This document shows positions 1-64,000 of a DNA stretch of 64,000 nucleotides, piece by piece. Numbering within the stretch: position 1 is the first letter of the stretch; each line of letters begins with the position of its first letter. This stretch comes from Escherichia phage rV5_ev158. The stretch lies in the sequence record LR694611; one strand, 5' to 3'. The notes below the pieces were generated by a model, which saw nothing but the letters and a program-made list of their open reading frames with translations, was not told where the DNA came from and ran no database searches. A program made the position numbers and the translations under genes.

Positions 1-370
1 TATCACAAACACGACGAATAGCCTTGATGTCGAAAAAACCTGTGCGATACCACCCAAGAAAAAGGTTTCGTGCAGTGTCAACATCTACATTGATACCATC
101 AAGAACCTTATCTACAAGATAGCTGTCATCCTTTGGACCAGCGTCCTTAGTGCGAATGTAGTTGCCATCTTTTCCAGGCGACATCTCCTTCTCATCCCCA
201 ACCTGCAGGCCATCATTTGGCGGTGTTAGCCACTTATCCGGATGCTTACGATCACGAGCGTTAGAATGATTACGCTGGAAGCCTGGCTTCCACTTGAAAG
301 TTTTCTCCATCTGTTCTTCATTCTGATAACGTTTTGCAATCTTTTCACGGTCATCTTTGCGTGGACTCAT
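1..370 (-). CDS. hypothetical protein, 5' part only (gene runs off the window start)
   Basis: ATG at ~370 preceded by GGAGG; frame open for ~123 codons to position 1 (MSPRKDDREKIAKRY...); not in ORF track because no stop in window. Confidence 0.5.
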   Translation of the reverse strand, partial: MSPRKDDREKIAKRYQNEEQMEKTFKWKPGFQRNHSNARDRKHPDKWLTPPNDGLQVGDEKEMSPGKDGNYIRTKDAGPKDDSYLVDKVLDGINVDVDTARNLFLGWYRTGFFDIKAIRRVCD

Positions 371-874
371 AGCTGCCTCCTCTTCAAGTTATAGAAAAAC
401 TCACTGTATCACTTTGTAACGAGCTTTTCTATCAAACTGGTGCGATTGCCTTGCCTGGTATAGTTTATATAGCTGTGGAGCGATTTAGGGGCCTTCTTGT
501 ACGTTTCCACACATAAACTTCATCCAAGCTCGCGCGGGAGACTCTCAACCGACTCCTTACGGCGCTGGCAAGCTTTCGTCGGTGGTCCACATTAGTGCTC
601 GGCCTTTGGCCTGCGCTATCGCTTCGCTCCCACACATGATAACAGACCTGCATGTATGCACTTCTGTTATTGTGTGCACTGGGGAGGCCCGGCATCTCGC
701 CCCTCGTAGGCGAGTGCCAATGAAGGGCCGACACTACCAATAGTAAGTAATAAATTTAAAACATAGTACTTAGGATCTAGTATATTCTACATAAGTTAAG
801 TATATGTACTTAGTACCATAAGTACTAGATCTTTTATTTTTTATTATTTAGTTATTTTAGTTATATTCTTTATG

Positions 875-955
875 TGTCCGTATCACGGACAGTTAGTGTC
901 CGTATTACGGGCAGATGTGTCCGCGTGACGGACAGTAGTGTCCGTACCACGGACA
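875..955. promoter_or_regulatory. tandem array of four 17-bp palindromes TGTCCG-N5-CGGACA at 21-22 bp spacing; candidate operator or protein-binding array
   Basis: copies at ~875-891, 897-913 (one arm degenerate), 918-934, 939-955; read directly from sequence. Confidence 0.55.
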
Positions 956-1030
956 GTTAATAGTATCTGTTCCAGGGCGAACATAAAACATACGAATCCT
1001 TATAGTACAGATATTTAAGTTTTTGCTGGT

Positions 1031-1381
1031 CTAACCAGTTGTTGACATTCGAATAACTTCTTCTGGTGGCAAAACTTTGGAAAATGTGCATCTTTTACCT
1101 CTCCCTTGTGTGGATATTTCAACCACTCCTGCACATTCTAAAGTTTTAACGCACGCTGCTGCTTTTGTTTTCTTTATCCCAACATCTGCTGCAATTTTCC
1201 TTGTGCTGGGTGTGAAGCGTGAATTTCCTCCAAGCTTATACCAGTTGTGCAGGTAGCAGTATACGATCTTGTCATACAAGTCAAGAACAACAACCTCCCC
1301 AGTTGTGTCATTCAAAACTTTTGACATAGATAGTATTTCAAGGGGGACTTTAAGATATAGCAGCTTATCCCCATCTTTCAT
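1031..1381 (-). CDS. putative helix-turn-helix DNA-binding protein
   Basis: AGGAG-type RBS before ATG; segment STRKIAADVGIKKTKAAACVKTLECAGVV resembles an HTH/winged-helix motif. Confidence 0.5.
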   Translation of the reverse strand: MKDGDKLLYLKVPLEILSMSKVLNDTTGEVVVLDLYDKIVYCYLHNWYKLGGNSRFTPSTRKIAADVGIKKTKAAACVKTLECAGVVEISTQGRGKRCTFSKVLPPEEVIRMSTTG

Positions 1382-1428
1382 ATCTCCTGATTCTCCTTGT
1401 GTGGCAATTTTCTTTAAAATAGCAGGGA

Positions 1429-1983
1429 TTACTCCCCGCTGTCAATAGCAAGACTCATTGCAATACGGTATGCCTCTTCTAATGGTAAGAGTCTCCCCCA
1501 CACATCCCAACCGACATCAAACTGCCTGCCAAACAACTGCTGTGTGGTTCCGTGAGCATGACCGAACAGTTGGACCGATCCGTGAGGCTTTCTGTTCCAC
1601 TTTGCAAACTGGTAATGGCTCATACAGATCAAATTCTTGTTGTGGCGAAGCTCGTAATAATCTACAACCTCATGACCGAACTCTTTCATAATTCTGACAG
1701 TCGTCCTTGTGTCATGGTTACCACGAACAAGAATAATATGTCCGTTCAACATATTTAGAACATCTGGGAGCAATTTGTTAATATTCTTATCATTAGTGCA
1801 CGCAATATCTCCTAAGTGAAACACAGTGTCTGCAGGTGACACAACAGAGTTCCACTTGGTGATGATCCCCGCATTCATACTGTCAAGATTGTGATCATAC
1901 TGAGATCTGTGTTTTTGACATGAATCAAACTCCATGACCCGCTGGTGGAGAAAGTGTGTGTCGCTTGTTACAAAGTATTTCAT
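1429..1983 (-). CDS. calcineurin-like metallophosphoesterase (putative polynucleotide 3'-phosphatase)
   Basis: motifs SDTHF, HLGD, GNHD; start moved to internal ATG (MKYFVTSDTHF) with GAGGA RBS, in frame with ORF 1429..2088. Confidence 0.7.
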   Translation of the reverse strand: MKYFVTSDTHFLHQRVMEFDSCQKHRSQYDHNLDSMNAGIITKWNSVVSPADTVFHLGDIACTNDKNINKLLPDVLNMLNGHIILVRGNHDTRTTVRIMKEFGHEVVDYYELRHNKNLICMSHYQFAKWNRKPHGSVQLFGHAHGTTQQLFGRQFDVGWDVWGRLLPLEEAYRIAMSLAIDSGE

Positions 1984-1990
1984 ACATTCC

Positions 1991-2401
1991 TCATTTAAGT
2001 TTAATGCAGTTTTTAAGCTGGCGTTCCATACGATCCACAACCTTGTCTGGAACATCATGAATGCTTTTATTACCGTGGCGGTTTTCAACCACGATCACGG
2101 TATAACTATACCCATGACTGATTGCCATGTCAACATATTCCTGCACATGTTTTTCTTTTGTAAACGTATTACTTACCACGATACGGTCGTATCCCATACG
2201 CATCATATCTTCTACGTTATCTTTGCACCATTTTGCTGCGAGTGTTACTTTACTTGCATCCCAGTTGTAATTGCCGTCATCGTCATACCAGAACATGTCG
2301 TTCTCAAAATGTGGATACAGACCCTCTAAAGATAGCGCATTTGCCAGTGTTGATTTGCCAGACCCTGGTAGACCACGCACGATATATAGCATTTTAGACA
2401 T
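1991..2401 (-). CDS. P-loop polynucleotide kinase-like protein
   Basis: Walker A GLPGSGKST near N-terminus; start moved to ATG (MSKMLYIVRG) preceded by GGAGGG, in frame with ORF 1991..2557. Confidence 0.7.
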   Translation of the reverse strand: MSKMLYIVRGLPGSGKSTLANALSLEGLYPHFENDMFWYDDDGNYNWDASKVTLAAKWCKDNVEDMMRMGYDRIVVSNTFTKEKHVQEYVDMAISHGYSYTVIVVENRHGNKSIHDVPDKVVDRMERQLKNCIKLK

Positions 2402-2501
2402 AGTAACCCTCCGTTTTAATTTCAATGATAGTATACCTAACTGTTTTGTTAATTTCAAGTGTTGACACTGGGTTATTTGTGTGGCAGGATAAAGGGACAA
2501 A

Positions 2502-3437
2502 ATGACAAATGAGGAACGTATGATGAAGTATTTTAATGCAGACGACCTGGTTGACAAAGGTCTTGTAACCAGCAGATATTACCCAGATCTTGGGTTAAAG
2601 ATCTATAAATATGCCAGAAAAGTATTCTACAACAACTTATGGCATTTGTCTCCTCGATTACTGGAGTGCCGAGGCATTGTTGTCGGTAATGAAGGAAATG
2701 TTGTGGCATGGCCCTTCACAAAAGTGTTTAACTTGGGAGAAAACTCCACCAACCTGCCTGACAATAAGCTTGTGACGGCGGTAGAGAAAAAGAACGGATT
2801 CCTTGGTGTGGTGTCATCTCATAAAGGTGAACTATTGTTCTCAACAACCGGGTCTCTTGATTCCCCATATTGTAACCTTGCAAAGGAAACCATCCAGGAG
2901 CAATGCGGTAATTTAGATCTTATCAAGAAGGTTATGGGCAATGAAAACATGACATTCATGTTTGAAATTTGTCACCCTTCAGATCCGCATATTGTTCAGG
3001 AAGATCATGGCGCATATTTGATAGGTTGCAGATATAATGATTCTGGAATAATGCTACCAGAAGCCGCTTTAGATGGGATTGCCAAATACCTTGGTGCAAA
3101 ACGTCCTCACACTGTGCGTGAAATTCCGTTCAGCTATGCAAAAGAGTTAGCTGCAGAAACAAGAGGTGAAGGATATATGATTCGTAAGCCTTACTACCCT
3201 TATGATCTGCAGTTGAAGATCAAGTCTCCATACTATCTGGCACGAAAGGCCGTAATGAGGGGTAAAGCTTGGAAGATTTGGGATGATGATATCTTTAAAC
3301 GTGTTGACGAAGAGTTTTACGGCATGGTAAACTTCATTCGTAACAACTACACAGAGGATGTATGGAACTGCCTCCTGGAGCAGGAACGCCGTGAGATACT
3401 TGACTGCTATTTCCACAACGAGGACTATATGCAATGA
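2502..3437 (+). CDS. ATP-dependent RNA ligase-like nucleotidyltransferase
   Basis: ligase motifs I KKNGF (KxNG, no Arg), IV EGYMIRK, V LKIK; start may be the ATG ~18 nt downstream (MMKYF) with GAGGA RBS. Confidence 0.6.
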   Translation: MTNEERMMKYFNADDLVDKGLVTSRYYPDLGLKIYKYARKVFYNNLWHLSPRLLECRGIVVGNEGNVVAWPFTKVFNLGENSTNLPDNKLVTAVEKKNGFLGVVSSHKGELLFSTTGSLDSPYCNLAKETIQEQCGNLDLIKKVMGNENMTFMFEICHPSDPHIVQEDHGAYLIGCRYNDSGIMLPEAALDGIAKYLGAKRPHTVREIPFSYAKELAAETRGEGYMIRKPYYPYDLQLKIKSPYYLARKAVMRGKAWKIWDDDIFKRVDEEFYGMVNFIRNNYTEDVWNCLLEQERREILDCYFHNEDYMQ

Positions 3438-3784
3438 AGAAGTTGATTGTGTGGCTGGATGACTTGAGAGATCCGTCAAATTACGGGCTCCAAGACGCTG
3501 TTTGGCTAAAGAATTCCTCCGAGTTTATAGATTTTATTAACGATAATAGAAAGCTCTACAGACGCGTTTCTGAGTGGCACATGGACAACGACCTTGGAGA
3601 GTTGTTCGAAGGGTACGATTGCCTATCTATGTTGGAGGAAAAATTTGTATTTGGTAAGCCCCCTGTAGTTGACAACGTGAAGATTTTCGTGCATACTTCT
3701 AACCCATCAGCGGCTCGTAAATTCATGCTTGCAGCTGACTCGTTTAAAAAGTTTGGAATAGAGATTAAACAAAACATCTACTGA
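3434..3784 (+). CDS. hypothetical protein
   Basis: ATGA overlap with upstream gene; co-directional packed ORF. Confidence 0.5.
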   Translation: MKKLIVWLDDLRDPSNYGLQDAVWLKNSSEFIDFINDNRKLYRRVSEWHMDNDLGELFEGYDCLSMLEEKFVFGKPPVVDNVKIFVHTSNPSAARKFMLAADSFKKFGIEIKQNIY

Positions 3785-3792
3785 GGACACTT

Positions 3793-4554
3793 ATGCGACG
3801 ACTGATTATTATCTCCGGTGCTGGTTTGAGCGCTGAATCTGGTATTCCCACTTTCCGATCTGGTAGCACTGCAATGTGGGAGAATTTCAGCATCGATGAG
3901 GTGTGCAACATCCACACCTTTGCCAAGAACTACTACAAGGTGCATGACTTTTACAATGCACGTCGTGTAGCTCTAGGCGGTGTTGAGCCTAACCTTGCAC
4001 ATCTTCGGATCGCTGAGTGGTATTCCCGCTGGTCTGGTCGTGTGATCAACCTTACCACCAATGTAGATGATTTGCTGGAGCGTGCTGGTGTAAAACATGA
4101 AGATATTTTACATGTTCACGGGTATTTGCCAGAAATAGTCTATGAGGACGATGAAGGAAGTGACGTCATTAAGGACATTGGATACTCTGAGGTAGATGCA
4201 GGAAAGTATACCTGGGTTAAACCTAATGTGGTGTTCTTCGGAGAAGTAGCTCCGAAGTATACAGACATGTATGACCTGTTGACTTCTCTTACAAGCAATG
4301 ATATGGTTATCCTTGTAGGGTGTTCCAACACAGTTATCAATTTTAACTGGGAGCTATTCCCTGCCTGCAATAAGGGCACCAAACTGCTGATCGTTAACAA
4401 ATACGACTCACAGCATCTAGAGGAGAATGGCATTTCACGTAGTGATATTTACCAGTACGAGGATCGCGGCATCCCGGTTTGGTTTAACGGGGCGGTTGAC
4501 GCTTTCTCTGATAAAACATTCATTGAGACCGTAGAAAACTTTATGGAACTTTAA
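3793..4554 (+). CDS. Sir2-family (sirtuin-like) NAD-dependent enzyme
   Basis: GAGLSAESGIPTFR, TTNVDDLLERAG, HVHG and PNVVFFGE motifs typical of sirtuins; no zinc CxxC pair seen. Confidence 0.8.
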   Translation: MRRLIIISGAGLSAESGIPTFRSGSTAMWENFSIDEVCNIHTFAKNYYKVHDFYNARRVALGGVEPNLAHLRIAEWYSRWSGRVINLTTNVDDLLERAGVKHEDILHVHGYLPEIVYEDDEGSDVIKDIGYSEVDAGKYTWVKPNVVFFGEVAPKYTDMYDLLTSLTSNDMVILVGCSNTVINFNWELFPACNKGTKLLIVNKYDSQHLEENGISRSDIYQYEDRGIPVWFNGAVDAFSDKTFIETVENFMEL

Positions 4555-4567
4555 AAGGAGACCTTTA

Positions 4568-5281
4568 ATGCTGAATACTAAACTGATCGACAACCTGGAA
4601 AAACTGTCTCAGCCTGAAAACTACCTTTGGTCTGCCAACTGGGTGGAAAACTGGAACCGTGTGGCAGCTAAAGTGAAAAAATCATACACACCATTCGAAT
4701 TACAGCTTAGCTTCATTGAGGAAGAGTTCAATGAGGTTTTGGAAGAGCTGGAGAAAGGTGATGGTGGAGATCACCTGCTAAAAGAGGCCTGCGATCTTCA
4801 CGTTGTCACAAGTTATGCCGCTTATCTTGTTAATGATAATCACGAAAAGTGGTCAAACCTGTTTGATAATCCACGAGGTCTTAAGTTCAAGATCGGTGAG
4901 TTCTATGATACACTGATCGCTGCGAAAAACACATCCAAGCAAAGAGCGTCAGCTTACCGCTTAGCGGAGTTGTCAACAGCTTTGCTGTTCCAGCTTCGCG
5001 GCGATGTGTGTGGTATGATGCGGAAGGTTCTCAAATCTAATGACAGCAAGTTTGCACGGATCAACCATCTACGATATTCTCACGGTGCCAGTGCAGATAT
5101 GTCTACTGAATTGCTCATAGAGTTAGAGATTGAAGATCTTGAGCGTCGTTTTGGTGGTCGCTACGAAGGTTTCGTTGCTAAAGAGGAGTTCTACAACGGT
5201 AATAAAGTTATTATATTCCTTGACAGTAAAGGTAAGATTATGAAGCCTTCGAGCTTCAAGGATGTAACAGAGTATATTTAA
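4568..5281 (+). CDS. MazG-like nucleoside triphosphate pyrophosphohydrolase (putative)
   Basis: EEEFNEVLEELEKGD...LLKEACDLHVV fits the MazG/HisE EExxE...D acidic helix pattern; judged by eye. Confidence 0.45.
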   Translation: MLNTKLIDNLEKLSQPENYLWSANWVENWNRVAAKVKKSYTPFELQLSFIEEEFNEVLEELEKGDGGDHLLKEACDLHVVTSYAAYLVNDNHEKWSNLFDNPRGLKFKIGEFYDTLIAAKNTSKQRASAYRLAELSTALLFQLRGDVCGMMRKVLKSNDSKFARINHLRYSHGASADMSTELLIELEIEDLERRFGGRYEGFVAKEEFYNGNKVIIFLDSKGKIMKPSSFKDVTEYI

Positions 5282-5287
5282 CAACAT

Positions 5288-5311
5288 AGCCGGGATTACC
5301 CGGCTTTACTT
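5288..5311 (+). terminator. hairpin AGCCGGG-ATTA-CCCGGCT after the MazG-like gene (weak T-run)
   Basis: inverted repeat read from sequence. Confidence 0.35.
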
Positions 5312-5343
5312 ATTATGGAAAGTATGCAGTGAGGTAGTTAGTT

Positions 5344-5652
5344 ATGTACAAGCATTCCAGAGATCTTGAAAAAGATGCTGTGTTTGGCGACCAGATGAAG
5401 GAGCTGATCAAACTTATAGGTAGAATGGAAGATAAGTTTGACACTAAAATCTACATCGATAGCAAGATCTTCAACCACAAAATATGGACAAATGTGTGTG
5501 TTGGGCTACATGGTGATAAAGATATTGTAAATTTGGTTGTAATAAAGTTCATAGTGTGGCAGAATAGGACTATACGTTATTCCGATCCACACTTACTTGT
5601 TTATCCTATAAAAGACCTACTACAGAAGGAGGACTGCAATGCCGTTATTTAA
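5344..5652 (+). CDS. hypothetical protein
   Basis: ORF in plus-strand gene chain. Confidence 0.45.
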   Translation: MYKHSRDLEKDAVFGDQMKELIKLIGRMEDKFDTKIYIDSKIFNHKIWTNVCVGLHGDKDIVNLVVIKFIVWQNRTIRYSDPHLLVYPIKDLLQKEDCNAVI

Positions 5653-5908
5653 TCTTGCTAAACCTGTAGAAGCACACCAGTTTGATGGAAGCTCTTCATC
5701 AGTATCTGATCTGCAACGGTGGATTGATACAGGTGTGTTTACATCGTCACCTGTTCGGACCAGAGATATTCGTCGCATGTGTGAGCTTGTTGAGCCGTTT
5801 GGCAACTTGGTTTTGTACCAGGGAGATTGGTTAGTTGACTTTATGGGAGACTGGTTGGTAATGAGTAAAGAAGAGATGTTTAAAATTTTTAAGGAAGAGG
5901 CCGAGTAA
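5639..5908 (+). CDS. hypothetical protein
   Basis: ORF in plus-strand gene chain; ATGA-type coupling to the ligase gene. Confidence 0.45.
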   Translation: MPLFNLAKPVEAHQFDGSSSSVSDLQRWIDTGVFTSSPVRTRDIRRMCELVEPFGNLVLYQGDWLVDFMGDWLVMSKEEMFKIFKEEAE

Positions 5909-7191
5909 TGCATCAAATCAAAACAACACTGTACGCACTGAACAAAGATGGCAGCTACCAACAGTGGAAAGTATTCACTGATGGCGAAAAGGTTATCGTA
6001 GAGTTTGGCAAGCTTGACGGTAAATTGCAGTACAAAGAGACGGTATGTACACCTAAAAACGTAGGTCGTGCCAACGAGACTACAGCTGAGCAACAGGCCG
6101 AGCTTGAGGCTATCAGCAAGTGGGAAAAACAAGTCCGTCTGGGGTATGTTGAAAACATGGAAGATTGCGAGCAGGGTGTTGATCTTTTACCTATGCTGGT
6201 GCATGACTACCTGAAGCGTGGCAAGGCACTTAAATTACCTTGCTGGATCTTGCGTAAGTTAGATGGCCTTCGTCTGCTTGTTGTTTTCCAAAATGGTGAG
6301 CCTAAATTTATTTCCCGTGGTAATAAGTCCTACCCTATTCAAGGAAAGCTTTTAGAGCAACTTCGTTCTTTCCATTCTACCACTGGGATTAAACAACTTG
6401 ATGGGGAACTATACATTCATGGTCTTCCTTTGCAGAAAATAGTGTCTCTTGCTAAACGGTGGCGCACACAGGAAGAGATTCAGGCCGAGATCGATAAAGA
6501 CTATGAGGCAGATAAAAAACGCCGTCATGCAGCAATTAAGGCAGGCTTATCAACATACAAAAACTTCAACAAGGTAGATATTCCTGTCGATGTTGAGCCT
6601 GTTCGTGATGATTTGCGTTACGGTGGATACTGTAGCTACGATCTGGAGTATCACATTTTTGATATTCCTAGCGACAAGGTGTGGTGGGATCCAGAAACAG
6701 AGTCTGGACGCTGCAAGGATCTTATGGATGCAGAGGATACCGTTACCACTCTGCTGCTTGATCATATCAAGGTTGTTGACGCAGAGCTTGCGTACACAGT
6801 TGATCATTGCGAAGAATCTGTTGGTATATTCATGTCCGAAGGATATGAAGGTACTATCATGCGTAATTTCTGCGGTAAATATGAGTATGGTCAGCGAACA
6901 TCTGAAGCATTGAAATGGAAAAAGTTCAACGACGCAGAGGTGAAAGTTATTGACGTTGAGAAAGATAAGAATGATGAAGGTGTTCTTATCTGTGTTGACA
7001 AGGAAGGTGTTGTTGTTAAAATGAAGATGAAAGGCACGCACGAGGAGCGTAGCTATGACAGGATGCAGGAAATGATCGGCAAGTTTGTCACCTTCAAATA
7101 TCAAGCAAGGACAGAAGACAACAACTACCAATTCCCTGTCGGTATCTGCGTCCGAAATGTTAACCCAGATACTTGGGAGGTTCTGGAATGA
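5908..7191 (+). CDS. ATP-dependent DNA ligase
   Basis: motif I KLDGLR (KxDGxR), motif IV EGTIMR, motif V KWKKF. Confidence 0.8.
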   Translation: MHQIKTTLYALNKDGSYQQWKVFTDGEKVIVEFGKLDGKLQYKETVCTPKNVGRANETTAEQQAELEAISKWEKQVRLGYVENMEDCEQGVDLLPMLVHDYLKRGKALKLPCWILRKLDGLRLLVVFQNGEPKFISRGNKSYPIQGKLLEQLRSFHSTTGIKQLDGELYIHGLPLQKIVSLAKRWRTQEEIQAEIDKDYEADKKRRHAAIKAGLSTYKNFNKVDIPVDVEPVRDDLRYGGYCSYDLEYHIFDIPSDKVWWDPETESGRCKDLMDAEDTVTTLLLDHIKVVDAELAYTVDHCEESVGIFMSEGYEGTIMRNFCGKYEYGQRTSEALKWKKFNDAEVKVIDVEKDKNDEGVLICVDKEGVVVKMKMKGTHEERSYDRMQEMIGKFVTFKYQARTEDNNYQFPVGICVRNVNPDTWEVLE

Positions 7192-7315
7192 TGTAGGCTG
7201 GTTTAGTAGGTAACGGTAGCCAATTGAATGATGGTTTTTCAATTGGCACCTACATAACCACACTATGCAGTGTTGTTGATCGGGTTAGTTATGAGCAAAC
7301 TGGAGAGTATGAAAA

Positions 7316-7804
7316 ATGAAACTTGATAAAAATGTTCAACGAAAAGCTTTCTTGGATATGATCGCATATTCGGAAGGAACAGATAATGGTAGACAACCTA
7401 CCAAGGATCGGGGGTACGATGTCATAGTCGGCGGCAAGCTGTTCAGCGATTACAGCAAGCATCCAGGTGTTTACGTTAAGCTAAATGCTAAACTTACCTC
7501 CTCCGCTGCTGGTCGTTACCAGGTTTTGGAGAAGTTTGCTAAACACTACATGAAACAGTTAGGATTACCAGATTTTGGCCCTGCCAGTCAGGACAAGATT
7601 GCGTTGCAACTGATCCGTGAGTGCAAGGCTCTCGCCGACATTGATGAAGGGCGTATTCATCAGGCCATTTATAAATGCCGCAGCCGCTGGGCAAGCTTCC
7701 CACCACCGCCAGGGGCTGGAAAGCTGTACAATCAGCGAGCAGAAAGTATAGACAAGATGCTGGAGATCTTTAAGAAGGCAGGTGGAGTTGTTACAGATGA
7801 GTAA
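7316..7804 (+). CDS. endolysin, phage lambda R-type lytic transglycosylase
   Basis: QRKAFLDMIAYSEGTDNGRQ...GYDVIVGG...AGRYQ...AGG closely follows lambda R as recalled. Confidence 0.9.
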   Translation: MKLDKNVQRKAFLDMIAYSEGTDNGRQPTKDRGYDVIVGGKLFSDYSKHPGVYVKLNAKLTSSAAGRYQVLEKFAKHYMKQLGLPDFGPASQDKIALQLIRECKALADIDEGRIHQAIYKCRSRWASFPPPPGAGKLYNQRAESIDKMLEIFKKAGGVVTDE

Positions 7805-8480
7805 CGGGATTGACTGGTGGAGTGTCTTTAGATACGATACAGGCACTGGAAGGTTGTTTTGGAAGTCCCCGCCAAAAAACAAACCTCAACTGATGGGAAA
7901 GGAGGCTGGATGTACTAACATGGACGGGTACAGGGATATAATCTATCGCGGCGTGCATTACTACAGGCATAGATTGGTGTGGGAGATGCATTATGGACCA
8001 ATTCCAGAAGGGTACGAAGTTGATCACATAAAGCCACTTTTCTATTCCGATGGTGTTGCTGATGACAGGATAGAAAACCTACAACTGTTAACACCAGAAG
8101 AAAACGCAAAAAAGGCGGCAGATGACGGATGCCTGGCACGCAAGATACCTAAATCTAACACTGGACACTTGGGTGTATATTTTCATGCTAGAACTGGAAG
8201 GTATGCTGCTTTTGGTAAGGTAGGTCATTACTATAAGAAAGACCTAGGAGAATACGATACCTTAGAAGAGGCCCTTGCTGCTCAAAAGTCTTTTGAAAGT
8301 GGCACGTTTGTCAGGGAATATCGTGGACAGCCTTTAGGGAGGGATAAATCTAGAGGTGTCAGATTTGAAGCAGATAGGGGCAAATGGAAAGTAACTTTCA
8401 GAGGAAAAACGCTAGGCAGGTTTGACACCAAAGAGTCTGCTGAAGCGTGTTACGCAAAGGCTCTTGCTGAAAGATTGTAA
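7797..8480 (+). CDS. HNH homing endonuclease
   Basis: HRLVWEMHYGPIPEGYEVDHIKP...NLQLLTPEEN HNH motif; start set at ATG overlapping the endolysin stop. Confidence 0.8.
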   Translation: MSNGIDWWSVFRYDTGTGRLFWKSPPKNKPQLMGKEAGCTNMDGYRDIIYRGVHYYRHRLVWEMHYGPIPEGYEVDHIKPLFYSDGVADDRIENLQLLTPEENAKKAADDGCLARKIPKSNTGHLGVYFHARTGRYAAFGKVGHYYKKDLGEYDTLEEALAAQKSFESGTFVREYRGQPLGRDKSRGVRFEADRGKWKVTFRGKTLGRFDTKESAEACYAKALAERL

Positions 8481-8548
8481 CAGTATCATTGACATGACCA
8501 CACGGACGTGGTATTGTTACCTCATAAAATGTTAGGGAGGGTTTAACC

Positions 8549-8755
8549 ATGAAAGATTTTATGTTGGCAATTTTGTTCATGGTAGCATGTCTGTCCTGTG
8601 GTGTCGTGTTTGCAGGTGAAACAGCGTATCTTGTCGATGTATATCGGGACAATGGTAAACGTATTTGCCTTTATGAGACAAGTCAAGGTGAGCTCTACGA
8701 GCTTGTGAAACAAGGTGAGGCAGGTTCCTGCCCTCGCACCCATTTCTTTGAATGA
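8549..8755 (+). CDS. small protein with N-terminal hydrophobic signal-like segment
   Basis: MKDFMLAILFMVACLSCGVVFA hydrophobic N-terminus; promoter-like TTGACA upstream. Confidence 0.45.
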   Translation: MKDFMLAILFMVACLSCGVVFAGETAYLVDVYRDNGKRICLYETSQGELYELVKQGEAGSCPRTHFFE

Positions 8756-8783
8756 GGGAGAACACGTGGAAGACGGACGTTTA

Positions 8784-9230
8784 ATGAAGTCTGAACGCAG
8801 GCTTATTGTGCAACTGATCCCAGAAACAGCTTGGTATAATAACCTCCGAAACGCTGTGAAGAAGAGTGAGTGGGATAAGATACGTAAGAAGTGCTATAGA
8901 GAAGCCAACTACACTTGTGAGGTGTGCGGCGGTAAAGGCAGCAAACACCCAGTGGAGTGTCATGAACTTTACACTTTCGAAGAGGGAGTGATCCGGCTTG
9001 TCGGACTGATAGCACTGTGCCCGGATTGTCACACATCGGTGCATCCTGGGTTAGCAAATATCCGTGGAAAGTATGCTCAGGCAGTTAATCAGTTGGCTAA
9101 GGTGAATAAGATCACCAAGAGTATGGCAGAGGCGTATTACCGAGACTGCTTTGCAGAGTGGCGTGAGCTTAGTAAAGTTCCAGAATGGAAGACTGACTTT
9201 TCGTGGATAGAGGGTTACCTTGATGGCTAA
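8784..9230 (+). CDS. hypothetical Cys/His-rich protein (possible zinc-binding)
   Basis: CEVCGG...CHELY...CPDCH; start moved to ATG 8784 to avoid overlap with upstream gene. Confidence 0.45.
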   Translation: MKSERRLIVQLIPETAWYNNLRNAVKKSEWDKIRKKCYREANYTCEVCGGKGSKHPVECHELYTFEEGVIRLVGLIALCPDCHTSVHPGLANIRGKYAQAVNQLAKVNKITKSMAEAYYRDCFAEWRELSKVPEWKTDFSWIEGYLDG

Positions 9231-9513
9231 GAGACCTGTAAAAGAGAAATTCGATAAGACAGCTTTTGTATTCGATACACCTCTGGACGACATCATTAGA
9301 GGTATGCAATCATTGTATCGGAAGGCTGAATCTGAGCAGCTGTCGGAATCAGAACTTTACTGGCTCGGTTGGTGGGAGTTAAACCTGCCTAAAGCTGAAA
9401 GTTCTTCTCTGAGAACTGTTAAAACGTGCGCCCAAGAAAACGCTGCACTTGGAATCTACCACAAAAGGAAAAGATCAACAAAAAGCTCTCCAAGAAAGAC
9501 TAAAAAGTCTTGA
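9220..9513 (+). CDS. hypothetical protein
   Basis: ORF in gene chain. Confidence 0.4.
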   Translation: MMAKRPVKEKFDKTAFVFDTPLDDIIRGMQSLYRKAESEQLSESELYWLGWWELNLPKAESSSLRTVKTCAQENAALGIYHKRKRSTKSSPRKTKKS

Positions 9514-9539
9514 CAAAAATGTTATTAATCTGATATTAT
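9510..9539 (+). promoter_or_regulatory. sigma70-type promoter TTGACA-N17/18-TATTAT
   Basis: read from sequence upstream of 9573 gene. Confidence 0.55.
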
Positions 9540-9572
9540 CGGTCAGATATCTATAAACTAGGAGAACTAGAT

Positions 9573-9881
9573 ATGCTTAAAATTTTTATTGTTGAAGATA
9601 AAGATATTGTCCAGTTGTATGCAAACGAGAATCATAAAGGTATGATTCTGAAGAAGGCAAGCAACCTTCATGAAAACACAATTCAACCTGGCGATGTAAT
9701 TAAGATCTGTGGTTATATGATACCAGACTCCTTGATGAAAATAACCCACCACTGGGGGTCTAATCCGTTCCTTTTTGAAAAGTATTGGGATGTTGAGTCA
9801 CTTATTGCAGAGAGTGATGATGCATTCCATTACAGCATCCAACCATCTTGCAGAATAACTAACAGGAGGGTCTTTGAGTAG
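9573..9881 (+). CDS. hypothetical protein
   Basis: promoter plus AGGAG RBS upstream. Confidence 0.5.
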   Translation: MLKIFIVEDKDIVQLYANENHKGMILKKASNLHENTIQPGDVIKICGYMIPDSLMKITHHWGSNPFLFEKYWDVESLIAESDDAFHYSIQPSCRITNRRVFE

Positions 9882-11013
9882 AGAATATCCACTTATTGAG
9901 TCCATAGATTGTCTGGCTGATCTTCTTGAACCTGACGCTATAGTTTATTATGACTTCGATCAGGTTGCATATCAAGCTGCAGCAAGTTGTGAAAAAAGGA
10001 CAATTGAGGTAACACACAAAGCCTCCGGACGTAAGAAGATGTTTAAAACACGAACAGAGTTCTGGGGGCGGCAGAAGAACACCGTTGGTGGTTGGTTAAA
10101 AGCTGAGAATACCAACCGTGAAGCTGCATGTAAAAAGGCTGGCAAGGAGTTTATTCCGTGGACACGAGAAGATTTCGATGTCTTGGATATCCAAACCCCT
10201 GATCCTGTAGAGAACTGCTTGCACACAATTAAGTGTAAAGCTAATGCAGTCCTTAATTATCTCGGTATTCCGGAAGATCGGTGCGTGGGGGTACTTGGAG
10301 GCACAGGTAATTTCAGACTAGATCTTCCCATGCCGGAAAGATATAAAGCCAACCGTAACAATACTCTTCGACCACTGCTGCTTGGAGATGCAAGACAGTA
10401 TCTCCAAAAGCAGTATAATGCTCAAGTGATCAACGGTATCGAGGCTGACGACTGGTTAGCTATCCAGCAATTTGAAGGTTGGAACCACTACCAAAAAACA
10501 GGTAAGTTCAACAAGTTTATTATCTCTATTGATAAGGACCAAAGAACACTACCGGGGCTTGTGTTCGATCCCATGCGAAACGATAAGGGAGATTTTGTAA
10601 GGGAAACCCCTATGCTGATCGATAACGGTATGGGGAACATCTTCATGAAGCCTAATGGAGAGGTTGGCGGTTACGGGATGCTGTTCTTCGGATACCAAAT
10701 GCTGTGTGGTGACTCTGCTGACAACATCAAGCCGTATCAAGGACTTATCGGTAAGGGTAAGTTCGGGGATGCCTCAGCATTCTACCTACTGTCTCAGTGC
10801 AGCACTCCAAAGGAGATGTGGGTGGCTATTATTGATCAGTACAAGAAGTGGTTCCCGAAAGGTGTTGTTAAGTATACTGACTTCAATGGTATTGATCGTA
10901 GAATTTCCGTAGGTCAATGGATGAGTATAATTTTTGACTGTTTGTATATGAAGCGGACATTTAATGACCAGACAAAACTTGTTAACGTTCTTAGAAATGT
11001 TGGAGCAATCTGA
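9874..11013 (+). CDS. 5'-3' exonuclease / flap endonuclease (T4 RNase H-like)
   Basis: YYDFDQVAY and GIEADDWLA motifs of the FEN family; TTG start after AGGAGGG. Confidence 0.8.
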   Translation: MSREYPLIESIDCLADLLEPDAIVYYDFDQVAYQAAASCEKRTIEVTHKASGRKKMFKTRTEFWGRQKNTVGGWLKAENTNREAACKKAGKEFIPWTREDFDVLDIQTPDPVENCLHTIKCKANAVLNYLGIPEDRCVGVLGGTGNFRLDLPMPERYKANRNNTLRPLLLGDARQYLQKQYNAQVINGIEADDWLAIQQFEGWNHYQKTGKFNKFIISIDKDQRTLPGLVFDPMRNDKGDFVRETPMLIDNGMGNIFMKPNGEVGGYGMLFFGYQMLCGDSADNIKPYQGLIGKGKFGDASAFYLLSQCSTPKEMWVAIIDQYKKWFPKGVVKYTDFNGIDRRISVGQWMSIIFDCLYMKRTFNDQTKLVNVLRNVGAI

Positions 11014-11345
11014 TGACTAAAAATGCTGTAGATAACGCAATTATGGAAGCTGTTTTTGAGGATGATCACACAACAGGGACACTTAAAACAAAAAATACAT
11101 TCGTTGTTGCCACAGGTATGTGGCGGTTGTATGAAGATGACACCATTTCATACATCCTGTACACGGATGATTACGCAGATGACCGTGTATGGTCTGCTGT
11201 TTTAAAAGAGGATTGTGAGCTGATTGAGGGCGAGCGGTTATGCATGTTCACCAGTGTGGAAACAGATGTTAAGCTTTGCTCTCTCGTCTTGTTCAAAGAT
11301 AAGGCTTATGCTCCTGATGAAGGAGAGGAGGACGAGGAAGCATGA
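11013..11345 (+). CDS. hypothetical protein
   Basis: ORF in gene chain, acidic C-terminus. Confidence 0.5.
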   Translation: MTKNAVDNAIMEAVFEDDHTTGTLKTKNTFVVATGMWRLYEDDTISYILYTDDYADDRVWSAVLKEDCELIEGERLCMFTSVETDVKLCSLVLFKDKAYAPDEGEEDEEA

Positions 11346-11971
11346 GAGAGCGTCTATTATCCATAGACCAGTCGTTGACACACACAGCTTGCGTTGTATG
11401 GGACGATGGAAAGCCTGTTCATAAGGTTGTGTTACGAACTCAAAGCTCATCTGCAAAAGAGAAGAAACCAGGGACGGTTTCTTTTGCAACAGCTGCTGAG
11501 CGTATTGACTGGATCTGCAAACAGGTCAGATATTACATCCACACGCACGGCGTTGACACCGTGGTTATGGAAGGGCTTTCCTTTGGATCACGCGGGGATG
11601 CCACACGCGAACTGGCTGGGTTGTTTTACGGTCTTGAAGTTATGCTTTGGGATGCTTTAGCTGATTGTGAAAATGACGGCCTGTTTAAGGTTCACACAGT
11701 GACACCAACAACTGCCAAAAAGTTTGCTCGTAGTCATCTTCCTGAAGAACTTGCTTTTGAGGAGAAGAAAAAGCTTGACAAAAAGACAGGTAAAGAGCAT
11801 ACTGTGAAGAAACCTGTTACGATGGATAAAAAGTTGATGGTTAAGGCCTGCGAAGTATCTGAACCAGGGTTCCTAGATGGGATCAATTTGGTACAAGGTA
11901 AGGCCGATCTCGCAGATGCTTATTGGATAGGCAGGGCGCATCTGGAGGGGTTATCGCAAAGCGTAAAATAA
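11342..11971 (+). CDS. RuvC-like (RNase H-fold) nuclease, putative junction resolvase
   Basis: LSIDQSLTHTACVV and VVMEGLSFGSRGD acidic motifs; weak pattern match only. Confidence 0.4.
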   Translation: MRERLLSIDQSLTHTACVVWDDGKPVHKVVLRTQSSSAKEKKPGTVSFATAAERIDWICKQVRYYIHTHGVDTVVMEGLSFGSRGDATRELAGLFYGLEVMLWDALADCENDGLFKVHTVTPTTAKKFARSHLPEELAFEEKKKLDKKTGKEHTVKKPVTMDKKLMVKACEVSEPGFLDGINLVQGKADLADAYWIGRAHLEGLSQSVK

Positions 11972-12528
11972 GAAAGAAAGCTGTCAAAGCCCCCGTTCAT
12001 AGCGGGTGGCTAAAAGATTCTAAGGACATAGCCAACTTTCGAAAAGAATTGTCAGAGGAGCAGGATGGTCTTGATCCGATCTTGTGCGAGCCACTTCGTA
12101 AGCCTTGTTTAGATCATGATCATCTGACTGGTCGTTGCAGGGGTGTTTTGTCTCAGTGCACTAATACCTTTGAGGGGTATGTGCTTAAATACTGGATGAA
12201 ATACTGTAACGAGTATACAGATTGCAGTTTATCAGAGGCGTTGCGCCGGATGGCTGACTATCTGGAGAAAGACTACAGCGACTTCCCGCTCCACAAAAAC
12301 TACAGAGATGATATGACAAAGTTCTTGAGGAGATGCTCTAAAGCTACGATTATTGCACGAGCAGAATCAGATCTCAATCTTGTCATTAATCCAGAGTGCA
12401 CCAAGCATGAGGCTATTGAGTCCTACATGCAGGAGTTTATAAAGAAAACTGAGGAGAGAGATTTCTATGGGGATGAAAAAGGTATTCAATCCTTGCGACT
12501 CAGTCCTGATCAGGATGAAATACCGTAA
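11923..12528 (+). CDS. endonuclease VII-like (T4 gp49 family) protein
   Basis: CLDHDHLTGRCRGVLSQCTN matches endo VII LDHDHxxGxxRGLLCxxCN as recalled; start uncertain. Confidence 0.65.
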   Translation: MDRQGASGGVIAKRKIRKKAVKAPVHSGWLKDSKDIANFRKELSEEQDGLDPILCEPLRKPCLDHDHLTGRCRGVLSQCTNTFEGYVLKYWMKYCNEYTDCSLSEALRRMADYLEKDYSDFPLHKNYRDDMTKFLRRCSKATIIARAESDLNLVINPECTKHEAIESYMQEFIKKTEERDFYGDEKGIQSLRLSPDQDEIP

Positions 12529-12688
12529 CTGGAAAGGTGTTGTTGCAGATCGCTGCGTTACTGAGCCTAATTTATGGTTTGGCTCTACAGAGTATCATAA
12601 AGAAGAGCAGTGGTTGATGCATGCCTTTGATGTAGACAAGGGCGAATATCGTGACTTCGCTTTAAAAGACATTCTTCAGTTTTACTAA
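12467..12688 (+). CDS. hypothetical protein
   Basis: short ORF; start probably downstream of the track start. Confidence 0.35.
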   Translation: MGMKKVFNPCDSVLIRMKYRNWKGVVADRCVTEPNLWFGSTEYHKEEQWLMHAFDVDKGEYRDFALKDILQFY

Positions 12689-12694
12689 GGAATT

Positions 12695-13684
12695 TTGACG
12701 ATGATGACAAAGTTAACTCTTGAGCAAATTTTAACACTAAAGCAGCAGGGATACACTAATAGACAAATTGCTCGTGAATTTTTAGGCCGTGAGTCACGTG
12801 AGAGTTGGATCCGACTACAGCTTAAACGTGCACAAGAGAATATGTCAGAGATTGTAGGAGAAGCAACGGAGCGCTTCCTTGAAGAACACAAAGGAGCTAA
12901 AGTTTGGGTGTATGATACAGAAACATCACCAACAAACGGCTGGTTCTTTGGGCACTATAAGACCAACATTCAAACCTGCGGTATTGAAATTATGCCCTAT
13001 ATGCTAACTTTCGCAGGTAAGTGGTTAGACAGTCCTAGTGTGGTTGACTGCGCTCTTCCCGATTACAAAATGTGGGATGAGGATATTCACAATGACCTCG
13101 AATTGATTCAGGACTTGTGGTATTATCGGGATAAATGTGATGTCGCAGTAGCCCACAATTCAGGTTTTGACTGTGGGTGGGCAAACCAACGATTTGCATT
13201 TCACGGGTTGCCTCCAACAAGCCCATACAAAGAGGTTGACACCCTTAAAATGATCAAGAAGGCATTCCGTTTGAATGCAAACACTTTGGAGTATGCATGC
13301 AAATACTTCCAACTTGCCCGACAGAAACTGATTGACCACACATTTGAAATGTGGATCAAGTGTGTTCATGGTGATCTTGAGGCGTTTAAACAGATGCGGG
13401 AGTACAATGTTGGTGATATCCTATCTCTGGAAGGCCTGTATTTGCTGGCACGCCCGTTTGCTAAGCAGCACCCCAACATGTCATTGTACTACCAGGATGA
13501 GGAGCCAAAAGTTCGTTGCCCACGCTGCGGTGGAGAACACCTTCACGAGGAAGAAGCTTTGGCGTATACTCAACTGAGTGCATTTAAAACATATCGCTGC
13601 GAAGGTTGTGGATCTGTTGTTCGTGACCGTAACAACATCCGTACCAGAGAAGAAATGAAAAACACCCTGATTCAGATAATCTAA
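12695..13684 (+). CDS. DEDD-family 3'-5' exonuclease (DnaQ-like) with N-terminal HTH and C-terminal zinc ribbon
   Basis: VWVYDTETS and AHNSGFD exonuclease motifs; LTLEQILTLKQQGYTNRQIAREF HTH-like; CPRCGG...CEGCG. Confidence 0.7.
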   Translation: MTMMTKLTLEQILTLKQQGYTNRQIAREFLGRESRESWIRLQLKRAQENMSEIVGEATERFLEEHKGAKVWVYDTETSPTNGWFFGHYKTNIQTCGIEIMPYMLTFAGKWLDSPSVVDCALPDYKMWDEDIHNDLELIQDLWYYRDKCDVAVAHNSGFDCGWANQRFAFHGLPPTSPYKEVDTLKMIKKAFRLNANTLEYACKYFQLARQKLIDHTFEMWIKCVHGDLEAFKQMREYNVGDILSLEGLYLLARPFAKQHPNMSLYYQDEEPKVRCPRCGGEHLHEEEALAYTQLSAFKTYRCEGCGSVVRDRNNIRTREEMKNTLIQII

Positions 13685-13693
13685 TCAAGTATA

Positions 13694-13721
13694 GGGAGGC
13701 TTGCGCCTCCCTTTTCCTTTT
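13694..13721 (+). terminator. intrinsic terminator GGGAGGC-TTGC-GCCTCCC plus TTTTCCTTTT
   Basis: perfect 7-bp stem and T-run after the exonuclease gene. Confidence 0.6.
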
Positions 13722-13730
13722 GGAGGCACT

Positions 13731-14549
13731 TTGAGCAAGAAAGAGTCCAACGACAAATATTACACAAACCCTGAGTATGCAGAATATCTTGTTGGTAAAG
13801 TAAAAGATAAGTATGGAAATTGTGCATACGTTGAGCCTTCTGCTGGAAGGGGTTCTTTTTCAAAACTATTTTCAGAGATACTGTCTTACGATCTAGTACC
13901 AGATCCTGAATTTGAAGGACCAACACCGTGCATTCAGGCAAACTTCTTGGAGGTGCATCCCAAGGCAGATGTCTTCATAGGTAACCCACCATTTGGCAAG
14001 AATTCATCTTTAGCTTGCAAATTCTTTAACCATTGTGCATCATTGCTAGAGCTTGGAGGGGCTATAGCCTTCATCTTGCCACGGACATTTGAAAAAATAT
14101 TTTTTGCAAACAAACTGGACATGTCGATGCACCTTGTCTACAGTGAAAGGTGCCCTAAGAACTCGTTTCTACTTAATGGCAAACCTTATGACGTGCCGTG
14201 TGTTTTCCAAATTTGGGAGAAAAAGGCGTGCAACAGGGATCCTGTAGAGATTGGGGAGAATAAGTTATTTTCTTTTAGCACTCCAGATGACTACGACTTC
14301 TGTGTAAGACGTGTTGGGTATAATGCTGGAAAAGTATTGGGGGAGGATGACCCAAAATCTGAAGAATCAACATATTTCATAAAATCTTTAGTTGACGGTG
14401 TTGACAGAGTGTTTGCTGAATGCTATTCTTCTTTTCAAGAAGAAGCAGGTAAGACTGCCGGAATGAAGAGTATAGGTAAGAAAGAACTACAATACATTTT
14501 GGAGACTAGGTATGATCAAAAGCATAGACTTGACCAAAGAACTTACTGA
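13731..14549 (+). CDS. DNA N6-adenine methyltransferase
   Basis: YYTNPEY, VEPSAGRGSF (motif I-like), GNPPFG (motif IV); start moved to TTG after GGAGG, clear of the terminator. Confidence 0.7.
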   Translation: MSKKESNDKYYTNPEYAEYLVGKVKDKYGNCAYVEPSAGRGSFSKLFSEILSYDLVPDPEFEGPTPCIQANFLEVHPKADVFIGNPPFGKNSSLACKFFNHCASLLELGGAIAFILPRTFEKIFFANKLDMSMHLVYSERCPKNSFLLNGKPYDVPCVFQIWEKKACNRDPVEIGENKLFSFSTPDDYDFCVRRVGYNAGKVLGEDDPKSEESTYFIKSLVDGVDRVFAECYSSFQEEAGKTAGMKSIGKKELQYILETRYDQKHRLDQRTY

Positions 14550-14970
14550 TGCAAAAGCTTTTGGTGAGACAGCGGTACAAAGGGGGCAGGCGATGGGACT
14601 GGCACTACCTTTCGTATTAAAAGAGCACTTTACAGATTTTCAACTTATCAAGGGTGATAAGGGAATGCTTATCCTGGAGCATAAGTTGAGTAAGAAACGC
14701 TATAAAGTTGTTTTTAATTCTAAAGCTCCAACAAAACTGGGATTCAGAACTTACAATCTTAACCCATCCTACACTAAGGGTGTTGGAAGGGTAGAACAAC
14801 AGCATTTCAGTGCCAGAGCTTCTTTAGCCCCTTTGATGCTAAATTTCTCAGGGGTGGCTTTAGGATACCTTGATAAGAAAAGAGTTCTTCATGTCCGTTT
14901 CACAGACTTTGTAACGCTTCTAGCCAACAACGAGGTTGATGAAAAGGGACGTGTAAAAACAAACTTCTAA
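14512..14970 (+). CDS. hypothetical protein
   Basis: ORF in gene chain. Confidence 0.45.
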   Translation: MIKSIDLTKELTDAKAFGETAVQRGQAMGLALPFVLKEHFTDFQLIKGDKGMLILEHKLSKKRYKVVFNSKAPTKLGFRTYNLNPSYTKGVGRVEQQHFSARASLAPLMLNFSGVALGYLDKKRVLHVRFTDFVTLLANNEVDEKGRVKTNF

Positions 14971-14985
14971 TAACGCATAGTATGA

Positions 14986-15189
14986 TTGGAGAACGCAATG
15001 ACACTAAAGTTAACAATTCCAGACAGCTTTTCAGAAGACTTTATCCCAGAAATGATGGGTAAGATGCGATCATTGCTTGATCAGATCGAGGAAGCTGTTT
15101 GGGAAGACGATGCTGTAGTGGCTAACGAGCTGGTAGATAAGTGTAAAAGTATTATTGATGCAGTTGAAGAATACCACGGAGGTTTTTGA
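14986..15189 (+). CDS. hypothetical small acidic protein
   Basis: ORF in gene chain. Confidence 0.4.
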   Translation: MENAMTLKLTIPDSFSEDFIPEMMGKMRSLLDQIEEAVWEDDAVVANELVDKCKSIIDAVEEYHGGF

Positions 15190-15803
15190 TGGATATTATT
15201 GTTCTTAACGCCCCACCCAGCAGTGGTAAGGATCACATTGCAGATCTCTTGTTGGAAGCTATTCCTAACTCACACCACCGTGAGGTTAAGGAGATGCTCT
15301 TCAGTGTGGCAATTAAGGCAGCTGGTGTAACTCCTCAACTCTGGAATGCACTTTATGACCGCCACTACAAAGAAGAGCCTTGCCCTTTCTTAATGATAGA
15401 CGGTAAGCATGTTTCTCCGCGAGAATGGATGATCCATTGTAGTGAAAATCTGATTAAACCTATCTTTGGTGAAGATGCTTTCGGTAAAGCCGCAGTCGCA
15501 TCTTTGAAGAAAGATTTCCCTAAAGGTAAAGGGGTTGTTGTTTACTCCGATGGTGGATTCAAAGAGGAGCTGGCATGCCTTAGCGAGTACGCGTACAGCA
15601 CAGGTGGAGATCTGTTGTTGTTCCGTATTCACCGTGTCGGATATGACTGGGGAAATGATTCCAGAACCTATCTAAGTCTGGAAAAGAACGGAATAAAAGG
15701 AATTGAGTTCGATGTTGTAAACCCTGAAGGTGCACCTTGGGAATGTGCATCGGAGATTGTGTGCAAGTATATTGATGCTAAAGAGGCCCAAGAAGAATGT
15801 TAA
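15186..15803 (+). CDS. deoxynucleoside monophosphate kinase (putative)
   Basis: P-loop NAPPSSGKD near N-terminus, resembles T4 gp1 SGVKRSGKD. Confidence 0.55.
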   Translation: MMDIIVLNAPPSSGKDHIADLLLEAIPNSHHREVKEMLFSVAIKAAGVTPQLWNALYDRHYKEEPCPFLMIDGKHVSPREWMIHCSENLIKPIFGEDAFGKAAVASLKKDFPKGKGVVVYSDGGFKEELACLSEYAYSTGGDLLLFRIHRVGYDWGNDSRTYLSLEKNGIKGIEFDVVNPEGAPWECASEIVCKYIDAKEAQEEC

Positions 15804-16390
15804 TCGGTATTGATGTAGATTTGACACTGGTAGATTCAGGAACAGCATGGTGGGAGTGGTTGGAGCGTTTATATGGTCCAGCCAGTAAGACAGTCACTAA
15901 ACCTTCTAATGGGTTAATGTATTACGATCTGTCAAAGTATTGGCCTGATCGCCCCAAAGAAAACATCATAGGGCCTTTTGATTTCTGGAGTGACCCGTTC
16001 CTCTACGACTTTCTTAAGCCTGAAGATGGGGCTATTGAGGTTATGAAAGATTTGGTGGCTCGTGGTCACAAGCTTGCATTTATCTCGGTATGCAAGAAAG
16101 GTCACCTTGCATCTAAATCAAGGTTCTTAAAGCGTTGGACTAGTGATTTTATGGATCTGGACGATCACACCCAGGGTCACGGCTTCTACGCCACGCATTT
16201 CAAGGGAAATGTGGCTGTAGATGTTATAATTGACGACAGGCATGAATACCTGAACCAATTCGCTTCACGCCCTGAAGTTATTAAAATTCTAAAAGATACG
16301 CCTTATGAGCAATTTGAGGAGTTAAAGGTCAGTGTTGACTATACCGCTAATAGCTGGTATAAAATAGGAAAGTTTTTAGAAGGTATTTGA
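15797..16390 (+). CDS. HAD-superfamily hydrolase (putative 5'-nucleotidase)
   Basis: N-terminal IGIDVDLTLV DxDxT motif. Confidence 0.55.
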   Translation: MLIGIDVDLTLVDSGTAWWEWLERLYGPASKTVTKPSNGLMYYDLSKYWPDRPKENIIGPFDFWSDPFLYDFLKPEDGAIEVMKDLVARGHKLAFISVCKKGHLASKSRFLKRWTSDFMDLDDHTQGHGFYATHFKGNVAVDVIIDDRHEYLNQFASRPEVIKILKDTPYEQFEELKVSVDYTANSWYKIGKFLEGI

Positions 16391-16391
16391 A

Positions 16392-16592
16392 ATGGGCAGA
16401 TGTTCTAAAGGTGGCGATCCTGTAGTCAGATACGGTGACTGGCTAGAGGTGTATGATCTGGGAGGTAAGCTGGTGTATGCCTCCAGGATCACCCAAGACA
16501 TGTGCTCCGATATGTTCAACAGATACCTTGCATTTAAGGCCAACATAAACCCAGACGAAATTTCCAAAATTAAAACAAGGAGAGCTAAATAA
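16392..16592 (+). CDS. hypothetical protein
   Basis: ORF in gene chain. Confidence 0.4.
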   Translation: MGRCSKGGDPVVRYGDWLEVYDLGGKLVYASRITQDMCSDMFNRYLAFKANINPDEISKIKTRRAK

Positions 16593-17575
16593 TGCTAAAA
16601 CTGTGCACTGCAAAGATCATTGCTGACAGCATTTCCGAGAAAGGTAAGCGCATCACCACTTTTGAGCTAGAGTATCCTCGAATTATTCACTCAGAGCTTA
16701 TGACGCACCGAGTGTTCAGCCGAAACGCCATGTCTTCCCGTGCAGTGCCTGTCGGAAAGATGCTGCAACAGATTGTGGAGAATCCGGCAATGCCAGTTCG
16801 CTTCGGTGTAAATAAGCGAGGAATGGAAGATGGTGGGGAACACGATCAAAAGATCCGTGTAGAGTACACTGATATGGAGCTAACTCCGGAAGAGTTTTGG
16901 AAAGAAGCTGCAAAAAACGCCGCTTGGCATGCAGAGAAGTTTGCCCTTGCTGGTTACCATAAGCAAGTATGTAACCGCTTAGTGGAGCCTTTTCAGCGCA
17001 TGAAAACAGTTGTAACAAGCACCGAGTGGAATAATTTTTTCCACCTCCGTTGCTGGCACGATGCGGATCCTACGATTCAGATGTTAGCTAATTGTATGTG
17101 GGAGGCTCTTGTGAATAGCACTCCTGAAATCCTTAAACCGGGTCAATGGCACACTCCATATGTAGAGCACGTTTATTTGGACGGGGAGTTTAACTACGCT
17201 GTACGTGACACAGAAGGAAAGCTCTGCATTCTCGATACTAAAGAAGCTCTGGCTATCAGTGCTAGTTGCTGTGCACAAGTATCTTATCGAAATATTGACA
17301 GCACGTTTGAAAAGGCAGACAGTGTGGCTAAAAAATTGATTGGTGGGGATCGTATTCATGCAAGCCCTTACGAGCACCAGGCAACACCTATGGATCACGA
17401 TAACGCAATGGAACGTTTAAACTACTACCTGTCTTCATGTGAAATCACACAAGACATCAGTACTTGGCAGGAAGGTGTAACCCATCAAGACCGTGATGGT
17501 AAATTCTGGTCTGCCAACTTTTGTGGGTGGGTTCAGCACAGACAACTGCTTAATAACCACTTCGTGAAAGGTTAA
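16592..17575 (+). CDS. thyX: flavin-dependent thymidylate synthase ThyX
   Basis: ELMTHRVFSRNAMSSRAV matches ThyX RHRx7S signature, with Thr replacing the first Arg. Confidence 0.7.
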   Translation: MLKLCTAKIIADSISEKGKRITTFELEYPRIIHSELMTHRVFSRNAMSSRAVPVGKMLQQIVENPAMPVRFGVNKRGMEDGGEHDQKIRVEYTDMELTPEEFWKEAAKNAAWHAEKFALAGYHKQVCNRLVEPFQRMKTVVTSTEWNNFFHLRCWHDADPTIQMLANCMWEALVNSTPEILKPGQWHTPYVEHVYLDGEFNYAVRDTEGKLCILDTKEALAISASCCAQVSYRNIDSTFEKADSVAKKLIGGDRIHASPYEHQATPMDHDNAMERLNYYLSSCEITQDISTWQEGVTHQDRDGKFWSANFCGWVQHRQLLNNHFVKG

Positions 17576-17604
17576 TCCTATCACAGCGATAGGTAACTTT
17601 TGTG

Positions 17605-17633
17605 TTGACTAATAGTATTAGATAATCTATAAT
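17605..17633 (+). promoter_or_regulatory. sigma70-type promoter TTGACT-N17-TATAAT
   Basis: near-consensus boxes read from sequence. Confidence 0.6.
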
Positions 17634-17634
17634 A

Positions 17635-18135
17635 ATGGCTCACTTTGTTGGTGAGCCAGAAATGGAGACAGATATGAGTAATGTTATGATTCCTAAAAAG
17701 ACATTTATTTCAGTTACTTTGGATTTCCTATCTACCGTTCCCGGGTTTAACGTTCGCACACGAAACGGTCTCCGAGCTGCACTCTTTGCCGTAGGGTTTG
17801 ATTTAAAAAGTATTGATGTTCTTCGTGGAAAAAACGTTCGATGCAAAAATAAGCCAACACATTATCGAAAGGCAGATGTATTTGCTGGTGTCATGCGTGC
17901 AGACTTTAGATACCCGCAAATGTATAACGGTGTAGATATTTTAGATGTGGATAAAGCACCTGGTGAGGCAATGCTTGTTCAAGATCTTCCGTATGATATT
18001 CCTGTAGAGGATCGTGTTAATGTAAGAAAGTATACAAAACAATCTGAAAAGGCTGAAGATATTCATATTGTTGATGAACCTTTCAATTTTGAAGATCTGC
18101 ATCGCCTGGAAAAATTATTCGGTATTGAAAGCTAA
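17635..18135 (+). CDS. hypothetical protein
   Basis: ORF downstream of strong promoter; start may be internal ATG. Confidence 0.5.
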   Translation: MAHFVGEPEMETDMSNVMIPKKTFISVTLDFLSTVPGFNVRTRNGLRAALFAVGFDLKSIDVLRGKNVRCKNKPTHYRKADVFAGVMRADFRYPQMYNGVDILDVDKAPGEAMLVQDLPYDIPVEDRVNVRKYTKQSEKAEDIHIVDEPFNFEDLHRLEKLFGIES

Positions 18136-18145
18136 GGTGGTGAAG

Positions 18146-18376
18146 ATGAGTCATAACTCCAAGTGGAAGGATCTTGGTTTTGCAAGTCGGTCAGAGTATG
18201 TTGGTTGGCTTTGGTTCAACGGCCTGACAAACGATATTAAAATGTATGATGATGTTTATTATGACGAGTATACAGGCAAAATTATAAATATCTCTGTAGA
18301 AGAGGATACCTTTATCCAGCAAGATACTGATACCTGCCTTGATAAATACGTTGATGAAGTGGAGGAAGCAAATTGA
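18146..18376 (+). CDS. hypothetical protein
   Basis: start moved to ATG (MSHNSKW) with AAGGTGG RBS, in frame with ORF 18068..18376. Confidence 0.45.
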   Translation: MSHNSKWKDLGFASRSEYVGWLWFNGLTNDIKMYDDVYYDEYTGKIINISVEEDTFIQQDTDTCLDKYVDEVEEAN

Positions 18377-20688
18377 TCACCAAGGTAATTAAAAGCAACG
18401 GATGTGAAGTGGCATTCGATCCAGAACGTTTAAATAAGGCAGCTATTTTCGGTGACGACGGTAACGGCAATTGGTCACATATTGCACTGGATGCATACAA
18501 ACGACTGTATGATGGATGTACAACCAAAGAAGTTAACCAAGCTATCATAGACTCCTGTGTTAGCCGTAAAGACGAAGCACATTCCCGTATGGCTGGTCGT
18601 GTTCTTATTGGTCAGATTTATAAAGAGGCTTTTGGAGGGTTTACAAAGATCCCTTCCTTACCATCATTTTACAACGACATGGTTGAGAAAGGGTATTGGG
18701 AGGATATGGGATATAGCTTTACCGAGCTAAACACTTTAGACGCTGTTATTGACCACAGTAAAGATCTCGGTTATGGCTATGCAGTCCTTAAACAGTTTCG
18801 CGACAAATACGGGATCAAGGATACTCTTAAAGACACCTTGTTTGAATCTCCCCAGATGATGTTTATGGGGATAGCAATGGCTGTCATGAAGAATATGCCG
18901 AAAGAACGTCGTATCAACGATGTTGTAAAATTATACACTTATCTGTCCGACTTAAAGATCAATGCCCCGACACCGTACTTAAACGGGCTGCGCACAGGTA
19001 AGACAGGGTATGCATCTTGTTGTGTAATAAAAGCTGACGATACAGCAAAATCTATTGGTGTGGCACGTGAAGTTGCGTACACAATGACGGTTAACCAAGC
19101 AGGTATCGGCTACTATTTATCATCAAGATCTGCAGGTGATGGTGTTCGCGGTAACACTATTAAACACATGGGTAAGATTCCATATTATCGAGGTATTGAT
19201 GCTGGTGTTAAGGAGAACAGACAACAATCACGTGGCGGTTCTGCAACAGTATCATTCCTTGCACTGGACCCGCAGATTGATGAGCTAATCCGTTTGAGAA
19301 ACCCTATGACTGTTGCTTCAAAAAGAATCAACACCATGGACTACTCCATCGGTATTAATAGGTCGTTTATCAACCGTGTGGCTAAGAATTTAGATTGGAT
19401 GCTTGTTTCTTATAAGCACGCTCCTCAACTGCATGAGGGTATCTTCACCATGTCTATGGAGGAGTTCGATGCAGAGGTTGAGCGTATTGCTAAAGATGAC
19501 AGTATTCCTAAGACATGGATCCGGGCTAGAGATCTTGCTGTTGAGCTGATCACGCAGCGTACTGAGGTGGGAAGGCTGTACGTATACTGGACAGATGAGA
19601 TGAATAGACATACACCTTTTAAAGATGTGATCTATTCAAGCAACCTGTGTGCAGAAATAGCCCTCCCGACAAAAGGCTATTCAGATATGCGTAATATCTT
19701 CAAGTACGATGTTGATGATGGTGAGGTTGCATTGTGCTTCCTGTCATCTCTTGTAGCTGGGAGGGTTACTCCAGAGGAGTATGAGGATGTTGCATACTAT
19801 ACGGTGCTTATGATTGACAATGTTATGGAAATCATGACATATCCGTATGAAAATATGGAAAGCACAGTTAAAAAACGCAGATCCATCGGGGTTGGCCTTA
19901 CCAATGTTGCACATTTTATTGCCAGCCATAAGGTTACTTACGGGTCTCCTGAAAGTAAACAGCTTGTTCACGATCTTGCAGAACTTCACAGCTACAGCTT
20001 GCATAAGGCAAGTTTACGGTTGGCAAAAGAGCGTGGTGTCTGCGAGTGGATGCATAAAACAAAATATCCAGAAGGTTGGTTACCAATCGACACCTATAAC
20101 AAAGAGGTCGATAGCGTGGTGAAAGATCCTTCTCTTAAACAGGATTGGGAAGGGTTACGTAAAGAAATCATTGAGAATGGTGGGCTACGTAATAGCGTTC
20201 TTGAAGCATATATGCCTAATGAAAGCTCTTCGCTGGCAACAAACACCACTAACGGGGTTTATCCTGTCCGTGAGCACATTATCTTTAAAAAGTCGCCACA
20301 AGGGCAGGTGCTGTTTATCGTTCCTGACTATGATGGGTTGAAAGAGTATTACACCTCGGCTTGGGACGTTGATACTAACGACATGATCGATATGTACGCC
20401 GTGATTCAAAAATTCACAGGTCAGGCAATCAGCGCGGATTTATACATAGACTACACCAAGTTGAAAGATGGTAAAATTTCAATGAAGGAGCAGTTAGGGT
20501 ACCTTATCCGTGCCACTAAATTCGGGATGAAGACATGGTATTATTTAAACTCTAGGGTTGGTGCTGGTGACTCCTTGGCAGAGGAACTTCATGCCAAGAA
20601 ACAGGCTGAAGATGAAACCAGAAAGAACTATCCTTTGATTGCAGATAGTTCAGTTGAAGATCCGTATTGCGAAAGCTGTGCACTATAA
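18373..20688 (+). CDS. nrdA: ribonucleotide reductase class I large subunit
   Basis: N-terminal ATP-cone-like VIKSNGCEVAFDPERL; SNLCAEIALPT active-site region; 771 aa; TTG start after GGAGG. Confidence 0.9.
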   Translation: MITKVIKSNGCEVAFDPERLNKAAIFGDDGNGNWSHIALDAYKRLYDGCTTKEVNQAIIDSCVSRKDEAHSRMAGRVLIGQIYKEAFGGFTKIPSLPSFYNDMVEKGYWEDMGYSFTELNTLDAVIDHSKDLGYGYAVLKQFRDKYGIKDTLKDTLFESPQMMFMGIAMAVMKNMPKERRINDVVKLYTYLSDLKINAPTPYLNGLRTGKTGYASCCVIKADDTAKSIGVAREVAYTMTVNQAGIGYYLSSRSAGDGVRGNTIKHMGKIPYYRGIDAGVKENRQQSRGGSATVSFLALDPQIDELIRLRNPMTVASKRINTMDYSIGINRSFINRVAKNLDWMLVSYKHAPQLHEGIFTMSMEEFDAEVERIAKDDSIPKTWIRARDLAVELITQRTEVGRLYVYWTDEMNRHTPFKDVIYSSNLCAEIALPTKGYSDMRNIFKYDVDDGEVALCFLSSLVAGRVTPEEYEDVAYYTVLMIDNVMEIMTYPYENMESTVKKRRSIGVGLTNVAHFIASHKVTYGSPESKQLVHDLAELHSYSLHKASLRLAKERGVCEWMHKTKYPEGWLPIDTYNKEVDSVVKDPSLKQDWEGLRKEIIENGGLRNSVLEAYMPNESSSLATNTTNGVYPVREHIIFKKSPQGQVLFIVPDYDGLKEYYTSAWDVDTNDMIDMYAVIQKFTGQAISADLYIDYTKLKDGKISMKEQLGYLIRATKFGMKTWYYLNSRVGAGDSLAEELHAKKQAEDETRKNYPLIADSSVEDPYCESCAL

Positions 20689-20726
20689 TTTTAAAGGGGC
20701 TTCGGCCCCATTTTAGAGGTAGAATA

Positions 20727-21815
20727 ATGGCTGTATTTAATGCTGAGAACACCGCTCATAAAACTGGTGACTATCCGCTGTTTCTGGGACAGCAAATGGG
20801 TATGTACGACTCTATCAACAAAAAATATCCACAACTGTTTGAACTATACAAAAAACAAAAAGAGCAAGATTGGGCAGAGGATGAAGTGGATTTGTCGCAA
20901 TCTATTTCAGATTTTGTAACATGCTCAAAGTCAACTTATGACGTGATGGTGCAGACCTTGATGTGGCAATGGGAGGCTGATAGCGTTGCGGCAAGATCGA
21001 TCATCTGCCTCTTTTCACCATTCATCACTAATAGTGAGCTTTTCACTCTATTGATGAAACAGTCAGAGATTGAAGTTCTTCACGCACTAACTTACTCAGA
21101 GATTGTTAGACAATGCCTCCCCAATGCCCGTGAGATTATAGAAGAGATTCAGGAAAACCAAAACGTTCTGAGCAGATCCGTCGTTATTGTCAAATACATG
21201 CAAGAGCTTGAGGTTATTGGTGCAAAATACCGCCTGGATCCTTCTAGTGTTGAAGAAGATATTGTGCGGAAATGCATTCTTAGAGCGCTTTTTGCGCTTT
21301 TAGCTCTGGAAAGTATTGAGTTTATTGCAAGTTTTGCATGCACTTTCGCAGTAGCTGAACAGGGTATCTTTGTTCAGGTGGCGCAGCTTGTTCAAAAAAT
21401 CATGCTTGACGAAATGCTACATTCGAAAGGTGATTTTGCCATCATTGATATCTTGCTTAATGATCCCGCATGGGAGAAAAGCTTCCTTGAGATAAAGGGG
21501 GAGTTAAAAGAGATTCTTGATGAAGTACGAACCAAAGAGTACGGTTGGAGTGACTATATTTTCAGCGAAGGAAGAGCGATTATAGGTCTTAACTCACCGT
21601 TGCTTAAAGAGTGGGTTGACTATAACTGCTCACCGATTTATGATTACTACGACATCGACAAAGACTTTGTGCCGCCAACAAAGGACCCGCTACCGTTTAT
21701 GCAGGTGTGGATGAAACCTTCATTGCAACAGACGGCGAACCAAGAAATGTCGAACACTGACTACCGCGTCAACACAACTGTTAACGACGCTGAAGAAGAA
21801 ATTTGGGAGTTTTAA
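20727..21815 (+). CDS. nrdB: ribonucleotide reductase class I small subunit
   Basis: follows nrdA; R2-like length and helical E/H-rich core; start set at ATG after GAGGTAG. Confidence 0.8.
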   Translation: MAVFNAENTAHKTGDYPLFLGQQMGMYDSINKKYPQLFELYKKQKEQDWAEDEVDLSQSISDFVTCSKSTYDVMVQTLMWQWEADSVAARSIICLFSPFITNSELFTLLMKQSEIEVLHALTYSEIVRQCLPNAREIIEEIQENQNVLSRSVVIVKYMQELEVIGAKYRLDPSSVEEDIVRKCILRALFALLALESIEFIASFACTFAVAEQGIFVQVAQLVQKIMLDEMLHSKGDFAIIDILLNDPAWEKSFLEIKGELKEILDEVRTKEYGWSDYIFSEGRAIIGLNSPLLKEWVDYNCSPIYDYYDIDKDFVPPTKDPLPFMQVWMKPSLQQTANQEMSNTDYRVNTTVNDAEEEIWEF

Positions 21816-21818
21816 TAT

Positions 21819-22097
21819 ATGAGCTGCGAAAAATCTTTTTTCATCATCATTTACGGTAAGGATAACTGCCCACATTGTGTCAGAGCAAAAGAATTTGCAA
21901 TCAGCAAAGGTCTGCCTTTTGTATATAAGACACTTGGCGAGGGCTACACAAAAGAAGAGCTTATTGAGAAGTGTAGTCCAATCGTCCCCCGAACGTTGCC
22001 GCAGATCTTCTTAGAAAGCGATCTTGACAGTATCCATATAGGCGGTGCCGACGATTTCATCTCTTTTGTTAAGAATGGTTTTGGAGAGAAAAAGTGA
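21819..22097 (+). CDS. glutaredoxin/NrdH-like redoxin
   Basis: CPHC active-site motif in IIYGKDNCPHCVRAKEF. Confidence 0.75.
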   Translation: MSCEKSFFIIIYGKDNCPHCVRAKEFAISKGLPFVYKTLGEGYTKEELIEKCSPIVPRTLPQIFLESDLDSIHIGGADDFISFVKNGFGEKK

Positions 22098-24217
22098 AAG
22101 TTGTAAAACGGGACGGTAGAGAAGAGTTCTATAACGGAATTAAGGTGATCAAGGCGGCAGAGTCCGCCTTACTTGAGTCTGGACATACTGAAGAAGAAGC
22201 TTACCGGATCGCCTGCGCGGTTAATGAAGTTGTTGCTAACAATCTACCAACCGACCAGTGCACAATCTCTGTAAAAAATATCCATATCCTTGTTGAAGAT
22301 GCTCTTATGGATATGGGTTTAAAATGTGCAGCCAGAGAATACATCCAGTATAGACAGACAAGAGATAATAACAGAGAGGCAGGTGGAAAACTGCTTGCAG
22401 ATATTAGTGGCTTCTTGGATCGAACTTGTGATGAATTTACAAAAGAAAACGCAAATAAGCCTACTAATCATGTACACACTCATCGCGACCTGCTTGCAGG
22501 TATTCTTAGCAAACACCTTGCATCAACACAGATCCTGCCAGACCGTGTCTCCGAAGAGCACAATAAAGGCTTCATCCATGTGCATGATCTTGACTACTTG
22601 ATCAGTCCGTTAACAAACTGTTGTTTGGTAAATTATCCAGATATGTTGGAAAACGGATTCAACATTGGTAACGCCCATGTCAGTAAGCCGAAGTCAATAG
22701 GGGTTGCAACAACAATCCTTAGCCAAATTTCTAGTGCGGTAGCTAGTGCTCAATATGGTGGTCAGACTATGAGCCATATTGATCATTATCTGGCACAGTA
22801 TGCTGAAGCAACCTATGAGAAGAACCTTAAATTTTGCCAGGAACATTGGTTGCCAAATGCTGAGAGTGTTGCAATGCAAATGACAGATAAAGACGTATTT
22901 GACAGCATGCAGACTTTGCTCTATCAAATCAATACGTTAACTTCTGTCAACGGGCAAACTCCATTCATCACATTGAGTTTAGGACTGGATACCTCGGTCT
23001 TTGGTAGAATGATTACCAAAAACTACCTGAAAGTCCACAAAATGGGTCTTGGTGAAGAACGTATTACACCTGTGTTCCCTAAAGTGCTGTTCTTCCTAGA
23101 AGAGGGTGTCAACATGAACCCTGGGGATCCTAACTATGATTTGAAACGATTAGCTCTGGAATGCTGTGCAGAACGTATCTACCCTGACTTCGTATCTGTA
23201 CCACTAAATAGAAAAGTGACAGGCTCGACAGATGGCAAAGTAACTAGCATGGGTTGCAGGAGTTTTCTTAGCAAATACAATGACTTGGAAACAGGCGAGG
23301 AGAAATACCTTGGCAGATTTAACTTAGGCGTTGTTAGCCTTAACCTGCCAATGATTGCGGCAAAAGCCAAGACGGAAGGTGTTGATTTCTTTGCAGTTCT
23401 TGACGAATACTTGGATCTTGCATACGAGGCTCACCTTGTAAGGGTTAATCGTCTAAAAGGAACAAAGGCAGGGCAGAACCCCATCATGTGGTGTGAAGGC
23501 GCTCTTGCTCGCCTGGATCCTGAAGAGAGTATTGATAAACTCTTCTATGACGGGTACGCTTCCATCAGTATTGGGTATATCGGTGTGTATGAAACCTGTC
23601 AGATTTTGGGCAGAGAGGGTGACAAGGCTTTAGCTCTTGGAATCCTTCAGCACATGAGAGATGCTTGTGAGCGATACAAGAAGGAAAGTAGACTAGCATT
23701 TAGCTTGTACGGCACTCCTTCTGAGAGTCTATGCTATAAAGCTGCAACCTGTCTGGATCGTGAATATCCGGAAGTGTTGAAGCACGAGCATGAATATCTC
23801 ACCAACAGTTTCCATCAGCCAGTATGGATAAATAGCTCTCCTTTTGATAAGTGGGAGTATGAGGAAGGTTTTGCTATGATCTCCTCTGGTGGCAACATCG
23901 GATACGTAGAAACACCTAACCTGAAAAACAACCTGGATGCTTTAGAGGCTCTTGTTGACTTCGGGTATAAACACATTATGTATTTTGGTATTAACCAACC
24001 TGTGGATAAATGTCTCAAGTGTGGTTTCTCTGGTGAGTTCAGTGCAACAGCTAAAGGCTTTGTATGCCCAGAGTGTGGAAACCATGAAGAGGGAACGATC
24101 AGTGTAATTCGACGTGTGTCTGGATACCTTTCCAGTCCTAACTCCCGTCCTTACAATAAAGGTAAGCAAGCGGAAGTTATCGAGCGAGTTAAGCACTACG
24201 GAAGTTGTGGTTGCTGA
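22094..24217 (+). CDS. nrdD: anaerobic ribonucleotide reductase (class III)
   Basis: C-terminal glycyl-radical motif RRVSGYLS and zinc ribbon CLKCG...CPECG; 707 aa. Confidence 0.9.
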   Translation: MKVVKRDGREEFYNGIKVIKAAESALLESGHTEEEAYRIACAVNEVVANNLPTDQCTISVKNIHILVEDALMDMGLKCAAREYIQYRQTRDNNREAGGKLLADISGFLDRTCDEFTKENANKPTNHVHTHRDLLAGILSKHLASTQILPDRVSEEHNKGFIHVHDLDYLISPLTNCCLVNYPDMLENGFNIGNAHVSKPKSIGVATTILSQISSAVASAQYGGQTMSHIDHYLAQYAEATYEKNLKFCQEHWLPNAESVAMQMTDKDVFDSMQTLLYQINTLTSVNGQTPFITLSLGLDTSVFGRMITKNYLKVHKMGLGEERITPVFPKVLFFLEEGVNMNPGDPNYDLKRLALECCAERIYPDFVSVPLNRKVTGSTDGKVTSMGCRSFLSKYNDLETGEEKYLGRFNLGVVSLNLPMIAAKAKTEGVDFFAVLDEYLDLAYEAHLVRVNRLKGTKAGQNPIMWCEGALARLDPEESIDKLFYDGYASISIGYIGVYETCQILGREGDKALALGILQHMRDACERYKKESRLAFSLYGTPSESLCYKAATCLDREYPEVLKHEHEYLTNSFHQPVWINSSPFDKWEYEEGFAMISSGGNIGYVETPNLKNNLDALEALVDFGYKHIMYFGINQPVDKCLKCGFSGEFSATAKGFVCPECGNHEEGTISVIRRVSGYLSSPNSRPYNKGKQAEVIERVKHYGSCGC

Positions 24218-24280
24218 TTCTTGACAAAAGCCACAAGGATGTGGCATATTATTGACACACAGTGAGCTAGGAGGTGCAGT

Positions 24281-24397
24281 ATGTCATCAGGTATTTATAA
24301 AATTTGCAAGTGCGGCTGTAGTTGTAATCTTCGTTGGTGCAAGGCACTAGACGATTTTATTTGGCATTGCCCTAAATGTGATGCGGAGTATCTATGA
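24281..24397 (+). CDS. small Cys-rich protein (38 aa), possible zinc ribbon
   Basis: MSSGIYKICKCGCSCNLRWCKALDDFIWHCPKCDAEYL; strong RBS AGGAGGTG; stop overlaps nrdG ATG; below ORF-track size cutoff. Confidence 0.45.
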   Translation: MSSGIYKICKCGCSCNLRWCKALDDFIWHCPKCDAEYL

Positions 24398-24867
24398 ACA
24401 TTGCTGGATACACAGAAATATCTTACACCGAAGGACCAGGTATTAGAACTGCCTTGTGGGTATCTGGGTGCCCACACGCTTGCCATGGTTGCTTTAATCA
24501 GGCATTTTGGTCAAAAGATAAGGGGAGGAAGTTCACTGAAGAAGACTTGCAAAAAATCTTGTCAGATTTAGATAACCCGTCTGTGTGCGGTATCTCTCTA
24601 CTGGGTGGAGAACCCTTAGCATACTATAATGAGCCAGATATTATTAGCCTGATGGAGAAAATTAAGGAAAAATTTGGTGACAAGAAAACTATTCTTGTAT
24701 ATACTGGGTTCACATTTGACCATATCTCTAGTGATGTTCTTAAACTGGCTGATATCATCATTGACGGTAAGTATGTAAAAGATTTACCAACCAAGAAACC
24801 GTTCCGAGGCAGTGATAACCAAAGAATGTTTAAAAAAGTATCAGGCGGTTGGGTTCAGGTAGACTAG
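24394..24867 (+). CDS. nrdG: anaerobic ribonucleotide reductase activating protein (radical SAM)
   Basis: CPHACHGC CxxxCxxC cluster; follows nrdD. Confidence 0.85.
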   Translation: MNIAGYTEISYTEGPGIRTALWVSGCPHACHGCFNQAFWSKDKGRKFTEEDLQKILSDLDNPSVCGISLLGGEPLAYYNEPDIISLMEKIKEKFGDKKTILVYTGFTFDHISSDVLKLADIIIDGKYVKDLPTKKPFRGSDNQRMFKKVSGGWVQVD

Positions 24868-24870
24868 TTG

Positions 24871-24900
24871 TTGACAAAGCTTTGTTGAGTTGGTTATAAT
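24871..24900 (+). promoter_or_regulatory. sigma70-type promoter TTGACA-N17/18-TATAAT
   Basis: read from sequence just after the nrdG stop. Confidence 0.6.
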
Positions 24901-24929
24901 TGCCGTAATGAAAGCAGAGGAGGTGCCAA

Positions 24930-25043
24930 ATGGCTAAAAAAGCCTTGAAGAAGGCGTACAAGAAAGAGATTGCGCTTGAGCTTAAGAAAAAACACAAGCG
25001 TGAAAAGAAACATCATGAAGATGAAGAGGGGGTGCAACAGTGA
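24930..25043 (+). CDS. small highly basic peptide (37 aa)
   Basis: MAKKALKKAYKKEIALELKKKHKREKKHHEDEEGVQQ; RBS AGGAGGTG; stop overlaps GTG start of next gene. Confidence 0.45.
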   Translation: MAKKALKKAYKKEIALELKKKHKREKKHHEDEEGVQQ

Positions 25044-25390
25044 CACAAGAACGTATCGATTTGGCTAATAAGTTTGTAGATCTCATTTTGCCACGGTTAG
25101 TTACTCAACATGCAGATGCTATTTCTACTAATCTTGATGGCTTACGCCTAATGCTGAATCGCACAGATGACCCTCGTATTCGGGCTGATTTAGAAGCCTC
25201 TGCCAACAAACTGGAAAAGTTCTTGCAAGTAGACACGCAAGAAGCCTTGCACAAGATTATGGTGGAAGGTTTCTCTAAAGAATTTACCATTAAAGAGCTT
25301 AAGGAGCTGATCCACCAAGAAGAGATGAATATCCGAGTTCAGGCTGTTGCAAGCAGCATGGAAGCGGCTATTGAAAAACTGTTGCAGTAA
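25040..25390 (+). CDS. hypothetical protein
   Basis: GTG start coupled to upstream small ORF. Confidence 0.5.
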   Translation: MTQERIDLANKFVDLILPRLVTQHADAISTNLDGLRLMLNRTDDPRIRADLEASANKLEKFLQVDTQEALHKIMVEGFSKEFTIKELKELIHQEEMNIRVQAVASSMEAAIEKLLQ

Positions 25391-25428
25391 AAGTACTTGG
25401 CACATCTCAATCTGAAAGGAGTCCCAAC

Positions 25429-26217
25429 ATGGGTCGAGCTAAAGAAACAAAACGCATGCGTGATGAAGCTAGAGAGGCTCGCAAATCTGATCGCCTGCGT
25501 AAGGCTGCTGAGAAATTTGCTGACGAAAGAGAGCACACCGCTCCAGCTCTCCGACCAATGAATAAGAAGCAGCAAAAGTATCTTGATTATCTAGGGTCAC
25601 GTAAGATTATTATTGTAAACGGTGTGTTTGGATCCGGTAAGACATTTATGGCATCTGCATATGCAGGTGATCTTCTGCGTAAGAACGAGATTGATAAGAT
25701 CATTGTTGCACGTCCTTACGTCCAGACAGGAAAGACTTCAGGATTTAAACCCGGAAATGCAATGCAGAAACTGTGGCCCTATCTTCGAAGCATGATGGAC
25801 ACGATTTGTCGTCGTGTTGGCAAAGGTGCTTTTGCCGCAATGCTGGGAGACGGTCAGAACAGTCGTATCGAGATTTGTGAAGTTGAAAGCATTCGTGGTC
25901 GTAGTTTCGATGAGCGATGCTTTGTCCTGATTGACGAGGCACAGCAAACTAACCCTGAAGAAATGTTGTCAATTATCACAAGGATCTCTGATCAAGCCAC
26001 CCTTGTAATTATGGGTGATAATAGCCAACGTGACATCCCTGGTAAATCTGGCCTTGCATGGGTGACGGATTTCTTTACTCGTCATCCAGATCCTGAGGTT
26101 GGAATGATCAGCTTTGATAGTCCAGACGATGTCGTTCGTTCCGGGTTGGGTCGTCAAATCGCACTCAATCTTATTGAGGATCGTGCAAATCATATTTGGA
26201 CCCCTGTTTCCGAGTAA
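25429..26217 (+). CDS. phoH: PhoH-like ATPase
   Basis: Walker A GVFGSGKTFMA and PhoH-like length. Confidence 0.85.
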   Translation: MGRAKETKRMRDEAREARKSDRLRKAAEKFADEREHTAPALRPMNKKQQKYLDYLGSRKIIIVNGVFGSGKTFMASAYAGDLLRKNEIDKIIVARPYVQTGKTSGFKPGNAMQKLWPYLRSMMDTICRRVGKGAFAAMLGDGQNSRIEICEVESIRGRSFDERCFVLIDEAQQTNPEEMLSIITRISDQATLVIMGDNSQRDIPGKSGLAWVTDFFTRHPDPEVGMISFDSPDDVVRSGLGRQIALNLIEDRANHIWTPVSE

Positions 26218-26261
26218 TACAGAAGGGTGGTTATTCCACCCTTAAATATCTAAAACAGTTG

Positions 26262-26290
26262 TTGACAAATAGGCAAGCTTTAGATATTAT
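26262..26290 (+). promoter_or_regulatory. sigma70-type promoter TTGACA-N17-TATTAT
   Basis: read from sequence after the PhoH stop. Confidence 0.6.
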
Positions 26291-26318
26291 TATCGGACAA
26301 AACAAAGAGAAGGACAGT

Positions 26319-26630
26319 ATGGCTACAATACAAGAGAAACTGAATAAAATATACTGCCTATTTGTCTATAACGGTGAGACAATTTTGGCAAATAAAGGAT
26401 CCAAGAATGTGTGGACCAAGGACAGCGGTGGTAATATAATCAACTTAGCGTTGCTACGTGAGCGCCGACACAGATTCTTTATCGAGTCTCGAATTATTGA
26501 AAGCAGCACTTGCTACAGAACAGGCGATAAAGTAATTGTTGACAATGATACGTGGTATGTGGTAGATTGGCAATCATTGAGTTGTGATGCTTCTGACAAT
26601 CGTAAGTACTCCATAGTGATTGCTAAATAA
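26319..26630 (+). CDS. hypothetical protein
   Basis: start moved to ATG after AGAAGGA RBS, downstream of promoter; in frame with ORF 26196..26630. Confidence 0.5.
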   Translation: MATIQEKLNKIYCLFVYNGETILANKGSKNVWTKDSGGNIINLALLRERRHRFFIESRIIESSTCYRTGDKVIVDNDTWYVVDWQSLSCDASDNRKYSIVIAK

Positions 26631-26690
26631 AGGTAAATGTGAATCAGGTTTAAATAAATAGCTTTCAACTTCCAATATTAAGGATTTCTC

Positions 26691-27740
26691 ATGAATTTAA
26701 CACCTCGCAGCACCATGGTACACGGCATGAAAGAGAAACAGAACGGTTTCGAACCTATGAGTAATAAAATGTTTGGTATGCCGGGCGGTATCATGGAAAC
26801 ATACAGCTACCCAACACCTGTTGTTGACCACGTTCTTTATATCGACGATTTGGAAGACCTGCAGGATCATATGTCTCGCCTGCAGACGATCCGTATGGCT
26901 CAGCCTGAAGAAAGCATTCGAGTGATCATTAACAGCCCTGGTGGTTGCGTGCACATTGCGATGGCTTATCTGCAGGCATTCCGCGAGTCTCAGGCAAGCG
27001 TTGTTGCACATGCGGAAGGGATGTGCTGCTCTGCGGGAACAATCTTATGGCTGGGTTGCAAAGAACGTACTGTGGCTCCGGACACAGAGTTTATGTTCCA
27101 CTACTATCAAGGTGGCACTTATGGTAACGGTGTGAACATGAATACTCAGGTCAGCTACTGGAAAAAACGTTTTGAACGCCTGATCGAAAAATACTACGGT
27201 GGGGTGCTGACAGAAGATGAGATCGCATCCATCACAGCTGGTGGCGAAGTGTGGTTGGACGGAGAAGAGCTGGCAGCACGCACTGGAGCTATTATTCTGG
27301 ATGAAGGCAACATACAACGCATCCAGAACGGACAAAAACCGAAAAAGCTTCTGGCAAAAGGTGATGAAGAAGGCGTGTTAGGTGAAGCAGGTCTTCCGGA
27401 GATTCACCAGTGCACATCTTTAGATGAGTTAGTTCATGCTGTTGAATCTGCAAAAGCGGGTGGTTCGAAAGGTGATGTTCACACTGTGTTCCTGAATCTG
27501 CAGATGGAAAGTGGCGAGACCGTCAGAATTGCCCTGAGTGAGATTACTTCAGAAGATCTGCAGCGATTCTCTGTCGTTGAACTTCAAGACATTCTGTCCC
27601 AATTGAAGACAACCCTGAACGGCGGTGAAGAGGTTAAGGTAAAAGATAAGACTCGCAAGCGTCTGGTGGACAATATTATTAAAACAGCAAAAGAGCTCAA
27701 TGAAAAAATCCTGGGTGCAGGAATTGTCGAAGAAGCTTAA
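26691..27740 (+). CDS. ClpP-like serine protease with C-terminal extension
   Basis: INSPGG and GMCCSAGTILWLG...MFH motifs resemble the ClpP/S14 fold; ~150 extra C-terminal residues. Confidence 0.7.
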   Translation: MNLTPRSTMVHGMKEKQNGFEPMSNKMFGMPGGIMETYSYPTPVVDHVLYIDDLEDLQDHMSRLQTIRMAQPEESIRVIINSPGGCVHIAMAYLQAFRESQASVVAHAEGMCCSAGTILWLGCKERTVAPDTEFMFHYYQGGTYGNGVNMNTQVSYWKKRFERLIEKYYGGVLTEDEIASITAGGEVWLDGEELAARTGAIILDEGNIQRIQNGQKPKKLLAKGDEEGVLGEAGLPEIHQCTSLDELVHAVESAKAGGSKGDVHTVFLNLQMESGETVRIALSEITSEDLQRFSVVELQDILSQLKTTLNGGEEVKVKDKTRKRLVDNIIKTAKELNEKILGAGIVEEA

Positions 27741-27752
27741 ACATTAATTCTA

Positions 27753-27776
27753 AAGCCCTCTTCGGAGGGCTTTTAT
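27753..27776 (+). terminator. intrinsic terminator AGCCCTC-TTCG-GAGGGCT plus TTTAT
   Basis: 7-bp stem after the ClpP-like gene. Confidence 0.55.
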
Positions 27777-27791
27777 GATCTGGAGATTTGC

Positions 27792-28325
27792 ATGACTTGT
27801 GCTAGAAAACCTGATGAACAACGTAACGCCTACGATGAGTATGTGACACCGGAGTGGTGTGCAGAAGGGCTGTATGACCTTATTCCGTTCCCAGAAGACT
27901 GGACCTACTTAGAGCCTTGCAGGAATAGTGCCTCAGGTGTGTTCTACTCACGTATGCCGTTAGGATCTGCATGGGGAGAAATCCAAGAAGGTGTTGACTA
28001 TCTGAATACAGAATACAACCATGTTGACTGTATTATCACCAACCCACCATACAGCCTGGCTCGTGAGTTTGTAGACAAGGCGTTGAAAGATGCTGACGTA
28101 GTTATTATGCTTTTGCGTCTTAATTTTCTGGAAAGCAAAGCCAGATTTGAATGGTGGCTTGATAATGCACCTACTACTGTGATCACAATATCTAAGCGTC
28201 CATCATTTCAATCAAATGGCAGAACTGACGGGCAAGCATATGCATATTTTGTGTGGGATAAGAAAAACCGTTTAGACTTGCCGCCGTTTATGTGGTTGGC
28301 ACCCCCAGAGGTAGACCTGAAATGA
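27792..28325 (+). CDS. phage Dam-like DNA N6-adenine methyltransferase (small)
   Basis: DEYVTPEW, LEPCRNSASG and ITNPPYS motifs. Confidence 0.65.
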   Translation: MTCARKPDEQRNAYDEYVTPEWCAEGLYDLIPFPEDWTYLEPCRNSASGVFYSRMPLGSAWGEIQEGVDYLNTEYNHVDCIITNPPYSLAREFVDKALKDADVVIMLLRLNFLESKARFEWWLDNAPTTVITISKRPSFQSNGRTDGQAYAYFVWDKKNRLDLPPFMWLAPPEVDLK

Positions 28326-28606
28326 AAATGAGTGCTAAGGACAAATTACACCAGTTAGCGCTAAAACGTCCTGTAACGCTTCCTGACGAGCTTAACTCCA
28401 TTTATGATGCGATTGTAGGGGAGATACAAAATAAAGCGTTAGCAGGCTTTCTGGGGTGCGGATTTTCGATAAATCTACCCTCGCATCTCTCAGATTACTT
28501 CCCGCACATTGTTGGAGATTTAAGGGCAGGAGGTCTGCAGGTAGATGTTGTTGGCATCTCCCCAGAGAAAAATAATACGGTTGCCTACTTGACAGTAACC
28601 TGGTAG
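28322..28606 (+). CDS. hypothetical protein
   Basis: start set at ATG overlapping methyltransferase stop, in frame with ORF 28292..28606. Confidence 0.4.
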   Translation: MKMSAKDKLHQLALKRPVTLPDELNSIYDAIVGEIQNKALAGFLGCGFSINLPSHLSDYFPHIVGDLRAGGLQVDVVGISPEKNNTVAYLTVTW

Positions 28607-28882
28607 TTGTGTATTGTTGTTTTCAACAAGAGGGGGTCATTTATGTACAAGTCATTTTCAATCTACTCAAGACAGGCGAAACACTACACAGAGATCCTGA
28701 TCACTCAGAAAAAATCTGTGGAAGGTGAGTGGGAATATCACCATAAAATGTTGCGTCCAGACTGGGTTTTTGATAGACTTATTGCTATGATCCCTCTCGG
28801 AGAAGTATACCCTCTGACAGCCCATCGCGATGCTTGGGATTTAATTGATTACATAGATTCATTTAAGGAGCCTAGATTATGA
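28607..28882 (+). CDS. hypothetical protein
   Basis: ORF in gene chain. Confidence 0.45.
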   Translation: MCIVVFNKRGSFMYKSFSIYSRQAKHYTEILITQKKSVEGEWEYHHKMLRPDWVFDRLIAMIPLGEVYPLTAHRDAWDLIDYIDSFKEPRL

Positions 28883-29277
28883 AGATTGAGATTACTAAAG
28901 AAGGTAAGAAAGTGTCCGGCAACTATGCAACAGTAATTCGGGATTTAATGTTTGAAGCCACCAAGATCGGTACATCTAAAGTTGGTCAAACTGTTAGTGT
29001 GAAAAGTAATATCGCCACAGGAGAGAAGGTATTCATTGTGGTCAAAGGGCAGGATCCCGTGGAAGGAACAGTGGGCCGAGGTGGCTACCTATGCATTTCT
29101 GAAGAGCCGCGTATGTTAGTGGCTGACGCTACTATGGGTGGGAAACGTGTGTGCGAGGCGGATGAGGTAATGATTATCCAACCTGTTGATCCAGATGACC
29201 CAGCAACTTGGGTGGTAGGAAATGAAATCTTCTCTTTAGAAGAGTTATCCTTCCCAGCACCGCGCTCTGTTCAGTAA
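28879..29277 (+). CDS. hypothetical protein, possible small-paralogue family member (MKIEIT N-terminus)
   Basis: N-terminus resembles 34243, 36392 and 39837 ORFs. Confidence 0.5.
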   Translation: MKIEITKEGKKVSGNYATVIRDLMFEATKIGTSKVGQTVSVKSNIATGEKVFIVVKGQDPVEGTVGRGGYLCISEEPRMLVADATMGGKRVCEADEVMIIQPVDPDDPATWVVGNEIFSLEELSFPAPRSVQ

Positions 29278-29314
29278 TAATTTATCTTACCGGGGACGGT
29301 AGGTAGGAGGTAGC

Positions 29315-29548
29315 ATGAAAGTTAAATTTCTTACAGATTTAGGGTACCCTTCCTTGGTTGACTGTGTTGGTAAAATTGTGGAAGCAAAACGGCTATCTGC
29401 AAACGAGAATGTTGTCCTGGTTAAAGGGAAGGATTTACTAGCTGCAGGTGCAGAGTCTGGCAGGATCTCTCCTGATTATATGTATTACCTATCTTTAAGT
29501 AATCTGCCAGAGCGAGGCGGTAAAGGCCTTGAAGTTGTGGAGGAGTGA
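29315..29548 (+). CDS. small acidic paralogue-family protein
   Basis: MKVKFL...VLVKGKDLLAAGA...LEVVEE shared with 32970 and 33187 ORFs. Confidence 0.5.
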   Translation: MKVKFLTDLGYPSLVDCVGKIVEAKRLSANENVVLVKGKDLLAAGAESGRISPDYMYYLSLSNLPERGGKGLEVVEE

Positions 29549-30078
29549 CAGGTATGCTTCTGATTAACTGGGAAGACCTCTATGGGGACAAAGACCCTGT
29601 TGCGTTTGTTGATCGTAGGTGGAGATACACTGAAGAACAACTGGCGGCAAAAAATTTAACTGCAAAACGCAGAAAGATCATCCAGTGCAAGTACAAATAC
29701 GCACAGTTTGCTGCAAAAGTGTCTCCACAAATCGAGAGCTTTGTGCTTAAATTGTATGACGAGTACCTCAAATTCAAATTGGATTTTGTGCAGGTGTACC
29801 GTGCACAGGTACGACCAGATACCAACATATGTAGATGGAAGGTTGTTTGTGAAGGTAAAGATTTGCCGCTCAGCTTGACAATTGAGTGGCGTTATGGGTA
29901 TCATGAGTGTGGTCTGTATGATATTTGGGATGTCATTGTAGATCCTGCTAAGCATCTGAACACAGAGGAGCTGGAATATATCAATAAGGTTATTCTCGAT
30001 ATGTTTTTCAGCTACACACATGAAAACTCTGAGAAAGAACGGGATAATTTTCTTGACACCCTCAGCGACCATTTGTAG
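29545..30078 (+). CDS. hypothetical protein
   Basis: ORF in gene chain. Confidence 0.5.
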   Translation: MTGMLLINWEDLYGDKDPVAFVDRRWRYTEEQLAAKNLTAKRRKIIQCKYKYAQFAAKVSPQIESFVLKLYDEYLKFKLDFVQVYRAQVRPDTNICRWKVVCEGKDLPLSLTIEWRYGYHECGLYDIWDVIVDPAKHLNTEELEYINKVILDMFFSYTHENSEKERDNFLDTLSDHL

Positions 30079-30108
30079 TATACAATTTAACCTACAAAGG
30101 GAGGACCA

Positions 30109-30336
30109 ATGAGTATAAATGTTGTGCTAATAGGTTACCTGGTAATGTCCGTTATAACAGCGGTATTCTTGACAGGTGTATGCATCGTGTCCAGACGAAG
30201 GGTGAAGTTTGATGATTTTATCACCATCATCACTGCTGCACCTTTTTGGCCTGTTGTTATCTTCATCGTAATAATGTGCCTAGTTGATTACTACAAGAAT
30301 ATCAGGAAGGAGAGTAGGGATGGAGACCGCACCTAA
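30109..30336 (+). CDS. small membrane protein (two hydrophobic helices)
   Basis: VVLIGYLVMSVITAVFLTGVCIV and AAPFWPVVIFIVIMCLV segments. Confidence 0.5.
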   Translation: MSINVVLIGYLVMSVITAVFLTGVCIVSRRRVKFDDFITIITAAPFWPVVIFIVIMCLVDYYKNIRKESRDGDRT

Positions 30337-30472
30337 AACTATCTATACTGTTCTTAAAGATATTGCGTTCTACGCAGATCTTAGCCAGGCACCTTTATGG
30401 GAAAAGAGCATGTATTTAAAATGGTGCGTTAATTTAGGGAGACCTTCCAGTGTTTCAAGCCATGTTTATTGA
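30320..30472 (+). CDS. hypothetical small protein
   Basis: ATG after AGGAAGGAG RBS, in frame with ORF 30284..30472. Confidence 0.35.
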   Translation: METAPKTIYTVLKDIAFYADLSQAPLWEKSMYLKWCVNLGRPSSVSSHVY

Positions 30473-30555
30473 GATGCTATCTGGGATATTGTTACTGGTA
30501 GCCATCTTAGGTGGTGCAGTTCTGATGTATAACTATCTTGAAAAAGGAGACAGCA

Positions 30556-30741
30556 ATGGTAAAAAATAAATCTTTAGAGCAGGCTGAAAACCTTCTCCAC
30601 GAGCTGGTAAAGGAGTGGAAAGTTGAATACTCAGATTTTAATGCACGAGAGGGTGAAGATTATTGGCCTACGGAGCGCTCAGAGGGAGAATGGTATCAAG
30701 ATTTTATAGAGTGGTTATATCAGACGTGCGATGAGGGGTGA
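30556..30741 (+). CDS. hypothetical small protein
   Basis: ATG after AAGGAGA RBS, in frame with ORF 30538..30741. Confidence 0.4.
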   Translation: MVKNKSLEQAENLLHELVKEWKVEYSDFNAREGEDYWPTERSEGEWYQDFIEWLYQTCDEG

Positions 30742-31208
30742 CGATGTTTGTTAAATATGTAAAAACGTGCCTCAACAGTCTTGGCAGAGAGCATTGGTAC
30801 ACCTTGCTTGAAAAAGGGGAAATTTTAACAAAATCTGGAAAGATAACTTTGATACCTCTTGATAGTAAAGGTAAAGACCCGTCACGACTTGTTATAGATG
30901 ATTACGTTACAGGTGTGACGTTCGAGGTCTCTGTGGAGAGGTTAATACGCAGAGCTGGCGGCCCTTATGACCGAAGAGAGTATGTTTTCGATTCCGTTAC
31001 AGAGATGGGGGAGCATCCGTCTTTAATGTTCAGGATGGTAATCAGAGATATGAGGTCATCTATAGATAGGATCGTAAAGGACATTAAGGAACCTTTTAGA
31101 GTAAAAGTTAAGAAGTTTTTCGATTCTAAGATTAACATACTCGCCGTTGCACTAGGTGTAGTTCAACTTCTGTTAATTTTGCACTATTTTGAACTACTAT
31201 TTAAGTAG
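30738..31208 (+). CDS. hypothetical protein with C-terminal hydrophobic segment
   Basis: C-terminal ILAVALGVVQLLLILHYF. Confidence 0.5.
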   Translation: MTMFVKYVKTCLNSLGREHWYTLLEKGEILTKSGKITLIPLDSKGKDPSRLVIDDYVTGVTFEVSVERLIRRAGGPYDRREYVFDSVTEMGEHPSLMFRMVIRDMRSSIDRIVKDIKEPFRVKVKKFFDSKINILAVALGVVQLLLILHYFELLFK

Positions 31209-31270
31209 TAGTTGAGATATGGCACAAAGGATGTGCCATAGTGAAATAAACTAAGAAAGAGGTAGAGAGA

Positions 31271-31618
31271 ATGCCAAAGATTAAAACGTTATTACTGTGG
31301 GTGGCTGTTTTAGCTTTTATAGGGTACTGGACTTGGGAAACTGAATTAAAAGATATCGGATATACCAGTCTTGAGAGCAAGGCGTGCATTGGCATAACCG
31401 ATGCGTTCAGGCAAAATGCTATGGATCACGAATGTGTTGATGCAGATATAGATGAGAAACTGTCTAAGGACAAAGATTTTTACCATGGGCATGCTTTACT
31501 TGATAGTGGTGACACTGTAGAGTTCTGGTCGTGGTTTCGTGAAGATGGAACAATAAAAACAGCAGTAAAGATCTCTAACAAAGAGTTAATGCTGTTGCAG
31601 CAAAAGGAGGCTCAATGA
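31271..31618 (+). CDS. hypothetical protein with N-terminal signal/anchor
   Basis: N-terminal KTLLLWVAVLAFIGYW hydrophobic segment. Confidence 0.5.
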   Translation: MPKIKTLLLWVAVLAFIGYWTWETELKDIGYTSLESKACIGITDAFRQNAMDHECVDADIDEKLSKDKDFYHGHALLDSGDTVEFWSWFREDGTIKTAVKISNKELMLLQQKEAQ

Positions 31619-31902
31619 TCTGGATATCCTATGCTGATGGCACCATGCTGTATACTGCAGGTACCAGATATGAAGTTCAGGAGAACGATAAAAAATTTAT
31701 CGTAAAAACATTTGACAAGGACGACAACCTTTTGCTAGAATTGACTTACAAGGTTGGAGAGGTATCCAATATCCAATTGGATTGTGGTTATAAAGATAAT
31801 CCACTCAAAAAACCTGGAATAGGCAAGGCTTCAGAAGAACGTTTGTCTCGTATTGCAGAAAGCGTTTCTACACAAAAATCTAAGAAGGGGACTAGAAAAT
31901 GA
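31615..31902 (+). CDS. hypothetical protein
   Basis: ORF in gene chain. Confidence 0.45.
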   Translation: MIWISYADGTMLYTAGTRYEVQENDKKFIVKTFDKDDNLLLELTYKVGEVSNIQLDCGYKDNPLKKPGIGKASEERLSRIAESVSTQKSKKGTRK

Positions 31903-32093
31903 AAAACTTACGTTTTAACACTTATTACTACAACACATTGAATGATTTGTACTATATTGTTCGAAGTAAAAGTCCTGAAACAGTCCTATTCTGCCGTGAA
32001 CCTTTCAAAGGGGAGGAAGTAGAGTCTGAGATGAATGTTAGCCAAATCACCTCTTTGTTGCTCTCAGGCGCAATGGAAGAAGCAATATTCTAA
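31899..32093 (+). CDS. hypothetical protein
   Basis: ORF in gene chain. Confidence 0.4.
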   Translation: MKNLRFNTYYYNTLNDLYYIVRSKSPETVLFCREPFKGEEVESEMNVSQITSLLLSGAMEEAIF

Positions 32094-32111
32094 ACCAGGC
32101 GGGAGGGTTTT

Positions 32112-32297
32112 ATGAAGCACTATTGCCTGTCTGGTAGAATGGGTGCAGATTGTGATTGGGTTTTCTTAAAACTTGTCAGCATTCGAGAGTTCATCCCAGA
32201 GGAAGAGCAAGAAAGCGAGCTGATGTCATGGATCAACCATTACGGTAACACTTTTCGGCATGTTAAGGTAGAAGAGTTGCCAAGCGAGGCTGATTGA
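32112..32297 (+). CDS. hypothetical protein
   Basis: ORF in gene chain. Confidence 0.4.
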   Translation: MKHYCLSGRMGADCDWVFLKLVSIREFIPEEEQESELMSWINHYGNTFRHVKVEELPSEAD

Positions 32298-32392
32298 CTA
32301 TGATTGCATCAATATTAACGTTTATGGGTGGCGTGGCATTCGGATTCATTGTTTGCCTGTTTATAGTGATTATGTCTATGCGAGGCTGAATT

Positions 32393-32689
32393 ATGAAACT
32401 TTTTGAGTGGTTTAAAAAGTTTAAATATAAAGCTGTAGCCATCGTGCCGTGGTCCATTCAGTGGGTTGATGAAGGTGGTCTACCGATACCTGGTGACAAA
32501 GATACTGGGTACTGGATTATGATGGAGAACGGGTTTGGAAAGCGAAAGTATACGTGCACAAACTCTACTCGATCTGCACTTAATAGAGTTCCTGGTTACA
32601 AACTTATGGTTGTGTGGAAAATGTCAGGCGTGCCTCCAGCCAATGCTCAATTTCTTACTGACAATCCTACCACGGTAGAGGAAGATTGA
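32393..32689 (+). CDS. hypothetical protein
   Basis: ORF in gene chain. Confidence 0.45.
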   Translation: MKLFEWFKKFKYKAVAIVPWSIQWVDEGGLPIPGDKDTGYWIMMENGFGKRKYTCTNSTRSALNRVPGYKLMVVWKMSGVPPANAQFLTDNPTTVEED

Positions 32690-32973
32690 TAATGAAAAAG
32701 ATTAACAGTAGTGAAGTCGAGTTTAAACTTGTCGGAAAAGGCACTTACTGGGAAGTTCGTCAAAAGGTATATTTGTTCGGTCTTATTCCTTACTGGTCTA
32801 AATTCTACTGGGGAGCTAACGAGTGGGGAAGATACGCCACCAAATCAATGGCACTTATTGGTATAGCAGAGTACATTGCAGCCAGAGATAGGGTTGAAGA
32901 CACTTATTACTATACTGCGGACGATATTCGTAACAGTGTTTACGTCCCACAACCACCTGATGGAGACCGTTGA
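32686..32973 (+). CDS. hypothetical protein
   Basis: ORF in gene chain. Confidence 0.45.
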   Translation: MIMKKINSSEVEFKLVGKGTYWEVRQKVYLFGLIPYWSKFYWGANEWGRYATKSMALIGIAEYIAARDRVEDTYYYTADDIRNSVYVPQPPDGDR

Positions 32974-33197
32974 TGAAAGTTAAAGTTTTAGATTCAAGCT
33001 TCTATATTGGTCAGGAGCCCTTAGTGGGGAAAGTGTTTACTGCTGTCCCTAACGAAGATTACCCCGACCTTTTAAAAATAAAAGGGGCAGATCTTATTGC
33101 CGCTGGTGCATCTCAGGAATGCTTTGACAGTCAGTGGACCTACAACTTTGCCCTAGGTGAGGATGTAGAGATAGTGGAGGACAATCATGAAGGTTAA
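32970..33197 (+). CDS. small acidic paralogue-family protein
   Basis: MMKVKVLDS...KIKGADLIAAGA...VEIVED. Confidence 0.5.
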   Translation: MMKVKVLDSSFYIGQEPLVGKVFTAVPNEDYPDLLKIKGADLIAAGASQECFDSQWTYNFALGEDVEIVEDNHEG

Positions 33198-33441
33198 AAT
33201 TCTTGATTCTAACGTCTACTTGGGACAATCCTTCCTGAAGGGAAAGGTCGTTCCTGCGGTATACTTTGAAGGGTTGCCGTGGGATGATCCTGTTCGGCAA
33301 CATCACAGTTATGTAGGCCACAACGTAGTGTTTATCTTAGGAGCAGACCTGATCACCGCTGGTGCACCTGAATATTATTTCGGGGAAGAGTCCTATTATG
33401 CCTTTGGGGTAGGGTCAGATGCAGATATTGTAGAGCTGTGA
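33187..33441 (+). CDS. small acidic paralogue-family protein
   Basis: MKVKILDS...ILGADLITAGA...ADIVEL. Confidence 0.5.
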   Translation: MKVKILDSNVYLGQSFLKGKVVPAVYFEGLPWDDPVRQHHSYVGHNVVFILGADLITAGAPEYYFGEESYYAFGVGSDADIVEL

Positions 33442-33453
33442 TGGGCAACCGTT

Positions 33454-33852
33454 GTGAAAAATAAACTGTTCAAAGTTACAATGAAAATTCGCGGAGCTTG
33501 GAGCGTAAAGCAAGGGCGTATTCCAGAATTTGAGAAAGACTTCTACGTAGTCTCCACCTCGGAGGAGGCTGCATGCTGGCAAGCTGGCTATGCCTATGCA
33601 AGAACCTGGTACGAAGGATACCAGACTGGGGGCTATGACGGAGAAATTATCAGCAAGGGTGTAGAAGAAATTAATGTGTTGACAAGTGAAAAAGTTTTTG
33701 TTATAGTGCATCCAGATTCCAGAGTGAAGCATTACTGGAATGCCAGAACAAAAACTTGGACACCGTTTGCAGATTCTGCTACACCACTTTTAAACCAGAA
33801 AGCTCTTGACTCTGTCCCGAGCTATGGGGTTGTTGAAGAAAAGCTAAACTGA
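33454..33852 (+). CDS. hypothetical protein, paralogue of the 35659..36054 product
   Basis: shared HPxS..YW....WTP....TPxL segment with the 35659 ORF. Confidence 0.5.
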   Translation: MKNKLFKVTMKIRGAWSVKQGRIPEFEKDFYVVSTSEEAACWQAGYAYARTWYEGYQTGGYDGEIISKGVEEINVLTSEKVFVIVHPDSRVKHYWNARTKTWTPFADSATPLLNQKALDSVPSYGVVEEKLN

Positions 33853-33869
33853 AACAGTGGGGTACTAAC

Positions 33870-34160
33870 ATGATGGATTTAGTTCTGGACACTGATAACA
33901 CCGGAGCGTTTAAAAAGGGTGGTGTAACAAGCGTTGACCAATCCTTCCCTGCCAAGATTGACTCAAAATGGACCTACAAGTTTGATGGAGAGATCTTCGC
34001 AAATGATGAGAAGGTTGTAGATGCTGCAGCCATTTTGAACGCTCTAGGGTACGACCCTGTGAATTCTTTGATCAAGGATCCTGTTGAGTTTGCAGAGTAT
34101 GTTCGAAAAATGGCAGATCTTGCTGTGGATATTTTAAAAACTATCGACAACAATCTGTAA
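33870..34160 (+). CDS. hypothetical protein
   Basis: ORF in gene chain. Confidence 0.45.
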   Translation: MMDLVLDTDNTGAFKKGGVTSVDQSFPAKIDSKWTYKFDGEIFANDEKVVDAAAILNALGYDPVNSLIKDPVEFAEYVRKMADLAVDILKTIDNNL

Positions 34161-34166
34161 AAACTG

Positions 34167-34195
34167 TTGACACAACGCTTCAGATTTAGTATCAT
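34167..34195 (+). promoter_or_regulatory. sigma70-type promoter TTGACA-N17-TATCAT, followed by a short GC hairpin
   Basis: read from sequence. Confidence 0.5.
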
Positions 34196-34242
34196 TGTTT
34201 TCAAAGAGGGTTTGGTTCCCTCTTCTTTAAAAGGAACACGTT

Positions 34243-34560
34243 ATGCAAATTGAAATCACTGGCAACGTAGAAATCACTGAAGGTATGGTGTCTTTCATTT
34301 CCAACAAAATGTCTAAACTGGAGCGTTTGCACCCCTCTGCCAACTATGCACGTGTGAGTGTAAAAGTTGAAAATGATCACCAGGAAGTTATGGCGTTCAT
34401 TTTTGACAATTCTGGAAAAGAAGTTATTGCCAAGGCTAAAGGTAGTGATGCTTACGAGGCAACTGACCGTATGGTAGATGTTGCAGCACGTCAGCTGGCT
34501 AAATGCGGTGGAAAGAAAGGTAAGGGGAAAGGCAAAGTAAAGATTGACTTTGGAGAATGA
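34243..34560 (+). CDS. hypothetical protein (MQIEITG N-terminus, Lys/Gly-rich tail)
   Basis: ORF downstream of promoter. Confidence 0.5.
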   Translation: MQIEITGNVEITEGMVSFISNKMSKLERLHPSANYARVSVKVENDHQEVMAFIFDNSGKEVIAKAKGSDAYEATDRMVDVAARQLAKCGGKKGKGKGKVKIDFGE

Positions 34561-34697
34561 GGTGCTACAACGGGTGTGATTAAGAAATTAGTCCCAAATG
34601 TAGAGATTGCATGCTTTGAAATTATGTTTGCAATCGCAGTTGTAGTTAATGTGTTAGGTTACGGCTATTAATATCAAATAATTGAGGAGACCTCTAA

Positions 34698-34967
34698 ATG
34701 AAAATTAAATTATTCAAAACTGAGCTGGCAGACAAAAACTGTGGACTGGTTGAAGGCATGATTGTTGAAGCACAACCAGTGGACTATATGAAGGTGGTTC
34801 GTGATGCCCTGGGTGAAGGTTTTGATCTGATGGAGCCAGCTCTGCGAGAAGATGTTATCGAGATGGCTAAAAAGCACACACCTGAAGGTTTGGTGGTGTT
34901 TGTTGCACCGGGTAACGGAGAAGAATTGATTGTAACTCCTGATGTGTATGAGATTGTAGAGGAATAA
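34698..34967 (+). CDS. small acidic paralogue-family protein
   Basis: MKIKLF...LVVFVAPGNGEELI...YEIVEE. Confidence 0.5.
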   Translation: MKIKLFKTELADKNCGLVEGMIVEAQPVDYMKVVRDALGEGFDLMEPALREDVIEMAKKHTPEGLVVFVAPGNGEELIVTPDVYEIVEE

Positions 34968-35058
34968 TCCTGCTTGGATTAGCATACTTCCTCGATAAGG
35001 AAGATTTGTAATTATTTGTGGGAAAGGAATCCCAATCTCTTACCAGAGGTGATACTAT

Positions 35059-35322
35059 ATGATTGTTTATTTTAAAACTTCAGGTGGATACCCTGATTCT
35101 CAAAGCTTGATCGGAAAAACGTGCACAGCATACTCACCTCTTGATGAGGAGGTAAGCGATATTCTACGAAATATGTATCGGATTGACCCCCAAGAAGCCT
35201 TTGATCAAAACCTTGTATTTGTCAAGGGCTCAGATATGAAGTCTTTGGGAGCATTCCCTGAAGCAGATGATGATGCCGTTTATTCGTTCATGACTCCTTT
35301 TGAAGCTATGGTTGTTGGGTGA
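35059..35322 (+). CDS. small acidic paralogue-family protein (divergent)
   Basis: LVFVKGSDMKSLGA core. Confidence 0.45.
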   Translation: MIVYFKTSGGYPDSQSLIGKTCTAYSPLDEEVSDILRNMYRIDPQEAFDQNLVFVKGSDMKSLGAFPEADDDAVYSFMTPFEAMVVG

Positions 35323-35326
35323 TAAT

Positions 35327-35659
35327 ATGAAAGTACGCTTTATTGGTGAAACAATTCCTGTGCATCTCCGGTCTCCTGAGGATTCTGCAGATCTTGCATC
35401 TCAAAAGGCGAGAGGTTATGATAAGAAAGTAACCTCAACCGATGTAGTGCTTGAGGCTACCAGTCTACCTGACCCTGCTGCATTCTTTAATCATTATGGG
35501 TACTATTTCAGCAATCTGATGAATATCGGTGAGCTTGTGTTTATTAGTGGTGGAGAGATTGTTAGCAAGCTTGGCGGCGATCCAGATGTCTTTCATGAAA
35601 CCTGTCCTTTTGCATTTGTGGTAGGTTCAGATGTGGAAGTTATTGAGGAGGTGCGGTAA
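35327..35659 (+). CDS. small acidic paralogue-family protein
   Basis: MKVRFIGE...VEVIEEVR; start set at internal ATG, in frame with ORF 35300..35659. Confidence 0.45.
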   Translation: MKVRFIGETIPVHLRSPEDSADLASQKARGYDKKVTSTDVVLEATSLPDPAAFFNHYGYYFSNLMNIGELVFISGGEIVSKLGGDPDVFHETCPFAFVVGSDVEVIEEVR

Positions 35660-36054
35660 TGGTAAGCCTATACCGTGTTGAGTATAGCTCAGATACTGTA
35701 TACAACGTAAGAAGCAAAGATCGCAGCGACAGAGTGCAAGAAATGTATGTTCTTGCCGACAGTCCGTTATCTGCAGCGTTCAAGGCAGGGGCTCTTGCAT
35801 CTCGTTGGAAATTTGAAGGGGGATCTTTCTATGAAGAAACCCTTGAAGATTCTGTTGTTATTTCTTCTGTAGAGGTTTCAGACGACTACGAAGGGAAAAA
35901 GTTCGTAATGCGGCACCCACACAGCAACATTGCGTACTACTGGGATGTTCTGAACAACGAGTGGACCCCAGATCTTCAGAAGGCTACTGTGCTAACACCG
36001 TTTTTGGCAGATAAGTTCCCACCAGAAGGTAATTTATCCGCACTGTTTCAGTAA
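35659..36054 (+). CDS. hypothetical protein, paralogue of the 33454..33852 product
   Basis: RHPHSNIAYYWDVLNNEWTP matches HPDSRVKHYWNARTKTWTP. Confidence 0.5.
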   Translation: MVSLYRVEYSSDTVYNVRSKDRSDRVQEMYVLADSPLSAAFKAGALASRWKFEGGSFYEETLEDSVVISSVEVSDDYEGKKFVMRHPHSNIAYYWDVLNNEWTPDLQKATVLTPFLADKFPPEGNLSALFQ

Positions 36055-36072
36055 TTTTCTTGCACACAGGTG

Positions 36073-36101
36073 TTGACAACGCCAACCCTGTGTGAAATAA
36101 T
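36073..36101 (+). promoter_or_regulatory. sigma70-type promoter with -35 TTGACA embedded in an 8-bp inverted repeat CACACAGG/CCTGTGTG
   Basis: read from sequence. Confidence 0.5.
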
Positions 36102-36130
36102 ACCTTCATCTTAACAAGACAGGAGACCGA

Positions 36131-36391
36131 TTGATGAAGATTAAATTGAAAAACCTTGAAACGGCAGAGATTCAGGACGGTGTTGATTTCCGTTCTAAAG
36201 ATGGTGACATCTTAGATGTAAATATTCCAACCTACGAGCTGATTAAAGGTTTTGGCAACGTTCCGGAAGAGGATATTACAGAAATTCTTATGATGTTGAT
36301 TCTTGACGGAACTGTGTTTGCAGGTGAAGGTGAGAACGCTATTGCAATCCCAGGCCATTTTTATGAAGTAGTTGACGAAGAGGTGCTGTAA
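36131..36391 (+). CDS. small acidic paralogue-family protein
   Basis: MMKIKLK...YEVVDEEVL. Confidence 0.5.
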   Translation: MMKIKLKNLETAEIQDGVDFRSKDGDILDVNIPTYELIKGFGNVPEEDITEILMMLILDGTVFAGEGENAIAIPGHFYEVVDEEVL

Positions 36392-36742
36392 ATGAAAGTA
36401 GAAATTACCGGTTTTGATGTGAATGTGGTTCCGGAAGATATTTTAGCTAAACTTCCAGAAGGTTTTGGTAACGGCGTTGTGGTGGATGCTGTTCCTCCTA
36501 CCAAAGACATTCTGCTGCAGTATGGTGTAGCAGAGGAAGATGTCGATAAAGTTCTTACAATGATGGCAATCGATCGTGTTGTCGTTGTTAAAGGTCTCGA
36601 TAATTTTGAGAGTGATCCCCTGATTATTCGTGGAGATGACTACAAAATCATCGATAATGAAGGCCAAGAGTTCTATGAGCCTTGTGCAGAAGATATTCTT
36701 AACTTATTACTGGAAGCAGGCACCGAAGAGGAGGACGAATAA
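36392..36742 (+). CDS. small acidic protein (MKVEITGF N-terminus)
   Basis: ORF in gene chain, acidic tail. Confidence 0.5.
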   Translation: MKVEITGFDVNVVPEDILAKLPEGFGNGVVVDAVPPTKDILLQYGVAEEDVDKVLTMMAIDRVVVVKGLDNFESDPLIIRGDDYKIIDNEGQEFYEPCAEDILNLLLEAGTEEEDE

Positions 36743-37071
36743 TGAAGATTGACCCGTTACTGAAGGCTCGTGCAGAAAAAGCGTACACCATTAAGTTGAC
36801 CAACCTGGTTCCTACTTGTCATCCGGATGTAGGTTGGCCCGAAGGTTTGGTGGAGGGAACTGTAACAGCTGCATACCTTCCTAACATCAAATACCTTATG
36901 GAAATCTTGGAGCTGGATGAGGAAACTGCAGAACAGTTCCAGTTGGATATGAAACAAAGTGGGACTCTGGTTATTCACGGGTGGTACAATACTAAAGATG
37001 CAGAAGACCCTCTGGTAACTTCTAATCTGGCATATGAAATCTTAGGACCTTTGAACCTGGAGAAAGACTAA
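36742..37071 (+). CDS. small acidic protein
   Basis: ORF in gene chain. Confidence 0.5.
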   Translation: MKIDPLLKARAEKAYTIKLTNLVPTCHPDVGWPEGLVEGTVTAAYLPNIKYLMEILELDEETAEQFQLDMKQSGTLVIHGWYNTKDAEDPLVTSNLAYEILGPLNLEKD

Positions 37072-37358
37072 TGAAAGATCTGGTTAAGATTAAGATTAAA
37101 GATACCAATGGAGAACTCAGTCATTTTGGAATTAATGATGGTGACGAGCTGATCGCACACCTGCCTACCAAGGAAGTTGTAAGCAAAGCAGTTGCCGGAG
37201 AAGAAGATGCAATGCAGGCTGCAGGTGTGGATGAAAACTATGTAGCCATGTGCATGTGCCGAGATCAGGTTGTTCTGTATAAAGCGTATCGACCAAACGG
37301 AGCCACGGAGTGGCTTGTATTCCGACCCGAAGGATATGAAATCTTAGAGGCACTATGA
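37071..37358 (+). CDS. small acidic paralogue-family protein
   Basis: MKDLVKIKIK...YEILEAL. Confidence 0.5.
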   Translation: MKDLVKIKIKDTNGELSHFGINDGDELIAHLPTKEVVSKAVAGEEDAMQAAGVDENYVAMCMCRDQVVLYKAYRPNGATEWLVFRPEGYEILEAL

Positions 37359-37438
37359 TAAATCTTGCCAAGGTTGCAACGGCACTGTTAATTATTTGCT
37401 GGTCAGTAACCTTAACACTGTGTCTTGTATTTCAGTAA
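37355..37438 (+). CDS. small hydrophobic peptide (27 aa)
   Basis: MINLAKVATALLIICWSVTLTLCLVFQ; ATGA overlap with upstream stop; below ORF-track cutoff. Confidence 0.3.
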   Translation: MINLAKVATALLIICWSVTLTLCLVFQ

Positions 37439-37447
37439 GGTGCTTAT

Positions 37448-37711
37448 ATGAACATCCTGATGTGGGTTGTAGCAGTGGCGTTTGTTGCATGTTTTTGCTG
37501 CTGGGTTGCGGTGAGGATTTCTGTAGCTACCCTTCGGAAGTTGGGGTTCTCAGAGTGGGATATTAATATCCTTTCTTTTCGCAATGAAACAATCTCAGCC
37601 GCCCTGCTCTGTAAGAAATTCAAGTGGGAACCTTGCGAGGTCATGAACTATCTAAGAACGGGAGATATCCCTGAAAGATTTAAAAAAGTTCTTGACGACA
37701 AGGATAAATGA
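37448..37711 (+). CDS. hypothetical protein with N-terminal transmembrane segment
   Basis: MNILMWVVAVAFVACFCCWVAV; AAGGTG RBS. Confidence 0.45.
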   Translation: MNILMWVVAVAFVACFCCWVAVRISVATLRKLGFSEWDINILSFRNETISAALLCKKFKWEPCEVMNYLRTGDIPERFKKVLDDKDK

Positions 37712-37739
37712 TAGTATAGTGACTAACAAGAGGTGAGGA

Positions 37740-37880
37740 ATGACTAATTTTACTGAAGCTTTAATGATGGCCTTGTCTGTTTTAGCGCTATCGGTGTGTT
37801 TTGGGGCGTTATTCACATCTCTGGTTAAAGTTTTACATACAGTATTATTACCCAAGGAGCGCAGTAATGACGAAGATTGA
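37740..37880 (+). CDS. small membrane peptide (46 aa)
   Basis: MTNFTEALMMALSVLALSVCFGALFTSLVKVL...; RBS AAGAGGTGAGGA; below ORF-track cutoff. Confidence 0.35.
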   Translation: MTNFTEALMMALSVLALSVCFGALFTSLVKVLHTVLLPKERSNDED

Positions 37881-38118
37881 CTTAAATGCTGGAGACCATG
37901 TTGTTGTCAAATGCATCGGAGATTATCTTGGATTCACAATCGGCAATACTTACGAGGCGGTAGTGGCGAAGGTTTACCATGATAAAGTCCTCAGTCTTGT
38001 ATTTGACTGCGATGATGATGGGGATGACCGATACGTCTGTGAGGTGCTGGCACGAGACGATAGTGAAGACCAGAAATTCCTGGTTATTGAACTGAACGGT
38101 ATTTTTGTAGAACGTTAA
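37867..38118 (+). CDS. hypothetical protein
   Basis: ATG (MTKIDLNAG) after AAGGAG RBS, in frame with ORF 37801..38118. Confidence 0.45.
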   Translation: MTKIDLNAGDHVVVKCIGDYLGFTIGNTYEAVVAKVYHDKVLSLVFDCDDDGDDRYVCEVLARDDSEDQKFLVIELNGIFVER

Positions 38119-38146
38119 TTTAAAACAACATAAGGAGACTCTTACT

Positions 38147-38452
38147 ATGGCTAAATCTAAAGTTGAACTGTTCACCTCTCTTCCTTCTGACACTGCAGAG
38201 CGTGATCGCCTTCGCAAAACAATCGAAGAACTGGTAGAACTCCAACTTCAGATTAAAGATCTGAAAGATGCCATTAAGGATATCATTCTCGTTGAGAAGC
38301 AGGATCACCTGTATTCTCCTAAATTCATCAAATCTCTGGTGGCTACCGAGTTCGATATTCGCTATGAGGCTGAAAAACGTCGCGCTAAAATCGAAGAAGA
38401 GGTTGAGCACATGTCTGAGGCAGACATTCTGTTCAAACGCTCTGTAGAATAA
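38147..38452 (+). CDS. hypothetical protein (predicted helical, charged)
   Basis: AGGAG RBS before ATG. Confidence 0.5.
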   Translation: MAKSKVELFTSLPSDTAERDRLRKTIEELVELQLQIKDLKDAIKDIILVEKQDHLYSPKFIKSLVATEFDIRYEAEKRRAKIEEEVEHMSEADILFKRSVE

Positions 38453-38458
38453 TGACAA

Positions 38459-38486
38459 AGAGGGGGGCTTGGGCCCCTCTTTTTAC
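38459..38486 (+). terminator. intrinsic terminator, GC-rich hairpin AGAGGGG...CCCCTCT plus TTTTT
   Basis: read from sequence after 38452 stop. Confidence 0.6.
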
Positions 38487-38507
38487 TATCTATGAAGGAG
38501 ATTTGAG

Positions 38508-38834
38508 ATGGGTATACCGATTACTGTAAAAGAGCTAAATGAACGTGATGCAGGTGGTCTATGGCCTGCACGAAAAATCCGCTGCGTCTATATGAAAGAG
38601 AATCTTGAACATCTTGATCAACAGATAAAGGTCGGCGATATTTTCGAGGTCTTCTATTCCAATCGGCGCAACTGGGAAACCATTCAGCCTTCTGGTTTTG
38701 TTCTTGCCAAACTTGACACTGGAGAAGTGATTATCCCTGGGTTGGATATTGTCTTCGAAATTATCCAAGAGTGGGATCCGGATAAGATTAGATACGAAGA
38801 ATTATTCGGTAAAGGTATTATCAAACCTGTGTGA
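38508..38834 (+). CDS. hypothetical protein
   Basis: AGGAG RBS before ATG. Confidence 0.5.
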   Translation: MGIPITVKELNERDAGGLWPARKIRCVYMKENLEHLDQQIKVGDIFEVFYSNRRNWETIQPSGFVLAKLDTGEVIIPGLDIVFEIIQEWDPDKIRYEELFGKGIIKPV

Positions 38835-39142
38835 GGTGGATTATGTCTACAAAGGCGGCTAAATACTCCTATATGCCATCAACCTCTGCAGAGGTAGACT
38901 TTAGTTTCGATGTGTTTCCACTGTTTGAGGTGATTCTGGCATACCCAACAATACTATCTACTCCTGAATCACTTGTACCTGTTAAGTTGCAGAACGCTAT
39001 GCATTCTATGCACTACAACAACAAATGTAGGCACAGATGGTGTCAGGACGAGGAAAAAGATTTGGATAGTTTGAGGGATTTTGACAGTCACCTTTTGACA
39101 CCTTTCAGCTACTCCAACCTTGATAAGCCCTCATGGGTATAG
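38831..39142 (+). CDS. hypothetical protein
   Basis: ATGA coupling with upstream gene. Confidence 0.45.
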   Translation: MRWIMSTKAAKYSYMPSTSAEVDFSFDVFPLFEVILAYPTILSTPESLVPVKLQNAMHSMHYNNKCRHRWCQDEEKDLDSLRDFDSHLLTPFSYSNLDKPSWV

Positions 39143-39166
39143 CAAAATATCAAATTTAAGACACCT

Positions 39167-39193
39167 AGGACGCTCTGTGGCGTCCTTTTCTTT
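39167..39193 (+). terminator. intrinsic terminator AGGACGC-TCTGTG-GCGTCCT plus TTTCTTT
   Basis: read from sequence. Confidence 0.6.
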
Positions 39194-39355
39194 ATCTGGT
39201 GCACGATTGCATACCTTGGACAGATAATCTCGTTACAGAGCGTTTAAGAGCTTTCTACAAACAAGTCTCTCTTTCGAGCGTAGCGAGAACGCACGTCCGT
39301 TTTGACCCAAATCACCATACGCTCGGATTTTAACCAAACCCTCGCGGCGTTGCTG

Positions 39356-39384
39356 TTGACACATTACCGCTCCCGTGATAGTAT
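39356..39384 (+). promoter_or_regulatory. sigma70-type promoter TTGACA-N17-TAGTAT
   Basis: read from sequence. Confidence 0.55.
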
Positions 39385-39404
39385 CCACACACAGTTTGGA
39401 GAAT

Positions 39405-39506
39405 ATGGAATACACAATGAGAACATTGTCTGAAGTTTTAGTGGTGATCCTGATGATCATTACTTCCATAGCGGCTGTTGCCGGAATACTCACGGGTGGA
39501 ACATGA
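39405..39506 (+). CDS. small hydrophobic peptide (33 aa)
   Basis: MEYTMRTLSEVLVVILMIITSIAAVAGILTGGT; stop overlaps ATG of next ORF; below ORF-track cutoff. Confidence 0.35.
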   Translation: MEYTMRTLSEVLVVILMIITSIAAVAGILTGGT

Positions 39507-39715
39507 TCAACACACATGCATCTGAAGAGACATCCGAAGGAGTGACCATATGTCCCTTGGATGAGCCAGTTAAAGAGGAAAACTTAGATTCTGAGGACTC
39601 TTCATCTTCGTCCCAGACAGATCCTGAGGCTGATGACCTGACGTGGGAGGACATCGTAGATATCTGGTTCTCTATTATGCCTGAGCACGAAGAGTTCAGA
39701 GGTGGTAGACTATGA
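39503..39715 (+). CDS. small very acidic protein
   Basis: Asp/Glu/Ser-rich ORF coupled to upstream peptide. Confidence 0.4.
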   Translation: MINTHASEETSEGVTICPLDEPVKEENLDSEDSSSSSQTDPEADDLTWEDIVDIWFSIMPEHEEFRGGRL

Positions 39716-39836
39716 AGCACCGAGCCCACACAGGTTCCTCATGCTAAAGCATGGCCTGAAGAGGCAAACGTGTATAATTCTTGTGCATTGGAACGTATAA
39801 AACCCTGTTCACACTCTCATTCCCAGAGGAGATTTT

Positions 39837-40052
39837 ATGAAGATAGAGATATTTGGTGGAGCTGACAACACTCGTGGCCTGATTTACCTTGAATTCGATG
39901 AATCATACCTGCCAGAGGTGTTAAATATAGACTCTGTTGCTGAGGCTTTGGGAGTAAACCCTAAAGAACTCCACTCTTGTGCTGAGATCGATGGTTGGGA
40001 AGAGACCATGAACATTGATTTCAGTGAAGTAGAGGATGAACCGCTAGACTGA
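39837..40052 (+). CDS. small acidic protein (MKIEIFGG N-terminus); last plus-strand gene
   Basis: GAGGAG RBS; acidic tail EVEDEPLD. Confidence 0.45.
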   Translation: MKIEIFGGADNTRGLIYLEFDESYLPEVLNIDSVAEALGVNPKELHSCAEIDGWEETMNIDFSEVEDEPLD

Positions 40053-40748
40053 CACACAATCAGCTGCCCGGCTAAAGTGCTGGAAGCGCACCTATAACAC
40101 ATCTTTCAACTAAATTTCCTACCACCACAATCACTTACCTACCACACATGACTGTTTGCTTGTTTAGTGAGCAGTCATGCCTTGACATTCTTGCCTATCC
40201 TGATAAAATTAAGTTCTTCTCTTTTCTTTTACCGAGTAATTCGGGTTTTCTGTTCTCTTCGGTTTGAAGGGGTATGGAGATACACCTGAGTGAACAGGGT
40301 GAACAACCGAACCATTGGCTATGGCATTAGCATGGCGAAGCGGACGGGTGACGAAAGAGGGGCCGGAGGACACCAGTCACTGCCATATGATATATGGGTG
40401 ATAACCTGAAGAGTCTGAATAAGTGTTTAAGTACCAGTCAGAGGAAAAGGTGAATGGTAGCCGAAGGGGGATGGGGGGTTTCTTGTATCTTTAATTTGTA
40501 TATTATGTATACACTTGTAAACCAATCTCATCTGAATCTGTTTACCACACAAAGCGGATAGAGACAAATATCACCTATTAAACTTGAATTATTTATAGAA
40601 AATACCACAACACCACTTAAGTCTTTGATTTTACACACAAATCCTACAGATATTCAACCTCCATATTTAACATACTTGTAACATATTCCATACTCTACCT
40701 GTCTGATCAATTTCCCCAACTACATTCTCATATTTTCCCTGTCTGTAC

Positions 40749-40946
40749 TACCCCTGCCCCGCCGGGAGTCCCGTCATATCTGGCTTTCCAGCAAATATCA
40801 CACCCACAAATATCATTGCCTGAAGAGGGTTTCATCCCATAATACCTGCCTTACCTGAAGAGCGCTTCATACACCACGTAAATTTTTTAATTGACCTCCC
40901 CCTGCCCCGCCGGAGAGGTTGGCTTTTCCCACACAGACCTGAAGAG
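40749..40946. repeat. imperfect direct repeats, each starting CCCCTGCCCCGCCGG and ending CCTGAAGAG
   Basis: 9-mer CCTGAAGAG occurs five times between ~39755 and ~40946. Confidence 0.6.
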
Positions 40947-41522
40947 TCAGCCAGAAATATCTGAACAGGCCCAATTCTACCACGATTTTGACCTGACCTA
41001 CAGGGAGGCCCGAAGGGTCTAGCTTTCAGCTAGAGTCCTTGCAGGACCTACAGGAGCGCTGCCAGGCGGACGGAATGGGAATACTTCTCATTCTTATAAC
41101 AATTCTCAAATATCGAGACAGTGAGAGAAATTAATAGGCCAGGCCGTTCACACAGTGGCACAACATTTGCAACCTATTTTGGGTGGATGAATGAGAATAC
41201 CTATCATTGTGAGAACTGTTATCATTACGGGCAATTTAACATAATACCCATTATGCGCACCACCGGCGATACATACAGGGATTGATAACATGGGTTACTG
41301 TTTACGCACATAACAATTATATTTCTTACTATTTGTGTGGGATATAGTTAGCAGCCGATAGATTAGATATTAACCTGCAGACTTCTGACCGTCCAGACGT
41401 CTAAACGCCCACACACCAAGGATTATACATACACTCCTGAATGTAAACAGGGCCGCAAAAATGCTACCATACAAGCTTGTAAATTTTTCATGCAGCACTT
41501 GACAAAGAGGAGAAAAACTTGT

Positions 41523-41648
41523 CTGACATAATGTGACCTAACTGACACAACATGACACTTTTACACACCTATTAGTTTACACACTGGATTGTTTACATTC
41601 CTGATTGTTCACATGCTAACCATTTACATGATTGACTGTTTACACACC
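41523..41648. repeat. iteron-like short repeats: four TGACA-type at ~10 bp spacing, then five TGTTTACA-type at ~16 bp spacing
   Basis: read directly from sequence in ORF-free region. Confidence 0.5.
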
Positions 41649-41656
41649 GATAATCA

Positions 41657-41950
41657 GCCATGCCATTCGTTTGCATGAAAACAATTAACAAGATAACAAT
41701 CGACAAGTTAATAATCTTTCGCTGGCTATGCCAGGTGACTAGGTCACCCCTTCGGGCGTTCCTATGACATAATATAAAAGCAGGGCAACTATTAGCAGAT
41801 CTATAGTTGCCTTGCTTGTTATGTCATGATTAACTAAATACAAGGCAACTATGATCTGATTAATAGTTTGCAGACAAACTATCACGGGGGTGATGGTTAC
41901 TGCTTTTATATTATGTCGCGACTCCGTCGCGCCATGCCATTCGTTTGCAT
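41657..41950. repeat. composite dyad-symmetry element: 20-bp direct repeats flanking an 18-bp perfect inverted repeat and internal palindromes
   Basis: GCCATGCCATTCGTTTGCAT at ~41657 and ~41931; GACATAATATAAAAGCAG (41766-41783) inverted at 41901-41918; internal hairpins GGCAACTAT/ATAGTTGCC, GGTGAC-TAG-GTCACC, CGCGAC-TCC-GTCGCG. Confidence 0.6.
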
Positions 41951-42558
41951 AGTTGCCTTATTGTTACGAATAAAACAATTGCATTGTTAATGATTTCTTA
42001 TCTTTCTCTTAGTCATCTAATGATTCCAGTCAGTATAGTAATGTACAGTAAACATTAGACGACTAAAGATTTCTCTGTTTATGATAACTCATCTTGATAA
42101 TTTCGGACTGTTTACGAAAAATGTTGACACCTGAGCTGATTTATGTTATGCAGTTTACACGAATAATTATTTTATGCAGGTATTGACTATTCCGTTATTC
42201 TGTGGTTGGAATAAATACTTTGCAGGCTATAGAATGGCGTGCGTACGTGAATTCTGAGATCTGGCGGCTATAGTTATACTCGATTTTTCGCGTAGAACAC
42301 GCTTTCGATGCTGTGTAAGTGTATGACTTATAAAGATTTTTAGTTGTTGACAAGATATTGGAGATGTGCATCAGGTTAAAATTTGTGCAATAGCGGCATT
42401 ACGTGCACTTTTGGGAGAGAAAACGGGTAAAAATGGACTTGCTACCACACAATGAAAAATTATGCAATAGTTATTTTCCATGTATATTTGTACAGTATGT
42501 GGGATTGATGGCTAGTCAATTATTCCACTTGCCAGGTAGGGCCGTTTATGGTAGGAGA

Positions 42559-42590
42559 AGAGCAGACAAAAAGAAAGGGGCCTAAGCCCC
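42559..42590 (-). terminator. intrinsic terminator for the minus-strand block (GGGGC-TTAG-GCCCC then T-run on minus strand)
   Basis: hairpin ~20 nt beyond the stop of gene 42611..43030. Confidence 0.55.
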
Positions 42591-42610
42591 TTGATAATTC
42601 AGTTAAAAAA

Positions 42611-43030
42611 TTATAATGATTCGTATATTTCAAAAATCCGATTTGCCAGGTCGTTACGGTAGCGGAATTTTTCCTCACGTTTGATCATAAGATCTTTATA
42701 GCCGTACTCTTTAAGCACTTCATTAACTTTATGGCGGCATACTTTCATATTATCCTGCGCGTCACCAATAAATCTGTTGCTATGGTGCATGGCTTTAATT
42801 TCTTCTTCCAGGACCAGGGCAACTATGCGGACCGGATCAAGCTGATAGGCGGTAACATCCATGCGGCATTGTAAACGGCTTTTTACGTCTGCCACCGGAT
42901 ATACTGCAACCTCTTCCCCGTCAACATTGATAATAATTAGTTTACCATCGATTTCGAATCCTTTCGCCGCCGGACCGTGACAAAAAGCGTTATCAAAGCT
43001 ATATGCCGGATTATTAGATTTAATGTTCAT
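42611..43030 (-). CDS. hypothetical protein
   Basis: minus-strand ORF; TTGACA-N17-TATATT promoter-like sequence upstream on minus strand. Confidence 0.5.
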   Translation of the reverse strand: MNIKSNNPAYSFDNAFCHGPAAKGFEIDGKLIIINVDGEEVAVYPVADVKSRLQCRMDVTAYQLDPVRIVALVLEEEIKAMHHSNRFIGDAQDNMKVCRHKVNEVLKEYGYKDLMIKREEKFRYRNDLANRIFEIYESL

Positions 43031-43174
43031 GGTGTTTTTACCTCTTAGTTAATTTTCTTACAACTTCCCTTCAAAAAAGAATATAGCAAAACTGCCGATC
43101 CCTGTCAACCAGGGATAGCATAATTTTTATGTGATCAAGGGGCTTTATTGCCCCTGACCATGTAACTTGTTGTA

Positions 43175-43438
43175 TTATTTGTTGCTCATCCAGTTTTCCC
43201 AAGCTGCCTGATAATCTGCCTCACTACGGCGGATCTCTTCTTGCTCTTCAAGGCGGATCTCTTCTTCCAGGTACCCCAAGATGTCAGCCTTTTTAGTCTG
43301 GCGTAGCATCCAGTCATCTTTTTTGCGAGTGAAGATCTTATAAGCTTTCTCGCAAACCTCTTTTTTGCTACCTTTCTGGACTTCAAGAACACGATAAGCC
43401 ATATATTGAACTAATTTGAGCTGATCAAGACGTTTCAT
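43175..43438 (-). CDS. hypothetical protein
   Basis: minus-strand ORF with upstream GC hairpin. Confidence 0.45.
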   Translation of the reverse strand: MKRLDQLKLVQYMAYRVLEVQKGSKKEVCEKAYKIFTRKKDDWMLRQTKKADILGYLEEEIRLEEQEEIRRSEADYQAAWENWMSNK

Positions 43439-43498
43439 GATGTTTACCTCTTTGTGCGGTTCTGATTAGTGGGCCTTTTGGCCCGTGTCATTATCTTA

Positions 43499-43771
43499 TT
43501 ACTTATGGCGGCAGAATTCAAGCGTTTTTAATTGATAATCTTCCTCAGCCTGGAGTACAACCGCCTCGATCATTTCGTTGGCATTGTTGAAGCCATACCC
43601 TTTAGCGAACTCGTCCGCACCACCTTCGTGATCATGTTCTGCGTTCATCGCTTCCACAAAATGGAATTCCAAATTGTTGAGGTAGGGGCTTGATGTGCCG
43701 TCTTCTTTTTCGATGAGATCCCAAATAGCATTAAAACGTGATTCGACTTCTTGATTAATCCAGCTTGACAT
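43499..43771 (-). CDS. hypothetical acidic protein
   Basis: minus-strand ORF. Confidence 0.45.
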   Translation of the reverse strand: MSSWINQEVESRFNAIWDLIEKEDGTSSPYLNNLEFHFVEAMNAEHDHEGGADEFAKGYGFNNANEMIEAVVLQAEEDYQLKTLEFCRHK

Positions 43772-43989
43772 AGTGTTTTCCTCTCTTCTGGTTGTTGTGT
43801 GGGCACCTTTGCCCCTTCAAGATAAATGTTACCCCACCCCCTGGCAGATGTCAACGGTTTTTATAGTTCTTATATGACAGGCAGGCCTGGTGATTGTCTC
43901 CCCCTGTTCCCAAGTGCCGCCCGTTTAATAAGAATAGCAAAAGGGGCCGAACAAGTCAACCCCAAAATCAGTACCAAAACACTTTTTAT

Positions 43990-44301
43990 TTATACGGTCC
44001 GGTCATTGGCCTTTGTCCAGGACCTGGCGATCCGTTTCCCAGTCACCTGGAACGGAGACTGCATTGTGTGTAATGAATCCAGCGTAAGGGAGGACCGTTT
44101 ACGGCGTATCTTCAGGATCGCCAATGTATTGTCCATCTCACGGCCAGGTCCTGGGCGGTATGGTGTGCCTCCAGCGTTAAGGTTGATGATCTCATGTATT
44201 GAGATCCGGCGTTGTTTTGCTTCCGCATCTTTGAAGATAGCCAGTGGAGGCGCTATGCGTTGCCGATACCAATCTAAAACGGTTGGCGTAATAGCGATCA
44301 T
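43990..44301 (-). CDS. hypothetical protein
   Basis: minus-strand ORF. Confidence 0.45.
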   Translation of the reverse strand: MIAITPTVLDWYRQRIAPPLAIFKDAEAKQRRISIHEIINLNAGGTPYRPGPGREMDNTLAILKIRRKRSSLTLDSLHTMQSPFQVTGKRIARSWTKANDRTV

Positions 44302-44489
44302 ATTTTACCCCCTATGTAGTCCGGTCGGTTTTTCTCTGTCATGCGTTTTAGCAATTCTTGAATAATCCCTATTGCGGTTAATGTCTCATCTTCACGCTTT
44401 GAGTCAACATACCCGGGATCGTTTATAACTTTTGTCTGATTATGATATCTCAATACCGCCAACACTTTTACAGCTTCATCAGTGGTCAT
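44298..44489 (-). CDS. hypothetical protein
   Basis: ATGA-type coupling to 43990..44301. Confidence 0.4.
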   Translation of the reverse strand: MTTDEAVKVLAVLRYHNQTKVINDPGYVDSKREDETLTAIGIIQELLKRMTEKNRPDYIGGKI

Positions 44490-44497
44490 TATCGCAC

Positions 44498-44632
44498 CTA
44501 AAACAATGAGTTAATATATAACACCAGATCGCTGACCACTAGAACAACACTGATCAGCACATACCTAACCATAAGGGTAAAGAGCGCCAATATTGACACC
44601 ACAATCCCCAAGGTGGTGATTATCTTTTTCAT
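44498..44632 (-). CDS. small hydrophobic membrane peptide (44 aa)
   Basis: MKKIITTLGIVVSILALFTLMVRYVLISVVLVV...; fills the gap between flanking genes; below ORF-track cutoff. Confidence 0.35.
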   Translation of the reverse strand: MKKIITTLGIVVSILALFTLMVRYVLISVVLVVSDLVLYINSLF

Positions 44633-44634
44633 GG

Positions 44635-44919
44635 TTAACGGTTCACGTAAGCTTTACCGTTTACCGTCATCGGCAAATCTTCCAGGTCTGGATCTTCCTT
44701 AAGGTCACGAGCAAGCTCACCGCACCGGATACCCTCGAATCCGTAGTACTCTGTTGTACCGTCATTAAAAGTTTTAGTGGCAAGGCATAAGCGATAAGTA
44801 ACCCCGATTCGATTGACGGCATGAATATCCGTTAGATTAACCTCTTTTGCCAGCTCATTAGCCATTGCAGGCGCATTAAGTCCAACAACCAGGGTAACCG
44901 CTGCGATCATCTTTTTCAT
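44635..44919 (-). CDS. secreted/periplasmic small protein (signal peptide)
   Basis: MKKMIAAVTLVVGLNAPAMA then ANE: signal-peptide-like N-terminus. Confidence 0.5.
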   Translation of the reverse strand: MKKMIAAVTLVVGLNAPAMANELAKEVNLTDIHAVNRIGVTYRLCLATKTFNDGTTEYYGFEGIRCGELARDLKEDPDLEDLPMTVNGKAYVNR

Positions 44920-45010
44920 TGTGTCTATCCTCTTTCTGCTACGTTTAAGGCGGCGGTAACCGCCTGTTTATGCTTTGTTGGTTAATTTTCAGGTATCTGT
45001 ATAAATTAAA

Positions 45011-45226
45011 CTATGCTGTACGCTCAACTATAACAACGGTTTGGGGGATCTCCCCTTCCACCACTAGTAAGGCCTTTTTCTGCGTGATAGATATCTTTAC
45101 CCGTTGCAGCGTGGCGGTGAAGTCTTTCATTTCGTCACGCGGTGTTTTAGTGCAGTACCAGATCTCAGGCTTGCCGATCTGTAAGTTGCGTAAAAATTCT
45201 GTTTTGCCTGTTTTGTTAGTGATCAT
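45011..45226 (-). CDS. hypothetical protein
   Basis: GGTGAGG RBS upstream on minus strand. Confidence 0.4.
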   Translation of the reverse strand: MITNKTGKTEFLRNLQIGKPEIWYCTKTPRDEMKDFTATLQRVKISITQKKALLVVEGEIPQTVVIVERTA

Positions 45227-45410
45227 TTGTCAACCTCACCCGATACCGTTGGAAGACAAGATCACATTAGCCATGGTTGCAATCAGGCCAATACCCAGGG
45301 CAATAACCGGGATCACAGCATCAATTAATTTTTGTTTCATGGTGTTTATTCTCTTCTGTTAGTAACCTTATTCATAGGGCCGCTGCCACGGCCCCAGGGT
45401 AAGGCGGCTA

Positions 45411-45656
45411 TTAGTGTTTCATTCCAACCATAGCGGCGCGGATCGCCGTAGTGCTGTACTTGAAGCCGTCCGGGGTCTTATCTTGTCCGGTTAGCTCCAG
45501 AAAAAGCATCATATCCCGCGCCGCATCATTACGATTAGCATTAGCGTTAATAAAGCCTTGGGCCAACCGGTACAATGACTCATCGTTATTAATCCAAAGG
45601 CTTACATTCCAATGAGTTTTGTTTTTGTAACCGTTATAACCTTTATTGCTTTTCAT
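45411..45656 (-). CDS. hypothetical protein
   Basis: minus-strand ORF. Confidence 0.45.
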   Translation of the reverse strand: MKSNKGYNGYKNKTHWNVSLWINNDESLYRLAQGFINANANRNDAARDMMLFLELTGQDKTPDGFKYSTTAIRAAMVGMKH

Positions 45657-45747
45657 GGTGTTTACCTCTTCTTTGTTCCGGGTGGCGGATCATTCTACCA
45701 CCTTATGTATTATGCTTTGTTAGATGGTTGTTTGTTGTCAAACTATT

Positions 45748-45927
45748 TTAACGATAATCATCGTACGCTTTATTAACCTGGCGAATATAACATTCAAAAG
45801 CTAGATCAATAGATTCATATTCACGGATATACTCACCATAGGAAACCACATACATTTCTATAGCTTCCTCATATGCGAGGAGAATAGAATCTAAGCCTAC
45901 GATCTCGGTCTTTGCAATAATAGCCAT
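45748..45927 (-). CDS. hypothetical protein
   Basis: start set at internal ATG (MAIIAK) with AAGAGGA RBS; in frame with ORF 45748..45969. Confidence 0.4.
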   Translation of the reverse strand: MAIIAKTEIVGLDSILLAYEEAIEMYVVSYGEYIREYESIDLAFECYIRQVNKAYDDYR

Positions 45928-46002
45928 GATTTTTATCCTCTTTGTGGTTGGTGGGGCTTGTTGCTCCATTTTATTTATATATTACAGTTTTATATGGTCA
46001 TG

Positions 46003-46236
46003 TCAACTATTTTCAAAAAATTTTTCTGCTGTGATATTCTTTCCGGTAGGGTTCGCTACTTTCAAAATTCTATCATGCACCGGACGCCCGAAAGAATAAG
46101 ATCCGTATACAGTAAACCAATAATCACCGTCAGGCTGTACTATTACCGCCGCATAGGGTACGCCTTTTTCGTTTTTGCTGACAAAATAGATCACATTGCC
46201 ATTAATAGCCTCAGTGCGTTTAATTTGTTCCATCAT
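46003..46236 (-). CDS. hypothetical protein
   Basis: minus-strand ORF with 5' GC hairpin upstream. Confidence 0.45.
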   Translation of the reverse strand: MMEQIKRTEAINGNVIYFVSKNEKGVPYAAVIVQPDGDYWFTVYGSYSFGRPVHDRILKVANPTGKNITAEKFFENS

Positions 46237-46291
46237 GATGATTTACCTCTCTTTATTTTCATAATTGGGGGCCTTTTCGGCCCCGCCAGGT

Positions 46292-46576
46292 TTATTTATT
46301 GATAGCGTGCAGCGGGAAAGCTACGCCAGGTTGATAAATAACCTTTACAACCTCATCAGGACAAAAGAAGTTGCAGAACTCACCGCAATAGGCCTCATCC
46401 TCTTTCAACTCTTCATCAACATACTCAAAAAAGTAGTCGATGCTTGGATAATCCTGGCCGGGATTATAGTCAACCATCGTTAATAATAACTCTTGATCAT
46501 TCCGTAGGATGTGCATACCCGCTTTTAAGTATTTTGCTTCCATTTCTACTACATCGCCAGCGGTAACAATAGCCAT
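46292..46576 (-). CDS. hypothetical acidic protein
   Basis: minus-strand ORF; TTGCAT-N17-ATAATA promoter-like sequence upstream. Confidence 0.45.
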   Translation of the reverse strand: MAIVTAGDVVEMEAKYLKAGMHILRNDQELLLTMVDYNPGQDYPSIDYFFEYVDEELKEDEAYCGEFCNFFCPDEVVKVIYQPGVAFPLHAINK

Positions 46577-46778
46577 GATTTTAACTCCTATCTATCTGGT
46601 CAACGATTGGGGGCCTCCCCCTCGACAACTCTTATTATCCATATTGTCGGGAATGATGCAAGTACTTCTTTAAAAATTTTTTAAGCGCCCCGTATGCCGT
46701 TGTAACGCCAAAATAATAAAGGCCATGCAACCGCATGGCCTTTATGTGATTATATTGCTGCAGGCCCTGCTAGGGGCC

Positions 46779-47129
46779 TTATTTTGCATTCTTGCCTGTA
46801 TTGCCGCCACGGTACCAGCGTTTGCGGTGAAAATGGTAATAATCACCCTCGGCATTAAACATCAGATGATTTTCAATAACCAGCTTACGAAGGTGGGCCG
46901 GATCTTGTTCCATTCTTGCCAGATTCCGGCGGCTGTTACGTAAGCGTATAAATTCCATATTCAGGCCGTTGATTGCAGCATGGATGTTAAAGTAACCACC
47001 TTTGAGACGTTCACGCATGGCGTTAAGCTCAACACAATATACAGATTTCTCACAAATCAAGGTATTAGCTAGGGCGCGGACCTGGGCAAGGGGGTTAAGC
47101 TCATTAAAGTAATATAGTTTGACTTTCAT
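46779..47129 (-). CDS. hypothetical protein
   Basis: minus-strand ORF followed by hairpin terminator (~46721-46742). Confidence 0.5.
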   Translation of the reverse strand: MKVKLYYFNELNPLAQVRALANTLICEKSVYCVELNAMRERLKGGYFNIHAAINGLNMEFIRLRNSRRNLARMEQDPAHLRKLVIENHLMFNAEGDYYHFHRKRWYRGGNTGKNAK

Positions 47130-47146
47130 AAAATCGCCTGCTGAAA

Positions 47147-47446
47147 TTAGTTTGAGAAAACATCGTTCACAATAGCGATCACAATGCCGCCCACCTTGTC
47201 ACGGTCAACAATGCACAAATCACCATAGATCATGTGGTAGTCTGGATGATCTTTCACAGAATAGTCAATAAGTGTTTTCTTGTCATCCAGCTTCGTAACT
47301 TCCATTCTCATAACGATATGAGAATCATCAAAGGCATTATTCCGAAAAGTCATAGCCTGACCGCCAGGGCACCCGGTGATCTCCACTTCCACACCATCTA
47401 CGATCTGACCATCAAAGAAATAAAGATTATTAGCCTGGATAAACAT
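47147..47446 (-). CDS. hypothetical protein
   Basis: start set at internal ATG (MFIQANN) with AGGAG 8 nt upstream; track GTG start sits directly on the RBS. Confidence 0.45.
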   Translation of the reverse strand: MFIQANNLYFFDGQIVDGVEVEITGCPGGQAMTFRNNAFDDSHIVMRMEVTKLDDKKTLIDYSVKDHPDYHMIYGDLCIVDRDKVGGIVIAIVNDVFSN

Positions 47447-47493
47447 GTCTATCACTCCTTGTTAACTGCGTGGTATTTTAACAGGGTTTAAAT

Positions 47494-47536
47494 TTACTTT
47501 ATTGATGGCCCTGGAGTCAAGGCCATCTAAAAATAA
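47494..47536 (-). promoter_or_regulatory. conserved 43-bp intergenic element, copy 1: hairpin GATGGCC...GGCCATC with TTGACT in the loop
   Basis: near-identical copies at 51231-51273 and 51852-51896. Confidence 0.5.
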
Positions 47537-47539
47537 ATT

Positions 47540-47740
47540 TTACAGGCCTACAATCTCTTTGATTCGTTTAACCGCTGCCTCAGCGCCTTGGGGGTAAAAA
47601 TTATGGTAACCAATCACGCGAGTGATACTAATCGCCGTTTGATGATCTTCATAGTCGCCCTTGAAGATTTCTTGACCGTCAATCAGCACGGCAATTTTTT
47701 CTTCTTTTTTGAAGTTAATAACGCGGATATTGTTGCTCAT
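47540..47740 (-). CDS. hypothetical protein
   Basis: minus-strand ORF. Confidence 0.45.
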   Translation of the reverse strand: MSNNIRVINFKKEEKIAVLIDGQEIFKGDYEDHQTAISITRVIGYHNFYPQGAEAAVKRIKEIVGL

Positions 47741-47879
47741 TTTGTTTCTCCTTTCTGGTTTTTGTGGTGGTGGGGATTAGCTCCCCGTTGATTGTTATTA
47801 TCCACATTCCGGACCGGATTGCAACACCACGGAAGAAAAATTTTTTAAAAAGATAGGCCCCCATGATCGGGGGCCGTTC

Positions 47880-47999
47880 CTAGTTACTTACAGCGATAAA
47901 GTACATCCCTACGCCTAGCAATATTTCAAGGGCGATAATCTCAAGCCATACCATAACGCGGCGCACCTTATCGGTGCATGGCTTATCCTTGGTTGTCAT
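47880..47999 (-). CDS. small hydrophobic membrane peptide (39 aa)
   Basis: MTTKDKPCTDKVRRVMVWLEIIALEILLGVGMYFIAVSN; GGAGGAAA RBS; followed by hairpin plus T-run; competes with overlapping track ORFs. Confidence 0.3.
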   Translation of the reverse strand: MTTKDKPCTDKVRRVMVWLEIIALEILLGVGMYFIAVSN

Positions 48000-48218
48000 C
48001 GTCTCCCCCTTTCCTCCGGGTAGTAGTGACGCGATCTACAATGGCCCCCAGGAGTCCTATCACGACACACACCACAAGAAAAATTATCTCCGCTGTTGTT
48101 CGATCCATTGTTATAAAATTCCTCAAGATCAGGCCTGAAAATAAAGCGTTCGTTATTGAATCCGTCACGCCAGGCGGCTGGCTTCAAATCTTCACTAAAG
48201 GGATTAATTAACGTGGCA

Positions 48219-48590
48219 TTATTTAAACGGTTGGCCCACATATTTTCTATTCCTCTCAAATAGGCGATCCGCCTCAGTTAAACATATCTCATGGGCTTGA
48301 TCTCTGGTTTTAGCCTCATCAAAAACCTGTTGTGCCAGGCTGCAGCGTAGGGAGACTGGAAGATCACTATAATAGGCGTTGACAAACGTTTGAGCGTCGT
48401 ACAGGTCTGAAAATACTTTACCCTTTCTATTATTCCCCTTGTCAACAATTGCAAGGATAACCAATACAATAGTTGCAACCACCCCCAGGAAAATAGATAT
48501 AATAAACCATAAAAAGGCGGATCTGCCCATCTTGCCAGCGATCCAGGCGTTAAACAAGGAAACCAATACAGCCAAAATAATAAATTCCAT
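48219..48590 (-). CDS. membrane protein (two hydrophobic helices)
   Basis: start set at ATG (MEFIILAVLVSLF) with AAGAGG RBS; in frame with ORF 48219..48623. Confidence 0.5.
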   Translation of the reverse strand: MEFIILAVLVSLFNAWIAGKMGRSAFLWFIISIFLGVVATIVLVILAIVDKGNNRKGKVFSDLYDAQTFVNAYYSDLPVSLRCSLAQQVFDEAKTRDQAHEICLTEADRLFERNRKYVGQPFK

Positions 48591-48654
48591 TCTATGTACC
48601 TCTTTTGCAGTTCTGTTTAACAATAAGGCGGCAAATATGCCGCCTGTTACCTGA

Positions 48655-49035
48655 TTAAAAATTATCGCCGTAAATCTTTCCGCTTTCTGCCCATACCACC
48701 ACGCGGGGCATACTATCCCACACGTCTTGTTTTAGATTGAGCGCGTGCAATTCTTCGGTGGTGCCCATACCAGGCACGGGCTGATTGTATACTGCAAAAC
48801 GACCACCTGCATAATCGTAGGCCAGAGTTAAATCACACTGGATCATCTTTTTGATCATGGCGTTGAGCATAGCGTTAGCCGCATACTGGTCACGTTTTAA
48901 AGGCAACTCTTTGATTAGTTTGCGATAGTTTTCAATGTGATCGCACACTGTTTCACGTGGAAGATCTTTCATGTCCTCGCGAAAGGTAACCAGGTTAAAC
49001 ATAACGGTGTCAATAGCTTTAGTAGTGTTTTTCAT
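48655..49035 (-). CDS. hypothetical protein
   Basis: minus-strand ORF. Confidence 0.5.
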   Translation of the reverse strand: MKNTTKAIDTVMFNLVTFREDMKDLPRETVCDHIENYRKLIKELPLKRDQYAANAMLNAMIKKMIQCDLTLAYDYAGGRFAVYNQPVPGMGTTEELHALNLKQDVWDSMPRVVVWAESGKIYGDNF

Positions 49036-49124
49036 AATGTTTACCTCTTTGTTTTGTGTGGGGGCAAACGTCTTGCCCCTTGAGTTTTAATATAGCAGGT
49101 TTTTAGGTTATTGCAACACTTTAT

Positions 49125-49748
49125 TTATGAAAAAGTCATCTCGCCATATTCATCCACATCAAACCGCCAATCATTGGCCTCGATAAGGCCGATCAGGTTT
49201 TCGGTGGTGAATTGTTCAAGATAGGCTTGCTCCAGGTCTACGTAAACCTTGCGGGATAACTCCCGTACCGTCTCGGTGATCAGCTCTTCCAGCTCTTCAA
49301 CTTTATCCTCTTGCTTGGTGGTCAGGTCTAGCCAATTGGTATCGATGCACCCGCCTATTGTGTTTTCGTGATGATAATGGCTAAACGGGATACGTTCAAC
49401 GCTGGCTGACAGTTCGCCATCATGCATTGTGCCGAACAAGTGTCTAATTAAGCGGAATTTTGTAAGCGCTTTAACCTTACGCAAGAATTTTTCTAAGTTT
49501 ACATTTTCAGCACTAATTGATGCGCCGTCGCCTTGACACCAAAAGCCGGACCAATGTACTTCGGTATCTTCAAGGCCGTACTCTGGAAAAACATATTCTT
49601 TATAGTATTCAATTACACTTTCTGCGAAAAAATCCTCTCCGCTGTGTTCTTCTCTTTCGCGGACCATTTCAATAGCCTTTTCTTTTTGTTCGTCGGTCAG
49701 CACGTCGAAAGATAAATTGCAACCTGTGGTAATGTTAACGGTGGTCAT
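49125..49748 (-). CDS. hypothetical acidic protein
   Basis: consensus promoter and 5' hairpin upstream; conserved-looking WSGFWCQGDGASI segment, family not recognised. Confidence 0.55.
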   Translation of the reverse strand: MTTVNITTGCNLSFDVLTDEQKEKAIEMVREREEHSGEDFFAESVIEYYKEYVFPEYGLEDTEVHWSGFWCQGDGASISAENVNLEKFLRKVKALTKFRLIRHLFGTMHDGELSASVERIPFSHYHHENTIGGCIDTNWLDLTTKQEDKVEELEELITETVRELSRKVYVDLEQAYLEQFTTENLIGLIEANDWRFDVDEYGEMTFS

Positions 49749-49805
49749 GATATTTTCTCCTGTTTTCTTTGTTAGTGGCGGGAAGTTTTCCCGCCTGTGT
49801 TTTTA

Positions 49806-49833
49806 ATTATACTTATTGAGATTTACTTGTCAA
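49806..49833 (-). promoter_or_regulatory. sigma70-type promoter TTGACA-N16-TATAAT on minus strand
   Basis: read as reverse complement upstream of gene 49125..49748. Confidence 0.6.
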
Positions 49834-50083
49834 CACTATTTTTTAAATTATTGTGGCGCAAAATGTTTAAAATCTCCTCAACGTCATCAACACGGCGGCA
49901 ATTTTTAAACGCTACCAATTGCCCCATGATTTTAATCACTGGGCGGCCTTGCCAGTGCCCCTGGAGAAAGCGCGCCTTGACTTTATCGGTGGAACTATCA
50001 CGCCACCAAATGGCCTTGTTGTTGCAGTAGTAAAAATTATTCAGGACAACATCAACTTTATCAAAATTTTTTAATTTACGCAT
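49823..50083 (-). CDS. hypothetical protein
   Basis: minus-strand ORF. Confidence 0.45.
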   Translation of the reverse strand: MRKLKNFDKVDVVLNNFYYCNNKAIWWRDSSTDKVKARFLQGHWQGRPVIKIMGQLVAFKNCRRVDDVEEILNILRHNNLKNSVDK

Positions 50084-50324
50084 GGCGTTTACTCCTTTCT
50101 CTCTTTGATGTGGTTAGTATAGCTAACCTGTTTAAGATGTCAAGCTTTAAATAAAATCACTGTCAATGATATTTTTAACGCCATAAAACGGCCCTAAGCG
50201 ATGTTTTCAGGTTAAAGGGGGGCGATTGCATAGGTGGGGCCTTTTTGGCGCTTACAGGGCCAACCAGGGGCGCTATTCGTAGGATAGAAATAAAAAGCCC
50301 CGCACAATGGCGGGGCGTTGGTTG

Positions 50325-50522
50325 TTATTTGTCTTTATGGCGGTATCGTTCTGCCTGTCGTTCACGTTCCAAAAGTAGGCCAGGCAATTTACGATCATAA
50401 TGATTTCGCCAGATCTTTCCAAATCTTTTTGGCTTATTCAGTTTATTGTTACGCTGGCGTCGTTCCGGCAGCTCTTCGGAATCATGAGATCGCTTTACAA
50501 TCTTCTCAAAATTAATCTTCAT
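50325..50522 (-). CDS. small basic protein
   Basis: start set at ATG (MKINFEK) with AGGGGGG RBS; in frame with ORF 50325..50546; hairpin terminator after stop. Confidence 0.4.
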   Translation of the reverse strand: MKINFEKIVKRSHDSEELPERRQRNNKLNKPKRFGKIWRNHYDRKLPGLLLERERQAERYRHKDK

Positions 50523-50883
50523 ATATTCCCCCCTTGCTAACTTCAATATTGGCCTGAATAGCCCGGATACGCCGTTTTATAACCTCCTGATCCTTGCAAT
50601 CATATCCCCAAAAGTCTACGATTTTTGCGCCTCCAGCCTTTAGGCGGTATAGTGTTTCTTGCATCTTGTAGGCCGGGATCGGTCGCGGTGTTACCTGGTC
50701 GCCCTTCTCATTCTTGTACTTGATAATGTAGTCTTCATTGTCGTTGAATATCCAAAATGGGTATTCTGTGAGCGCGTTGCTCTCTTTTTCGTTTTTAGAT
50801 TGGATCTTGTTTACAATTAAAGCCGTAGCAATAGCGCCAATAATAAAACTTGCCCCACTGATCATGTTACTTTCTCCTTTCAT
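50512..50883 (-). CDS. hypothetical protein with N-terminal membrane anchor
   Basis: ISGASFIIGAIATALIV hydrophobic segment. Confidence 0.45.
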   Translation of the reverse strand: MKGESNMISGASFIIGAIATALIVNKIQSKNEKESNALTEYPFWIFNDNEDYIIKYKNEKGDQVTPRPIPAYKMQETLYRLKAGGAKIVDFWGYDCKDQEVIKRRIRAIQANIEVSKGGIYED

Positions 50884-50941
50884 TGTATTGATAAACTATC
50901 TTTATAGATGGCCCTGCTACCAGGACCACCGAAAAAACAGT

Positions 50942-51187
50942 TTATTTGACGATACCGACAAAACAGATCCCGCCTTCCCCTATATAGGCAATATCGGTAA
51001 TTTTATAATTTGTCAAGATCCGCGTGTTCAGCTCATTAATAAAATCTGTCATCGCGTTGGTGTAGTTGTCTTCCGTGTCTAAGGCATAATCCCAGGTGTA
51101 AACCTTTTTACGTCCGAAGCCTTTTACCATGATACGGGCGCTTTTGGTGTTGGTAGGGGCATAATATTTGGTGATTAGTGCTGCCAT
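50942..51187 (-). CDS. hypothetical protein
   Basis: ~44 nt downstream of conserved element copy 2. Confidence 0.45.
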   Translation of the reverse strand: MAALITKYYAPTNTKSARIMVKGFGRKKVYTWDYALDTEDNYTNAMTDFINELNTRILTNYKITDIAYIGEGGICFVGIVK

Positions 51188-51230
51188 GGTTTTAACTCCT
51201 ATGCATTAGTTCAGTGTTAACAGTATAAAG

Positions 51231-51273
51231 TTTACTTTATTGATGGCCCTGGAGTCAAGGCCATCTAAAAATA
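51231..51273 (-). promoter_or_regulatory. conserved 43-bp intergenic element, copy 2
   Basis: TTTACTTTATTGATGGCCCTGGAGTCAAGGCCATCTAAAAATAA on plus strand. Confidence 0.5.
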
Positions 51274-51276
51274 ATC

Positions 51277-51618
51277 TTACTCGTTTTCTTCCAGCTCCGC
51301 AAGCTCTTCTTTTGCTTCTTCTAACTCTGTCTGTAATTCCTGGTATTCTTCATCGTCCTCAATATCCAGGCTGTCGATGTAGTCGCTAAATCCGCAGCGG
51401 TAAGCGATAGGATCTAGCTCCTTGAGGATACGCGACGGAAGAAAAGAAATGTTTCCGATCATGATTTCGCCGTAGATCTCGTCTAACCATTCATCATAGT
51501 TTTCGTCGTACTTGTCCTCGTCGATTTCAAAGGTATCGATCTTGTTCTCAAGGTCTGCGATCTGTTTTTTCAGTGCGGCAACCTGAATAGCTTTTTCTGC
51601 GGCGGTCATAGTAGTCAT
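51277..51618 (-). CDS. hypothetical acidic coiled-coil-like protein
   Basis: minus-strand ORF with 5' GC hairpin upstream. Confidence 0.5.
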   Translation of the reverse strand: MTTMTAAEKAIQVAALKKQIADLENKIDTFEIDEDKYDENYDEWLDEIYGEIMIGNISFLPSRILKELDPIAYRCGFSDYIDSLDIEDDEEYQELQTELEEAKEELAELEENE

Positions 51619-51851
51619 GGTGTTTTCTCCTTTTGTGTGTTCTGGGAAGTTTTCCCGTTTACGGGTTTAAGTATACCGATCTAAGTTAGCTTGTCAATTA
51701 AAAATTTAAGAAAAATTTTGCAAAACTGTTAGCGCTACTCATTAACATTTGCGCCAGGATGTAACCGACAACGCAGACGATAATAGTTACCTTTGTGTAT
51801 TGGCGTGTAGTGCCCATCTTAAAGCCCCCTTTTTCGCTTAACTGAGATTAG

Positions 51852-51896
51852 TTTACTTTATCGATGGCCCTGGAGTCAAGGCCATCTAAAAATAAA
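51852..51896 (-). promoter_or_regulatory. conserved 43-bp intergenic element, copy 3
   Basis: differs from copies 1 and 2 at a few positions only. Confidence 0.5.
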
Positions 51897-51897
51897 C

Positions 51898-52302
51898 TCA
51901 ATAAGTTTTTAGTACTTTCCCGTCCAACCTGTCTAGCTGGATCTCAATGGCTGCAGAAAACCTATTATAAACCACGTCGCCCATGGAATCCAACCAGTCT
52001 ATGACGTTATACACTTGCTCTTTGTTCTTGCAGGTCCGGATCCGTTTCATGATGTAAGCCGGATCAATATTGGTACTCTCGTTGGTGTTCCCCTGTACCT
52101 GGTTTGCCGTATTAGCCACATCTTTAATGGCCTTTACCACCACCTGGAAGGGCTTTAAGGTGCCTTTTGCGTTCATCTCACGCGCTTTTGCGGCGCGGTT
52201 GTTATAGGTTACACAACGGCGGCAAATGTTCACTAAGTGCATGTCAATAATTTTTTCATCGTTTGCCAGTTCGTTCATGATGCGGCGTACGTTCTTATTC
52301 AT
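51898..52302 (-). CDS. hypothetical protein
   Basis: TTGACA-N16/17-TAAACT promoter-like sequence and GGCGGGA...TCCCGCC hairpin upstream. Confidence 0.5.
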   Translation of the reverse strand: MNKNVRRIMNELANDEKIIDMHLVNICRRCVTYNNRAAKAREMNAKGTLKPFQVVVKAIKDVANTANQVQGNTNESTNIDPAYIMKRIRTCKNKEQVYNVIDWLDSMGDVVYNRFSAAIEIQLDRLDGKVLKTY

Positions 52303-52384
52303 GATCTTTTTCCTTTGTGCTGGCGGGAAACATTCCCGCCTTTTGTGTCTAGTTTACTTAAATTTTGCAGCGTGTCAATGATTT

Positions 52385-52783
52385 TTATTCGTGGGCGCAT
52401 GTCACAATGTGCTTTTTATAGCCCAGGTGGTCAGCAAGTGCCGACAAAAACTCTTCTTCGTAGATCCAGCCGTCGGCAGTGATCCCCATAGCATTTAATG
52501 CACTCTCAAGTGCTGCGTTAGCTTTATCGTAACCGTGACCGCTCGCCTTGCCGCCAGTATAACCGTACTTATTGTTCTTGTTGTCGTGAATCCAAAACAC
52601 GCAGTAGTGAGTGTTACCACTGGCGGCGGCATAATACCGGATCTCAGCTACTTCGTGCAAATTATTGTCATCATCCAGGCCCACCAGATTATAAGCCTTG
52701 TAAAATCCACGATCACGGCGGCAGTTCTTGACATCAGAAAAAGAAAAGTCCGCATTATCAAAATTAAAGGTAGTGGTTTTCAT
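52385..52783 (-). CDS. hypothetical protein
   Basis: minus-strand ORF. Confidence 0.5.
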   Translation of the reverse strand: MKTTTFNFDNADFSFSDVKNCRRDRGFYKAYNLVGLDDDNNLHEVAEIRYYAAASGNTHYCVFWIHDNKNNKYGYTGGKASGHGYDKANAALESALNAMGITADGWIYEEEFLSALADHLGYKKHIVTCAHE

Positions 52784-52846
52784 GATTTTATCCTCTTAGT
52801 GTCTTTTGCGATTTCAGTGTATTTTGTGTCAGACCATATGTCAACA

Positions 52847-53044
52847 TTATTTTTTATTAAACCAGTGGTTGATCTGACCTTTTGTCAGGGCGCAACGGTT
52901 AAGCTGTTGCAGGGTATAGCTATGACCGCGACGAAATTTATAAAGGCCTTGCCCGTTGTTGATGGTTACATCCACCCGGCAAATCACTTGATTGGTGACC
53001 ACCTGGCGAGTGTTGCGACGTACTTTAATTCCGTAGGCGTTCAT
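52847..53044 (-). CDS. hypothetical protein
   Basis: minus-strand ORF. Confidence 0.4.
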   Translation of the reverse strand: MNAYGIKVRRNTRQVVTNQVICRVDVTINNGQGLYKFRRGHSYTLQQLNRCALTKGQINHWFNKK

Positions 53045-53139
53045 GATTTTTTATCCTCTCTGTTAATTGGTGTGGTGTTGTTCACCTTGCGAGGATAAGA
53101 ATAACAAGAACTGTCCGAGCTGTCAACCATTAGTTAAAA

Positions 53140-53307
53140 TTATTTTTTTGGGTAGAATTCTCCAGCCGCCGCCCCTGCCAGGTTAACCATCATTTTTTCG
53201 TACTCTTCTTTATGTTCCAACGCTCCCGCCATAGCCTTTTCAACCAGGGCGATAGCCTCAGCGTCATTAATAGCTACATTTTCCAGGGGGATCATATTAC
53301 CTTCCAT
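53140..53307 (-). CDS. small protein (55 aa)
   Basis: MEGNMIPLENVAINDAEAIALVEKAMAGALEHKEEYEKMMVNLAGAAAGEFYPKK; RBS GAAGAGGAGG; below ORF-track cutoff. Confidence 0.4.
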   Translation of the reverse strand: MEGNMIPLENVAINDAEAIALVEKAMAGALEHKEEYEKMMVNLAGAAAGEFYPKK

Positions 53308-53519
53308 TTTTGTACCTCCTCTTCAATTGTTACCTATCCTATAGCATAGGCCCACCAGGTTTGCAAGCCTTCATTCTCTCCTACCTGGTCAGTTAGGCCC
53401 TGCCAGGCTGGCCCCGCCAGGTTGCAGCGGTCAGCGCATCAGGTTAGAATTTTTTTTTTTGAAAAGTGTTGACAGCGGCCCCGCCAGGTGGCAAAATATA
53501 CCTATCGAAAGGACGGCAG

Positions 53520-53700
53520 GCACCGGTGACGGGGGAGACAACCACCGGGGATGGGCGCTGCATGAAATGAGAACGATTATCATTATCGTCTAAAAATTTA
53601 TGCAAAAACTTCTTGCTTTCTTTGTCCTGTGTGTTACTATAATAACAAGCCGGGGCAGTAGGGGCCGGGAGACAATCACCGGGCCTGCCCGTTATTCTGC
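53520..53700. repeat. two ~60-bp direct repeat units, each with GC-rich core GGGAGACAAYCACCGGG and GAGAAYGATTATCATT
   Basis: read from ORF-free region. Confidence 0.5.
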
Positions 53701-53844
53701 AAACGAGAATGATTATCATTCAAAATTCTAAATGAGAACTCCTCGCATTTAATAAATTTAATTAGCACGCTAATTACCCTACGTAACAATTTCCTATAAA
53801 ATAGTATCCACTAAAATATTCCCATATAGAAATTTTAAAAATCC

Positions 53845-54020
53845 ATTTCTGAAAACGAAAAATCGATTTCGTCCCCAAAAATTTCAGGTCGAGAGCCGGA
53901 ACGATTTCCGGAAAATCCGATTCAGAAAACGAAAAACAGATCGAGTACTGAGAAATTTATCGAGAAAAATTTTCAGAAAATTCAATCTTTGAAACGAAAA
54001 ACAGATCGAGTACTTGGAAA
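53845..54020. repeat. three tandem AT-rich ~65-75 bp repeats; core GAAAACGAAAAACAGATCGAGTACT exact twice, degenerate once
   Basis: read from ORF-free region. Confidence 0.55.
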
Positions 54021-54324
54021 GCTGCGCCACAACTTCAAGGTAGTGGTTGGATTATTACTATAAAAGGTCAAGGGTAAGTGGGGGAAGTTCTAGTAGAAGG
54101 GTGTGAGCATGTGCGGGAAATCTGTAATGGTGGTCTGGAATATGGTGCAGACGATAGGATGAGTGGTTCATCTCGTCGTGCCTGCTCTGAAAAATCCATT
54201 TTAGTTTTCGATCCATTTTCTGATTTTCTAAGGATTTTAAAATATCCTGGTAGGTAAAATATCAAAAGGAGGAAATCCATTTTAGAAATCCTCCTGATCT
54301 CTGGCAACCTGATAACTTAAAATA

Positions 54325-54657
54325 TCAGGCTCCCAGTGTGTTCTTTCCTTTATACAACCGTAAGGGTATAGTTTTTGTAACAGTCCATCTCCCCAGCCCT
54401 TCCCAGTTCCAGTTGTAGGCATGGTACCCGGTTACGCATGCACTGCTGGAGTGATCATAGGCATAAGAGAACGCTATACGCACCAAATGAAACCAGTCTT
54501 TCCACGGTTGTGGTCCGTAAGCTTTTCTCCAACACCGACACAAGCTAAATGTCTCAAGAATAGGCAGGATAACAAATCCATACACCGCCACCAGAATAGC
54601 CAACGCAATGATTGTCAGGAATACATACCCTGCAGTTGAAACGATGATCTCTGTCAT
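54325..54657 (-). CDS. membrane protein
   Basis: VFLTIIALAILVAVYGFVILPIL hydrophobic segment. Confidence 0.5.
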   Translation of the reverse strand: MTEIIVSTAGYVFLTIIALAILVAVYGFVILPILETFSLCRCWRKAYGPQPWKDWFHLVRIAFSYAYDHSSSACVTGYHAYNWNWEGLGRWTVTKTIPLRLYKGKNTLGA

Positions 54658-54857
54658 TTGTCGTCCCCTTTCTTATGGATATAGATGTGAGAGCCTGCCT
54701 GTATATAAATTTCTCGACCATCTTCTGCAAAGATATGAAATACACGATCACCTTCATACTCGATACGTGATATCTTCATAATGGTCTTTCCACCTGGGAT
54801 GCGGATCTCGTCCCCCACAGCGATGTTCCATGCAGATTTAAGCTTAAACATCTGCAC
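54654..54857 (-). CDS. hypothetical protein
   Basis: coupled minus-strand ORF. Confidence 0.45.
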   Translation of the reverse strand: MQMFKLKSAWNIAVGDEIRIPGGKTIMKISRIEYEGDRVFHIFAEDGREIYIQAGSHIYIHKKGDDK

Positions 54858-55089
54858 CCTCCTTTGGGAGCTCTAACTCTGGCATAGCCATATACGCCAC
54901 AACAGGGTTGTAATCAAAGTAGAAATGACCGTTAATTATCCCAGTTTTGTGCACATGGTCACCAGATCCTGCAAGAACAATCTCGCAAGCTCCGAAATCA
55001 ACCTTGCCATTCTCATCTGCCATGGCTACAATATACTTTCCTAGAGGCATGTTTTCAACGCCGTCTACAAATGTCCACCCTTTGTTCAT
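54844..55089 (-). CDS. hypothetical protein
   Basis: coupled minus-strand ORF. Confidence 0.45.
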   Translation of the reverse strand: MNKGWTFVDGVENMPLGKYIVAMADENGKVDFGACEIVLAGSGDHVHKTGIINGHFYFDYNPVVAYMAMPELELPKEGADV

Positions 55090-55109
55090 ACTTTATCTCC
55101 TGCACTTTC

Positions 55110-55445
55110 TTAAGGTAACCAGTAAACAATCTCGCCTTTCAGCTTCATGTCATTTCCAACATAAATTTGCCAGCCATCCATCGTTTTGGCAACTGCAGGC
55201 CCAAAGTCATCCGCACCCCTTACCTCTTTCCAGGTCCCGTAGTCAGGTTGCCAGATATAAAATCCACCTTCTTTGTCCCATGCTCCATACACCACGTTTG
55301 ACAGGTTTCCCATTGCAACAATAGTGGGCCGTGGGAATAATGCATCTACAGATGCGCCACAATATCGGGTATCTTTTAAATTGCACTCCCAAAAGATGTC
55401 TGCCAGTGTGGCGGCGATAGCTTTACGTCTTTCTAATGTTACCAT
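55110..55445 (-). CDS. hypothetical protein
   Basis: minus-strand ORF. Confidence 0.45.
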   Translation of the reverse strand: MVTLERRKAIAATLADIFWECNLKDTRYCGASVDALFPRPTIVAMGNLSNVVYGAWDKEGGFYIWQPDYGTWKEVRGADDFGPAVAKTMDGWQIYVGNDMKLKGEIVYWLP

Positions 55446-55452
55446 ATCATAC

Positions 55453-55644
55453 TCACTTGTTGTTAATAAGTTCTAAAACTTTCTGTCTTACTTTGTCAAG
55501 ATCTGTTGATTCAAAAACTGTACGATATCCCCAACTTTGCCCATATGAGTGATTGCAATCCCCGTAGCACCATTGCTCAATTTGATAGTATTCAAGGAAC
55601 GGGTGCTGTCTAACTATGATACCATCCCGGTTAAAAATTACCAT
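55453..55644 (-). CDS. hypothetical protein
   Basis: minus-strand ORF. Confidence 0.4.
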   Translation of the reverse strand: MVIFNRDGIIVRQHPFLEYYQIEQWCYGDCNHSYGQSWGYRTVFESTDLDKVRQKVLELINNK

Positions 55645-55707
55645 AATACATCGCTCTCTGTTAGTTTATGCGTATATTATACACTGCAGTTTTCAGATGT
55701 CAACCTC

Positions 55708-55959
55708 TTACAGATTGCTCCAGTACAATCGGCATTTACATTTTGGGCAATGAGGTTCTTTTATGTAATAACCATCAGTCTTTGGAACACTTTTTGGTGC
55801 AGTTTTAAGATTGTACCTGGTAAAACATCTGAAGCAGGTTACCTCTCCCACCTGTTGATCGTTGATCCACTCACCAGAGTAAAGCTCTTTCTTGTTTCTC
55901 ATAATTCTCTCCCAAATCCTCTGCAATCTTATACCAAAATCTCCAGCCAGAAAGCACAC
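55708..55959 (-). CDS. small zinc-ribbon-like protein
   Basis: CFRCF...CPKCKC Cys pairs; start may be internal. Confidence 0.45.
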   Translation of the reverse strand: MCFLAGDFGIRLQRIWERIMRNKKELYSGEWINDQQVGEVTCFRCFTRYNLKTAPKSVPKTDGYYIKEPHCPKCKCRLYWSNL

Positions 55960-56153
55960 GGGAACACTTTGAGGATTGAATCTTTACTTGGCTCGGAAGT
56001 TCTTTTTCCGTATGGTAGGTAGAAATACCCTCCTGCAGATTCGAATATAGCTCCTTCGGTTGTATCTACCACAGCAAGAATTAAGATTTTAGTCTCCACA
56101 GTGCTCTCCTCTCTTAGTTGTCGTGGAAACTATATCACCTCAGAAGATGGTCG

Positions 56154-56693
56154 TCAACACTTTTTGTACTCCACCACGACAATATCTATGTCGAAAGTGG
56201 CAAGTTTAATAACGTCCTCTACGTGTTCCCACTTCAAACCGCCTATGCCGCACCCGATCTTAGGGATGTAGAATGGTAAAGTCGATCCGCTAAATACTTC
56301 ATTGACTAGCTCAAAGCCTTTCAGGATTGAGAAATACTCAGCATTAGGTCCTGGGTAGAACTGGGTATATAGATTGATTCCGTAGACAATACCTATCGGA
56401 GATAAGTGCTCCCATCGGGAGAACGCACCCAGTTTACTTAGGCAACCGTATCTAGTCTCTTTGTCGGCTGACAGTGCTTGAGGAAACTCACGGGCAATCT
56501 GTTTTGCTATACCCTTGCCCATTGTGTGGAAGCAGTTACAACCGTGGATCAGGTGACCAGCACCGCTCTTAAAAAGGGAGATTAAATCTCCCTCTACAGT
56601 ATCAATAATCACGGTAGGCCAGCTCCTCTTCCGCAATTTCAAAAAACTCAGTCCAGCACTGTGGCATATTGGAGTTACCGAAGTGGCTTTCAT
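56154..56693 (-). CDS. macro domain protein, TARG1/DarG-like ADP-ribosyl hydrolase (putative)
   Basis: GDLISLFKSGAGHLIHGCNCFHTMGKGIA and IPKIGCGIGGLKWEHV align with human TARG1 ([43 protein letters not shown]) as recalled; start may be the GTG at ~56612. Confidence 0.75.
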   Translation of the reverse strand: MKATSVTPICHSAGLSFLKLRKRSWPTVIIDTVEGDLISLFKSGAGHLIHGCNCFHTMGKGIAKQIAREFPQALSADKETRYGCLSKLGAFSRWEHLSPIGIVYGINLYTQFYPGPNAEYFSILKGFELVNEVFSGSTLPFYIPKIGCGIGGLKWEHVEDVIKLATFDIDIVVVEYKKC

Positions 56694-57027
56694 AGTAAAG
56701 GTTCTTACCGCTAGGAAGGTAGAAATCTGTTACCTCATAAAATCCACAATCGTCGCACTCACCTTCTTCAAACTTGGCCTTAACCTTAATACCGAGGAAG
56801 GTGAAAAGTTTATGGACATCTTCAGTTTCGAACTCCCAGGGAATGTTGTTTTCCGCATCGGTGTAGAACTGGATCAGCAGACCATTGTCCAGTTTACCAA
56901 AATACTCTGTGAAGTAACTTCCTTCCCAGAAATCTTTATGACAAATAATATCCATGCGTTTGCCCATAATAATGGTGTGAGCGTTTTGGGCATCGTCACG
57001 AATCAGTTTTGGCATTTCATAGATCAT
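56602..57027 (-). CDS. hypothetical protein
   Basis: stop overlaps the macro-domain gene. Confidence 0.5.
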   Translation of the reverse strand: MIYEMPKLIRDDAQNAHTIIMGKRMDIICHKDFWEGSYFTEYFGKLDNGLLIQFYTDAENNIPWEFETEDVHKLFTFLGIKVKAKFEEGECDDCGFYEVTDFYLPSGKNLYYESHFGNSNMPQCWTEFFEIAEEELAYRDY

Positions 57028-57095
57028 CTTAGTTCTCCGGGTTCAACAGGTGGTGGTGCTACAGGAAGATCATAAAACATGGCTATCACAGTCTC

Positions 57096-57293
57096 TTACA
57101 CAGGAATTGCTTCAAACAGGCCGTTATCTATACCGTCCTTCAGATAGAGATTATATTCTATGTCGGTATCTGTATAAAGGGCAGCATCCAGCATTCTATC
57201 TGTGAGTCCATCCATTGGGTGGAGAAACCACCACCCACGCCAGTCAAAGTAACAGCCTGGTGCATCTTCTCTTACACGGATTCGATAAATCAT
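57096..57293 (-). CDS. hypothetical protein
   Basis: minus-strand ORF. Confidence 0.4.
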   Translation of the reverse strand: MIYRIRVREDAPGCYFDWRGWWFLHPMDGLTDRMLDAALYTDTDIEYNLYLKDGIDNGLFEAIPV

Positions 57294-57389
57294 GGGCAGT
57301 GGCCTCCTGTTAGTTATACATCCCAGTTTTCTTCGTTCATCACGTCCTCCCGTTCTATGAAGTTATAATTGCACACCTTTCCACCTGTG

Positions 57390-57806
57390 TCAACAGAAAA
57401 CTTCAACAAACTCTTCCACAGTTTTAATGTCGTGGGAAAAAGGTTTACGGCTATAACGGGCAATAGCACTATCAACCACCACCCGGTACTCCAAATCTTC
57501 AGAATATTTCATGAAGCATTGCAGCGTCTCTGGGCAGATAGCTAAATAGCTCCACCACCCTTCTTCAGATTGGTAGTCGAATCCCATACTCTCCAACCAT
57601 GAAGCATATACGCCTGCACCCTCAAGCCAGTGAGTATTTTCATCCAGAAACTTGTTAATAGACATGTGAGCTTCTAAGCATTTATCCAGCTCTTTTCCGT
57701 TAACCAGCCACGCACTGACCGTGGCGCATCCAAAGTCTACAGATTGAGTTGACAGGTTGTATTGGTCATAGTTCTCAGGTTTAACAATGATATCTTCTAA
57801 TGTCAT
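57390..57806 (-). CDS. hypothetical protein
   Basis: minus-strand ORF. Confidence 0.5.
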   Translation of the reverse strand: MTLEDIIVKPENYDQYNLSTQSVDFGCATVSAWLVNGKELDKCLEAHMSINKFLDENTHWLEGAGVYASWLESMGFDYQSEEGWWSYLAICPETLQCFMKYSEDLEYRVVVDSAIARYSRKPFSHDIKTVEEFVEVFC

Positions 57807-57867
57807 TTTCAGATCTCCTTATACAAAAATGCCCCACCCTTTCGGGCAGGGCTATGTTAACTAGGTG

Positions 57868-58491
57868 CTAAAAGTATTCGTAGAGGTATCCATCGGGGGC
57901 TGGAATTTTTTCATGAATGTAGTAATCAACACATATTCCGGTTTCTCTTCTACAAGAATTGTGGGATACCCATTCTTTAAGAACGTTTCCATTCATGTCC
58001 AGCCTTCTTACATTTTTACACCGTCTACCGCTGGTGCTTCTATGCAACAGAATATCCTCCGTCTGCTTGTCTTTATTTTCTCCCCAGGTAGTTAAACGGA
58101 TATTATCAAAAGAGTACCCTTTGAAATCATCTATCCTGTCACAAGAAGGCTTTTTCCTTTTGTCGTATCCGCTGGCTACCCACTGATCATACAACTCTTT
58201 GTAACCGTTCAGGTATAGCCACTCCTTAAACTCTTTTTTGGTGTAAGTCGGAGGAGGGTGGCCTCTTTGCTTGCTGTTGCACTTTTGAGCCTTGTACAGC
58301 ACGCGTATTACACCTTTTTCTGAAGAGTCGTGGGAAAATTGGTCAGCCTCCTTGCTGGCCTTCTTGCAACACTCTTTGCACTTATTAAGATGACCGTCAG
58401 ACATCTTTGGGTGTTTGTAGAACTCGGAGAGGTTTTTCACCTCTCCGCACTTTATGCACCTCTTACAATGCGTGGATTCTGCTTTTGCCAT
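57868..58491 (-). CDS. putative homing endonuclease-like protein (N-terminal zinc ribbon)
   Basis: CKRCIKCGEVKNLSEFYKH...CKEC N-terminus typical of phage mobile endonuclease-associated zinc ribbons; catalytic motif not securely identified. Confidence 0.4.
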   Translation of the reverse strand: MAKAESTHCKRCIKCGEVKNLSEFYKHPKMSDGHLNKCKECCKKASKEADQFSHDSSEKGVIRVLYKAQKCNSKQRGHPPPTYTKKEFKEWLYLNGYKELYDQWVASGYDKRKKPSCDRIDDFKGYSFDNIRLTTWGENKDKQTEDILLHRSTSGRRCKNVRRLDMNGNVLKEWVSHNSCRRETGICVDYYIHEKIPAPDGYLYEYF

Positions 58492-59734
58492 ATTGCAAAC
58501 CTACCGGAGCGAAAGGTATGTCATCACAGAAGTCATACTGCGCCGGATTCTGACCCATCGGGTCATCTTCCTCATCATTTACAGGAGGAGCGTCTACAGT
58601 GTTTTGCTGTGGAGCTGCTTCCTGTTTGGCAGCCTGAGGTTCTTGATGGTCAGTTGACCCAGCACCGTTCTTGATCCAATCGTACAACGGCTCAGCCAGA
58701 TTAGTCAAGACATCTTTTGCTTCTGCAGTAATTGCCGCTGCAAAATCATCAACTTTCGTTTTCTTGTCAATACGGCGACAAGCGTTCAACACCGCATTAC
58801 CGACACTGGCACCTACTTCATCTTCAGTTCGGTTGGTGGCTTGAGCATACTCTTTCTTAAGCTCAATGGTGACTACGTGCAGTGTTTTAGCCACACCTAG
58901 TGGGTCGTCTACCTTAAACCCGCGATCCAGGATGATTTGCAACGCATTGATGCTATGTCCCGTCTCCACACCAATAGGGTCGTAAGAGGATTTACGCTTG
59001 CCACCAGAGCCTTGAGTGCCGTTCTCTGCCTTAGGTGGATAGGCTTTGAAACCGCTGATAATGTTTCCGGTGTCTTTGTCAACAATGGCTGCAACACGAC
59101 CACCTACCACCAGGTCTTTAAGCTGCTCATCAGTAACAACCATGGCACCTTCGCCAATCTTGTGGTCATTAACAGTAACCACGTTGCCAACAATCTGAGT
59201 CACATCGCCATAGATGCGTAAAACGTCCTGATTGGCATTCTGCTGAGGTTTCTGCTTCTGGCCTTGTGATTGTGCACCTTGTTGCTGTTTTTGCTGCTGA
59301 GTCGCTGCTGGAGCCTCTCCTGCACCCAGCTTGACCATCTTAGCCAGTGAGCCTTTGTAATAGGTCTTACCGTTATGCTCGTTTGCCTTCAAAGGGATAT
59401 TTACGATCCATCCCGGCGTTACGGTTTCCCACTTGTCATCAATTTTAACAGAGACAGAGTCTTGATGACCAGGTTTAAGCAGCTTATCACCCATACTGAT
59501 CCAAACTTCTTCACCACCTTGAAGCAGGTTATCAGAGGAATCCAGTTCAGAAATCAGTAAAGAGATGGTGTGGCTGGATTCAATTTTCTTACCTTGCCAC
59601 ACAGTGGTTTTAATACCTGTTGTAGGATCAGCACCTTTGATAGGTTTGATGCTGACACGTTTAATCATGCCGTGAGCCAGTAAAACAGTTTCACGCGGAT
59701 TCATCGGGTTAGCGAATTGTTGAATAACGCTCAT
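58463..59734 (-). CDS. putative ssDNA-binding protein-like
   Basis: Gln-rich linker and acidic DFCDDIPF near the C-terminus resembling the SSB DDDIPF tip, but followed by 15 more residues. Confidence 0.4.
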   Translation of the reverse strand: MSVIQQFANPMNPRETVLLAHGMIKRVSIKPIKGADPTTGIKTTVWQGKKIESSHTISLLISELDSSDNLLQGGEEVWISMGDKLLKPGHQDSVSVKIDDKWETVTPGWIVNIPLKANEHNGKTYYKGSLAKMVKLGAGEAPAATQQQKQQQGAQSQGQKQKPQQNANQDVLRIYGDVTQIVGNVVTVNDHKIGEGAMVVTDEQLKDLVVGGRVAAIVDKDTGNIISGFKAYPPKAENGTQGSGGKRKSSYDPIGVETGHSINALQIILDRGFKVDDPLGVAKTLHVVTIELKKEYAQATNRTEDEVGASVGNAVLNACRRIDKKTKVDDFAAAITAEAKDVLTNLAEPLYDWIKNGAGSTDHQEPQAAKQEAAPQQNTVDAPPVNDEEDDPMGQNPAQYDFCDDIPFAPVGLQYGKSRIHAL

Positions 59735-60099
59735 TATTTGTCTCCTTGTTCTTCGTTAGTGTTCGCCGTGTGTGCAAACCCTGCCTGAATTAATTTGTCC
59801 TGAACTTGAGCCAACAGGCCCATTGCAAAACTTGTGGTCCCAGAGAGAGCCATCAGCATATCTCGTTGTTGAGCTACCCAACCTAAGGCATAGTCCAAAC
59901 GACGATATTTTTCTTCTTCGCGCAGAGCCTGAAATAATTGTTCAGCCTCCGGTTGTTGTGTGAGCTCCTGAAGTCTTCCCATGAAAGAAGAAAGCACTAG
60001 CAAAAGAGACACTTGATCTTTACTTAACCCTAAGAAAAATTCTTGAGGTTGTTCTTGCTCGTTCATCGCAACCGACGCTTGATCGTTCATTTGTTCCAT
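59734..60099 (-). CDS. hypothetical protein
   Basis: ATGA-type coupling to downstream gene. Confidence 0.5.
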   Translation of the reverse strand: MEQMNDQASVAMNEQEQPQEFFLGLSKDQVSLLLVLSSFMGRLQELTQQPEAEQLFQALREEEKYRRLDYALGWVAQQRDMLMALSGTTSFAMGLLAQVQDKLIQAGFAHTANTNEEQGDK

Positions 60100-60182
60100 T
60101 ATGGAATCTCCGATTTTATTTGAACAACATAGAAGGAGACACTATTTTAGCATCCCCTTCTGTAAATTACAATAGGTATTTG

Positions 60183-60428
60183 TTAGCCAATCACTTCAAA
60201 AGTTCCCCAATTCCCGTCCAGCAGGCAGGTGATCGGATCCCCATCGTCGTCAAAGATTTCAAAGTTTTCAGCATCCAGGATGTGGCCCTCGAACACAATA
60301 CTTTCGTCGCCACCACCAGAAATAACAGCGTATTCCTTACCTTGAGTCAAGTTTTGACACCCTTTGCCACCAAAACCTACTTCCACACAACGTACTTTCT
60401 GTCCTGCGCGAGCAACTACTTCAGCCAT
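60183..60428 (-). CDS. hypothetical protein
   Basis: minus-strand ORF. Confidence 0.45.
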   Translation of the reverse strand: MAEVVARAGQKVRCVEVGFGGKGCQNLTQGKEYAVISGGGDESIVFEGHILDAENFEIFDDDGDPITCLLDGNWGTFEVIG

Positions 60429-60445
60429 CTTAAGGTCTCCTGATA

Positions 60446-60766
60446 TTAATCGTCAAGTTCAAAATAGATTTTAACAGCTTCATCAAAGATTGGGATCCCG
60501 ATGTTGTTGATAAGCTGCCAAACTACCATATCTTTACCTGGGTCTGGGAGAATGTCAACCTTCCTCCATGCGCTGTATATCCAGTTTGGACCACCTTCTG
60601 CACTAACTGGCAGATTTTCACCAGCCTCCTGCAGATACTTATACAGCAAAAGATATTCTGGATACTCTAGAACACTGTCCTCTGTAGTATATAGCAGTTC
60701 ACGGTATACTTTTAAGAACCCTGCTGGGGTAATGTTTTCAGTCTTCATTTGCCGCTTCTCCTGCAT
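60446..60766 (-). CDS. hypothetical protein
   Basis: minus-strand ORF. Confidence 0.45.
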   Translation of the reverse strand: MQEKRQMKTENITPAGFLKVYRELLYTTEDSVLEYPEYLLLYKYLQEAGENLPVSAEGGPNWIYSAWRKVDILPDPGKDMVVWQLINNIGIPIFDEAVKIYFELDD

Positions 60767-61127
60767 TCATCAGGTCTGCCATGGCGTCACCCACGAAGAG
60801 AACAACCACATCGTTGACAGCGTCAGCATCATCTTTGTTGACGTTGCTGAATTTAGGACACACAGCGATGATCATATAGACACCGTTACCAACCTGGACT
60901 GTCCGTGTGGTGCACATCATGGCGGTATTTGTGCCTTCTTTGAAGGCGAAGCCTTGAAGACGCTCCTCTAAAGTGTTACCGGTAGATTTCAGAAGCGCCA
61001 GCTCGTCCAAGGCATAGATGATATCTCCGGAAGTTAGTGTTGCCTTGCCATCAGACACCATAATCACTCCATCAGCACCGTCAAGCTTAGAGGCTTCAAA
61101 GATATCAATATCCCAAATATTTTTCAT
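60738..61127 (-). CDS. hypothetical protein
   Basis: minus-strand ORF. Confidence 0.45.
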   Translation of the reverse strand: MKNIWDIDIFEASKLDGADGVIMVSDGKATLTSGDIIYALDELALLKSTGNTLEERLQGFAFKEGTNTAMMCTTRTVQVGNGVYMIIAVCPKFSNVNKDDADAVNDVVVLFVGDAMADLMNAGEAANED

Positions 61128-61459
61128 TACGCTTCCTCGTCGTCTAAGTAATCATCAAGAGAGGTGAAGATTTCACCGAAGTATTCTAAGATTTCTAGCT
61201 CACGTGTGGTGCAGCAAACATAATCGCCTTGGTCGTCCTTAATAGTGGCCTCTTTACCCAGAACATCTACTTCAAATTCATCGTTCAGCAGGACGGCCCC
61301 TGTGTAAACTTTGTCAGCTGTGCAGTCCCGAAAAGCAGAGTCCTTTTCCAGATAGTCTGGCTTAACCTTGGCTTTAATTCGTTGATATTGTTTGGTCATT
61401 GCTGTGGTCCCCTTTCGTTTTGATAGGGCCATTATATTAGGCCCCATCACTGTTGTCAA
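61127..61459 (-). CDS. hypothetical protein, paralogue of the 61463..61717 product
   Basis: shared AFRDCT/AFKDCT and DDQGDYVCCTTRE/DDEGDSVWCTVNE segments. Confidence 0.45.
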   Translation of the reverse strand: MTTVMGPNIMALSKRKGTTAMTKQYQRIKAKVKPDYLEKDSAFRDCTADKVYTGAVLLNDEFEVDVLGKEATIKDDQGDYVCCTTRELEILEYFGEIFTSLDDYLDDEEA

Positions 61460-61462
61460 GTA

Positions 61463-61717
61463 TTAATGTTCAGGTTTTACAAAAACTACTTCATTAACAG
61501 TGCACCAGACAGAGTCTCCTTCGTCATCTTTAAAGGTAAGGCACTGTGCTGAGTTTTCCAGCTCATCAATCTCTTCTTGTGATAAAGGGGCCCCTTCTTC
61601 CAGAAGGGCTTTTACCAGAGGGTTCTCACAAAACTCTGCTTCATAAATTGCACCGACTGTGCAGTCTTTAAAAGCTCGGTCATTTGCAACGCATTCTGGC
61701 TTCAAAGTAATTTTCAT
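61463..61717 (-). CDS. hypothetical protein, paralogue of the 61127..61459 product
   Basis: see paired ORF. Confidence 0.45.
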   Translation of the reverse strand: MKITLKPECVANDRAFKDCTVGAIYEAEFCENPLVKALLEEGAPLSQEEIDELENSAQCLTFKDDEGDSVWCTVNEVVFVKPEH

Positions 61718-61794
61718 CTTGGCAGTCTCCTTAGTTATTTAAAAAATCAACGCTTTGTTTGTGTGAAGCATCTTATATCTAATCTGACTTCTTG

Positions 61795-62166
61795 TCAATG
61801 GCTATTTTCAATCAGCCACACAGGGTCTAGGTAGATTTGTTGACGTCTTGCCCAATGACAAACTTCATTATACATCTGAATCTCTTTGTCTGTCAATTCA
61901 CGAATAGGCTCATCTATACCCTCATTTTTGTGGTAATCCCATTCTGCGTCTATCTCCCACAGCCATGACTTGTTGTCACCACGCTTACGCACACAGAAGT
62001 CACCAGGGCGGCCTGCCAATGCATTTAAGAACTCGTTCTCCGCTCGCTCCTGGAGAATACTAAGGAGCAAAACGTTGGAACATGACCGTAAAATATGCTT
62101 CAGCTCGCAGTCATCGATCTCAACTTCGATACGTTGTTTGACTGTGTGAGTACCTTTTACTAACAT
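61795..62166 (-). CDS. hypothetical protein
   Basis: start set at ATG (MLVKGTHT) after GAGGAGG RBS; in frame with ORF 61795..62193. Confidence 0.45.
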   Translation of the reverse strand: MLVKGTHTVKQRIEVEIDDCELKHILRSCSNVLLLSILQERAENEFLNALAGRPGDFCVRKRGDNKSWLWEIDAEWDYHKNEGIDEPIRELTDKEIQMYNEVCHWARRQQIYLDPVWLIENSH

Positions 62167-62176
62167 TCTACCTCCT

Positions 62177-62371
62177 CTAAACAAACTCTGCAAGGGTTGT
62201 GTTGTTCACTGCACCACAGTAAATGGAGTATCCCAGCCCATTAGGGTGCAGAAACCACGGCGTGCCGAAATTATCTTTCACGTAGACATCGCCGTTGCTT
62301 GTAAAGGGCCAATATTCTTCACCAAGGGTGAAATACCTACTCATACCCTCAGCCAGATACTTTACTTTCAT
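62177..62371 (-). CDS. hypothetical protein
   Basis: minus-strand ORF. Confidence 0.4.
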   Translation of the reverse strand: MKVKYLAEGMSRYFTLGEEYWPFTSNGDVYVKDNFGTPWFLHPNGLGYSIYCGAVNNTTLAEFV

Positions 62372-62595
62372 AGGTCCTCTTCAACAGCTACAAACTTGGC
62401 AAGCAGGGTGGTTCCGTAGATATGATACTCACCGTTTGCCAGATGGGAGATAAACCAGGCAATCCCTTCCTCGTCTTTAATCATCTTGTTTGCACGAGCT
62501 TTATCGTAATAAACCTCGTAGGTCTTTCCTTCTTTAAAGAATGACAGGTCTGTCATCTTTTCTTCTACAAAGGTAGCTTTAACCAAAGTCGTCAT
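62368..62595 (-). CDS. hypothetical protein
   Basis: coupled minus-strand ORF. Confidence 0.4.
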   Translation of the reverse strand: MTTLVKATFVEEKMTDLSFFKEGKTYEVYYDKARANKMIKDEEGIAWFISHLANGEYHIYGTTLLAKFVAVEEDL

Positions 62596-62909
62596 TGATC
62601 AGTCTCCTTCTTGTTAAGTCTGAATACTGCAATAATAGCATTCCCAAGGTGCAGTGTCAAATCATTTCCAAGATACCACAGCATTCCACGGTCATCTTTG
62701 ATGAAAGGGTAGCAATTTGGTGCCTTCTCTTTAATGAAAGGGTGACAATCTGGTGCCTTCCAGACATTGTACACTTTCCCAACCTGAAAGAAATCAGGCC
62801 CTGTTGGGATTTTAGTGCCTGGCCACACTTGAGATACCTGAACACACTCCACCTGCATAATAACAGGGATAGTCATGGATGTAAATGTTTTTGTTGGTTC
62901 TACTACCAT
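62592..62909 (-). CDS. hypothetical protein
   Basis: start set at ATG (MVVEPTK) after AAGAGGAG RBS; in frame with ORF 62592..62999. Confidence 0.4.
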   Translation of the reverse strand: MVVEPTKTFTSMTIPVIMQVECVQVSQVWPGTKIPTGPDFFQVGKVYNVWKAPDCHPFIKEKAPNCYPFIKDDRGMLWYLGNDLTLHLGNAIIAVFRLNKKETDQ

Positions 62910-62958
62910 AAAAGTCTCCTCTTTGCTCAACAACACTTCCATGTGTTGATAGTTTACA

Positions 62959-64000
62959 TTAGTGACAATCACCCCAATTACGACCACACAGGTATTCACC
63001 TGTGATCTGGAACGGGACGCCCATCATTTTAGAAGCTTGCCAGAAGCAATGCACCACCATTTCACCCACAGGGCTCCAGATAAGTTCAAGCTTTCCGTCA
63101 TCGTTCAGGATAGGATCGTACACCGTGTTTCCGTCTCTGTCAACCACTTCGTTTCCGTCCTCATCCTTGCGTGCCTTTTTGTACTTATGACCGTCGAACA
63201 CATGAAGTTTGGCCTCCTGCTCTGCCTTAAATGCTTCCAGTTCTTCGATTGTGTCGAAGGTGTACACAGTCTTATACTTCGGTGTGTCAGGGACTTGAAG
63301 CTGATATTCGTCATGGTAATAGATAATACGACGAACACCTTCATCGTACCACCCACGCTTCACCATTTGATGGTGCATGAGTATCCCAACTAAGTCACAC
63401 AACGATGCGCCGCCATTTTGTTGGTATGCATTAAGTAAAGAGTGTTTAGATCGGGTCCAGATAGCATGACCATCAAAAGAGTAGATAAACTTCTTACCCG
63501 TTGCTTCCCAGAATTTCTCCAGATCTTCTTTACGCCCCTTAAGACCAGGGTTGGCATCCCAGAGTGCATCGATTACCCTTTGTCCCAACTCTGGAGAGAT
63601 GTCCAGCATATCTGCAACTTTATCTTTTTGTGCCCCATACATAACCCCATACGTGATAGGTTTACCGTCGTTACGAGACACCTCTCTACCTGCTACTTTT
63701 GTATATGCCTCAGCATTGTTTTGGTGTGCGTCCCCGTTACTTACAACATCGTAATACAGGCCGTTGTCGAACTCAAAGGCACCCCAAGCCCCGATAAGCT
63801 GCTCTAAGTTGGACCCGTCAATACCGATCTCAAAGTATCCTGGAGGAACACCCCACAGACTACGCATCTCTTTACCCATAACCACTTTAGGAGATGGTTT
63901 AGGCATGTTTGCACAAATACTGTGTTTCTGTCGGGAAGTGTTTGTTAATCCAGAACTTTTAGCAGGAAGCTTATGGTCAATCTTCAAACGTGGGTGATTA
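62959..64000 (-). CDS. family A DNA polymerase, C-terminal palm/fingers portion (gene runs off the window end)
   Basis: motif A IGIDGSNLEQL, motif B RNDGKPITYGVMYG, motif C YYHDEYQLQV; frame stays open to position 64000. Confidence 0.8.
   Translation of the reverse strand, partial: NHPRLKIDHKLPAKSSGLTNTSRQKHSICANMPKPSPKVVMGKEMRSLWGVPPGYFEIGIDGSNLEQLIGAWGAFEFDNGLYYDVVSNGDAHQNNAEAYTKVAGREVSRNDGKPITYGVMYGAQKDKVADMLDISPELGQRVIDALWDANPGLKGRKEDLEKFWEATGKKFIYSFDGHAIWTRSKHSLLNAYQQNGGASLCDLVGILMHHQMVKRGWYDEGVRRIIYYHDEYQLQVPDTPKYKTVYTFDTIEELEAFKAEQEAKLHVFDGHKYKKARKDEDGNEVVDRDGNTVYDPILNDDGKLELIWSPVGEMVVHCFWQASKMMGVPFQITGEYLCGRNWGDCH

Follow-up and report, generated by a model that had tools for sequence, protein, structure and literature searches.

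A stand-alone Gln-type macrodomain of the T4 Tk.4 (AdfM) family in phage rV5_ev158, a candidate eraser of DarT2-made ADP-ribose

The macrodomain gene and its product

The window analysed here, a stretch of 64,000 nucleotides from Escherichia phage rV5_ev158 (LR694611), carries on its minus strand, at positions 56154–56612, a gene of 152 codons plus the stop codon TGA (56154–56156), the product of which belongs to the T4 Tk.4/AdfM-type family of macrodomain proteins. The gene starts with a GTG (56610–56612, minus strand), and the macro gene and the end of the upstream gene (56602–57027, minus strand) share 11 nt. A Shine-Dalgarno-like GAGGAG (56623–56628, minus strand), read from the sequence and presumably functional, lies 10 nt upstream of the GTG.

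The first-pass annotation had placed the protein in an open reading frame of 179 aa at 56154–56693. This frame and its translation do exist, on the minus strand (the plus-strand frame is full of stops), but the actual gene is shorter. The first 27 codons (56613–56693, minus strand) fall inside the upstream gene, in another frame, and lie outside the macro gene; the 179-aa frame was rejected as the true product. Sequence matches also set in late, at residue 24 of the 179-aa translation for phrog_335 and at residues 28–33 for entries in the PDB. The shorter frame is annotated in the record LR694610.1, as a CDS of 152 aa that begins with the GTG at 56612. All 50 homologues in our alignment A2 begin at the GTG position, with an M-I-I/V N-terminus, and four Vequintavirus orthologues (loci L012–L015) have an ATG precisely at this codon. 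Because the annotated start, the GAGGAG, the homologue N-termini and the orthologue ATG all agree on the GTG at 56612, we take the product to be 152 residues long.

LR694610.1, the record of the Vequintavirus rV5_ev168, is 100% identical to the window over 3.5 kb around the macro gene and over the first 25 kb. Its label for the gene is 'T4-like protein with Macro domain, Poa1p_like family', and sister GenBank records have 'macro domain protein', 'phosphatase' or 'hypothetical protein'. The gene had been described as not annotated, which is incorrect given that GenBank already offers macro domain, Poa1p-like and 'phosphatase' for it. Window position 1 corresponds to position 63950 of LR694610.1 and window position 55000 to position 118948, which places a single-base indel somewhere in 25000–55000; both segments compared are 100% identical despite this indel between them. 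In addition, some 15–20 'Campylobacter phage' records (MG065644–MG065690; host Campylobacter jejuni) are 94–95% identical to the rV5-like region, and these are probably mislabelled or contaminating Vequintaviruses.

The macro gene belongs to a long run of small minus-strand genes that follows a T7-like DNA polymerase gene, and no Pfam families were found in its immediate neighbours. Consensus scans place a terminator-like hairpin (57831–57852, minus strand) upstream of this run, together with two sigma-70-like promoter matches (57393–57365 and 57178–57150, minus strand), all of which are offered as context only. Since the sigma-70 scan of the region returned 21 sites where 13.2 were expected, the promoter matches are weak evidence; they would be compatible with early transcription by the host RNA polymerase. 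Elsewhere in the region, a minus-strand gene for a 207-aa 'endonuclease VII' (57868–58491) encodes a Cys-rich N-terminus, yet the protein has no Pfam match. This gene and the end of another minus-strand gene (58463–59734) share 29 nt; the 423-aa product of the latter is Gln-rich and of low complexity in its centre and matches no family.

Fold and class

The protein is a stand-alone 152-aa macrodomain of the ALC1/TARG1-like class and a member of the phage family of T4 Tk.4 (AdfM). It matches Pfam Macro (PF01661) with 27.4 bits, above the gathering cutoff of 22, and phrog_335 with E=1.8e-58. The latter is the best match for both the rV5 protein and Tk.4, and it also contains PhiKZ gp104. A profile built from 34 family members and run against the macrodomains in the PDB matches one solved class only, the ALC1/TARG1-like one, with BT1257 (1.2e-17), Mycobacterium tuberculosis DarG (1.1e-16), SCO6735 (7.8e-16), TARG1 (1.6e-15), Thermus aquaticus DarG (6.5e-15) and, lowest in the class, Poa1p (2.2e-13). 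These members are the nearest structural and profile neighbours, and a clear gap separates them from the MacroD, viral and PARG classes. The AlphaFold (AF2) model, computed from an alignment of 51 sequences with the T4 row left out, has a pLDDT of 96.6 and a pTM of 0.91.

The TARG1/DarG-like fold and class proposed in the first-pass annotation are thus borne out by Pfam, PHROG, the PDB profile and AlphaFold, and the profile searches against macro-domain families that it called for returned macrodomain matches and no unrelated fold. Two signature segments had also been pointed out. The second, PxIGCGxxxLxWExV, is matched exactly by PKIGCGIGGLKWEHV and is common to TARG1; the first is present as GDLISLFKSGAGHLIHGCNCFHTMGKGIA, but its spacing had been given one residue short and reads I-x4-C, not I-x3-C.

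With respect to DarG, the similarity is confined to the macro part. The PADLOC DarG model is matched across the macrodomain only (E=2.3e-13), and the NCBIfam DarG model NF048014 gives 47 bits against an equivalog cutoff of 250, with positions 3–141 of 338 matched. Judged against these two models, the rV5 protein ends right after the macrodomain and the DarT-binding C-terminal domain is absent.

A Gln-type active site

The active site departs from that of DarG and TARG1 at the position of their catalytic Lys. Asn26 (codon at 56535–56537, minus strand) is invariant in the family and corresponds by alignment to Asn27 of SCO6735, the residue that mutagenesis identifies as the positioner of the catalytic-site Gln (PMC9411070). 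The first Gly-rich loop, which binds phosphate, is G32-K-G-I-A36 (56505–56519, minus strand); G34 and A36 are invariant, G32 nearly so, and the loop aligns with MGKGIA of DarG and MGAGIA of TARG1. Gln84 (codon CAG, 56361–56363, minus strand) lies in the motif N-L-Y-T-Q and takes the place of Lys80 in DarG, Lys84 in TARG1 and Gln85 in SCO6735, as placed by HMMER alignments to 5m3i, 5e3b, 2fg1 and 4j5r and by a MAFFT alignment. The rV5 segment LYTQFY thus faces PTKKHW in DarG and ITKKRA in TARG1. The second Gly-rich loop, which binds the substrate, is P117-K-I-G-C-G-I-G-G125 (56238–56264, minus strand); in the family, P117 and G120 never vary and I119, G122 and G125 hardly ever do, and G124 occupies the position of TARG1 Asp125.

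This replacement of the catalytic Lys is not decay, as judged from the alignments, because Gln84, Asn26 and the glycine loops are invariant across the family. Gln84 is kept in 52 of 52 family sequences, Tk.4 included, and in 79 of 80 homologues from viral contigs. G24, N26, G34, A36, N80, Q84, P117 and G120 are all invariant in 51 sequences that reach down to 33% identity, and the family signature H-G-C-N-C ... N-x-Y-T-Q ... P-x-I-G is complete in both the window protein and Tk.4. The sole exception among the 80 viral loci (L015:5001-5453, IMGVR_UViG_2974573495_000001) has Lys for Gln (NLYTKF), so that the residue of DarG and TARG1 stands in an otherwise Tk.4-type protein; this may be a sequencing error, or else nature's own test of whether the two residues are interchangeable.

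The same invariance bears on whether the protein acts by catalysis. It might instead protect by sequestering ADP-ribose-containing molecules or by blocking DarT directly, with no hydrolysis involved. Indeed, loss of catalysis in SCO6735 (Q85A), DarG (K80A) and TARG1 (K84A) does not abolish their inhibition of DarT in vitro (PMC9411070), and the rV5_ev168 record calls the product a 'high-affinity ADP-ribose binding module'. Against this, the invariant N26 and Q84 are the very residues that SCO6735 needs for catalysis; the DarT-binding C-terminal domain is absent, the match to the DarG models being confined to their macro part. A purely binding role is unlikely because the catalytic-site residues are invariant, and we regard it as highly improbable.

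The loop that follows Q84 (FYPGPNAE) has the length found in DarG and TARG1, as opposed to that of SCO6735 and BT1257, which have 5–6 extra residues. Since the Gln and Asn are present and the extended mobile loop of SCO6735/BT1257 is absent, the rV5/Tk.4 family is, on alignment, a sub-family apart, one that combines a Gln-type site, a loop of DarG/TARG1 length and a Poa1p-like N-terminal HxCNC.

Distribution, neighbours and selection

Homologues of the macro gene were found by tblastn in 2,707 of 50,697 phage records, including T4-like phages, where the gene adjoins vs. The dN/dS ratio among Vequintavirus orthologues is 0.08–0.21, and the gene is under purifying selection. Even so, several independent broken alleles occur in wild relatives, on contigs of 12.9–135.5 kb. 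In one (P0017), the N-terminus of the upstream gene is fused to the macro C-terminus at a common Q-F-Y; in another (P0020), an in-frame deletion between two W-E-H repeats has removed the catalytic core; in two more (P0036 and P0052), the macro gene is frameshifted. Repeated natural inactivation is the pattern expected of a conditionally useful accessory gene, and we therefore regard the macro gene as one.

The gene stands alone among small phage genes, as had been proposed beforehand. Clustering of 391 ORFs that neighbour family members at 49 dereplicated viral loci revealed no constant neighbour (toxin, DarT or NAD salvage), and no cluster occurs in more than nine of these loci. The annotated neighbours that recur comprise genes for replication/recombination and an Rnl1-type ligase. 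An ADP-ribosyltransferase gene was likewise not seen near the macro gene, either in the window or in the 49 loci. No NADAR (AdfN-type) partner was detected in the window by phmmer with an approximate E. coli YbiA query or by a motif regex, nor in the window or 80 related loci by jackhmmer with the phage NADAR from the locus described below (L009). Published reports place NADAR in Bas60-62 alone and not in rV5-like Vequintavirus.

The locus in question (L009:3390-10554; Logan SRR33375160, 59.6 kb) has a family member flanked by Thg1 and two genes away from NADAR, with Rnl2 ligase and PTH2 nearby, so that both classes of DNA-ADP-ribose eraser stand among RNA-repair genes. This macro-NADAR arrangement is a single case, absent from the 80 other loci.

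T5 is reported to be DarTG2-sensitive (10.1101/2025.11.20.689424). A search of the whole T5 genome for a member of the Tk.4/rV5-type family found none (best E 0.14), and the controls T4 and PhiKZ were both recovered (2.5e-49 and 1.8e-14). The correlation between absence and sensitivity has n=1.

Relation to characterised macrodomains

The closest characterised relative is Tk.4 of T4, to which the rV5 protein is 39% identical (63% positives, 152 of 155 residues aligned, E=6e-41). The two are alike in length (155 and 152 aa), in belonging to phrog_335, in the Gln at the position of the DarG Lys and in being encoded by a stand-alone early-region gene, and they have in common the motifs HGCNCFHTMG, NLYTQ-x-PGPN and P-x-IG-x-GIG. 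They differ in phage subfamily, that of T4 being Tevenvirinae, and in neighbourhood, tk.4 lying between tk.3 and vs. In the HIDEN-SEQ transposon screen, the only T4 gene to show a depletion specific to a DarTG2 host was tk.4; its clean deletion renders T4 more sensitive to DarTG2, and the authors named it adfM (anti-DarT factor, macrodomain; 10.1101/2025.11.20.689424). This evidence is genetic and comes from a preprint, the removal of ADP-ribose being deduced by its authors (10.1101/2025.11.20.689424).

Biochemical evidence is available for another protein called AdfM, gp104 of PhiKZ, which strips DarT2-made ADP-ribose off DNA in vitro and in vivo and protects the phage (Cell Reports 2026, PMC13309987); with a gp104 deletion mutant, DNA from infected cells carries more ADP-ribosylation (PMC13309987). 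Both gp104 and the rV5 protein are stand-alone macrodomains encoded by phages, and they fall into one structural class and one PHROG, but the two are only about 20% identical (E=1e-4). Moreover, gp104 is a close relative of DarG (E=9e-25 to 5m3i; 138 bits with the NCBIfam DarG model, against 47 for rV5), retains the catalytic Lys (FPTKDNW) and is imported into the phage nucleus, whereas the rV5 protein has Gln. Given the Lys and the DarG kinship of gp104 on the one hand and the Gln of Tk.4 and rV5 on the other, the two 'AdfM' proteins are therefore of different lineages within the class. The sequences suggest that the PhiKZ type was probably acquired independently of the Tk.4 type and that the common name is a coincidence.

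What a Gln-type site can do is known from SCO6735 of Streptomyces coelicolor, a stand-alone macrodomain with Gln85 that cleaves ADP-ribosylated thymidine in DNA faster than DarG or TARG1 does, leaves guanine-linked ADP-ribose untouched and rescues DarT toxicity (PMC9411070). Its Q85A variant is inactive and its N27S variant, in which the Asn holding the Gln is changed, nearly so; a water-mediated mechanism has been proposed (PMC9411070). The rV5 protein is like SCO6735 and BT1257 in having Gln at the catalytic-Lys position, with Q84 equivalent to Q85 and N26 to N27. It is unlike them in lacking the 5–6 residues by which their mobile loop is longer, in an identity of about 21–24% and in coming from a phage, not a bacterium; Val25 of SCO6735 is furthermore Gly in the rV5/Tk.4 family. 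The longer 'mobile loop' has been put forward as the source of the high DNA activity of SCO6735 (PMC9411070), and because it is missing in the rV5/Tk.4 family, the analogy is only partial.

Two other assignments were considered and rejected. DarG (5M3I from M. tuberculosis, 5M31/5M3E from T. aquaticus) has Lys80 in a P-T-K-K-H-W strand where rV5 has Gln84, and it comes with a C-terminal DarT-binding domain and an adjoining darT, both of which the rV5 macro gene lacks. The rV5 protein is thus not filed as DarG, on account of the catalytic residue, the domain architecture, the score of 47 bits against 250 and the absence of darT alongside. Human TARG1/OARD1, a member of the same class that also cleaves dT-ADPr DNA, has a second signature segment almost identical to that of rV5, but its Lys84/Asp125 dyad corresponds to Gln84/Gly124 and it has Ser where the rV5 family has Asn26. 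The absent dyad led us to reject this assignment as well.

Proposed function

We consider it reasonably likely, by analogy with Tk.4/AdfM, that the rV5 macro protein is a DNA ADP-ribose eraser that counters DarT2. The counter-defence idea of the first-pass annotation gains support from the experiments on its homologues, T4 Tk.4 (10.1101/2025.11.20.689424) and PhiKZ gp104 (PMC13309987), the substrate and role of which we infer for the rV5 protein. That annotation had counted absence of the catalytic Lys against itself. The Lys is indeed absent, its place being taken by Gln84, but the counter-defence reading still stands, because Tk.4 has the same Gln and the Gln-type SCO6735 cleaves thymidine-ADPr DNA.

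In the mechanism we envisage, the macro gene would be expressed along with its small neighbours in the run that follows the DNA polymerase gene, and the protein would bind the ADP-ribose that host DarT2 puts on thymidine of single-stranded phage DNA. Hydrolysis of the bond between ribose and base would then yield free ADP-ribose and replicable DNA, and the phage would escape from a DarTG2-type abortive defence. The catalytic scheme expected is that of the Gln-type SCO6735, not the Lys scheme of DarG and TARG1. Thus, Gln84, held by Asn26, would position the distal ribose, the chemistry would be done by a water molecule, and the loops 32-GKGIA-36 and 117-PKIGCGIGG-125 would clamp the diphosphate.

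At 39% identity to Tk.4, the substrate may nonetheless have shifted. Besides DNA, the substrates of ALC1/TARG1-like macrodomains include Glu/Asp-ADP-ribosylated proteins, O-acyl-ADP-ribose and ADP-ribose-1''-phosphate. The protein could accordingly be an eraser mainly of ADP-ribose on proteins (Glu/Asp-linked) or on RNA, not on DNA thymidine, which would counter other ADP-ribosyltransferase defences or toxins (such as the mRNA-modifying CmdT or protein-targeting transferases) or modulate ADP-ribosylation in the course of infection. The nearest relatives by Gln type and by class, SCO6735 and TARG1, do hydrolyse Glu/Asp-ADP-ribosylated proteins too (PMC9411070), and defences that ADP-ribosylate RNA, as well as macrodomains that reverse this, are documented (PMC11618068, PMC11833690). 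In addition, the rV5 family lies equally far from every characterised member of the class, and overall similarity is therefore no guide to specificity. Yet the sole known phenotype of a family member is DarTG2-specific, and the surveyed neighbourhoods, as noted, contain no ADP-ribosyltransferase gene. Weighing these points, we hold a preference for protein or RNA targets to be unlikely; a broad eraser of this kind is compatible with DNA activity as well.

The other substrates of the class raise the matter of metabolite housekeeping, in which the protein would, like Poa1p or OARD1, hydrolyse ADP-ribose-1''-phosphate or O-acetyl-ADP-ribose, for example as a product of the phage's SIR2 enzyme or RNA repair; this is the activity implied by the label 'phosphatase' in many GenBank records. 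The window does encode an NAD/RNA-repair cluster (1429–4554) from which such metabolites could come, made up of a metallophosphoesterase (1429–1983, minus strand), a Pnk-like kinase (1991–2401, minus strand), an Rnl1-type RNA ligase (2523–3437, plus strand) and a SIR2-family protein (3793–4554, plus strand; Pfam E=5.5e-27, phrog_2162), and RNA-ligase/kinase genes stand near family members in several other phages. Yeast Poa1p is among the best structural matches and has the N-terminal LIH-x-CNC in common with the rV5 protein. As for the residues probed in Poa1p, His23 (H23A mutant in the PDB) is present in the rV5 protein, Ser30 corresponds to Thr30 and Phe152 to Gly124.

Against a Poa1p-type function, however, stand Ser instead of Gln at position 84 of Poa1p and its place as the lowest-scoring class member against the family profile, and perhaps also the Gly at the position of Phe152; Poa1p also has long insertions that set it apart from the rV5 protein. 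The SIR2/RNA-repair cluster lies about 52 kb away from the macro gene. To our knowledge, T4-type RNA repair (Pnkp/Rnl1) yields no 2'-phosphate or Appr>p. T5 also carries a sirtuin gene, as the rV5 phage does, and it has this Sir2 without a macrodomain; conversely, T4 has Tk.4 and we know of no SIR2 gene in it. An obligate SIR2-macro pairing was rejected on these grounds, the T5 case being decisive. We therefore think a housekeeping role quite unlikely.

Returning to the eraser of DarT2-made ADP-ribose that we favour, a bolder version of it may be put forward tentatively. The Tk.4/rV5-type 'AdfM' could form a separate Gln-type eraser lineage, acquired independently of the Lys type, water-mediated and perhaps wider in its substrates (DNA, Glu/Asp-ADPr proteins and RNA), although we would sooner bet against this full combination than for it. 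If it were true, one small gene in about 5% of sequenced phages would disarm several ADP-ribosyltransferase-based defences.

Having set out these possibilities, we would note that the finding is confirmatory, since two groups have already demonstrated essentially the same idea for homologues in T4 and PhiKZ. The alignments and homology support regarding the rV5 macrodomain as a further member of the recently characterised AdfM kind. The main value lies in the indication, from sequence comparison, that the widespread Tk.4-type AdfM family would differ mechanistically from DarG; the name AdfM now covers two macrodomain lineages, a Lys type (PhiKZ) and a Gln type (T4 and rV5), and the Gln-type family (about 2,700 of 50,700 phage records) makes an easy and informative target for enzymology. 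DarTG2 is found in E. coli and other pathogens, and Vequintaviruses are used in therapy cocktails and in the biocontrol of O157:H7. Should the rV5 protein act as T4 AdfM does, these phages would carry a ready answer to DarTG2, which would help in the prediction of host range and in the choice or engineering of therapeutic phages.

Another feature of the window

Apart from the macro gene, the window contains about 2.5 kb without an annotated gene (40053–42610), at the place where a block of plus-strand genes meets a block of minus-strand genes. No ORF of at least 60 aa, tRNA, Rfam match or tandem repeat was found in it. The GC content of this gene-free region falls to 0.35–0.39, and a cluster of repeats occupies 41650–41970, with a perfect 20-nt direct repeat, GCCATGCCATTCGTTTGCAT, at 41657 and 41931, a perfect 18-nt inverted repeat at 41766–41783 and 41900–41917, and several copies of the arms AAGCAGGGCAACTAT / ATAGTTGCC. 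The region is possibly an origin or a regulatory/ncRNA region.

What the first reader, a model, noticed from the sequence alone, without database searches (positions are those of the whole stretch)
57868..59734. SSB-like gene with an internalised DDIPF motif next to a homing-endonuclease-like gene
The 423-aa ORF has a Gln-rich linker and the sequence DFCDDIPF, closely resembling the SSB C-terminal tip, yet the ORF continues 15 residues past it before the stop. The stop overlaps the start of an endonuclease-like gene. A free C-terminal Phe is normally required for SSB partner binding, so this could reflect 3'-end remodelling by a mobile endonuclease insertion, or an assembly frameshift.
Basis: partly seen in the sequence, partly recalled or inferred. 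Interest (0 to 1): 0.45.

Follow-up and report, generated by a model that had tools for sequence, protein, structure and literature searches.

The report
Capped phage SSB tail beside homing endonuclease
A phage SSB-like protein carries a conserved 15-residue cap after the normally terminal SSB partner-binding tip; the cap also occurs on unrelated phage SSBs, so it is neither read-through junk nor a sequencing error, and a mobile endonuclease specialised for SSB gene ends sits next to it.

Summary
The window is Escherichia phage rV5_ev168. ORF 58463..59734(-) encodes 423 aa ending DFCDDIPF+APVGLQYGKSRIHAL, and its last 29 nt overlap the start of a 207-aa endonuclease ORF (57868..58491).

The neighbour is a free-standing HNH homing endonuclease resembling PacI and I-HmuI. 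It is optional among 116 near-identical phage records. Its nearest relatives elsewhere all sit directly after SSB tips, including those of canonical SSBs.

Assembly error is excluded, because 31 records share the junction. The 15 residues are not accidental read-through. They form a conserved motif (AP-x-GLQY plus 7-9 mostly hydrophobic residues) found on rV5-like, canonical and other phage SSBs, mostly with no endonuclease nearby and with free synonymous codon change.

One extra glycine on E. coli SSB already abolishes chi binding, so the cap should mask or re-target the tip. Its actual function is unknown, and I found no description of the motif.

The parts
58463..59734 (-). SSB-like gene, rV5-type 'capped' allele (423 aa); ortholog of Bas52_0087
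   Evidence: ORF. PHROG 4477 at E=5e-173, with the profile ending at residue 408. 404/408 identical to Bas52_0087.
59321..59734 (-). N-terminal OB-like beta domain (residues 1-138)
59231..59311 (-). Gln-rich disordered linker (residues ~142-168)
   Evidence: pLDDT below 50; composition read from the sequence.
59039..59224 (-). Second small beta domain (residues 171-232); absent from phi92-like homologues
   Evidence: The preprint calls it OB-fold-2.
58667..58978 (-). Four-helix bundle (residues 253-356); holds D252 and Y351, the DRT10 escape positions in Bas52
   Evidence: pLDDT above 90. D252 is nearly invariant. Escape mutants from the preprint.
58535..58651 (-). Disordered Pro/Glu/Gln-rich tail (residues ~362-400)
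   Evidence: pLDDT about 40.
58511..58534 (-). SSB-Ct-like tip DFCDDIPF (residues 401-408), here internal and with a non-consensus Cys
   Evidence: Relatives without the endonuclease have (A/S/T)FDDDIPF-stop. E. coli SSB tip shown.
58463..58510 (-). Cap APVGLQYGKSRIHAL plus its stop codon: a conserved C-terminal module after the tip
   Evidence: Found in distant homologues and in other SSB families. Synonymous turnover.
57868..58491 (-). Free-standing HNH homing endonuclease gene (207 aa), starting inside the cap codons
   Evidence: phrog_1035 at E=9e-41. Profile hits I-HmuI 1u3e at E=2.6e-4 and PacI at E=0.015. AlphaFold2 pLDDT 91, with PacI the top Foldseek hit. Presence/absence polymorphism.
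58369..58467 (-). N-terminal Zn ribbon of the endonuclease (C9/C12/C15...C38/C41), 'long' type with FYKHPKMSDGHLNKCKEC
   Evidence: Invariant Cys residues. The same ribbon lies next to capped SSB genes in 10 distinct contexts.
58054..58182 (-). Beta-beta-alpha-metal nuclease core (residues 104-146; PSCDRIDDFKGYSFDNIRLTTWGEN)
   Evidence: R119, Y126 and N139 are invariant and D118 nearly so. Aligns to the I-HmuI and PacI HNH motifs.
57871..58014 (-). C-terminal DNA-binding module of the I-HmuI / NUMOD type (residues ~160-207)
   Evidence: Aligns to I-HmuI residues ~120-171. Some homologues carry PF22083 or PF07453.
58499..58505 (-). Shine-Dalgarno-like GGTAGGT for the endonuclease, encoded by cap codons P-V-G, 8 nt before the ATG at 58491
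   Evidence: Read from the sequence; functional role is inferred.
57831..57852 (-). Intrinsic terminator that ends the SSB-like/endonuclease transcript
   Evidence: In phages without the endonuclease the same terminator follows the SSB-like stop directly.
58301..58601 (-). About 300-nt mosaic segment (end of tail, tip, cap, Zn ribbon) that differs between the two endonuclease-bearing allele types; flanks are ~97-99% identical
   Evidence: Mismatch profile and alignment.

Best explanation
Identity of the two genes. The 423-aa ORF is the rV5-type allele of the Vequintavirus SSB-like protein, the ortholog of Bas52_0087. It has two OB-like beta domains, a four-helix bundle and a disordered tail ending in an E. 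coli-type SSB tip. This allele also carries a conserved 15-residue C-terminal cap (AP-x-GLQY plus about 8 mostly hydrophobic residues). The cap is an old, selected peptide module that recurs after the tip in at least three unrelated phage SSB families. The adjacent ORF is a free-standing HNH homing endonuclease: a PacI-like Zn ribbon and beta-beta-alpha-metal core with an I-HmuI-like DNA-binding tail. It belongs to a clade that lives at the 3' ends of SSB genes.

How the locus works. The endonuclease lies between the tip or cap and the gene's terminator, so it is co-transcribed with the SSB-like gene. Its ribosome-binding site and start codon lie inside the cap codons, so it is probably translationally coupled. 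In mixed infections it would cut alleles that lack it near the tip-coding DNA and be copied in with flanking sequence. That would account for the non-consensus tip (DFCDDIPF), the cluster of substitutions next to the junction, and the tight linkage of cap and endonuclease within the genus.

Cap function (inferred, not shown). The cap removes the free carboxylate of the terminal Phe, so it should switch off or re-target the canonical tip-pocket interaction with host SSB-interacting proteins.

Shown: the anatomy, the homology, the polymorphism, the distribution of the cap and the genomic associations. Inferred: nuclease activity, homing, translational coupling, and what the cap does.
For: SSB-like identity:
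- 404/408 identity to Bas52_0087. The preprint reports it as SSB-like, with an FDDDIPF tip, and required for DRT10 triggering.
- Several homologues end in PPMDFDDDIPF, the E. coli SSB ending.

The cap is conserved and selected:
- It is present in homologues 26-40% identical that have no endonuclease downstream.
- 47 IMG/VR loci and 11 bacterial-genome loci encode IPF-AP-x-GLQY. At least 27 of the 47 IMG/VR loci are on canonical SSBs.
- 63 distinct DNA versions use all synonymous codons at the A, P, G, L, Q and Y positions.
- Within the genus, AGC>AGT is silent in the cap frame but changes the endonuclease frame (A4V).
- Capped canonical SSBs are annotated as SSB in 34 of 5,426 complete E. coli genomes, next to erf.

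The endonuclease is a mobile HNH enzyme:
- Three alleles at one site among ~97%-identical genomes: 31 with endonuclease and cap, about 20 with endonuclease and no cap, about 63 with neither.
- A decayed remnant in L011.
- The endonuclease is 74% identical in L017 while the host protein there is only 43% identical.
- Profile and fold hits to I-HmuI and PacI; invariant R119, Y126 and N139 with D118 nearly invariant. PacI uses Asp/Asn for the metal and Tyr as general base (PMC4081073).

Specialisation on SSB 3' ends:
- All 9 IMG/VR relatives at 46% identity or more sit 15-94 nt after an SSB tip, seven of them on canonical SSBs. Chance expectation is 0.03 per window.
- Ten distinct capped SSB genes have the long Zn ribbon starting -5 to +21 nt from the cap's stop codon.

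Signs of co-conversion:
- 16 of 25 upstream mismatches to phage ime lie in the last 190 nt before the junction.
- A ~300-nt mosaic block separates this allele from the slur16 type.

Effect of capping:
- SSB+Gly has no detectable chi affinity and is impaired in vivo (PMC3045619).
Against: - The cap is disordered in the model (pLDDT below 45), so there is no structural hint of what it binds.
- The canonical HNH histidine is Arg in this endonuclease family, so activity is assumed by analogy with PacI only.
- Cause and effect between cap and endonuclease is unresolved. The cap could be the endonuclease's target or its cargo.
- In Vequintavirus no capped allele lacking the endonuclease was seen apart from the remnant-bearing L011. 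That fits a hitch-hiking cap as well as it fits my reading.
- Counts of GenBank records include duplicate entries for the same phage.
Confidence: 0.7

Rival explanations
1. One reading: inserting the endonuclease destroyed the SSB stop codon, and the 15 extra residues are a fortuitous translation of endonuclease-cassette DNA, tolerated or mildly harmful.
For: Within the genus the extension occurs only with the rV5-type endonuclease or its remnant. Alleles without the endonuclease end exactly at IPF-stop. The endonuclease start lies inside the extension.
Against: The same AP-x-GLQY motif follows the tip in genomes with no endonuclease: Seunavirus and phi92-like homologues and at least 27 canonical SSBs. 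Its length is fixed at 14-16 residues. Seven positions are nearly invariant despite full synonymous codon turnover. Where the frames overlap, the cap frame is better conserved than the endonuclease frame.
Confidence: 0.05
2. Assembly or sequencing frameshift at the 3' end of the gene.
For: None beyond the unusual ending.
Against: 31 GenBank records share the junction and the intact cap. A 533-member protein cluster has the same ending.
Confidence: 0.01
3. The cap is cargo of the mobile cassette. It travels with the long-ribbon endonuclease by co-conversion into SSB genes of any family and persists as a scar after the endonuclease is lost. It has little function of its own, or serves only to place the SSB stop codon at the endonuclease start for translational coupling.
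For: The cap-to-ribbon junction is stereotyped in 10 unrelated contexts. In L017 the cap is 13/15 identical and the endonuclease 74% identical to the window, while the host protein is 43% identical. The cap and ribbon sit inside a ~300-nt mosaic block. L011 keeps the cap after the endonuclease decayed.
Against: 43 of 47 capped loci in IMG/VR have no endonuclease, and many end in a terminator or run into unrelated genes. Conservation is at the amino-acid level, not the nucleotide level. In E. coli prophages an unrelated gene uses the same start codon inside the cap, which suggests the cap and its overlapping start pre-date the endonuclease.
Confidence: 0.15
4. The cap is a pro-peptide or degron. 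It is clipped off, or it drives turnover, so that the mature active protein still presents a free ...IPF, and the cap only times or limits SSB activity.
For: The consensus tip is kept strictly in front of the cap, which argues the tip is still used. Caps end in non-polar residues (YAL, NCM, HCI...), reminiscent of C-terminal degradation signals; that comparison rests on my own knowledge, not on a test.
Against: No protease is known that would cut precisely after Phe. There is no evidence either way in the data to hand. One-residue caps (IPFN, IPFS) do not look like degrons.
Confidence: 0.12
5. The protein is not the phage's working SSB. It is a decoy that displays a host-like tip to titrate or redirect host SSB-interacting proteins, and the cap tunes the decoy.
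For: No sequence similarity to any characterised SSB. The preprint proposes interference with ExoI/SbcB. No other SSB-like ORF appears in this 64-kb window, although the rest of the genome was not examined.
Against: The fold hits are dominated by genuine SSBs. The architecture is OB domains followed by a disordered linker and tip. The rV5 paper lists no other SSB among its replication genes.
Confidence: 0.1

Closest known systems
Bas52_0087 of Escherichia phage RudolfGeigy (QXV84166.1), the SSB-like trigger of the DRT10/UG17 defence (bioRxiv 10.64898/2026.04.29.721553)
   Same: It is the ortholog, 404/408 identical, with the same two beta domains, four-helix bundle, disordered tail and tip. 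It occupies the same genomic position.
   Different: Bas52_0087 ends at ...SFDDDIPF and is followed directly by the terminator, with no endonuclease. The window's allele has DFCDDIPF, the 15-residue cap and the endonuclease. All four amino-acid differences lie in the last 41 shared residues. The preprint does not mention capped alleles in the passages I read.
E. coli SSB C-terminal tip (SSB-Ct, ...PPMDFDDDIPF) and its pocket-binding partners chi, ExoI, RecQ, PriA and others
   Same: The tip sequence is identical or near-identical across the family, and it follows a disordered linker after OB domains.
   Different: Here the Phe is internal. An SSB carrying a single extra Gly has no detectable chi affinity (PMC3045619), so the canonical binding mode should be lost. 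The OB domains show no sequence similarity to PF00436.
PacI restriction endonuclease and I-HmuI homing endonuclease (HNH / beta-beta-alpha-metal)
   Same: It has an N-terminal CxxC...FY...CxxC Zn ribbon and a D-R-x-D...GY...N core like PacI. The nuclease-to-C-terminal DNA-binding layout aligns to I-HmuI at E=2.6e-4.
   Different: It is free-standing rather than intron-encoded like I-HmuI, and it is not part of a restriction-modification system like PacI. The canonical general-base His is Arg. Its target and whether it nicks or cuts both strands are unknown.
T4 SegG, a free-standing GIY-YIG homing endonuclease between genes 32 and 59 that cuts in gene 32, the SSB gene (PMC2988022)
   Same: Both are promoter-less, free-standing endonuclease genes lodged beside the phage SSB gene and co-transcribed with neighbours. 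Both are expected to drive co-conversion of SSB-gene markers.
   Different: The nuclease family differs (HNH versus GIY-YIG). The position is at the 3' end of the SSB gene, overlapping its last codons. The clade recurs after SSB genes of unrelated families.

Membership tests
Bacterial-type SSB (Pfam PF00436 family with SSB-Ct) | Sequence match to the SSB OB-domain family | tested here: not met
   No Pfam or NCBIfam hit at E<=0.1-1. No PDB sequence hit. tblastn with the E. coli SSB OB domain finds nothing in the window.
Bacterial-type SSB (Pfam PF00436 family with SSB-Ct) | OB-fold nucleic-acid-binding domain | tested here: met
Bacterial-type SSB (Pfam PF00436 family with SSB-Ct) | Disordered linker followed by an acidic tip ending in a free C-terminal Phe | tested here: not met
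   The linker and the DFCDDIPF tip are present, but 15 residues follow the Phe in this allele. The 408-aa alleles of the same gene do meet this feature.
Bacterial-type SSB (Pfam PF00436 family with SSB-Ct) | Sequence-independent ssDNA binding and oligomerisation | not testable with these tools
   No biochemistry exists for any member. The preprint infers oligomerisation from a model.
PHROG 4477 / Bas52_0087-like SSB-like proteins of Vequintavirinae and relatives | Full-length profile match and orthologous position | tested here: met
   E=5e-173 over residues 1-408. 99% identity to Bas52_0087 with the same neighbours. 339 representatives in the 50%-identity library.
HNH (beta-beta-alpha-metal) homing endonucleases | Beta-beta-alpha-metal nuclease core | tested here: met
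   The family profile hits I-HmuI (1u3e) at E=2.6e-4 and PacI at E=0.015. The model has pLDDT 91, and PacI is the top Foldseek hit with probability 0.97.
HNH (beta-beta-alpha-metal) homing endonucleases | Catalytic His general base plus metal-binding Asp/Asn | tested here: inconclusive
   The His position is an invariant Arg (R119). Y126 and N139 are invariant and D118 nearly so, which matches PacI's Asp/Asn metal site with Tyr as general base (PMC4081073). Activity was not tested.
HNH (beta-beta-alpha-metal) homing endonucleases | Presence/absence polymorphism at one precise site in otherwise near-identical genomes, beside a conserved gene | tested here: met
   Three alleles with clean junctions among 116 records. 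A decayed copy exists in L011.
HNH (beta-beta-alpha-metal) homing endonucleases | Site-specific cleavage of the endonuclease-free allele and super-Mendelian inheritance in co-infection | not testable with these tools
   Only indirect signs: substitutions clustered at the junction and non-consensus tips in endonuclease-bearing alleles.
T4 endonuclease VII (the database label for this ORF) | Membership of the Endonuclease_7 family / Holliday-junction resolvase | tested here: not met
   No Pfam hit of any kind. The best structural and profile relatives are PacI and I-HmuI, not endonuclease VII. The label comes from the PHROG and RAST names.

The most novel reading that the evidence does not exclude
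The AP-x-GLQY cap is an undescribed regulatory module of phage SSB tails. By turning the universal free-carboxylate SSB-Ct ligand into an internal motif, it would insulate the phage SSB from host SSB-interacting proteins and from defences that sense SSB (DRT10 with ExoI, Retron-Eco8, Hna and others), or redirect it to a private phage partner such as a recombinase. Capped and uncapped alleles would be kept as a balanced polymorphism, shuffled between phages by a homing-endonuclease clade that uses the tip/cap-coding DNA as its landing site.
Probability: 0.35. Interest if true: 0.8.

Novelty: new variant of a known kind. Interest (0 to 1): 0.62.

Why it matters
Work on SSB treats the free C-terminal Phe of the tip as indispensable for recruiting a large set of genome-maintenance proteins. 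Here that Phe is naturally capped by a conserved peptide on three unrelated SSB scaffolds in phages. Such proteins either use the tip differently or switch it off deliberately.

[quoted passage not shown] The uncapped ortholog of this very protein is the DRT10 trigger.

The BASEL collection already holds near-isogenic capped phages (DrSchubert, EmilHeitz, MaxBurger) and uncapped ones (Bas52 and others). The question of what the cap does is therefore directly testable.

The endonuclease clade also offers a clean new model of homing at a protein-motif-encoding target shared by unrelated genes.

Tried and rejected
- Pfam, NCBIfam and PDB sequence searches of the 423-aa protein gave nothing.
- tblastn with a 28-aa tip+cap peptide returned no match, probably because of the low-complexity filter. 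I replaced it with a degenerate DNA pattern scan.
- AlphaFold2 gave no confident conformation or docking for the tip or cap.
- Literature searches for DDIPF with 'phage', and for IGLQY, VGLQY or IPFAP, found nothing relevant.
- The rV5 genome paper does not discuss this gene.
- The DRT10 preprint and its supplements give no per-phage data that would let capped and uncapped BASEL phages be compared.
- Programmed frameshifting at the tip: I found no convincing slippery site in the sequence, so I dropped the idea.
- An RNA- or DNA-level role for the cap codons: rejected as the main constraint because all synonymous codons are used.
- A clamp-binding or PIP-like motif in the cap: considered from memory, but the consensus does not fit.
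- No paralogue of either gene, and no tRNA, lies in the window.
Full report
**What is there.** The window is Escherichia phage rV5_ev168 (LR694610.1, genus Vequintavirus), matched at 100% identity. On the minus strand, ORF 58463..59734 encodes 423 aa. It has a Gln-rich stretch at residues ~145-167 and ends ...PAQYDFCDDIPF followed by APVGLQYGKSRIHAL. ORF 57868..58491 encodes 207 aa and starts 29 nt before the first ORF's stop codon. A strong intrinsic terminator at 57831..57852 follows the second ORF.

**This is not an artefact.** 31 GenBank records carry the same tip-cap-endonuclease junction, including the original rV5. The cap reads through intact in every record I inspected. A protein cluster with this ending has 533 member sequences.

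**What the 423-aa protein is.**
- It has no Pfam, NCBIfam or PDB sequence match. It belongs to PHROG 4477, annotated 'unknown function', and that profile ends exactly at residue 408.
- An AlphaFold2 model built on 40 homologues gives these parts: a beta domain at residues 1-138, a disordered Gln linker, a second beta domain at 171-232, a four-helix bundle at 253-356 (pLDDT above 90) and a disordered tail at 362-423.
- The protein is 404/408 identical to Bas52_0087 of phage RudolfGeigy. A 2026 preprint reports that protein as a Phold/AlphaFold-predicted SSB-like protein with two OB folds, a four-helix bundle and an FDDDIPF tip. It is required for triggering the DRT10 reverse-transcriptase defence, with escape mutations D252V and Y351C.
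- Several family members end in PPMDFDDDIPF, the C-terminus of E. coli SSB.
- 'SSB-like' is therefore supported by fold, architecture and tip. It is not a sequence member of the canonical SSB family, and DNA binding is untested.

**The neighbour is a mobile HNH endonuclease.**
- Among 116 phage records ~97% identical across this region, three alleles occupy the same site:
  - (A) rV5-type: cap plus a 207-aa endonuclease, 31 records.
  - (B) slur16-type: the protein ends ...DDSIPF-TGA, then an 8-nt spacer and a 192-aa endonuclease, about 20 records.
  - (C) no endonuclease: the protein ends ...FDDDIPF-TAA and is followed directly by the same terminator, about 63 records.
- A metagenomic relative (L011) keeps the cap and only a ~65-nt remnant of the endonuclease's 3' end.
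- A 34-sequence profile of the endonuclease family hits I-HmuI (1u3e) at E=2.6e-4 and PacI at E=0.015. The AlphaFold2 model has pLDDT 91, and PacI is its best Foldseek match.
- Invariant residues are four Zn-ribbon cysteines (C12, C15, C38, C41) and R119, Y126 and N139, with D118 nearly invariant. The canonical His is Arg, as in PacI, which uses Asp/Asn for the metal and Tyr as general base (PMC4081073).
- The database label 'endonuclease VII' is not supported.

**The endonuclease clade is tied to SSB gene ends.**
- Of 80 IMG/VR loci encoding relatives, all 9 that are at least 46% identical lie 15-94 nt after an SSB tip. Seven of these follow canonical SSBs. Chance expectation for such a tip is 0.03 per window.
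- Tips in endonuclease-bearing alleles are usually off-consensus: DFCDDIPF, DDSIPF, FEDVPF, YDDVPF, DDQEIPF. Alleles without it are mostly DFDDDIPF.
- Against the endonuclease-free phage ime, 16 of 25 upstream mismatches fall in the last 190 nt before the junction. Against slur16, a ~300-nt block (end of tail, tip, cap, Zn ribbon) is mosaic between highly similar flanks.
- These are the expected footprints of homing with co-conversion and target-site immunity. Cleavage and homing themselves remain inferred.
- The closest known analogue is T4 SegG, a free-standing endonuclease beside gene 32 that cuts within it (PMC2988022).

- Homologues only 26-40% identical carry the same AP[VI]GLQY plus 7-9 residues after the tip.
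- In PVP-SE1, GAP31 and phi92-like phages the cap is followed by a terminator or unrelated genes, with no endonuclease.
- A degenerate DNA scan for IPF-AP-x-GLQY found 47 IMG/VR loci and 11 bacterial-genome loci. At least 27 of the 47 IMG/VR loci are canonical SSBs (N-termini like MASRGVNKVILVGNLG...). Others belong to further SSB types. Only 4 of the 47 have the Zn-ribbon gene downstream.
- 63 distinct DNA versions encode 45 distinct caps, and every synonymous codon is used at the conserved A, P, G, L, Q and Y positions. My search pattern fixed the amino acids, so this shows that many synonymous versions exist rather than giving an unbiased rate.
- Within the genus, AGC>AGT is silent in the cap frame but changes the overlapping endonuclease frame.
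- Capped canonical SSBs next to erf occur in 34 of 5,426 complete E. coli genomes. There an unrelated downstream gene starts at the same ATG inside the cap, and its first eight codons match those of the rV5 endonuclease. This suggests the cap and its embedded start pre-date the endonuclease.
- No PDB chain contains the cap, and the searchable literature does not mention the motif.

**How cap and endonuclease relate.**
- In ten distinct capped SSB genes from different families, a 'long' Zn ribbon (FYKH-x-KM-x-DGHLNKCK-x-C) begins -5 to +21 nt from the cap's stop codon. Two of the five uncapped (or one-residue-capped) tips with a downstream Zn-ribbon gene have a shorter ribbon (slur16-type, L029); L020, L040 and L115 do not.
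- In ABPH49 the same ribbon is fused to a classical HNH module.
- Either the long-ribbon endonucleases target the cap-coding DNA, or cap and ribbon move together as a cassette. The data do not decide between these. I lean towards the cap being the target.

**What the cap probably does (inferred).** A single extra Gly after F177 of E. coli SSB abolishes detectable chi binding and impairs function in vivo (PMC3045619). A 15-residue cap should therefore block the canonical pocket interaction. Yet the consensus tip is strictly kept in front of caps, so tip and cap probably act together. I see three options:
- masking or insulation from host partners and from defences that sense SSB;
- a composite motif for a private partner;
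- a removable pro-peptide or degron.
I favour masking or re-targeting, but at modest confidence.

**Verdict.** The SSB-like identity is already in a 2026 preprint, and the endonuclease is a new member of a known kind. The conserved cap on SSB tips, and its association with an endonuclease clade specific to SSB gene ends, appear to be undescribed, and existing phage collections would allow direct tests.

Noticed in passing
Proteins P0112, P0126, P0132-P0134, P0172; locus L040 around 1898: Some family members end ...DDIPFN or ...DDIPFS. This is a one-residue natural cap, analogous to the experimental SSB+Gly mutant that loses chi binding.
   Followed up: no
L007 (Acinetobacter phage ABPH49) 3516..4157: The gene after a capped SSB-like protein has the same N-terminal Zn ribbon as the rV5 endonuclease, but it is fused to a classical HNH module (...HHDDY...H...H). 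This looks like domain shuffling around a shared ribbon that may recognise the DNA target.
   Followed up: partly
L180 (E. coli STEC308 prophage) 2866..4230; L066 4278..4748: Lambdoid-type prophages in 34 of 5,426 complete E. coli genomes carry erf, then a canonical ssb with the cap GKSRIHALS, then an ORF that starts at the ATG inside the cap (32-nt overlap). That ORF shares its first eight codons, M(A/E)KAESTH, with the rV5 endonuclease.
   Followed up: partly
L113 and L115, upstream of position 2501: Proteins of about 620 aa that do not look like SSBs end in tip-like ...DDDTDVPF or ...NEEEVPF and are followed by endonuclease homologues. Tips, and these endonucleases, may not be confined to SSBs.
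   Followed up: no
GenBank MG0656xx records (e.g. L183, MG065646.1): About 20 'Campylobacter phage' records, marked UNVERIFIED in the one opened, are ~97% identical to E. coli Vequintaviruses across this region. The host labels look doubtful.
   Followed up: no
Alignment A2: P0040-P0043 against P0033/P0034; P0060-P0072: The SSB-like family is strongly mosaic. The N-terminal OB domain is swapped in some members that keep identical middle and C-terminal parts, and phi92-like members lack the second beta domain altogether.
   Followed up: no
window 56154..56693 (-): An ORF annotated in the source record as a T4-like Macro-domain (ADP-ribose-binding) protein lies three genes downstream of the endonuclease.
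   Followed up: no
window 59734..60099 (-): The upstream 121-aa gene (phrog_7310, unknown function) ends in TAATG, overlapping the SSB-like start codon. It is conserved next to the gene in all relatives examined and may be a functional partner.
   Followed up: no
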